The notes beneath the pieces are model-generated. The model was not told where the DNA came from. It worked only from the letters and a program-made list of their open reading frames with translations, and ran no database searches. From Eledone cirrhosa (lineage: Eukaryota), in NCBI GenBank assembly GCA_964016885.1, contig OZ024740.1:210304001-210368000 (forward strand): a stretch of DNA of 64,000 nt, written 5' to 3'. This document shows, piece by piece, positions 1-64,000 of this stretch (its first letter is position 1; each line of letters opens with the position of its first letter). Position numbers and translations under genes: made by a program.

Positions 1-1260
1 CACAAAGTATACAGTTAATATTCAATTCTTTATCAATTTAGAATCTTTTCTCAAAGGCACATATACATACACCTCTTTAAAATATACCCATCTACCTTAC
101 TTTAAAGGGCATTATACACTCTATAATACTCGTTTACTCATTTCCCTCATCCTATCTTCTCGTAAAACAATAACATTTGTTTTTGACATTTTGAATATTC
201 ATCCGCAATCATTATTATTTTTTTTTCCCTCTATCATAAATCTTTTTAATCTCAATTTCATCCTTAATTTATTATTATATATTTTTTTTAATATATACTC
301 ATATATTCTTTAAAATATACCCATCTACCTTACTTTAAAGGGCATTATACACTCTATAATACCCGTTTACTCATCACCCTCATTATATCTCCTCGTAAAA
401 CAATAACATTTGTTTTTGACATTTTGAGTATTCATCCGCAATCATTATTATTTTTTCTCTCTATCATAAATCTTTTTAATCTCAATTTCATCCTTAATTT
501 ATTATTATTTTTTTCTCCCCATCAACGAACTCATTATTAATACATATGAATTCAATATAAAAACTTTAACTTCACATTATTTTTCTCAAATCCTTCTACA
601 CATAAACTTTTTCTCTTTGCTAATTTTAAAATTCCTACATTTCTCCTTTTGACGTTAGAATATTCACCCACAATTATTATTTTTTTCTCTCTATCTCCAT
701 ACATAATTTCCCTTCGTTATTTTTTTCTCTCTATCTCCATACATAATTTCCCTTCGTTAATTTTCAAATTCCTTTAATTTATACATTATCTTCCAACGGT
801 TCCCAACCTCTCTATATTAAAACATTATATCTTTTTCTCAGTTATAAAAACTATCTCTTTCTCTCTATCACCCATCTCTCCCTTTCCACCTTCACTCTCA
901 TCTCCTCCCCTTTTTTTCATCCTTTCCACCCCCACCCCTCCCTAAATATAATATATTTTTTCCTCGCACATATCCTCCCTTCGTTAATTTTCAAAATTTT
1001 TAATTTATACAGTATCTTCCAACGGTTTTCAACCCCTCTATATAAAATATATCTCCTCTCAGTTATAAAAACTATCTCTTTCTCTCTATCACCCATCTCT
1101 CCCTCTCATCTCCTTCCCTTTTCATCCTTTTCTCTCCCCCCCTCTCTAAATAAAATATTTTTCCCAATATCACACATCAATCTAAAACCACTTTTCATAT
1201 GTTGATTTAAAACTGCACTATCAACAAGTGTTTTTTTAGCCTTCATATCATGTTCTCCTG

Positions 1261-1327
1261 TTTTATCTGATGAAAACACAAATATTATTGTTTGATGATG
1301 TTTGTTTTTGAAATGCGCATAATAAAA
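1261..1327 (+). ncRNA. Type I hammerhead ribozyme (HHR)
   Basis: TTTTAT-CTGATGA-stem II-GAAA-TGCGCA-TA-ATAAAA; stem I TTTTAT/ATAAAA, palindromic stem III, about 130 nt before a (TA)n tract. Confidence 0.85.
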
Positions 1328-1450
1328 TATATTGAACTCCTTTAACCATCTTTTGATCTTATATTATGCATACTCCAGTCCCACAAACTGTAGAGTGCTT
1401 CTTATCCGATATCTGCATTGCTTTATTGTACTACAATAAAACTCACCTCC

Positions 1451-1488
<38 letters not shown>

Positions 1489-1536
1489 AGACGTAAAATA
1501 AGAAAATTATAAAATTAACTTACTTACTAAAATATC

Positions 1537-1618
1537 ACTTCCAACTAATTAGTTTCTGGAATGGAGTAGATACATCTTCCGAAGAAGGTGTAGAGAAACA
1601 TCCCGTCATCAGGAAAGT
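1537..1618 (-). ncRNA. Type I HHR, extended stem II
   Basis: ACTTTC-CTGATGA-long hairpin-GAAA-CTAATTAG-TT-GGAAGT on the minus strand. Confidence 0.85.
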
Positions 1619-2117
1619 CAATTCTCATATAAGTTTCCAGGCAAAGCGAGGACTCTGGGAGCTTATTAAAAAATAAATCAGTGAATAGGAAATAGCAGAG
1701 CGTGGACTTAATTCCTAGCCATTGAGAAAATCACTGCCTCTGTGTCTGTGGCAAATTCAAAAAGAATCGAACACGTGACATCGAGGTCAATCGGTGGAAA
1801 GTGGGTTGTTAATAAGACAGCGGCCAGCCTACTACCGTAGCAGCAGCCATGGCCAGTATTGCTCGACAAATATTTTGGAGATAATAATAAAGAATTTATA
1901 TCTAGTAACATATATATACATACAAATGCATATCGATGCTAGCAAATATATAGGTTTTGTCTTAATAACATTGTGGTTCAATGCATGGGGTTGCAGAACA
2001 ATAATATAAGAGACGTAAAATAAGAAAATTATACGCTCTGCTATTTCCTATTCACTGATTTATTTTTTAATAAGCTCCCAGAGTCCTCGCTTTGCCTGGA
2101 AACTTATATTAGAATTG

Positions 2118-2199
2118 ACTTTCCTGATGACGGGATGTTTCTCTACACCTTCTTCGGAAGATGTATCTACTCCATTCCAGAAACTAATTAATTGGAAGT
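2118..2199 (+). ncRNA. Type I HHR (inverted copy of 1537-1618)
   Basis: Same motif with one stem III substitution. Confidence 0.8.
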
Positions 2200-2368
2200 G
2201 ATATTTTAGTAAGTAAGTTAATTTTATAATTTTCTTATTTTACGTCTCTTATATTATTGTTCTGCAACCCCATGCATTGAACCACAATGTTATTAAGACA
2301 AAACCTATATATTTGCTAGCATCGATATGCATTTGTATGTATATATATGTTACTAGATATAAATTCTT

Positions 2369-2450
<82 letters not shown>

Positions 2451-3446
2451 TTATGGACAACAACAACCACCCATAGTTTGTGGTCCCTATGGTGGATGGT
2501 CCACCGGATCCTCTACTGGTTAGGAGACATCTAAACCACGTTTTATTGAACCTGATTTTATATATATATATGTATATATATATCATGTGTATATATATAT
2601 ATATTTTATATGTGTATATATGTGTATTTTATATATATGTATGTATATATATGTATATATTTTATATATATATATATATGTATGTTTTATGAGTGTATAT
2701 ATTTTATGTATGTGTGTATTTTATGTATATAGATATTTTTTATATTTTTATATGTATATATTTTATATATATGTATGTTCTGTGTATATATATTTTATAT
2801 ATATATATACCTGTGCGTACATACATGCATACATATATACACACCTGTATGGATATGTGTGTGTAGATGTGTGAGTGTCTTAGGGGGTAGGTGTGACTGT
2901 ATGTACAAGTCAACCAGCATAAATCTTTTATTTCTAAATTTTCTAAACTATCTAAGTATTGGACTCTAACCATTATATTAAGTATTACCACCCCACATTT
3001 TGTATGTGTGGATGTGTGTGTGTGTCTGTGGAGGTGGGTGTGAGTGTAGTGCAAGCCAACATACATAAGTTTTTTATTTGTAAATTTTCTACTCCAACCA
3101 TAAATTTCAGTAGAACCACTCCACATAAATTCCTCAATTTAAGAATGACCTGTAGTATCTGTTTCATACTATTAACCTTAATTGAATATATATCTGACTA
3201 GGAATGCTTTCTGTGAAAATCAGTCATATGGAACTATTGTCATCTTGCCTGACGGTTTGAACTTTACAACACCACCTGCTTCTTTGAGGTCAAATACCAA
3301 CCCTACTACCATCTACAAACTGACCAATGAGAATCAAAACTATTCCTGCTGACAACATTAAATTATTCCTAACAAGCTCATATGTCCCAAGGCTCTGATG
3401 CCATCAACACTATAAACACAGAGCTGACATATCTAAGAACTGATTA

Positions 3447-3502
3447 ACTGCCTGATGAGGTCATAGCCATTCAATGGCTATCATCGAAATATATATAGCA
3501 GT
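3447..3502 (+). ncRNA. Type I HHR at the 3' end of element ~2455-3547
   Basis: ACTGC-CTGATGA-G..ATAGCCA/TGGCTAT..C-GAAA-TATATA-TA-GCAGT followed by AATAAA. Confidence 0.9.
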
Positions 3503-3543
3503 AAATAAAGGATTATGAGTTCATGCAATTGACTTATGTTTTG

Positions 3544-3697
<154 letters not shown>

Positions 3698-3749
3698 TAT
3701 ATATACATATATATATTTATATATATATATATATACACATATATATATT

Positions 3750-4109
<360 letters not shown>

Positions 4110-4157
4110 AATATATAAATATATATATGTATATATATATATATAAATCTATAAATA

Positions 4158-4222
<65 letters not shown>

Positions 4223-4234
4223 ATATATATATAA

Positions 4235-4315
<81 letters not shown>

Positions 4316-4355
4316 GAGAGATTACAGTAATCGAAGTTCAGTTTAAGTCATTTAT

Positions 4356-4404
4356 TTGCTTACAATTGTTTCCTCCAAACCGAGGTTTGGATTCTTCGGA
4401 GCAA
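4356..4404 (-). ncRNA. HHR, U4C core variant (CCGAAGA)
   Basis: TTGCT-CCGAAGA-ATCCAAACCTCGGTTTGGAG-GAAA-CAATTG-TA-AGCAA. Confidence 0.8.
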
Positions 4405-6120
4405 CTATTTATAACATACTTGACCTCCTTTTCAACCCAAAAGACACATAAAACATATGCGCATATTGATCAACAGTGGGGTGACATTCATCAAATGATA
4501 TAGCATGGCAATTTACATATAAAGGTTACAGGATAAAAATAAAATAAAATAAAAACAAGAGTGAAAATAAGAGTGAAAATAAAGATAAACATGAAGCGTT
4601 GGCAGTCTATGAAGATAAAGCAAGAGGAAAGCTTAGAGTAGTCAGGGTATGAAACAATCTCCCGTGTAGCATGCACGCGTGTCTTATCTATACATGATTA
4701 GAGTGCGTCAGAATGATATTTGCAGGGTCAGGCAGTTGAAGCAGGCAATCGATCTTATTATATAGGCTGAATTATTAAGTCATTTATTCTCATACATCTG
4801 TATGATATACAGTCTCGGATGCGGGGAAACACCAAAATATCAAAAACCATCAACATACTATAAACCTTATTGTATCGTAGGCAAGGTCGTACCACTGTCC
4901 TTGCTCACACCACCACTCACATAATCCATGAGACGCAATATATATATAGAGAACACGCGTCTATCGTGTAATTCGCAGTGGTTCAGCATATAGTCAAGCT
5001 ATAAACCGTATCCAGTCGGTTCTTAATTAATATATCATGCTGTCCAGATTCCGGAAGTGCCTGAATGACTAAGGGGAATTAATGCGTAAGGGGAGGTAAC
5101 TAGCTAGTTATCTTAGTTACATTACTATGCTAAACTACATTAATGGTGATTCAAATACGTGCCTATCATGTGAAGTTATAACTAATATCTAGAGTATGTT
5201 ACCCATTTATAGGTTAGAGAGTTGTCCATTAAGAAGTACAAGGGTGTATATATTAGGATGATTACCATCCATTAATTAAGGGGTGTCATATCTGAACGTT
5301 CTATAAGAGGAGTCAGACTCTCAAGTCACTGCTCCATGCAAATGTAATATAACAGTAGGACCTGGTATGGTCCCACTATTATATATGCCACCCGGTAGGC
5401 TCCGGGTCATTGCTTGCCTGCATCTCCAGTAAATCATCGGTATGGTCCGGAGATCCAATCTCTCATATAAATGCACTAGTCTGGCCATCAAGCAATGGGC
5501 AACCCCCGTCTCAAATATAAATCAATTATGTATCACATCTCCAAGCTAGAGTGGAGTCTATTAATAGGTATTAAAGGAGTCCACATCAAGATGATTACGT
5601 GCATAATTCAATGAACTGATCGCTTACAGTATATAATCACTTAACAATACGATTATCTATCTAATCATCAATCTATCTCTTGGTGGTATTCCATGCACAG
5701 GACTATACTATCGCAACCAGTACCGTGTCCCCAATTTATACTAATCTTATATTTGTGCAATGCAGAATAAGTAGTCCACGGTCGAGATATCAGTATTAGA
5801 GGTACAAGGGGGTATTCCCAGGGTAGGTGGTACTAAAAAGCTGTCAGTATTATCTTTAGAGTATAGAGATGGGTGTGGATGTGAGGTGTAAGGTCTGCTA
5901 CTGATGTTAATTGCTAGGGGTGGTGCCGGTTCCAGTCTGACATTATTATATATAGGGTTTAAAGTTTTGGAACGAGTGTCGGAAGCGGTGTTGGCAATTT
6001 GCGAAGACTTCTGATTTTTTATTAAGGAGATTATGTTTAGAGAAGATGATAGTATGGGTCTCTAGTAGACAGAGGTTACAAAATGTATCAGGTGGTTTGT
6101 ACCAAATATGTTATAAATAG

Positions 6121-6169
6121 TTGCTCCGAAGAATCCAAACCTCGGTTTGGAGGAAACAATTGTAAGCAA
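6121..6169 (+). ncRNA. HHR, U4C core variant (inverted copy)
   Basis: Same motif as 4356-4404, overlapped by AATAAA. Confidence 0.8.
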
Positions 6170-6374
6170 ATAAATGACTTAAACTGAACTTCGATTACTG
6201 TAATCTCTATATAACTGCTCTGTAAAACAACTGATGTTATTACATTGAGCTATTTATCTTACTGGTAATAGGATAGTAATCAATGACTATCTCTCACTAC
6301 TTAGGGTTTGTGTATATATAATATATTACCATCAAAGGTTTTATTGCATACATAACCATAAATAGTACCCTTAA

Positions 6375-6446
<72 letters not shown>

Positions 6447-6450
<4 letters not shown>

Positions 6451-6659
6451 GTAAGGTTGCAAGACAAGATAAATGCCGGCTGAGCACTCAATGCTCGCGC
6501 AGAGCAGAGTATAATTATGATAAGGAACAAGGATTCAGTGTTGCATCATACCATATTTAATAACATATTACATATGTTACTCTATCGATCAGCTCGAGGC
6601 AAGATCTATTATAGATCGAACGTGACTCTGTAATCGAAAGTTTGAACTCATATACCAAA
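6447..6659 (-). repeat. Right arm of inverted repeat with 3750-3960
   Basis: Reverse complement of 3750-3960. Confidence 0.9.
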
Positions 6660-6671
6660 TATATATATGTG

Positions 6672-6729
<58 letters not shown>

Positions 6730-6916
6730 TCTCTCTGTGCATGTGTACTTACGACATTATCAAATGTTCAGAGCCCAAGGATGTTAGTTTCATTTGTATT
6801 GTTTCGCTTGATTTTATTTGGCACAAACAAAAACAAAATATTGTGAAAACAAACGTGAAGTTATCTAAACGAAACTCTTTCTGGCACATAAAACATCTAA
6901 AGTTAATGAATATTCG

Positions 6917-7017
<101 letters not shown>

Positions 7018-7082
7018 CACACATATATATATACACACATATATATACATATATATATGTATATATATAAATATGTGTGTCA

Positions 7083-7139
<57 letters not shown>

Positions 7140-7140
7140 T

Positions 7141-7791
<651 letters not shown>

Positions 7792-8045
7792 TGTAACGAC
7801 ATCCAGATGTACGGAAAAAACAAGTGTTTTGCATAAGAGGTAAATATTTAACCTAAAAATATGGTTTTATTGCCAAAGATATTTCTTGTAGCATGATTTT
7901 TAGGAAAATGTAGTTTATTTTGTATTATATCCATGTAAACAATGTTGCGTTAGTTTCGTAAAGGATTTCAATGTAGCGAAATTTTCCTGTTATAAATATT
8001 AAATAAACACTGTAAAGGAGCCAATTATAAGAATTACACGCCTTC

Positions 8046-8077
<32 letters not shown>

Positions 8078-8151
8078 ATGTGTGTTAATTTGATTAAAAT
8101 AACAAGAGACCGGACTGGTAATATTCCTTTAAAGTTTTATTGTTGTAAAAA

Positions 8152-8211
8152 GCACTATATATATATTTCAATGGCCTGGCTACGCAATATCCTGACGACA
8201 TCATCAGGTTT
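8152..8211 (-). ncRNA. HHR with decayed stem I, related to the 55.1-55.6 kb family
   Basis: CTGATGA..GAAA-TATATATA-TA; downstream flank similar to 55141-55190. Confidence 0.6.
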
Positions 8212-8746
8212 GGATTGTATAATTAGTTAATCAATAAAGCAATTACGGCCAACGCAAACACAAACATATAGATACGCACGCCCCCCCCCCCCCCACACAC
8301 ACATAAACGCACACACACACACGCAAGCATACATATACACATACAAGTGTATGCGTATATGGATAGAGAAATAGGCATGTAGCCAAGAGCGTGTATATGT
8401 GTATGTGTGAGTGTGTGTGTACGTGTGTGTGTGTGTAAGTGTGTGTAAGTGTGTATGTGTGTGTGTGAGTATGTGGTGAGTGCGTTTATGCATCAGAGGC
8501 TTACTCTTTGAGGCACGAATATTTATTAAAACATACGTGTGTGTGTGTTGATGTGTGTGTGTTTTTATGTATGTATGTATATATATTTGTGTTTATTCTT
8601 AGACATATGTTATGTTGGTGTCGAGTAGTGTATACTACTTTACAGTAATATTTCTTACTGAGTGACCCTGTAAGGTCAAATTAGTTACATTTCTTAATAT
8701 TAATGCTTTCCTCCTTCATTCTTTCGCACATACACACGCAAACGCA

Positions 8747-8850
<104 letters not shown>

Positions 8851-9139
8851 TATCTAAACCTCCTCTGCACAATGTATGATTCCCGCGTACGTTTTACGCA
8901 TATATGTCATTTCTGTATGTACTTTACAAAATAAACCACATACGCACGAGCCAATAAAATGGGCATACACGTGGTTACTCAAAAAGCAAGAAATAACAGA
9001 CAAATCCTTCTCAAACAACACCCTATCGTCTAAAAAAAATAAGAACTCGGTATGGAATGGACTTCTGTCGGTTTCGATGATAAATGTTCTAGTTATTGAT
9101 TTAATGGAACAACCTGCTCCGAGATTTAACATCTAAGCA

Positions 9140-9432
9140 GTCGGGCATGCCTCAGAAACGTGCATCCTTAACGTTATTTTCTGGGAGATTCTATGTGACA
9201 CAAGTGTAACAAGGCCTAGCTATTTAACTTATAGTCTTTACAACAGGTTTCCAAATAGTTTCCGTTTACCTAATCCCTTTAACAATGTTTAGTTCGACCT
9301 GAGGCTTGACTAAATGACACTTGCCTAAGGTGCCATGCCGTTAGATTGAATCGAGAATGTAGGTGTATCAAGGGCGGTGCCCCAGCATGGCCTCAGCCGG
9401 ATGGCTGAAACAGGTAAAAGAGTAAAAGAGTA
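9140..9432. mobile_element. SINE fragments (octopus-type)
   Basis: CACTTGCCTAAGGTGCC tRNA-head remnant on minus strand plus GGCGGTGCCCCAGCATGGC..GTAAAAGA tail; similar sequence at 63490-63770 and 58500-58600. Confidence 0.6.
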
Positions 9433-9480
9433 TGTGTCTCTGCATACATGCTTTTTGTGTTTGTGTATACGTGTCTGTAT

Positions 9481-9630
9481 AGGTGGCGAATTGTCAGAGT
9501 CGTTAGAATGTCAGATAGAATGCTTTAAGGTACTCGTTCCTGCTCTCTGAATTCAAATCCCGCCGAGGTCAACTTTGCCTTTCATCATTTCGAGGTCGAT
9601 AAAAAAGTACCAGTCTAGTACTGGAGTTGA
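9481..9630 (+). mobile_element. tRNA-derived SINE
   Basis: A-box-like GGCGAATTG, B-box-like TTCAAATCCC, central CTTTGCCTTTCATC..GTCGATAAA..AGTACCAG shared by many copies in the window. Confidence 0.75.
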
Positions 9631-10199
9631 TTCTTCCTTTATAGTAATTTTTAATTTCCTCTCTCTCACTTTCTATCTTTCTCTGGAAGATATCTGCTGT
9701 ACTCAGGCCTGGAGAGGGATAGGCTTCGCCAGGCTTAAAATGTCCAATAAACGCTGTATGTCAATATGGCGCCCCAACGACTCTATCGGGAGTTACGGGA
9801 TCACTCATACATAGAAACGTGTCTGTATGTGTGGTTGTGTTATTCTAAAGTATTTATTTCGTAAAACAATGGTGAGACGCTAAAGGATATTGCTCTTTTA
9901 GTTTGTGCTTATTCGGTCTGAGTATGTTGTATTCACAAAAACGTCTGTATGCATGCAATGGATGTGTATAGGACCCACCAGTAAAATTGATTGGAAAGTA
10001 TTTGTAAAATTTTGATTCAATGATTTCTAATTCAGTCACAAAGCCAGCAAATTTGGATGAAGCTGTTTGGCTACGTCAAAGGTTGTCACTAAGGCGACTA
10101 AGGAATCCCATCTACTTCGGTTTTGAAATCTTCTCTTAGACAGACTTCCAACCAAGGCTAACGAGTTTTGTCAACCCTTTTTTTCTTTGCATTTCTTTT

Positions 10200-10322
10200 T
10201 ACTCATTAATGAATGACCATTGCCTCTCCTGAGTTCTTCCGTCCTTTGACGGGTCTTGTTTTTCATCCCGCAGCATGTCCAAAAAACCATTCTCCTCACC
10301 AAGACAGCTTTCTGTGGTTGCG
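10200..10322 (-). mobile_element. RTE-type 5' UTR fragment
   Basis: Similar to 45370-45470 (CTTGGTGAGGAG..GGACAT..GTCAAAG). Confidence 0.55.
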
Positions 10323-10344
10323 CATATACATACTTATATACATG

Positions 10345-10534
<190 letters not shown>

Positions 10535-11239
10535 AAATGCACCAAGCAGCCGAAGCGTACGATAAAATTCTATTTGTATATCTAGAGAGCGACTAACCGA
10601 GACTGCGGCAATATATACACGAGTATATACACATTTAATATATAGACATGTAAACGTGCCAGAAAATACGAATTTCCCTGTAAATTTGAAAAATGATGAT
10701 TATCTTTAATTGATTTTCGGACATAGTTGGGTCATGCCCAGAAGATGTATATATAACAACCACAGAGAAAATATTTTCTACAAATCTTCTTTGTAGTGAA
10801 AATTACAAGCATAAGTTTCAGGCTAAAAATGCTTTATATACAGGATACTGAAAACAAGCTAATATTATCCTACCTGTACGTGGTTATTTGTTGTCCAGAA
10901 TAAGTGTACAAAAATTCCGAAATGTTTCGCTGTTGATGTTATTATTATTGTTGTTACTGGGTGGCTGCTGGGATGCGTAATCGAGGAGGGGACAGACACT
11001 ACCCTCCTGGATATCAAAAGGACAGAGAGAGAGAGGACGGGAGCTTAAATTATAATTGGTAGTGCTCAGTAATTTTGTATATAAACTAATATCGTGAAGG
11101 GAAAATAAGTGCATTAGCAGTTCACACACACACACGCACACACATACATACACACATATATATATATATATATATATATGACATGGCTTCAGTTAACAGA
11201 TAAAAGATAAAAGATAATGATAAATACATACATACAGAT

Positions 11240-11334
<95 letters not shown>

Positions 11335-11404
11335 TATATATATATACATACTGACAGACAGAAATGCATGCATACTCACATTCACACATACAATTTGTAT
11401 GCAT

Positions 11405-11592
11405 GGGGGATTGGCAGTATCGGTAAAGGGTCGGACGCCATGCTTTGAAGCATAGAGTTACCACCCTTTATGATCTGAGTTCAAATCCCGTCGAGGTTAA
11501 CTTTGTCTTTCATCCTTACGGGGTCGATAACATAAAGTACCAGTAATACACTGGGATAATTGCTGGCCTTGTGCCAAAAGTAGAAACAATTA
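11405..11592 (+). mobile_element. tRNA-derived SINE
   Basis: GGATTGGCAG..GAGTTCAAATCCC..CATCCTTACGGGGTCGATAA..GGCCTTGTGCCAAAAGTAGAAAC. Confidence 0.8.
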
Positions 11593-12009
11593 TTTTATAT
11601 TTATGTGTGTACGTGTGTGTATGTGTGTGTGTTTATGTGTGTGCGTTGGTGTATTAGTACGATCGTGTCTATCTCACTGAACCTGAACTGTTAGGTGAGT
11701 TTAAGTATGTCATGGAAGTATGTTATCTCTCTTTGGCGATCTATTTTGTAGAAAACAACAAAAGCTTGTCGAAACGGTAGATAATGGAGAGAAAAAATGA
11801 CTTAATCGCCATATTTAGTGCCTCTGATAATAAACATTACTCTCTCACCAACGCTCTTTCGGCGTTTCCTCGTTGTTGGGAATGTTTCTAAGGTTCTTTT
11901 TCCATTACTCTGGGGGTCAATCGCTTGTGAATTAGATTAATGTTGTGACAGTATATCGAGTTCGATATACAATACCACAAAGACAAAAACGAATAACATT
12001 AGTTTAACC

Positions 12010-12322
12010 CAGGGGTGTGCAACATATTCCATTGGCGGGCCACTTTTGAACATTGGAACATCTATTAGGGCCATTAATATTTATTAAGCACTATTCCAAA
12101 GATTCACCACAACTTCTTTCCATAACATAGAACTGGGAAATTATGACACACATAACCCTATCAGTGAAACCCTTTAAGTCAAATAACAGAAAATTGTATT
12201 ACGGTTACAAAAAAATTCTAAATAAGCCTACAAGGTAAAAATTAAAAATAGTCATCGCAGGCCACTCTGACTGGTCTGGTGGGCCAGATTGTGGCCCGCG
12301 GGCCGCCTGTTTCACGCCCCTG
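12010..12322. mobile_element. hAT (Charlie-like) non-autonomous element
   Basis: CAGGGG..CCCCTG termini, GCGGGCC subterminal motifs, 8-bp TSD GTTTAACC. Confidence 0.85.
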
Positions 12323-14139
12323 GTTTAACCTTTTATTCATTATTCACATTTCTTAACTAAAAAAATTCGGCACAAGCGTCATCGATAAGCAAAGTCAACT
12401 CGTTGTTAATCAACAGTATGCATTTAATGCAGAATTTGAGGAGGAAGCTCTGTAAGTTTTAAGTCTATAATACAGTGTGATATGTTTTTATATAATATAG
12501 GATGCAGGAGAATATCCATGTTGAGAGGGAGTTCATTGGGAATAAGTTTGCTTAGACTTCGTTCATAAATGTTTCTCACATCAGTGATATATTTTGATAT
12601 CCCTATATCAAATAAAAGTTCTTTTATTGTTCTTTTATCTCGAACTCAGATGATTTACTATGAGTGGTATCTCTGGCAAATCCTATTCAAGTATTGTTCT
12701 ATAACATATTGTAATGTGACAAGGGTAGTAGGCTCCATACGCCACCCAGTTTAATACCACCAGCTGGTCCTCGGTTGTCTTTGACACTGTTTACTCTGTA
12801 ACAGATATTCAACGTTCTTCCTGCAGATATTGATCTTCAGATGTTTAGGTTTGTCATTGGCTATATCAAACTTACCAGTCCGGGAGGGCCTGCAAACGAC
12901 AGGACTACTATCACCCTCCTTTGATTAATCTCTAGATGTACATAGCATACAACTATATTTTAAGAATGGAGATAACAAGTTTAATGGTTAAGGAAGTAAG
13001 TTGGAGGGAGAAGGGAAATAAGAAGTTTAATGTTATCTACTGTCGTTAAATTTCTTAATCGCGAAATGACTCCAACTGGGAAACAAAACTGGATTGAGGA
13101 CTCAGCTCAGCATGATCTTCATTTTATTTTACATCACTAGATTGTATGTATGTATAGACTTCTGATAGTGTGGTAGCGGCGTCGTCGGTGAAATACGGTG
13201 TGTCTGGACATTTAAAATCTAACGGAGTCTATCCCTTCTCTTGGTCTGAACACAGTCGATTTCTTCTAGAGAATGAGAAAGAGAGGGGGGGGGGGAGATT
13301 GACCCAGTACTTGGCTGGTATTTATTCTTATTGACTTCGAATTGAAAGACAAAGTTGACTTCGGCGAGATTTGAAGAACTTAGAGAGCCAGAACGAATAC
13401 CGACTCTGCCAGTTCATAGCCTTATCTCTAATCCTATTAATATGTACCATCAGGGTGGTTTGTCCATTATCCCGTTGACTCTGTTGCGGAGTTCCATATG
13501 ACGGTTTAGATTGCCTACTTTGGTTTCAAATGATTATGACTTAAAATTTGGAATTATCCTTTAGTCCAACAATACCAATTAAATATAAATCAGAAATATA
13601 ATGACTCAGAGTCTCTCCACTATCTTCAGCGTATTGTATAATTTAAAAGTTTTGTGCCTAAAAGTAGAACCCCCTCCCCCATAATTTTCGTACAATGAAT
13701 AACTGGAGCTTTGTTTAGAATTAAAATTGAAAGAAATCAGCATTGTCTCCCTTGTGCTGTATATACTCACGCCCTCTCTTTAGAGTTTGATGCGCTGAGT
13801 CAAAAGAGTCAAGTATTTTTGCTATAGACCAGTGGTTCTTAATGTTTCCTTGACTAAGGACCCATATCATTTAAATTAGTTTTCCCACGGACAATTTTCC
13901 TCTCTACATTTACTACCCACCCCTATTGATATGTAGTGATAATAACAATTTAAAGAGAGGAATGCTTGTACTTAGAGAAGAATGGAAACACAATAGCAAA
14001 GTACTTGGAGATTTGTGTTTATAACAAAGCACTTGGAAATTCGAACTTAGCTCAGGTGAACCGCTTCTATTGACGCTGCATACTGACAGGTTATCTGACA
14101 TAGTATGAACTTAGCTAGCTGTGGATCTTATAAGTAAAC

Positions 14140-14985
14140 AATAATTGTTTCTGCTTTTGGCACAAGGCCAGCAATTATCCCAGTGCATTACTGGTGCTTT
14201 ATTTTATCGACCCCGTAAGGATGAAAGGCAAAGTTAACCTCGGCGGGATTATAACTAAACAATAATTGTTTCTACTTTAGGCACAAGGCCAGCAATTACC
14301 CAGTACATTACTGGTACTTTATTTTATCGACCCCGTAAGGATGAAAGGCAAAGTTAACCTCGGCGGGATTTGAACTCAGACTGTAAAGGGACGTAACTAT
14401 GCTAGAAAGCATGGCGTCCAACCCTCTACCGATACTGCCAATTCACTGATTTCTAATATACAACAATGAATGATTTCTTATTTAGACAAAAGGCCAACAA
14501 TTTGTGGGAAGAGGAAATTCGAATATGTCGGCCCCAGTTCTTTACTGTCTCTTTATTTTATCGACATCAGAAGGATGGAAAACAAAGTTGCCCTCGGCGG
14601 GATTTGAACTCAAAATATAAAGAACAGGAGTAAATGCCACGAAGCATTTTATCCGACGCTCTAACGATTCTGCCAATCTATACGCAGTGATAATAATTGT
14701 TTCTACTTTAGGCACAAGGCCAGCAATTACCCAGTGCATTACTGGTACTTTATTTTATCGACCCTGTAAGGATGAAAGGCAAAGTTTAATAATAGTTTCT
14801 TATATAGGCACAAGGCCAGCAGTTTTGGGGGAGGGGAAAGTCCATTAAATCGACCCCAGAGCGTGACTGGTACTTTATTTTATCGACCCCCGTAAGGATG
14901 AAAGGCAAAGTTAATCTCGGCGGAATTTGAACTCAGATCATAAAGGGCCGTAACTCTATGTTGCAAAGCATGGCGTCCGACCCTC
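14140..14985 (-). mobile_element. Cluster of about five tandem or truncated tRNA-SINE copies
   Basis: Repeated ATCGACCCCGTAAGGATGAAAGGCAAAGTTAACCTCGG. Confidence 0.85.
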
Positions 14986-15641
14986 TGATAATAATAAAAA
15001 GAAAAAAAGAGAAATGTTTATATTTAGAGAAGAATGGATACCTAATAGCATGTGTATATCATCTACTTAAAATTATGGTCTTAGATCATGAGAGCTGCTG
15101 TTATAAACGTTGTACACTGGCCGGTTGTCCGGCATAGTATGAACTTAACCAGCTGTGACTCCTATCATAGAAAATAATAACTTTAGGATGGTTAAACCGT
15201 AAACAATGTCAAAAAAGATTAGTGCAAAACCTGAGGAGCTGAGCAAATTGAAATATAATCCATCAATGACAAGAATGCATAATTTGTTAATGATTTTCTG
15301 TGTGAATTCTATCGTTGTGTAATATTTACAGATCTTTTAATTGCTTTCTAAAGGATGTTTGTAAGGATAATGTTAAAATACCGGTGTATCCATTTCAACA
15401 TTTAGCATTCAAAGAATATAAGTGAACATTAGGAAGAGATATTTTCTAAGACAATTCATATATCGTGTAAGCAACTAACCCGTTAGACATGTATCTTTGT
15501 ACATAAAGCCCTATACATTTACAGACAGACATACAGAGACACAGAAACAGACCGACAAAGATATAGACAGGCGGATAGATATAGATAAATAGATAGATAG
15601 AGAGATAGGTAGGTAGGTAGATATATAGGTAGGTGTGTAGG

Positions 15642-15735
<94 letters not shown>

Positions 15736-16803
15736 ATTTATATATATATATATAGAGAGAGAGAGAGGTGGGTAGGTAGGTAGGTATGCGGTGGTTCTGG
15801 AGCAAAAAGTTGTTTCAAGCAGTAATTACCACACTTAACTACTGCTCTAAAATATATGCTATATGAAATCAAAATTGAACACAATAAAGTAAAGAAGGAA
15901 TATGAGGAATTTTCGCGTAAGTTTGGCATCACTGAGCAGAAAATATGATCCACTAAACAATTTACAAATATCTTAGATACCTGAATACATAACATCGAAT
16001 ATAACGTTTCTATTTCAATTGTTCTCTGACATTTTGCAGCGTTTATCTCCTCTTTACTTATTTGTTTGTTTATTTATTTATTTATTTGTTTGTTTTTTTG
16101 TTTGTTTGTCTGACGAAAAAAAAGAGGCGGCGAAGTGGTAAGTCGTTAGAAAATTCTAGCTCACTACGTACTGCGTTCAAATCTCGGGATCAAAATTGCG
16201 TTTCATCCTTTCGAGGTTGATAAATAAAGTCTAGGGTTGATAAATAAGGTCAAGGGTGTTGGATTGGCAGAATTGTTAGAACGTTGAACGTGGTGCCCTG
16301 CGGTATTTCTCTTGACCTTTTACCTTCTAAGTTCCCCTACAACGTCACTGGTGTTAAGAAGCTCAATCGACCTTTGGACAATATCAGTGGCGTAGAAAGG
16401 AAGGACCTGCATCCATGCACGACTGCAGGTCTGCCATAAAACAACTTGTCCAAGCTTTCGCCTCAGCCTGGACCTTTCTTGACGAAAACCTATGGTCATC
16501 TATGACCTAAGGAGTATTGCCGAGGTAAATAAAAGAAGACACATATAACCACTACAGCTAACACAATATAACGACAGAAGCAACCGAAATATTCTTACAC
16601 AATTATTATTGCTATAACAAGTTATTTTTCTTGTATTTGTTTTACAAGATTTCTTATCTGAAAAAGTGTTTTGAAACAGATATTGTTATACTTTGGGAGC
16701 GTCAAGATGCCAATAAAAAACACATACACCTGTTGGTTTTCATTTCAATTTATGACAAATTTCCGGTTGGTTGGTTTAATAACCGGGTGGTTGTTTATTT
16801 ATT

Positions 16804-16846
16804 GTCAAAGCTTTTTCCTTACATATCCTGAGACCTCGTCAGTGAC
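16804..16846 (-). ncRNA. HHR (older copy, family of 45843)
   Basis: GTCA-CTGACGA..GAAA-AAGC-TT-TGAC-AATAAA; element end TATTGTTATACTTTGGGA at 16681. Confidence 0.65.
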
Positions 16847-17488
16847 TAATTTGTTATTTTGTGTCTGCTTCGTTCTATCATACACCATCTTGTTTGTGTG
16901 TGTTGCGTGCTGTGTACTTGGTTTGCGCATTCGTTATATCCAGGTGTGTGTGTGTTTATTTATTTATTTATATGTTTATTTACTTGTCACTAGTTGGTTG
17001 GTTGCTTGGTTAATAAAAGGATTATTATTGTTTTATTAATTTAATTCTTGTGTGTCTTTGTATGTTTTTATCTTGTCCTTAATTACTATTTGTGATGTTG
17101 CTATTCCACTCATGTTTTCTGCTTAATTTTGATTGCTGTTCGTTTATGTCTGTTGCTTCTGTAAAAGATATTTTTCCTTGAACAGAAATATCAATGTAGC
17201 GATTACAAATCATCCCGAATTCATTATAATTTAAAATCGCGTTAAAATTACCCCCACTTACCTTCTCCGGTCTGTAAACTGAACGCAACTTCATCTCATC
17301 CCTATAATTTCAGATTACCCACTGAAATCATTTAACAACAATGTTGACCCTTATGGTTAATAAAAGGATTATTATTTTGTTGAGAGATATATAGCAATTA
17401 CCCGCTGTATCTGCTCAACCACAGGAAATGGCAAAAACTTCACCAAATACAATGAAGAATTGCGAAAAGAGGAAGAGTACCCCCCCCC

Positions 17489-17520
<32 letters not shown>

Positions 17521-17522
<2 letters not shown>

Positions 17523-18285
17523 AAATTAAAATGAATTTAATCTAAATCAAAATTATTGGTGTCATGCCAGAAAGGCATGCACCATATCACCCGTAAAATA
17601 AGCTCTAAGATTCTAATGAATAGGTCCGAGCATTTTATAACAACTAGAAATTGATTAACATATAAATAAACATATGAAACAATCACAGGGGATAATTTTT
17701 ACAAGTGTGTAACCACACATAGCTAGGTAGGTAACTAAATAAAGTTAACTAGAACTTCAAACATTTTACGGGTGATATGGCGCATGCCTTTCTGGCATGA
17801 CACCCATCATTTTGATTTAGATTAAATTCATTTTGATTTATCATAATTTTGGATATAGATATGTAAATACGGCTCCTTAATTGTAGAGCTAACTCTGTTG
17901 AAAGGACTTGACTGCTGTTTCTAGTTGTCGATAACCCTATTCACGCCACTGGGACGAAGCTGGTATGATGTGTGTATTTTTAGTAGATACAGCACGTGTT
18001 ACTGGCCAGTCGCTGATTTGAACTTAATGCGTAAACACAGATCGCTAGACTTCTTCCTTGTTGAGAATCCAAGTACCGGCCTCCGTCGTTTACCAATCGA
18101 TTAATTGGTGAAATATATTTCTTTAATAGAATATATACAGGGAAGATTAATCATATTATAAGGTATCTATTTTTGAAGTTCTAGTTAACTTTATTTAGTT
18201 ACCTACCTAGCTATGTGTGCTTGCACACTTGTAAAAATTATCCCCTGTGATTGTTTATTTATATGTTAATCAATTTCTAGTTGTT
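17521..18285 (+). mobile_element. HHR element with circularly permuted inverted arm (~560-nt unit)
   Basis: 17521-17598 inverts ~17763-17840 and 17636-17760 inverts ~18171-18288. Confidence 0.8.
18053..18145 (+). ncRNA. HHR, U3-A8 core (TTGAGAA)
   Basis: CTTCCTTG-TTGAGAA-TCCAA..TTGGT-GAAA-hairpin stem III-TA-CAGGGAAG; 8-bp stem I. Confidence 0.7.
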
Positions 18286-18288
18286 ATA

Positions 18289-18437
<149 letters not shown>

Positions 18438-18591
18438 ATCCCAAGTTCAATCGGAGTTAACCACAGTAAGTAAGATAATCAATGCATAGCAGAGTATAAA
18501 TATTTAATATAGAAATGGCTTCTAGAGTCGGCTTTCTTGATGATTTCCTCCGAATGAAAAACAGTTCTAGTCCAGTAGAAGCCATTTCTAT

Positions 18592-18630
<39 letters not shown>

Positions 18631-18877
18631 GTGTGTGTGTGTGTGTGTATTACAATTGTTTCGAGGTGTGTGTGTGTGCAGTAAACCGAAGTAGATTTAT
18701 GTTTAAATATATTATTGTTTCAGATTGTTACATTTTATTGATTTCTGTGTCACAATTATATATTGATAATAGTTTAATAACAGCGAAAACTATCGAAGAA
18801 TACCCATTTGAAACTGATTACATCGATACCTTTTGGTGTGAAAACGTGAGATATGCCACAAAATTCCTCCTACACGA

Positions 18878-18909
<32 letters not shown>

Positions 18910-18973
18910 ATACTCGAAAAGAGTGAAAAACAAAAAAAAAACTGCGAGAGGTACTCCGTTGCTTCATTTGATA

Positions 18974-19007
<34 letters not shown>

Positions 19008-19096
19008 TTCTGTGTTTGAATATACAAATATGCATTGCTGTCTATGCTTTCTATTGATTATCATGCAATATTTGTCACAAAGAGAATTTTTAAAGG

Positions 19097-19785
19097 TCTC
19101 ATATATACATAAAGATGAGAAAAATTATTTCCAAGGATCAACTTTTGAAAACAACGTGGAACGATCTTAACCGAATCAACTTTTTTTAAACGTTTGTAAT
19201 TTCAAATTTTGTTTTGTTCCCACGAATCACCCAGGAATTAGAAATAATTTTAACGTGACCCAAGAAGGCGAAAAGAAACTATCATTTAAAATCTATATAT
19301 TTTAAAAAATATTAGTTTAGGTAGAGAAAGAGAGAGAGACATTATCTAATGTATTCTTGTGGGTCAACACTTGAACATCTGCTGTAAACTTGATACTTGT
19401 AGTAGTCATAAATCCCACGCTGTGTCGTGTCTTCTTTTATTACATATTTAGCAGGAAGGAAGGCTGCAAGTGAAGCACAGTGAAGAGGGAACTTAACACC
19501 CAAAGATAATATTTTGATAACGACTACATACTGCTGTACACTGAGAAAAGTTGCAGAAGTTTTTATGCGCTATGAAGTCATCTGTGTGCTGAGAAACATT
19601 TGAACCTAAGGAGAACATGACGATGAAATACAAAGCACAAGGCACTACCTCTCTTCCCATTGTCTCTCACTTACGCCCTTTCTTTTTTGTTTTCTTTCTA
19701 ATGTATACATATGAGTGACTGAATTTATTTTCACGCAAACATGTATATAAATTTAGTGTCTAGTTTACCAGGTGCACCCACCTAG
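19097..19785 (+). mobile_element. Possible non-autonomous Helitron
   Basis: TC..ATATATACATAAA 5' end and GGTGCACC..CTAG|T 3' end. Confidence 0.35.
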
Positions 19786-20628
19786 TATTTAGAAGGAATT
19801 CTATTCGCTCTCCCAAGCAGTTTAAATACGGCAAAGCTTACAAAATGTCAGAAAATATTAACGAGGTTAATTTGAAATAACATATTGTATGTACTAACGT
19901 GCGCCGTAGTGTAGGAGTAAGAACATTTCAGGTAGACAAGCTTTTTCGACACAATTTCGATCCTATATTGTGGCTTAATCGTCTTACTAACATTACACAT
20001 GATTTTGAAATAAAAATTCATGAATGAAACAGACTTCTCCTTTTCTTTAAAACAGAGAGACCCTCTAAGTACGGAAGAAATCAATTTTGCTGATATAATG
20101 ACACTATTATAGGTTGTGATAATGAAAGAAACCATTATTTCTAGAGGCTATGGCGTACATGGTAAAGGTAAGCTCTAGTTGATCTGAATTGGTGTTTTAT
20201 TTTGGACTCCTGGATAGTGTTATTTCATTTCAGTGGCTCCCCACCTTCACAGTTCGTTTACAGTGTTACGCGACATAAACAAACATAAATGTTTACCACC
20301 ATCAACAATATTCCAGAAACCGATAATCACTCCCTACCAATTTGTTTTATTCTATAACAAATACCGAGGTGTTTTTAATCCGACACTCTAACGACTTTGC
20401 TAATTCGCCGCCTTATAAAGTAGAAACTGCACAGTAAAATGTTTCTTACCCGCTTTAGAGATCTAGAATTAATGGTGTTTGTTGTTAACATTATAGTGTC
20501 TATAATGTATTAGTAATAATCCACTTCGATAAACCGATCTTATCTATGAGGAAACTAACAATTAAGCTCAATTATTGTATAACACGATTAATACACCGAA
20601 ATAGAAATATCCATTAGCATCTGAAATA

Positions 20629-20815
20629 CGAGGGTCAGCTGAAAGGTTCATAGGCTGACTATGCTAGAGCTGTGAAAGCTTGCAAGCATTAATTTTAACT
20701 CTTCTGATAAATAACTGTATATTTTCTTTCCAGGGACTATGTTGGAAAATAAACCTCATTTAATCATTCCATGAGAGTATTTTGGTCAGCCTATGAAACT
20801 TTCAGTCGACCCTCG
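20629..20815. mobile_element. Mariner-type MITE
   Basis: TIR CGAGGGTCAGCTGAAAGGTTCATAGGCTGAC, TA flanks; diverged copy at 59460-59657. Confidence 0.85.
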
Positions 20816-21027
20816 TAAGTCTGTTACCAATTGGCAGTAGAGCGTCGGGCAAAATGATTTGCGGTATATAGTTTATGTATTTGGTTTGGAACATTCTTCA
20901 TGTGGAATCGTGTGTTGAAACAGATACTGTTATATTTGGGGATAGCCAATTTTGGCAATTTTGGCTATAAACGTACCACAGAAAAGTAAGATGGAAGAAA
21001 CGGATTGCGACCAAAAAGAAGATCAAA

Positions 21028-21072
21028 TGTCATTGAGGAGGTCACAGAAAGTGTGACGAAAAAGCTTTGATG
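21028..21072 (+). ncRNA. HHR (C3U) in inverted-arm element ~20880-21175
   Basis: TGTCA-TTGAGGA-GGTCACAGAAAGTGTGAC-GAAA-AAGC-TT-TGATG. Confidence 0.65.
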
Positions 21073-22348
21073 AATTAACCAATAACTAATAATAAAGCTG
21101 GAGTAAAAATCGATTAGTCTGTGTTTTTTTATTGGCAAAATTAGCAAAATGACCATCCCCAAATATAAAAATATTATGCAGTTTATTTATTTATTTCCAA
21201 CGCAGGTCATTTACATGTTAACAGTAGCACTCGGAGTGGTCTGACAGAAACATGATTGAATGTTGGCGACTAAACTGGCACTCCCACCAGGCGAAAAGGG
21301 TTATTAGAAATCCAACAGAACAGAAACAAGATCTATCAAAAGACAGATGAAATAAATATAATGACAACGATTAACTTGCAATAGTGTACGGTTACATAGA
21401 CAGGTATTCCTTTGGAAAATTTCCAGAATATTACCTCATAGGAAGTTGAAACCTATGTTCTATGCTAGCAAAACAGAAATATACCTGTTCAAATGTCTCA
21501 ACCATGTCAGCAAGCGGGTTGATGCATCGCATTGCGGTAATTCGGCTTGCGTTTGCTGTCAGTATATGCGTATGTTTGGTATTATTAGACACACTTTGAC
21601 AAGAAGAACTTCCCGTATGATGTGGAATGCGAAGGTAAGGGGGATCAGAATCGATTTATTTAGGTTTTGTATATTAGATAATGTAGTCCTAGTGTCCGAG
21701 AGACACTGCCTAAAAATGATACCGTTGTCGTGTCTAGAACACCTTTTATAATAGGGCTGATCAAATATGGCTGACGGGAGCTAAACTACATATTTGCGGC
21801 ATACGTTATTTTTATCCCTTGCAGCATTAGAGCTAGACTATAAAAAACTCATCAGTTCATCATCACTATCATCATCATCATATTCGAAGTCGTTCAAATC
21901 CCGTCGAGGTTAACTTTGCCTTTCATCCTTATGGGGTCGATAAAATAAAACACCAGTAATGCACTGGGGTAATTGCTGGCCTTGTACCAAAAGTAGAAAC
22001 AATTATATTCGTCGTGATAATCAACAAAAACAGCAACAACAACGACAACAAACTGCCACCAGTCTATAAGTACCCCAAAAAGCAATGTTCAGACTAATCA
22101 ATAAAAATGTCATCGTGCACTTGTGAACGTCGCCATCATTTCACCATAAGGACATGGCCATTGTAGTCACGATGATGATAGTCATCATCATCATAATCAT
22201 CATAATCATCACAATCGTTTTACTCATCATCATCGTCGTTATCACTGCAGTTGCTACTCCAAGTATTTCTTGACAAATCCAGTTCGGTCAACATCTACTT
22301 CAAACCTTCTATTTATATTCTTAATATCGCTAGTCTTTCCTACTTACA

Positions 22349-22436
<88 letters not shown>

Positions 22437-22590
22437 GTGTAATATATATGTATATATAAATATTAGTATGCACACACACATACACACACACATATCCCCC
22501 CCCCCCACATATATATATATATACATACATACAGACATATATATATATACATACATACAGACATATATATACATACATACATACATACAG

Positions 22591-22635
<45 letters not shown>

Positions 22636-22907
22636 CAGACAGACACATATATATATATATATATATACATATGTACGTATCGGTTATATCGAATATTAAT
22701 AATTGTTTCTACTTTAGGAACAAGGCCACCAATTACCCCAGTGCATTACTGGTACTTTATTTTATCGACCCCGTAAGGATGAAAGGCAAAGTCAACCTCA
22801 ATAATGGTCGATTCGTTTGTAAACAAACGGCCTGATTTGATGCTGTTTCCGTGCCGGTGACCGGGGGGGGGGGGGGTCACCTGTTTGTTCAACACTGGCT
22901 TTGAGGA

Positions 22908-22951
22908 ACAATGAACAGGATTCGGGGCCATTGCCCCTTCATCTGGACTGT
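22908..22951 (-). ncRNA. Degenerate HHR
   Basis: CAGATGA-AGGGGCAATGGCCCC-GAAT; core mismatches, weak stem I. Confidence 0.35.
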
Positions 22952-23303
22952 ATACCTCTACCCATTTGTTGAACGATTGAAAATATATAGTATAATATTT
23001 TCTTAAGTACGTATCGGCTGAGTAACTCCATTTGCATACCGAGGGAGTTACGGGATCCACCAGCTTTAAAGTGCTGAAGACACACCGTATGTCATCACAA
23101 CGTCCCTAAGACTCCATCAATAGTCCATGCATATATACAATGATTTTAGTTTAAAAACAACAACATATTTGAATGGTTCTTAACAGCTTTAATGGAATAC
23201 ACTTCTTAGATTGATAAATACATCTTGGTGTATTAGAGCGTTATGCATCCATACACAATCTCACAAATCCCAATAGTCATTTGATAAAAGAATATACGTT
23301 ACT

Positions 23304-23338
<35 letters not shown>

Positions 23339-23374
23339 ACAAATGAATCACTGAATTGGAAGTTATGCTTTCTG

Positions 23375-23590
23375 TGCGGTAGATTGGCAGGATCGTTCAA
23401 GCGTCGGACAAAATGTTTTGTGGCATTCAGTTATGTCTCCTTACGTTCTGAGTTCAAATCCCATCGAGGTTAACTTTGTTATTCATCCTTTCGAGGTAAA
23501 TGAAAATAAGTTAGCAGTCAATTATTGTAGTCTCAATAATCGACTTCTCCTCCTTCTAAATTGCTGTCCTTGATCCTAAATTAAAAAGCA
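23375..23590 (+). mobile_element. tRNA-derived SINE
   Basis: Same family as 11405-11592. Confidence 0.75.
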
Positions 23591-23693
23591 TTGTTATTTA
23601 ATATTTTTCTTTATCTTTCTGCTTGTATCATTGAAGATGTCGCAGGAAGAAAGAGCTGTCGTTCTGCGGCGAGATGGAAGAGATATTCTAGAG

Positions 23694-24105
23694 CAGGGCT
23701 CTCAAACACGTGGCCCGCAAACTAATTTGGTTTTTCCCTGTTTTAAAAATATTTATTGCACAATTTATTACAATAAAATGGGAAAAAAAAACGGTTTTTA
23801 CAAAAAGTGAAAACAGAAAAAAAAGGAATTTACCAAAAATGAAAACAAAATTAAGGGAAATTTGAAACAGAACATTTATCTCCCTACATTTTGTACTAAT
23901 TCACATATCGCACTTACTGTCATATGCGTATCATATCGCACTTACTGTCATATGCGTATTCATTTTGATGAGAAAAAATATATACTGTAGCAGCCTATCA
24001 GCTGTATTGCAGATTAGCATTATAATTGCTGGAAATACTCCCCACCTAACCTTGTCCCCCCGAGGACGTAATAGCCCTTTTAAGTCCTTCAGTTTGAAAC
24101 CCCTG
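23694..24105. mobile_element. hAT (Charlie-like) non-autonomous element
   Basis: CAGGGCTCTCAAAC / GTTTGAAACCCCTG termini, 8-bp TSD TTCTAGAG. Confidence 0.85.
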
Positions 24106-24574
24106 TTCTAGAGTGATTCCATGTGACATCAGAGTTTCTTTGACGTCACCTATCCCGTTTTTCCTAGGTCTGCCTTAGGCTTTATGGCCAGACATCCTTG
24201 ATTTATACGCACGGTGGAAGTTATTTGGTGGATATGGAGACAAATATTTCTCTAGTTCACTTCAAGTTACTGATGCCTAACATCAGATTCAATGTAGCTT
24301 CAACTTGTTGTTAAATACATCACGCATACCTCAGATTTTGTTATTTAATATATCCATTAATGGCGGACATTACTATGTCTACTGACGATAACGATATATG
24401 TCATTCGTCACCTTCGTTATCGTAAACTTTAAATGCTTTCACACACACATACACACACACATGCGTATGTCTATATGTATATGTATATATATGTGTGTGT
24501 ATCTATATATATATATAAATTAATAAAAATAATGAATAAACAAAGAAACAGTTCCTTATATTAAAAAATTCATC

Positions 24575-24700
24575 ATTTTACGATCGTTTCTAGGATATAT
24601 ATGTTAGTGTTGGTATGCATCCTATAGATCTATGTAAAGTTTTTACAAACTATCAGAGGGAATATACATACCTACACATATATATGCTGTCTTCAGAAAA
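24575..24700 (-). ncRNA. HHR with ~100-nt stem II
   Basis: CTGAAGA-long ATATATATGT/ACATATATAT hairpin-GAAA-CGATCG-TA; short stem I. Confidence 0.6.
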
Positions 24701-24789
24701 TTTTGAATACATCTTCTCTTTTCATGATATTCGGATTACATTGAGTAATATACGGATTGGAGACTACCGTACATTTTGGTAGATTTATC

Positions 24790-24826
<37 letters not shown>

Positions 24827-24886
24827 GGAGAGAGAGAGGGGGGAAGGAAGTTGAAAATGCAACTGGACTCCTTTAACAATAATTTA

Positions 24887-24928
24887 TAACTTTATCGGTT
24901 TCACAAGTTTCATGATTTTCGAAAGTTA
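24887..24928 (-). ncRNA. HHR, U3-A8 plus U4C core (TCGAAAA)
   Basis: TAACTT-TCGAAAA-TCATGAAACTTGT-GAAA-CCGA-TA-AAGTTA. Confidence 0.5.
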
Positions 24929-25319
24929 AGAGAGATGGAGAGATGTGTGGCTATGCCGACTTGTAACTCACTGTTTCTGAGGAAAAGAGAGTGATTGATC
25001 TCGAATATCGGTATTAAAAATAGGTGGTGACGTCGCCACTATTTTGTGTTCGATCACTGAATTTACTTCTAAAACGATCGGAAAACAATGAAGTACTCTT
25101 AACAACCTACATCTGATTTTTGTTTTATTTGAGCTCGTCAAATCGGACCAAGGAAACAATGTTTCCATTGGTCTTTCCAATTTCTAATACTATCTATCGG
25201 TCAAGGTAGAAGGAGCAACGTGAAATAAAGTGTCTTGCTCAAGGACATATCGCATCCGGGAATCAAACTCACAACCTCACGATTGCGAATCCAATTCTCT
25301 AACCACTCAGCCATGCGCC

Positions 25320-25376
<57 letters not shown>

Positions 25377-25453
25377 ACACACAAACATACACACACACAC
25401 AAACAAACAAACACACACACACACACGCGCACACGCGCACGCGCACGCGCACG

Positions 25454-25502
<49 letters not shown>

Positions 25503-25544
25503 ATAATAACAAAATAAGATGCTGAGGTTACATATATCGTTTAA

Positions 25545-25631
25545 TCATAATAATTATTTCCACGGTTCTCCATGCAATCGATATGTCCTTCATGCATGAG
25601 CTGTTGTTATGAGAACGGAATCCTCAGATGA
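25545..25631 (-). ncRNA. HHR, extended stem II; inverted partial copy at 25669-25751
   Basis: TCAT-CTGAGGA..GTTCTC/GAGAAC..GAAA-TAATTA-TT-ATGA; inverted repeat 25505-25627 vs 25669-25791. Confidence 0.75.
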
Positions 25632-25904
25632 AAAACGATATGTTTGATATGTCACTGGCAGGAAAAAACTGAGGATACCGTTCTCATAACAACAGCAAAT
25701 GCATGAAGGACATATCGATTGCATGGAGAACCGTGGAAATAATTATTATGATTAAACGATATATGTAACCTCAGCATCTTATTTTGTTATTTTTATAAAA
25801 ATCTCCACCGTAACTAAAAACTACGATTGTTGAGTTTTCTCCTGCTTATTCCTGTTTTTACCAAAAGAATCCCTTCTGAACGCACACACACACAGACACA
25901 CACA

Positions 25905-27162
<1,258 letters not shown>

Positions 27163-27204
27163 TATATTACTCTTTTACTCTTTTACCTGCTCCAGCCACC
27201 CAGA

Positions 27205-27271
<67 letters not shown>

Positions 27272-27333
27272 GGAAAAGAATGAAACGAAATTTCATTTCT
27301 CACTCTTAGTACGGCTGATACCTAAATATAAGT

Positions 27334-27655
27334 ATGTATACGTACATACATATATGTGTACAGTCGTACAGTAGTATGTATATATATACATACATGCACA
27401 TATATATATATATATATGTACGTATGGGTTTACCGAACATTTATTATAATGTTCGGTTTGGTTGCCGAGCACTGTACGGCGTAATTCGGGCTGTTTGTTT
27501 ACAAACAAACCGAACATTATAATAAATGTTCGGTAAACCCATACGTACATATATATATATATATGTGTGCATGTATGTATATATATACTACTGTACGTCT
27601 GTACACATATATATACTACTGTACGTCTGTACACATATATGCATGTACGTATACA
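27334..27655. repeat. Fold-back inverted repeat between (TA)n tracts
   Basis: GTACGTATGGGTTTACCGAACATTTATTATAATGTTCGGTTTG and its reverse complement. Confidence 0.8.
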
Positions 27656-27657
27656 TA

Positions 27658-27717
<60 letters not shown>

Positions 27718-27760
27718 ATGATATTAAAATAAATGGAAACTATATTTATAAAACCATATT

Positions 27761-27823
27761 TATTTTATTATATATATTTCAAGGGTACCAAAACACTTTG
27801 GTACGCTTTCTTCAGATAAAATA
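27761..27823 (-). ncRNA. Type I HHR
   Basis: TATTTTAT-CTGAAGA-..GTACCAAA/TTTGGTAC..-GAAA-TATATA-TA-ATAAAATA. Confidence 0.9.
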
Positions 27824-27962
27824 CAAAGTTTGTTTTATAATTAGAGACATACCCAAGAAAATCATACCTTATCAGTTGGATATTCTCTGGATATTTATAT
27901 TTATATTTATATTTGTCGGATTTCCAACAAATTAAATACCCCTTCTACTTATATATATATAT

Positions 27963-28048
<86 letters not shown>

Positions 28049-28251
28049 TATATATATATATATTTATATTGTTATATTTGGGGAGGGTCATATTGTTATA
28101 ATATTGCCAGAAATAATAAAACACACTCATTGTTTGGTTTGGATTGGTTTTCGCTTTTGTATCTTTTATATCTCCACATAGTTAATTTATCTGTCAATCA
28201 ATGTTTATCATTGATTGACCAACGGTTAAAAATGCAGATATAAATATATAT

Positions 28252-28305
28252 ATAGTCTATCAAAGTTCTTTCGTCACACCTCTGTGACATCATTAGTGGC
28301 ACTAT
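28252..28305 (-). ncRNA. HHR with G5A mutation (probably inactive)
   Basis: CTAATGA-TGTCACAGAGGTGTGAC-GAAA-GAAC-TT; family of 45843. Confidence 0.65.
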
Positions 28306-28477
28306 TATGTTTCCCCCCTTTGTATTGTAATGGCTACGCCATTTTTATTTATTTATTTATTTATTCTTGTCTCTGTCTCTGTTTGCGCATGCGTTTTCGT
28401 GTGTGTTTTCTGTTTGGTGTGTGTGTTCGTGTTTGAGTCTGTGTGTTTTTGTATTCTATCTTTGTTCACTAGTGGGT

Positions 28478-28899
28478 GTCTACTGTCAAAGGGCAAAGGA
28501 GCTCTTAAGAGTCAATGGCCATCCAAAATCACCGGGAGAGATAACCCCCTTAGCCTTTGTCAAGGCAGAATTCTAGGAGAAGGAAAACTCTGATATAACA
28601 CCTGCAACCCTGATGGTATCCAATGATGTTGACTTGTTCTTCTTTTTGGTAAATATCATCTTGGTTAAGAGAGTGGCACTGGCTTTGTGCAGTGCCTTTG
28701 CTCACTATAAAAGCTTCCCGGCACAGGCATTGCTTTATATCTGGAGATCTCTCTGCACTTGTCGTCACATGGTACCATGGGCCCAGCACTATGTGTCAAT
28801 AATTGTCACAAGTGTAGTGTTTGTACCAGAGTTTTCAGTCGCTGGTTGGACTTAAAAGTCACACTCGTTCAGCGCATCGGTAGGGGTTCTCCTACATGG

Positions 28900-28902
<3 letters not shown>
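28478..28902 (+). mobile_element. Short RTE-derived non-autonomous retroposon fragment
   Basis: CTAGGAGAAGGAAAACTCTGA (RTE-type 5' UTR motif) joined to a C2H2 remnant [22 protein letters not shown]; other copies 39688-40003, 45118-45175, 45291-45712. Confidence 0.6.
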
Positions 28903-28950
<48 letters not shown>

Positions 28951-29053
28951 CATACATATATATATATATATACATACGTACATATATATATATATACATA
29001 CATATATATATATATACATACATACATACATATATACATACATACATACATAT

Positions 29054-29138
<85 letters not shown>

Positions 29139-29304
29139 CATCTACATATGTTACATCTACATATGTATACGTGTGTGTATTCATATGCATACTAGTATTT
29201 CAGTATGCATATGTAGATGTACATTTTTGACTTAATTGTTTAAGCGTCAGTCATACAAAAGTGAGTTACAAACGAAACGAAATTTAATTTCGTTTCGTTA
29301 TTTG

Positions 29305-29359
<55 letters not shown>

Positions 29360-29501
29360 GAAAAGTGTAAGTTTCTACACAAAACGAAGGTTATAGAGAA
29401 AATTGAGGTTGGTAATGGCACATGGAATATATAAGAGACAGAATACTTTTTTGTGAAAAAACATATAATTTTATAAGGTAAGGAAAGAATAAAGGGTATA
29501 A

Positions 29502-29549
29502 AAAATGACCGGTTTCGATGGGTCTGCAAAAGCCATCTTTTCAAATGTT
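29502..29549 (-). ncRNA. HHR, U3-A8 core (TTGAAAA)
   Basis: TTGAAAA-GATGG..CCATC-GAAA-CCGG-TC. Confidence 0.65.
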
Positions 29550-29897
29550 GATTAATATTAAGAAAAATTAATAATAAGAAGAGTTAAAATTTGAGATTTG
29601 AAAATTCAAGTATAAAATTCAGTGAGGGATTTCATAGTAGTTTTCATCTTGGTAGCAGCAAGTTGGTAGCAGCAAGTTGACTGCTGTGTGTCCCTTTCTG
29701 GTAGTGAATGAGGAATTAAGGTCAGATTTAGCAATGGTCAGATGGCCAGCTGCTGGTCAGTGAGATGGGTGGAAGCAATATACATACATATATCTCCCCA
29801 TGTGGTCGGTAGGAGAGGGGAGAGTGATAGAAAGGGATTTAGTGCACTTACACCTATATATACACATACCCTCATCCACACACACATACATATACAT

Positions 29898-29948
<51 letters not shown>

Positions 29949-29979
29949 AAGAATCAAAGAACTGTTCAAAACATTTTTG

Positions 29980-30026
29980 TGCTTACAACTGTTTCCTCCA
30001 AACCGAGGTTTGGATTCTTCGGAGCA
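29980..30026 (-). ncRNA. HHR, U4C core, in element 29942-30577
   Basis: Same core and stem II as 4356-4404 in a diverged copy; shared CATAACCATAAATAGTA terminus. Confidence 0.8.
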
Positions 30027-30574
30027 ATTTATTAATGAATGGACAGTTATATGACCTCCTTTTCACCCAAGAGACATACAGATACATATGCAAATATTGT
30101 GGGTCAACATTCATTACAGCATTTAGAGTGGCAGTACACACTTAGAGATTACATTCATATTAAAAGGTACAATCAAAAATCAAAAATACAGGTTAAAATA
30201 CAACATGAAAATAAGCGGTTATATAGTGCAAATGTTATATGTGTGGCAAGCACGTGCGTCTTGTTTATATAGTGTGGCAGAGAGTTACGTGTAGTAGAAG
30301 CACTTAGGTAGGTAAACCAGAGTGTTAGGTTGGTTGATTTGGTGGCAAATTCTTTATATGATTGTTATAGTCTGTGTGTGGAGAAATGATATAAGCATTA
30401 AAAATAGTGCAAGCATTAAAAATATTAAAAGTATTGGAAAATGCACAGCGAAGGGATGATATGGACTTCATGTACTTCGACATTTTCATAGTCAGGGGAG
30501 TGTATTTTTCAGATTATATGCCCCTCACATAATCCCCGTTTCTGTATTTACATAACCATAAATAGTATAATTAA

Positions 30575-30659
<85 letters not shown>

Positions 30660-49450: not shown

Positions 49451-49532
49451 CCCTCTGACGAGAGTTTTTCTTTGCAACGGATGCCGTATGGACTCCGTTT
49501 GTTTTTGAGACTCGAAACCGATTCGGTAAAGG
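49451..49532 (+). ncRNA. Type I HHR, second tandem copy
   Basis: CCCT-CTGACGA-GAGT..ACTC-GAAA-CCGATTCGG-TA-AAGG. Confidence 0.8.
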
Positions 49533-49562
49533 TAAACTTTTTCTTATTTGCTAAACCTTGAT

Positions 49563-49593
<31 letters not shown>

Positions 49594-49598
49594 GCATG

Positions 49599-49637
<39 letters not shown>

Positions 49638-49638
49638 G

Positions 49639-49679
<41 letters not shown>

Positions 49680-49696
49680 GTGTATATATATATATG

Positions 49697-49827
<131 letters not shown>

Positions 49828-52320
49828 ATATATATATGTATGTATATATATATAGATGTTTACATATTTTTACATATGGTCGTAGGTATGGCAAACCATG
49901 ATACTTCAGGTTCTATCTCATGGCACCTCGCCCAGCACAAATGTTTTCTGCCTTAGTTTGAGTCAACTCAGTCAATGTGAGTAAAATACATTACGGAACT
50001 ACATGTAAGTCCCACTGATGGATATCACCTGTAATGCCAAAGCCAGTCGTGTTACACGTTGTTTCACACTGATTATTTTATGTTAAGAGTGCACGTGCCT
50101 TTGAAATACACAGGGAGCATGTGGTTTCGGTCTGCTTTTTTCACAATTTTTAAACAGTGTATTTTGTTATGTAGACAAAGCGAATTTGAAAAAAAGAAAA
50201 GTGAAAGCCAAGAAGGAACGAATGCAGATCTATATTTGAGAGAGATTATGTTGCTATATTTAGTTCGTCGAACGACCACGCAGAAGCTCGCACGTTAATA
50301 AACCTCTACCTCATAGACTCACTGTTTTTCTCTGGTGCTACTTACAACTTCCGTCGACTGCATTTCTAAAATAACTAGCTCTGCCCAACCTCTACAATAC
50401 TCCACCCGATACACTCATCCCTAATCAACTCACTCTTCCTAATGTATCGCACCCTCAGATTCCTCCCTAAACACTCGAGTCAACTAGCTTGACCTGTCAG
50501 AAACAACAACCAAATTCCCCTTAAATCACATCTACCTCAAGGGAAGGACACACTGAAAATATAGTTACAATTATGCAACTTCTGAGAAAAGAACGGAACA
50601 ATCATGACTAGAACATCTTTTGTCATAAGCCTATTCACTCAGGTCTGACCTGGACCTAAAATATATATGATAACTCTTTAATCCATGCATTCATCTCCAA
50701 AGCTGCCGCTCCTGAGAATTCCTTCTTTGTTCGCGCTGTTGTTGTTTGTATGAATGGGCCCGTAACACTGTGCAGTGGCGCTGTATGGAACTCATCCCTT
50801 CTCCATGTCAACACACAGCCAATTTCTTCCAGAAAAGAAGGTAGAGATGAAGAGAGATATAGAGGAAGAATCGACTCCTGTACTAAACTGGTACTTTTTT
50901 ATCGACCTCGAAAGGATGAATGGCAAAGTTCACTGGCAACATTTGAACTCTCAACGCAGAGAGCCGGAACGAATATCTCAAACCAACGTTCTAACGACTT
51001 TGCCACTTCATTGTTGTTGTTGTTTGTTGCGCTGGTAATTAGCTACTAGTCAGGTCACCTTTAATCTAGCAAGAACTATAATCAAATGTTCCAATCATGA
51101 CTGTCCCTTTTTTTTATTCCAAACATTGTTTATCTAGAATTATAATGTATCTTCTATTTTTAAGACGGAGTTTCAAGAAATATGGCTGTTATTTTTATAA
51201 AATTAGCATGTAGATGCTATCCCGTATTTCTCCTTGGTATAGAAGTTCAAATTAAGGGACACCAATTTGAGAGAGAGACTTTAAAGGTTATGAAGACAGT
51301 CTTTCATACTCTACCTAATTAAGTATTTTTTAACGTCATAATTAGAGACTTACATCTATGAATGTTTGCTTCTGTGTGCCGACATTAGTAATAATTGGAA
51401 CTCATTACAGACTAAAGAGGAAAGAGCAACTTACATAAGTATTTCTACGACATTAAACATTAGTGTTTTAGAAGTAAACAGTTGACACCGAATTTCGTTC
51501 GAAATTGAGAATCGAAGATATTTTTCAAATGGCAGAACAATTTATAGTTGTTGTTGTTGTTCCAGCTTCGATTGAACAACCGAAAATTATTCCATCCATT
51601 CACGTATAGTGTGTCTAGGATCTCTTTATCAAATGCTTCCTTCCCTCTTCAAGAGAGAGTGTGATTTGGAGGTGAGTTGGTTGTTATTTCTAGCAGGTCG
51701 AGCAAGGAGAGGTTTAAATGTCTACGAATTCCTTGTTATGGGGCAGAGATCGAGAGGTTTAGTTCCGTAAATGTCATTTTTCTAAGACACCGCCCCATCT
51801 CATAACAATAGACACATATTTAGAATATTTGTGCTGAATTTCTGAGTCAAAACTTTGCAGGAAGCTGTCTTTGGTCAATATCAAATTACGTTCCTTGTTA
51901 ATTTGATTGGCTTTGGACAACGGGCGGAGTCGGGAAGCCAGTTCATATTGAAAATTAAGAGCTGTATTTTATTACATATAAGACTCACCCTACTGCACCT
52001 TTGATTTCAATAGGGAATATTAAAAAGAAGTTAATATTTATTGAGATATATAGCTACAATATAGCAGAAAAAAATAACTTAAATAAAAACATGCAACTAA
52101 GAATCTTTTTTAAGTACAATAGTACTGCTGTAATTTACAAGAGAAAACAAAATCAGTTGAGCAATAGCAAAAAGTATTTTATACGGTGCCAATCTACCAA
52201 CAGGGTTTATTGTAAATAAAGCACAAGACGAAAAACATCAATTTTCTGTAACAAAAACTTTAATCATTTTCAAATACTGAATACTCCTCAGCAACATCAT
52301 TATCAAAGCCCTCAAAGTCA

Positions 52321-52620
52321 TCTATATATCTAAAACAGAGAATGTCTGTCTGTCTGTCAGCTCACTAAAACTCGAGAACCACCCAACCGATTGTTTTCAA
52401 ACTTTACACATGTAATACTTATGGTCCTATGAGTGTTTTGAGCAAAGAAAATTTCAAATTTCAATGCCCTAGGGATCGCATTAGGCGATTTAGCGATCTC
52501 TCTCTAAAATTCTTAGTCTTTCTCTTTACATAGATATAACGTTGTGCCCTTATAATAACTGTCTGTATGTCTGACTGTCTGCATTACGACATTATGACGC
52601 GGTTTGTGTGCGTATATATG
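52321..52620 (+). mobile_element. Helitron-type non-autonomous 5' end
   Basis: TCTATATATCTAAAA..GAATGTCTGTCTGTCTGTC..CAACCGATT. Confidence 0.55.
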
Positions 52621-52699
52621 TATATATAGTATATGTAAATATATAGTGTGTAACGTTTTTCGAAATATTTACTTCTGCGTTCACAGATTGATTTTTTTT

Positions 52700-52750
52700 A
52701 GTTTCAGAAGATCCCGTTAAGGGTGAAAGCAGCGATTCTTTGCTTAAACT
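52700..52750 (+). ncRNA. HHR, U4A core, third copy
   Basis: Same motif as 48668-48718. Confidence 0.8.
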
Positions 52751-52761
52751 TTTATCTGTTA

Positions 52762-52933
<172 letters not shown>

Positions 52934-53079
52934 AAAGAATAGAGGTGTAACACACGAGTTATGATATATTGGTAAACGGAAAAGAAAATGCTGACAAATT
53001 GTTCACAGTGAAAAATAGTTTAATTAGGAATAAGTGAAAATTAGTAATAGTATTGGTTAGTATTCAGTTTTGGTTTTAA

Positions 53080-53117
53080 GTTTTACCGGTTGCGCATTTC
53101 TAATGCTTCTCAAAAAT
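53080..53117 (-). ncRNA. Possible HHR, U3-A8 core with GCAA instead of GAAA
   Basis: TTT-TTGAGAA-GCATTAGAAATGC-GCAA-CCGG-TA-AAAC. Confidence 0.45.
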
Positions 53118-53695
53118 AATTTTGAGATAGAGCGTCCGTGATGTTTGCTCTAGTCTGATTAGTTTTGGAAATTCTACCTGTTTTATGTGAAAAAAGTGGC
53201 TCCAGATGTATTAAAATAAGTTTCGCGCCAATTTGTGTTGCAAAAATTCTTGTGGTCAAAACAATTTTGATTGGTCGGTAGAGGTCATGTGAATGTTAAA
53301 AATTGATTTTGCGCCAAATGTAGGTTTGTGTCGGCTGATTGAGAAGTCACTGAAAAATAAGTCTTTCAAAACAAATATGTGTGTGTATTAGTAGTAAAGA
53401 GGTTCGTTGTTGTGATAATGGTCAGCAGGGATGTGTGTGCGAACCGCAGCCTGTTGACAGTTCAAATGCCTATTAAGACAAGTGTGTGTGTGTAGCAGAG
53501 TAATTCGTGGTAGAGGGATCGTCAGTAGGAATATGTCTGTAAGTGTGTGGGGGATATTTTAACATGTTTTGAAAGACTTATTTTGGCTGTTCCCAGGCTC
53601 CATTTGTGTAAAGGGAATAATGACTGAAGTTTTTTCGTGCCTTTTTACAAAATGGAATGTTTAAATTAAATGTATTGAATTTAGGTTATTTTATG

Positions 53696-53745
<50 letters not shown>

Positions 53746-53847
53746 GTGTGGTGTGTGTGTACGTGTGTGTACGTGTGTGTGTGTGTGCGTGCGCGTGTGT
53801 GTGCGTATATGTGTGTGTGTATGTATGTGTGTGTGTATGTATGTGTT

Positions 53848-53882
<35 letters not shown>

Positions 53883-54232
53883 GTGCGCACGCGCGTATAA
53901 ACTCTGTTTAAACTGCAAATATATATTTACATTTTAAAACAGAGTGGTTAAACAGATATCCAAATTGAACGTGAATAGAGTAGTAGGTCTCTGTGGAAAT
54001 TGTACCAACGTTTCAGTTGTTGATACGTCGGCGCAATTATTGTTGCTATACCACAAGACATCTGACAATGCTTCGTTGATATTCCTAAATTATTCAAACC
54101 ATCGACCTCTTTGTGGTGTTATTGATCTCTCAACGAGCCCCAGGCATGTACATAAATAAATCAGTAAACAGAATATAAACTAAATAGACAATAAAGACTA
54201 ATTATCTCTCTATATATAAAAGAGAGATGTTT

Positions 54233-54451
54233 ATTGGTTGGTTGATTGGTTGGCTGGTTGGCTGGTTGGCTGGTTGGTTGGTTGGTTGGCTGGTTGGTTG
54301 GCTGGTTGGATGGTTGGTTGGCTGGTTGGTTGGTTGGCTGGTTGGTTGGCTGGTTGGTTGGTTGGTTGGTTGGCTGGTTGGTTGGCTGGTTGGCTGGTTG
54401 GCTGTTGGTTGGTTGGTTGGCTGGTTGGTTGGCTGGTTGGCTGGTTGGTTG
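54233..54451. repeat. (TGGT/TGGC)n tetranucleotide repeat
   Basis: Direct reading. Confidence 0.95.
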
Positions 54452-54769
54452 AATCACACGAAAACCGCACACACACATCTAAAGAGAAAGAAAGACACGG
54501 AGGGAGGGTCAGAAAGAGAGATATAGACCGTTATACAGAGAGAAATACTATTAAAGTGTTAGATATTCAAAGAGAGAGAGAGAGAGAGTAACGTACCACG
54601 AAAGTCTAGAAACGGTTTAAACTATAGAATCTATAGTTTATCTATAGTATAGATCCTTTGATCTATAGGAAGGATTAACAATATTGTGTTAGCTTTTATA
54701 AAGTCGTTTTACAGTCTTTGATTTTACAGAACAAAGAAAAATTGATACTATTTGAAATTAATCCATCCT

Positions 54770-54985
54770 CCAACTTTTATCCATATACTACTTACAGACC
54801 GTACTAACGAAGCTAAACACTTCAGAAGCAATGTTATGCGGTATATTACTGTGTTTCAGATGACGTCCATTGGAGCTAAAAAAGATCATACTGACTATGG
54901 TTATTTCACATTTAAAATCCAAGGACAATGCTACCATTTAATCGGCAGTTTACTCCCTCAGCCCAATAAGAAAATTTTAAGATTG
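54770..54985 (+). pseudogene. Helitron Rep/helicase N-terminal fragment
   Basis: KHFRSNVMRYITVFQMTSIGA..TFKIQGQCYHLIGSLLP matches the conserved Helitron motif. Confidence 0.8.
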
Positions 54986-55134
54986 TTTTTTTTTATGCCT
55001 CTCTCTCTCACACACACACACATTACGGTCTCACCTCATACCAGACAACGCATCCAATACAGTCGGTTTCTCTGTTCTCCCGGGCGAAGCCGGGTACCTC
55101 ACCTAGTAATTATATATATATATATATATATATA

Positions 55135-55660
55135 AATAAAATAAAATAACAGGAGGCTAGACTGGTGTAAATCCTTGAAAGGTTTATTATACTATGATCA
55201 TTTCAATGACCGGGTTCCATATGAATCCGGTGATATCATCAGATATTGGAATACAACAAAGGAATATGTAAAAAAACCATAGGTCCGAAAAATCAGAGAC
55301 GGCGACTGGCCGAGGTGAAGGCAGCTAGTTGGTCAGTCGTCCTCTTTGTCTCTGTCTATGATTTTTCGGACCCATGGTTTTTTTACATATTCCTTTGTTA
55401 TATTCCAATACCTGATGATATCACCGGATTCATATGGAACCCGGTCATTGAAATGATCATAGTATAATAAACCTTTCAAGGATTTACACCAGTCCAGCCT
55501 CCTGTTATTTTTATTCATAATTAACTCCGTATTCGCACCACCAACTACTCAAACGAAGACGGGAGAACTGCACTACGTTGAGTACTCTCCACAATATTAC
55601 ACCAAGATTGACCATACGGAATGACCAATTCTATCAAGTGGTGAACCAACAAACCTAAAG
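55135..55660 (+). mobile_element. HHR element with inverted arm; HHRs at 55189-55246 (-) and 55408-55465 (+)
   Basis: ATAC-CTGATGA-..ACCGG/CCGGT..-GAAA-TGATCA-TA-GTAT-AATAAA; ~55140-55300 inverts ~55347-55513. Confidence 0.88.
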
Positions 55661-55756
55661 AAATATATATATATATATTCATTCAAAATATTAACAAAAA
55701 TAGAACTTCATTGTGATCACAGAAATCTGTGTGAACAAGTTGTATACTATTGTATT

Positions 55757-55940
55757 GGTAGATTGGCAGTATCGGTAGAGTGTCAGACATGTTTTGCAAC
55801 ATACAGTTATGGCCCTTTACGTTCTGGGTTCAAATGCTACCGAGGTTAACTTTGTCTTTCATCCTTACTGGGTCGATAAATTAAGTACCAGTAATGCACT
55901 GGATAATTGCTGGCCTTGTGCCAAAAGTAGAAACAATTAT
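55757..55940 (+). mobile_element. tRNA-derived SINE
   Basis: Same family as 11405-11592. Confidence 0.8.
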
Positions 55941-56569
55941 ATTTGTATTTTCATTTCTTATATAAATGTTAGATTTTTACACCAAAGTTCAATCTAATGG
56001 GAGTTGTTATCAACCACTTTTAGTGTTTTAACACTTCTTTATCTACACAGCTAGTCTGAAATCGCTTTCAGTCGTTCCTATATATATTTTGATTACCTTT
56101 CGTGTGTATCTTTTACGCCTTATATTTTCTTCCTCCTCCGCATCCTTAATATGCCTTCATAAAGCCATGGTCTTTCTTCATTCTTGAAAGGAGAACTTAT
56201 GATTAAAGATAAGTCTCTTGAAATTGTCCTTGTTCGTTCTCGTGCAATCTCTTTCAACTTGTTCGATACGTTATTGAAATATATCTTTAGTTTTGTGAAT
56301 AATTAACTTCGATAGTTTCCACTGTGTTGACATTTTCTCTTTGCCTTACGATTAAATAAAAAATAATAGTCGGGAAGGGTGGGCAATATACATGACCTTT
56401 GTAGGTCAGTTCTCTCTGACGAGTGAGATTTAGGTAACTGATGTTCTGTTTGAGTATCTGTATCTGTTCATGCAGGGAAAATGTGGCCAGGAATTCAGAT
56501 AATTTTGTGGACATTGATTTTACCTTTTGTTTCTCTGAAATAAGTAACATAAATAATAGTGTTACAATA

Positions 56570-57350
56570 CGTTTGAGAGAAGGGCAAAGTTGATTAAATT
56601 AAGCCTAGTGAAAGGATGGGAAGGGTGGTGAGACTTGAACTCAGATCTTAAAAGGTCGTAATTAAATGCTACAAAGCATTTTTCTTGACGCTGTAACGAT
56701 TCTGTCAATCTGCTGCCCTTGATTTCTAATTTAGGCACAAGGCCAGCAATTTGGTGGAAGGGAAAAGTCGATTATATCGACCTTAGTACGTAACTGGTTA
56801 TTTATTTCATCGATCCCAGGAGAATGACAGACAAAGTTGACCTCGGTGAGGTTTGAACTCAGAACGTAGAAAGTCGTAACTAAATGCCACAATGTATTTT
56901 GTCCGACGCTCTACCGATACTACAATCTACTGCCCTGTAATACGGATTACTAGTATAGGCACAATGCCAGTAATTTGGAGGGAGGAGAAAGTCGATTAAA
57001 TCGACCCCAGTACGTTACTGGTGCTTTATTTTATCGACCCTGTAAGGATGAAAGGCAAAGTTAACCTCGACGGGATTTGAACTCAGATCATAAAGGGCAG
57101 TAACTCTATGCGGTAAAGCATAGTGTCCGACTCTACCGATACTGCCAATCCACCGCCCATTTAGTTAATAAATAATAATAATAATAAATGTTTCTACTTT
57201 TGGCACAAGGCCAGCAATTATCCCAGTACGTTACTGGTGCTTTATTTTATCGACCCCGTAAGGATGAAAGCAAGTTAACCTCGACGGGATTTGAACTCAG
57301 ACCGTAAAGGACCGTAACTCTATGCTGCAAAGCATAGTGTCCGACTCTAC
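56570..57350 (-). mobile_element. Cluster of four tandem tRNA-SINE copies
   Basis: Repeated GGCACAAGGCCAGCAAT..TTTGAACTCAG. Confidence 0.85.
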
Positions 57351-58051
57351 TAGTATTATAAAGAGAGCGACTACATCTCATATACCACTCCTCTACAAAG
57401 TTTATCGTTGAGTCTAGACAAAAGTAATCAACATCGTATCACTGAAACCTGCACCAAATTAATGGATAACCAATATTTTGGTCTTTAGTTTTCAATGAAA
57501 TACACATAGTCATCAACATGGCGAGTCACCGTGTGACTAAAATACTACACTTCTAGCTTGGATAAACTCTAAAAGATCCATTTTGATTAAACTACAGTCC
57601 GACGCTCCTTCACTCGGCCCTCTTCTTACCATTTTCATGACGTTACTTTTAATTATAGACCAAAGAATCAATACATCCAGCGACTGACCGAGTTTGAACA
57701 TTTGCTGATTACGTAATATACACATTACAGTTTCCATGGCTAAAAATGAACGGAAATGTTTGACATATCTAACAAAGGGCTTTGGGAAATTGACGACTCT
57801 ATAAATAGATACAACTGTTTGTTTTTTATTTGCTTTCGACGATTCGGTTGATGTATTTATCAAGATTAGATGGTACTTCTTGTGAGGTGCAAAAATTCAA
57901 ATTAACCATCGCATTGATTAAAAAGAGTTACTGTAGTCTACGTTTGTAAGGTTTAAATTTTCTTTATATTTCTATTGAAGTGGAATGTCTTTAAAGATAT
58001 CCATTATTCCAGACAATTTCAAGTAACACTAAAATACGCGAGGGTCACACA

Positions 58052-58327
58052 CAAGGGCCTTGTTTCAGTGGGTACCAGGGGACAAGTCATCCCACACTTT
58101 TTCGAACGTCTATGTTTTATTTTTTGTTTATTTGCTACAATAAATTCTTTTTAAGCTTATTTTTTTATATCTGAACTTTATTTGAATATATAAAATTTAA
58201 TTAGCGTAAAATTTTACTTATGTGATAGGGTCTGGGAAAGGCACCATAAGCAATACTAACATGCTCCTTTAAGAATCAACAAATGTTGGTTTGTCCCACT
58301 TACATTTTTAAGGCAAACAACCCCCTG
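58052..58327. mobile_element. hAT-type MITE
   Basis: 8-bp TSD GTCACACA; imperfect CAAGGG/CCCCTG termini. Confidence 0.65.
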
Positions 58328-58779
58328 GTCACACACTATCACTACTTTTTATTTGAACTGCTTTAAAAATCCGATATTTTAACAACGTTGATATTTTATT
58401 TATGTAATTTTATAATAGTTTCTTTTTTATCTAGAAAAATTCTCAGATTTAAGACGAAAACTGTTTAGAAGACCGTCCAATGGAGTGTGCCTGTAATTTA
58501 GAGGTCCAGCCTTGTCACATACCATGTCACGCAGGATCTCGCTGAGAATTTCCTCAAATGTACACGTGTCTATGGAATGCTCAACCTCTTACATGTTAAT
58601 TTCATGAACCAGCGGTATTTTCTTTGAACAACTGGAACAGTCATTTTCGAAACAGACGGGGGTCCATTCCATATTCCATATATTTTCTTCCTTTCTACTA
58701 CTTCAAATCGCCAACAACAACAATAACAACGACAGGCAATTTAGTGGAATAATTAAACAATGATATTAAACAATTATTA

Positions 58780-59422
58780 TGCCAATCTCCAACTCACAAT
58801 CTCCAACCAGCAAATTGCTCAAGTTACAGAGTTTGTATATCTCAATCACAAACTATCATCAAAGAACAATGGAATGGCTGCAGCGCAATATCGAATCGGG
58901 CTAGGTTGGGCAGCTTTCAACAAGAACAAGGAAGTACTAACATCAAAACGAGTTTCCTATCATTTGAAGGCTAAGATCTTTGATACTTACATCCTACTAG
59001 TTGTATAATATGGTCTTTACTGTGTTAATTGAACGACAAGATCACTTCAGAAGCTCTCTAAATTCCAGAACCACATCATGAGACTTATAACTGACAAGCG
59101 GCTCAGCGACCGTATCTGTATCAGTGAGCTGCTCAACATTACCAGACTTAGACCAATTACATCAATTGTCAAGTCAAGAGTACTCAAAGTATACGGTCAT
59201 ATAAAAAGATCAACTCGTGGTGTGAGTAGGTTATGCCTGGAAGGAAGGTTGGTTGGTAAGAGAAGCAGAGGCCAGCAGGCAAACCGATGGCTCGATAATG
59301 TCAACTTATGGACTGGACTTGATCTTTGCTCTTTGAACTCTGCTGCTGGTGATCGAACTTTGTGGAGAGAGATATCACATGTTAATGCGTAGTCTGCAAC
59401 TGGCAGAGTTTAGCGTCACAGG
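58780..59422 (+). pseudogene. RTE-like LINE RT 3' remnant; 3' end duplicated at ~61545-61675
   Basis: QVTEFVYL..RIGLGWAAF..LKAKIF..YGHIKR..LEGRLVGKRSRG..RWLD..DRTLWR, with stops. Confidence 0.8.
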
Positions 59423-59459
59423 AAGAATAAACAATTTTTCCCCAATCCGTTTAGAAATA

Positions 59460-59657
59460 TGAAGATCGGCTGAAAGGTTCATAAGCTGATTAGGATACAC
59501 TCATGGAATGACCAAACGAGGTCTATTTTTCAACATAGTCCCTGGAAAGAGACAATGCAGTTATTAATAAGAAGAGTTGAAATTAGTGCATGCAAGATTT
59601 CACAACCGTAGCAGCACTCTTTCATAGCCAGTCTAAGAACCTTACAGCCGATTCTCG
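59460..59657. mobile_element. Mariner-type MITE (diverged)
   Basis: Reverse-orientation homologue of 20629-20815, TA flanks. Confidence 0.7.
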
Positions 59658-61986
59658 TATTTGTTTATGGTATTATTCATGATTTAGTACGAGGAGATGA
59701 TGGTTTCCATCGGGTTCCAGGATAAAACAATTTTGCTTTGCATTTTTTGTTTGTTTCTTATTTTAATTTTCTAGCAAGGAACTATAATTGGAAAGACAAG
59801 AAAAACAAAGCAGTAAAGATGGTAAGTAGATAATAACTGCTGGTAATTAACTGAGCACCACACCCATTCTAGTTAGTTGAGAATCACAAGCTTAACAAAA
59901 TATCACTATTTGTTTTGTGATTATCTTTACATAATTTTATCTTGCTAATTAAGTTATTTACATTATTAATAATCAAGGCTGATAGTTTAATGGAAAAATG
60001 ATGCAGAAACATTTTCTTATCATCCTTTCAATAGTGTTGATGTTTCTTTTTACAGTATTTATTCTCAATCTCTACGTTCTGAGTTCAAATTCTACGAGCT
60101 CGATAAAATAAAGTACCAGTCTAGTACTGGGGTCGATTTAATCGACTTTCCCCTCCCCTAAAATTGTTGGCCTTGTGCCTAATTTAGAAACCATTATTAT
60201 TGCTGCTGTTGTAATTTATAGCTGTTGTCGAATAACGTGTGATTTGTCACCATGTAGAATTTGTTTTTATAACAAGTGTAAATGAAGGGAAAGCATTTCT
60301 TTTGAAATATTTCTTTTAAAGAACTCTTTTGTGACGATTCTAGATATCTCTCCCGTACGGGGAGAAAAAAAGGTCATTTTCAGGCTTTTTAAACATTAAG
60401 TTTTGTGTTTAACGTCAGCCCCAACACGGTTTTATCTCAACATAGAGATTCTCTAAAACCTTGAATTAAATAAAACAGCAGAGAAAACAAACACGAAGAA
60501 AAACATTTTTTTAAATACTCATAACAACAAAGCAAACACTTTTCTTTGTACAGTGGCAATGACACACTCGCGAGCTCGTTTCATCAAACGAAGGAATGAA
60601 TGGAGCGTTTCCTTCTTTCACCTGAACTTGCTCAAACAAATGGACACTAGATATGAATTATCTGGGAAGAAACGTCTGCCTGACAGAGCTGTATTACATG
60701 GGGAAGTGCATCAATACCTAGTTCCATTATCGAAAAACGAGAAGTAAAAATAAAAAACGAAATTACTTAAACCTGTATCTCGAAAGACCTAGTGCCTATG
60801 TTTATGCCCCCAAAAGAACAATTGAGGAGGTCCTTAGTTAATCATGGAAGAAACTAAAGAGCCATGTATAAAATATTCAAAATAGAGGATGAGGCGCCAA
60901 AAACAGACCGAACTGGTGCGTTACACTCCTCCAAAGAAACTCGTACCACAATATCTAGAGCAGTGCAGCACAAGAGTTATCGGCAAAGATACCTTGTAGA
61001 ACTAGAAAAGCACAGGAAGAAACGGCAGCAGAACCAGCAACAAGTTCTGGAGGATATTGATAAAGACCCAGAGAGCCAATAAGGGCGGGAAATTGTTGGG
61101 AACAGTAAAAAGAATAGAAAAAGACAGCAAACTTCCTAAAAAGTAAACTCAACCCTAATAGAAGGCAAGCTGAACAGGTGAAAGTATGTTTACCTTTACC
61201 CGTTAGAAACTAAGGCTAAGAATCCTACTCTACAGGTCATTATGTCCACATTACTGGGATCATCTAACGTAGATATGATTGACGTCTTAAACGACATGTG
61301 GGAGGAAAACAGAATTGTGAAGGTGTCGGTTTGTGAAGAAATGACGGTAGAATACAGAAAATACTCAAAGGATAGATTTCTATTGAAAATCATATCAACA
61401 ATAGTCTATTGTTAAATGTATCTGAGCTTTCAGGAACCATTATTACTCACCTCGTCACCTGAACTGCTCGCGGGTCTATTTGTGATGAAATAAAGTGACT
61501 GGCGAGCGGTCTGCCTCAGTCGGGCAGAACGCTCGTCTGTCACTTGATAATGTCAACCTATGGACTGGACTTGATCTTTGCTCTTTAAACTCTGCTGCTG
61601 AGGATCGAACTTTGTAAAGAAGAATATCTCATGTTAATGCGCAGTCTGCAACTGGAGGAGTTTAGCGTCACAAGACAAAGTGACTGGCAATAGAACAGCA
61701 AGCTAGAGGGCTCTCAGCCGACTCTGGGTGGGACACTCTGAATGTTTCTTAGATTATGTATTGTTTTAATCATTGTGTTTTATATAATTACACTAGTCAA
61801 CAATTTTTGAAAGGTTGTGTGCTTCTTAAATGAGATTATTTAATTCTTATGTATTTTCATGTCCTGAACACAAATGTCACATTGATAAATGTTTATTAGC
61901 TACAGGCTTAAAGATACACAACATGTAATATTTCATTATTTAATTATAACATACAGTATGTGTCATTATGTTTTAAGTTCTAGGCC

Positions 61987-62400
61987 TTATAAAAGCTCTG
62001 CCTTTTTTGCTTGACATTTATAGTGGGTTGAAAAATCATCTCTTGTCCATGTCCAGCAATAGTCTGCAAGCATTGTTGTGCTCCATTTGCCCTCTAACCC
62101 CTTTTCCATGGTTGAAATATCTTGGTGAAACCTTTCACCATGTTCGTCACTAGCTACCCCACAGTTCGCTACAAAAAAGTCTAAATGTGAGTCCAAAAAG
62201 TGGATTTTAAGTGACATGTTACATCCTATATTCTTGTAAGCCTTGATTAGGTTTTCAACCAATCCTTCATAGTTTCCTTCCCTTCTGTTTCCAAGAAATC
62301 CCTTCGCCCCTGACTTGAATGCTTCCCAAGTAGATTACTCGTCCCAATGAAGGGCTGATTTAAAGTCACCATATTTAAGAAGCCCTCGAATCTGAGGACC
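61987..62400 (-). pseudogene. DNA transposase C-terminal remnant, probably CMC/Chapaev3
   Basis: GCNMSLKIHFLDSHLDFF..SDEHGERFHQDI..MLADYCW. Confidence 0.7.
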
Positions 62401-63489
62401 AATGAAGACTTTGAGAATGATTGCGCATATATTAAGTTATTAAATAAACCGTTGTATGTCTTACTTGATTTATATATGAATGTCAAAATATGGACAACAA
62501 AAATATCTCCAACTACTCTCGGGTCCCAAATAATAGGGGTAGGGTGAAATAAGTGTGGGGATTGGAATAAACGGGAGTGTTGGAATGAGCAGGGTGTGGG
62601 GTCGCAAATCGGTAATCTTTGTAGGTTGTATCCGTTGATTTTTTTTGGAAAAATAGAATTAGTCGTTCAGTTTACATATTGAGTCCCCCAACCCATCCTA
62701 TTTATTTCATAACGTATGGGATTTCTGGTAATGTGCAGGAATGCTAGCAATTAAAATAAAATTTCGCCGGATTTAATAAGCGGGGGGAGGAATAAGAGAG
62801 TGTGTGTGTGTGTTGTGGTGGTGGGGAGGTTCGAAGACGTCTGCAAAATTAATAAGCGGAGGAGGGGTGCAATTATTTGCGACCCGAAAGAGTGCGAGCA
62901 TAAAAATATTTGTAGTTGAAAATAAGAAAGAAAGAAAAAAAAAAGTACATCGAAAACTTCTGTCTAATGGAAGGGAGGTAATTAGAAATGTAATATGTTT
63001 TACCTCCCTTACACGCTTAAAAATCACTTAAGTATATTTTGAGCATTTGAGTAATATTACAGCGATCGATTTGGCAGAGTCGTTAGAGCGTTAAATATTT
63101 GTTCCGGGTTTCTGCGTTTTGAGTTCAAATCCCGCCGGAGTCTACTTTGCGTTTTATCCTTCCAAGATTGATAACAAACTACCAGCTTTGTGTTGATGCA
63201 ACTCCCTCTCCTTCTAGCTGATTCATCCTGTATGTTCCGCTGAATCAGGGAGGGGGGGGGGGGTTTCAACTCGCGACAGCATGAGCACCAAGAGCCCTTA
63301 GCGAAATCATGGTACATACTACCAAATCAAACTCGATTGTGAATGATGTCTGTTCATTTTTTTCTGACGTAAGTGAAGTAAAATATTCTCTAGAAAGTTC
63401 AACAAGGGAGTAAAAATTGGATTGCTATTTTCTTTCAGTCAATATATTTAGGAACCCATGGAGACTTCATGGACAAGCAAAGTGGTAAT

Positions 63490-63770
63490 TAACGTGTAAG
63501 CGGCTGAACAGTCCACAGACACGTGCCCAGTTAACGTAAATATCAGGGAGATTCCGCGTGACACAATGTGTAGCCATTTAAATTACAGGTACAGTCAATC
63601 CGACGGGTTTCCAAACAGTTTCCCTCTACCTAGTTTCACTTACAAGGAATGGGTCGACTCGAGGCAATGAAAAAGTACACATAACGAAGGGGCAGCGCAG
63701 TGAGATCGTACCCAAGTCCTAATGATTGCGAAGCAAACTTCTTAACCCTCCGGCTACGTTGAGTCCACAT
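63490..63770 (-). mobile_element. tRNA-derived SINE (second family)
   Basis: Similar to 9140-9350. Confidence 0.55.
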
Positions 63771-64000
63771 ACGTAAAGCTGCAGAATTGTAAACAGCTGC
63801 CGACAAGTTTAAACGGAGATGCGCGTTCAATTGTGGCAGGAATGATTTTGTTACAGCAACTATAAATGTATGTAAGTCTATGACAAAACAGTTTTAGAAA
63901 GTCAACATTTTCGAGAGAAAAAAGATGGACGATCTTTTCATTACGTAACAAAAGTATGTGAACTGAGAGCCACAGATTGTTGAGGCAGTAATGTTATCGG

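Follow-up and report, generated by a model that had tools for sequence, protein, structure and literature searches.

The closest described systems are the EN+ PLEs (Neptune, Penelope/Poseidon), for which the available portions of the reports describe copies in partial tandem, beside them an inverted copy truncated at its 5' end, and a tail of 30-40 bp on one side (PMC8557442, PMC3846280, PMC8969392). Hammerheads occur within PLE pseudo-LTRs, with opposite-strand pairs 100-700 bp apart, and a circular template has been proposed for these elements (PMC4209133). For a PLE protein it has been reported that two internal start sites define the tail, and that both strands are cleaved and extended (PMC11167929). 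Circles are documented for retrozymes (PMC7229834, PMC7761336), an origin of retrozymes from PLEs has been argued in a preprint (bioRxiv 10.64898/2026.07.22.740005), and PLEs have been recently active in Octopus vulgaris (PMC13282606), in each case according to the accessible part of the publication. How internal start sites are chosen and how tandem or inverted PLE insertions are built are stated to be open questions in the accessible text of two of these reports (PMC8557442, PMC11167929).

The locus described here lies in a window, meaning the whole 64-kb stretch of DNA that was analysed, which is AT-rich, repeat-dense and animal-like with many TA and CA microsatellites. The locus consists of two head-to-head partial copies of a non-coding 522-nt unit with a predicted type I hammerhead, and we consider it probable that they were recently inserted into (TA)n by the RT and GIY-YIG nuclease of a Neptune-type PLE acting in trans. 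Its features are as follows.

1454-1486, no strand: (TA)n microsatellite, left target, into which a neighbouring hammerhead element also runs with its 3' end (TRF, end contexts)
1482-2033, minus strand: left arm, 522-nt unit plus 30-nt repeat, with its 3' "short end" at 1482-1487 (self-BLAST, mapping)
1482-1511, minus strand: segment X, 30 nt, identical at 2004-2033 (minus) and 2225-2254 (plus) (self-BLAST)
1537-1618, minus strand: type I hammerhead motif, copy 1 (descriptor scan)
1704-1883, minus strand: segment B, 180 nt, non-coding, left arm only (self-BLAST, mapping, translation)
1976-1999, minus strand: copy of the bulged hairpin within the left arm (descriptor scan)
2033, no strand: head-to-head junction, 1-nt overlap (mapping)
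2033-2374, plus strand: right arm, 342 nt, with its 3' "long end" (self-BLAST, mapping)
2118-2199, plus strand: hammerhead motif, copy 2, differing from copy 1 at 2191 (mapping)
2209-2319, plus strand: possible retained intron, 111 nt, with a GTAAGT donor 15 nt after the cut and a YAG acceptor (alignment)
2255-2374, plus strand: 120-nt right-arm extension beyond the short-end equivalent (end comparison)
2259-2282, plus strand: bulged hairpin, 5 nt past the short-end position, with 4 bp, a 2-nt 3' bulge, 4 bp and an AC-rich loop
2372-2454, no strand: (TA)n microsatellite, right target (TRF)

Self-BLAST of the window resolved three repeat blocks at the locus: 1482-1703 against 2254-2033 (inverted, 220/222 identical), 1884-2033 against 2374-2225 (inverted, 150/150 identical), and 1482-1511 against 2004-2033 (direct, 30/30 identical). 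E-values of 1e-111 and 1e-75 exclude a chance origin of the arm repeats. With the mapping of the arms, these blocks bear out the initial annotation, which had described a permuted unit of about 522 nt followed by strand inversion, a minus-strand arm of one unit plus about 25 nt, and a plus-strand arm reading through the end of the first. The minus arm (2033→1482, 552 nt) consists of the 522-nt unit and an exact 30-nt repeat of the unit start, which comes to 25 nt (1487-1511 = 2009-2033) once 5 nt common to the (TA)n are left out, while the plus arm (2033→2374, 342 nt) runs through unit positions 331→522→150 and passes the equivalent of the minus-arm end, at 2254, by 120 nt. When the unit is divided into segments X (1-30), A (31-150), B (151-330) and C (331-522), the order is X-A-B-C-X in the minus arm and C-X-A in the plus arm. 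The arms differ at only 2 of 342 positions (2110 and 2191; 99.4% identity) and have a single base, 2033, in common at the junction, where neither a palindrome nor longer microhomology was seen. The span first noted, 1486..2372, was correct in location, though not in its exact ends, which are blurred by TA microhomology over 5 nt on the left (1482-1486; chance 0.034) and 3 nt on the right (2372-2374; chance 0.107). A MITE reading was rejected on the grounds that the inverted arms are unequal and permuted.

When the hammerhead strand is taken as sense, the 3' ends of both arms face outward into (TA)n, the microsatellite target that flanks the element on both sides (TRF, end contexts). The 3' end lies 56-61 nt past the predicted hammerhead cut in the left arm and ~180 nt past it in the right arm, and the 5' end of the left arm is 31 nt downstream of the expected upstream cut position. 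No duplicated non-TA flank was seen at the locus, the flanks being (TA)n, where a duplication is unreadable. Further copies of the 522-nt unit were absent from the 64 kb, the other self-BLAST matches being TA-repeat noise, and exact 20- and 24-nt patterns of the unit gave 0 loci in prokaryotic genome contigs. The TA run entered by the studied left arm is also where another hammerhead-plus-hairpin element (1259-1454, plus strand) stops, which shows that one microsatellite was targeted repeatedly.

Copy 1 of the hammerhead motif has a helix I of 6 bp, a CUGAUGA core, a helix II whose 6 bp are prolonged by a UUCG hairpin, GAAAC, and a self-complementary helix III region of 12 nt, with the predicted GUU cut after 1543; the core positions C3UGANGA9, G12AAA15.1 and NUH17 and all three helices are present. 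Shuffles of the unit matched the descriptor in 0 of 5000 cases in its strict form and in 7 of 5000 in its loose form. The long helix II, the extra base after A9 and the palindromic helix III are traits of PLE-type motifs as given in the available part of one report (PMC4209133). However, Rfam at the gathering threshold returned 0 matches over the window, and so no hammerhead, and at E≤10 returned only miRNA models, on TA repeats, within 1400-2450. In its minimum-energy fold the isolated motif hides its core (z 0.21). Helix II starts on a C·A mismatch, and the change at 2191 in copy 2 breaks the C15.2-G16.2 pair of helix III. Given the Rfam miss, the non-active fold, the mismatch and the copy 2 mutation, we treat ribozyme activity as a prediction only. 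A 10.1-11.1 G-C pair exists, displaced on both sides by a single additional base (the C·A), as it is in neighbouring families. The self-complementary helix III allows a dimer duplex (-13 kcal/mol), and cleavage, if the motif is active, would probably occur as a dimer. Neither the hammerhead motifs nor the link to PLEs had been part of the initial annotation.

The unit itself has no coding potential and no long ORF in six-frame translation, and tblastn of three PLE proteins against the doubled unit detected no similarity (best E ~0.5); short antisense look-alike peptides (E≥0.5) were rejected as chance. Its GC content is 36%, and LTRs bearing a PBS or PPT were not seen by eye. It is strongly self-paired (z -4.5 linear; after rotation to the cut site, -3.6 as a linear and -4.6 as a circular molecule), a result to be read against the one of 14 control windows that was equally low (z -4.4) and the z of -2.9 for the antisense strand. 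The GT and AG positions of the possible intron are similar in an alignment of three families, the studied unit and two relatives, which hints that 2209-2319 may be a retained 111-nt intron. Among eight neighbouring segments aligned with the hammerhead region of the unit, two gave significant alignments (48.9 kb, p ~0.007; 7.2 kb, p ~0.013). The alignment with 4317-4900, the one EN-bearing neighbour aligned, was not significant, and the studied locus shares only the layout of hairpin and hammerhead with this neighbour and with 34999-37269.

Neither arm order fits a non-redundant linear consensus of 522 nt, and the template must therefore have been longer than one unit or circular. This much of the initial claim of a tandem or circular template stands, while circularity is not established: both arms are collinear with a smallest linear template X-A-B-C-X-A of 672 nt (1.29 units) with a 150-nt terminal direct repeat, the arrangement of a PLE pseudo-LTR, so that a circle is possible but not required. 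The left arm ends 31 nt before reaching the upstream cut, which is in keeping with a linear RNA cleaved by its hammerhead. A less favoured though possible alternative is that the same PLE-driven insertion used a 522-nt circular RNA, formed by hammerhead cleavage and ligation as a retrozyme circle, with the RT going round more than once. A circle would account for the surplus of the left arm over one unit and for its exact 30-nt repeat, yet the 672-nt linear template suffices for this, and the 31-nt shortfall is allowed by a cleaved linear 5' end. The strong self-pairing of the unit, linear or circular, points to a circle as well, but is tempered by the equally well folded control window and the antisense value. 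In favour of a circle, a 483-nt relative of the unit, at 48895-49562, extends across both hammerheads; against one, no multi-unit array was seen. From the literature, the demonstration of circles for animal retrozymes (PMC7229834) and their proposal for PLEs (PMC4209133) have to be set against the finding that uncleaved RNA is the main PLE substrate in vitro (PMC11167929), as far as the available text of these reports goes. We suggest as the most likely template a linear RNA of more than one unit, read through from a partial tandem in which the downstream hammerhead stayed uncleaved.

The layout of the locus recurs in the window. A relaxed scan of the two strands returned 18 hammerhead-like matches, which fall on 17 cores, and we compared eight head-to-head insertions between TA runs, including the studied locus (1482-2374) and leaving aside short self-inverted segments such as 27418-27548, 30847-30886 and 45714-45751. 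In all eight, one arm continues past the end of the other, by the following lengths.

Studied locus: longer arm overshoots by 120 nt
4316-6377: overshoot of 169 nt
7134-7664: overshoot of 106 nt
17521-18284: overshoot of 119 nt
33696-34810: overshoot of 86 nt
34999-37269: overshoot of 88 nt
47641-48189: overshoot of 51 nt
55135-55662: overshoot of 143 nt

This one-sided overshoot makes read-through of the junction the general tail signature of PLE insertions here, and the presence of one short and one long end in every case indicates that the 3' ends are likely preferred start sites; the 5' ends of the arms look like random truncations. The notion that the template had been entered at different points thus holds in the sense of two likely preferred 3' start sites, and not in that of random entry. 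Since only two arms of the studied family were seen, its fixed ends are deduced from relatives: in two related families the short end is at the matching position, at most ~10 nt upstream of a common TGTTCTG motif, and one family has repeated ends at ~+49 to +55 and ~+137 nt from the cut. Coding remnants of a GIY-YIG C-terminus occur in two of the insertions, in the same sense as the respective hammerhead (tblastn E 1e-10 in 34999-37269; a weak 0.01-0.09 in 4316-6377). The insertion at 17521-18284 is also permuted and head-to-head, with a period of ~560 nt, a 119-nt tail and the hairpin, while an intact hammerhead core was not found in it. At 48895-49562 (plus strand), a non-coding 483-nt unit forms a direct partial tandem that includes two hammerhead cores; it is distantly related to the studied unit (pairwise p 0.001) and is the window's best retrozyme-like candidate.

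A bulged hairpin accompanies the short ends; its loop at the studied locus is ACCCCA. In a general, sequence-agnostic form (4 bp, a 2-nt 3'-side bulge and at least 3 further bp), it was detected in 9 of 10 insertions with its start 2-13 nt past the short end, compared with a background of 5.1% and with 0-3 of 10 for five control bulge geometries; these figures should be interpreted with caution, as the descriptor and its 1-13 nt window were set after inspecting the elements, and the statistics ignore the kinship of some of them (e33/e35; the studied locus, e7 and e48). The tenth insertion (25.8 kb) has a degenerate version, and the generic match for 17521-18284 is in a shifted register. A strict NYTC descriptor gave 17 matches in the window as opposed to 4.0 in shuffles. 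Of the 17, seven are preceded by an exact hammerhead core no more than 220 nt upstream (background 7%), and five look like chance. Hairpins 3897/6510 and 32268, which were outside the training of the descriptor, lie 39-72 nt before a TA run, the latter 60 nt past a hammerhead variant. Over 13 hairpins, 89 of 91 cells are paired (shuffle mean 68, maximum 79), with pairs counted by coordinates and pairing partly built into the descriptor, and six of the seven positions show several pair types (G-C/A-U, U-A/C-G and other swaps). The hairpin differs from the minimum-energy fold in ~4 of the 13 instances. On these sequence comparisons, the bulged hairpin is a likely candidate for a signal at which reverse transcription starts; no description of it at the short end was found in the openly accessible PLE and retrozyme literature.

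We propose that the PLE nuclease would nick both strands of the microsatellite, with each 3'-OH priming cDNA synthesis on the element RNA. The first cDNA would start at the short site, just 5' of the bulged hairpin and ~58 nt past the ribozyme cut, and, on a template of more than one unit, would run for 552 nt into the second segment X. The second would start at the long site, 120 nt further 3', and stop after 342 nt, and the two truncated cDNA ends would then be joined almost bluntly at 2033.

Three other explanations were weighed against this PLE-driven insertion from two start sites. It is very unlikely that a fold-back or template switch at the DNA level copied part of a pre-existing left arm in inverted form, with a jump between the two X repeats. 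The entire right arm could be spelled from left-arm sequence in this way (C-X, then A), and the 99.4% identity of the arms would be expected, but there is neither a palindrome nor microhomology at 2033, and the short and long ends of all eight insertions, as well as the hairpin at the short end, are left unexplained. We give still less credence to the idea that a LINE, and not a PLE, made the insertion through LINE-1-type twin priming on a single RNA molecule. The outward 3' ends with TA microhomology would suit it, as would the RTE-like LINE coding sequence in the window. Twin priming yields abutting, non-overlapping segments, whereas the arms here overlap by 150 nt in template coordinates or leave a gap of 300 nt; moreover, poly(A) is absent, and the layout is linked to PLEs by its hammerheads and by the remnants of GIY-YIG domains. 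An artefact of assembly or of long-read fold-back is scarcely credible, for although the inverted structure sits between microsatellites, its arms start at different unit positions, differ at two sites and have unequal ends, and the same layout is found in seven other insertions.

A Neptune-type PLE has left coding sequence in the window: 46117-47424 (minus strand) is a 5'-truncated ORF with an RT C-terminus, a CxC linker and a GIY-YIG domain, and its two database relatives are full-length RT-endonuclease ORFs. The linker carries an asparagine-rich (AAT)n insert, resembling those described in rotifer PLEs, and a TA run directly follows the stop codon. Pfam identified nothing in the translations of three PLE remnants and recognized only the Tc1/mariner ORF; this DDE transposase ORF (26167-26922) lies between 27-nt inverted repeats at 26006-27163. 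Several further observations concern the neighbourhood. A hammerhead variant with a CCGAAGA core (U4 to C) and intact helices is present in three copies, in 4316-6377 and 29942-30214, one of them downstream of a GIY-YIG C-terminal remnant. The hammerhead at 32174-32360 (plus strand) looks canonical apart from C3 to U, and is followed by the hairpin (+60) and then by a TA run (+152). An inverted duplicate of a hairpin-bearing 224-nt segment (3736-3959 and 6448-6675; 99%, identical ends) flanks the 4316-6377 insertion tail-to-tail. The equal-ended segment 27418-27548, a short inverted-repeat element flanked by TA runs, showed no hammerhead and is possibly a MITE. Translations inspected by eye show C-terminal coding fragments of RTE-like LINEs at 37856-38574 (minus strand) and 59033-59392 (plus strand). 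The window starts with pyrimidine-rich tandem repeats of strong C skew (74-508 and 741-1150, periods ~233 and 220 nt). A SINE-like motif recurs 11 times in the window, and we take it to resemble octopus SINEs.

The value of the locus is one of mechanism: it offers a candidate cis-element of 20-60 nt with natural compensatory changes, and a rule by which each head-to-head insertion pairs a short end with a long one, and the candidate signal would also show what a retrozyme requires for mobilisation by a PLE. We advance, as a tentative idea that may well not hold, an undescribed RNA start signal common to Neptune-type PLEs and their non-coding parasites here, in which an RYTC stem that covaries and bears a 2-nt bulge on its 3' side sets the first cDNA base a few nt upstream, and a dimeric RT-endonuclease primes the two strands asymmetrically, at the short site and 50-170 nt downstream, on circles or oligomers generated by the hammerhead. 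If this were true, one mechanism would account for head-to-head inversions, the one-sided tail and longer-than-unit PLE copies, and a minimal cis-signal for retrozyme mobilisation would be defined.

In comparison with known systems, permutation and inversion are ordinary for PLEs and no new class is needed. Like the EN+ PLEs, in so far as the available portions of the reports describe them, the locus has a pseudo-LTR-like partial tandem at the 5' end, an abutting inverted 5'-truncated copy, an extension confined to one end, a type I hammerhead motif that lies in the terminal repeat near the 3' end, an AT-rich target, here the (TA)n microsatellite, and a possible retained intron. Unlike an autonomous EN+ PLE, it lacks an ORF with a telomerase-like RT and GIY-YIG domain. 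Its tail of 120 nt (51-169 nt across the eight insertions), as opposed to the 30-40 nt published, counts against the explanation we favour; on the sequence comparisons made here, such long tails, together with the covarying bulged hairpin at the short end, appear to go beyond the published descriptions. The Poseidon_Ac (PAc) in vitro system (PMC11167929), according to the part of the study available, likewise has two internal start sites downstream of a hammerhead that define the tail, cutting and extension of both DNA strands, which we infer here, and an AC-rich stem-loop at the start site, to which the present hairpin can be likened from the published description. In PAc, however, the start lies inside a stem-loop within the ORF, with no target homology and a tail of 30-40 nt, whereas the short start here is just 5' of the hairpin, with TA microhomology of 3-5 nt, in a non-coding element.

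The animal non-LTR retrozymes (PMC7229834; bioRxiv 10.64898/2026.07.22.740005), as characterised in the accessible text, provide the other close comparison. The unit is larger, at 522 nt, than the characterised circles of 170-400 nt, while lying within the 51-972 bp of the preprint, and the locus has no two consecutive head-to-tail hammerhead units, its two hammerheads being on opposite strands with at most 1.06 units per arm. It resembles the retrozymes in being non-coding, in a GC content below 50%, in its type I hammerhead, in a longer-than-unit copy, in the strong self-pairing of the monomer (z -3.6 to -4.6, with one of 14 controls as low), and in its co-occurrence with PLEs, the proposed source of such units. 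The locus behaves like a non-autonomous PLE or retrozyme.
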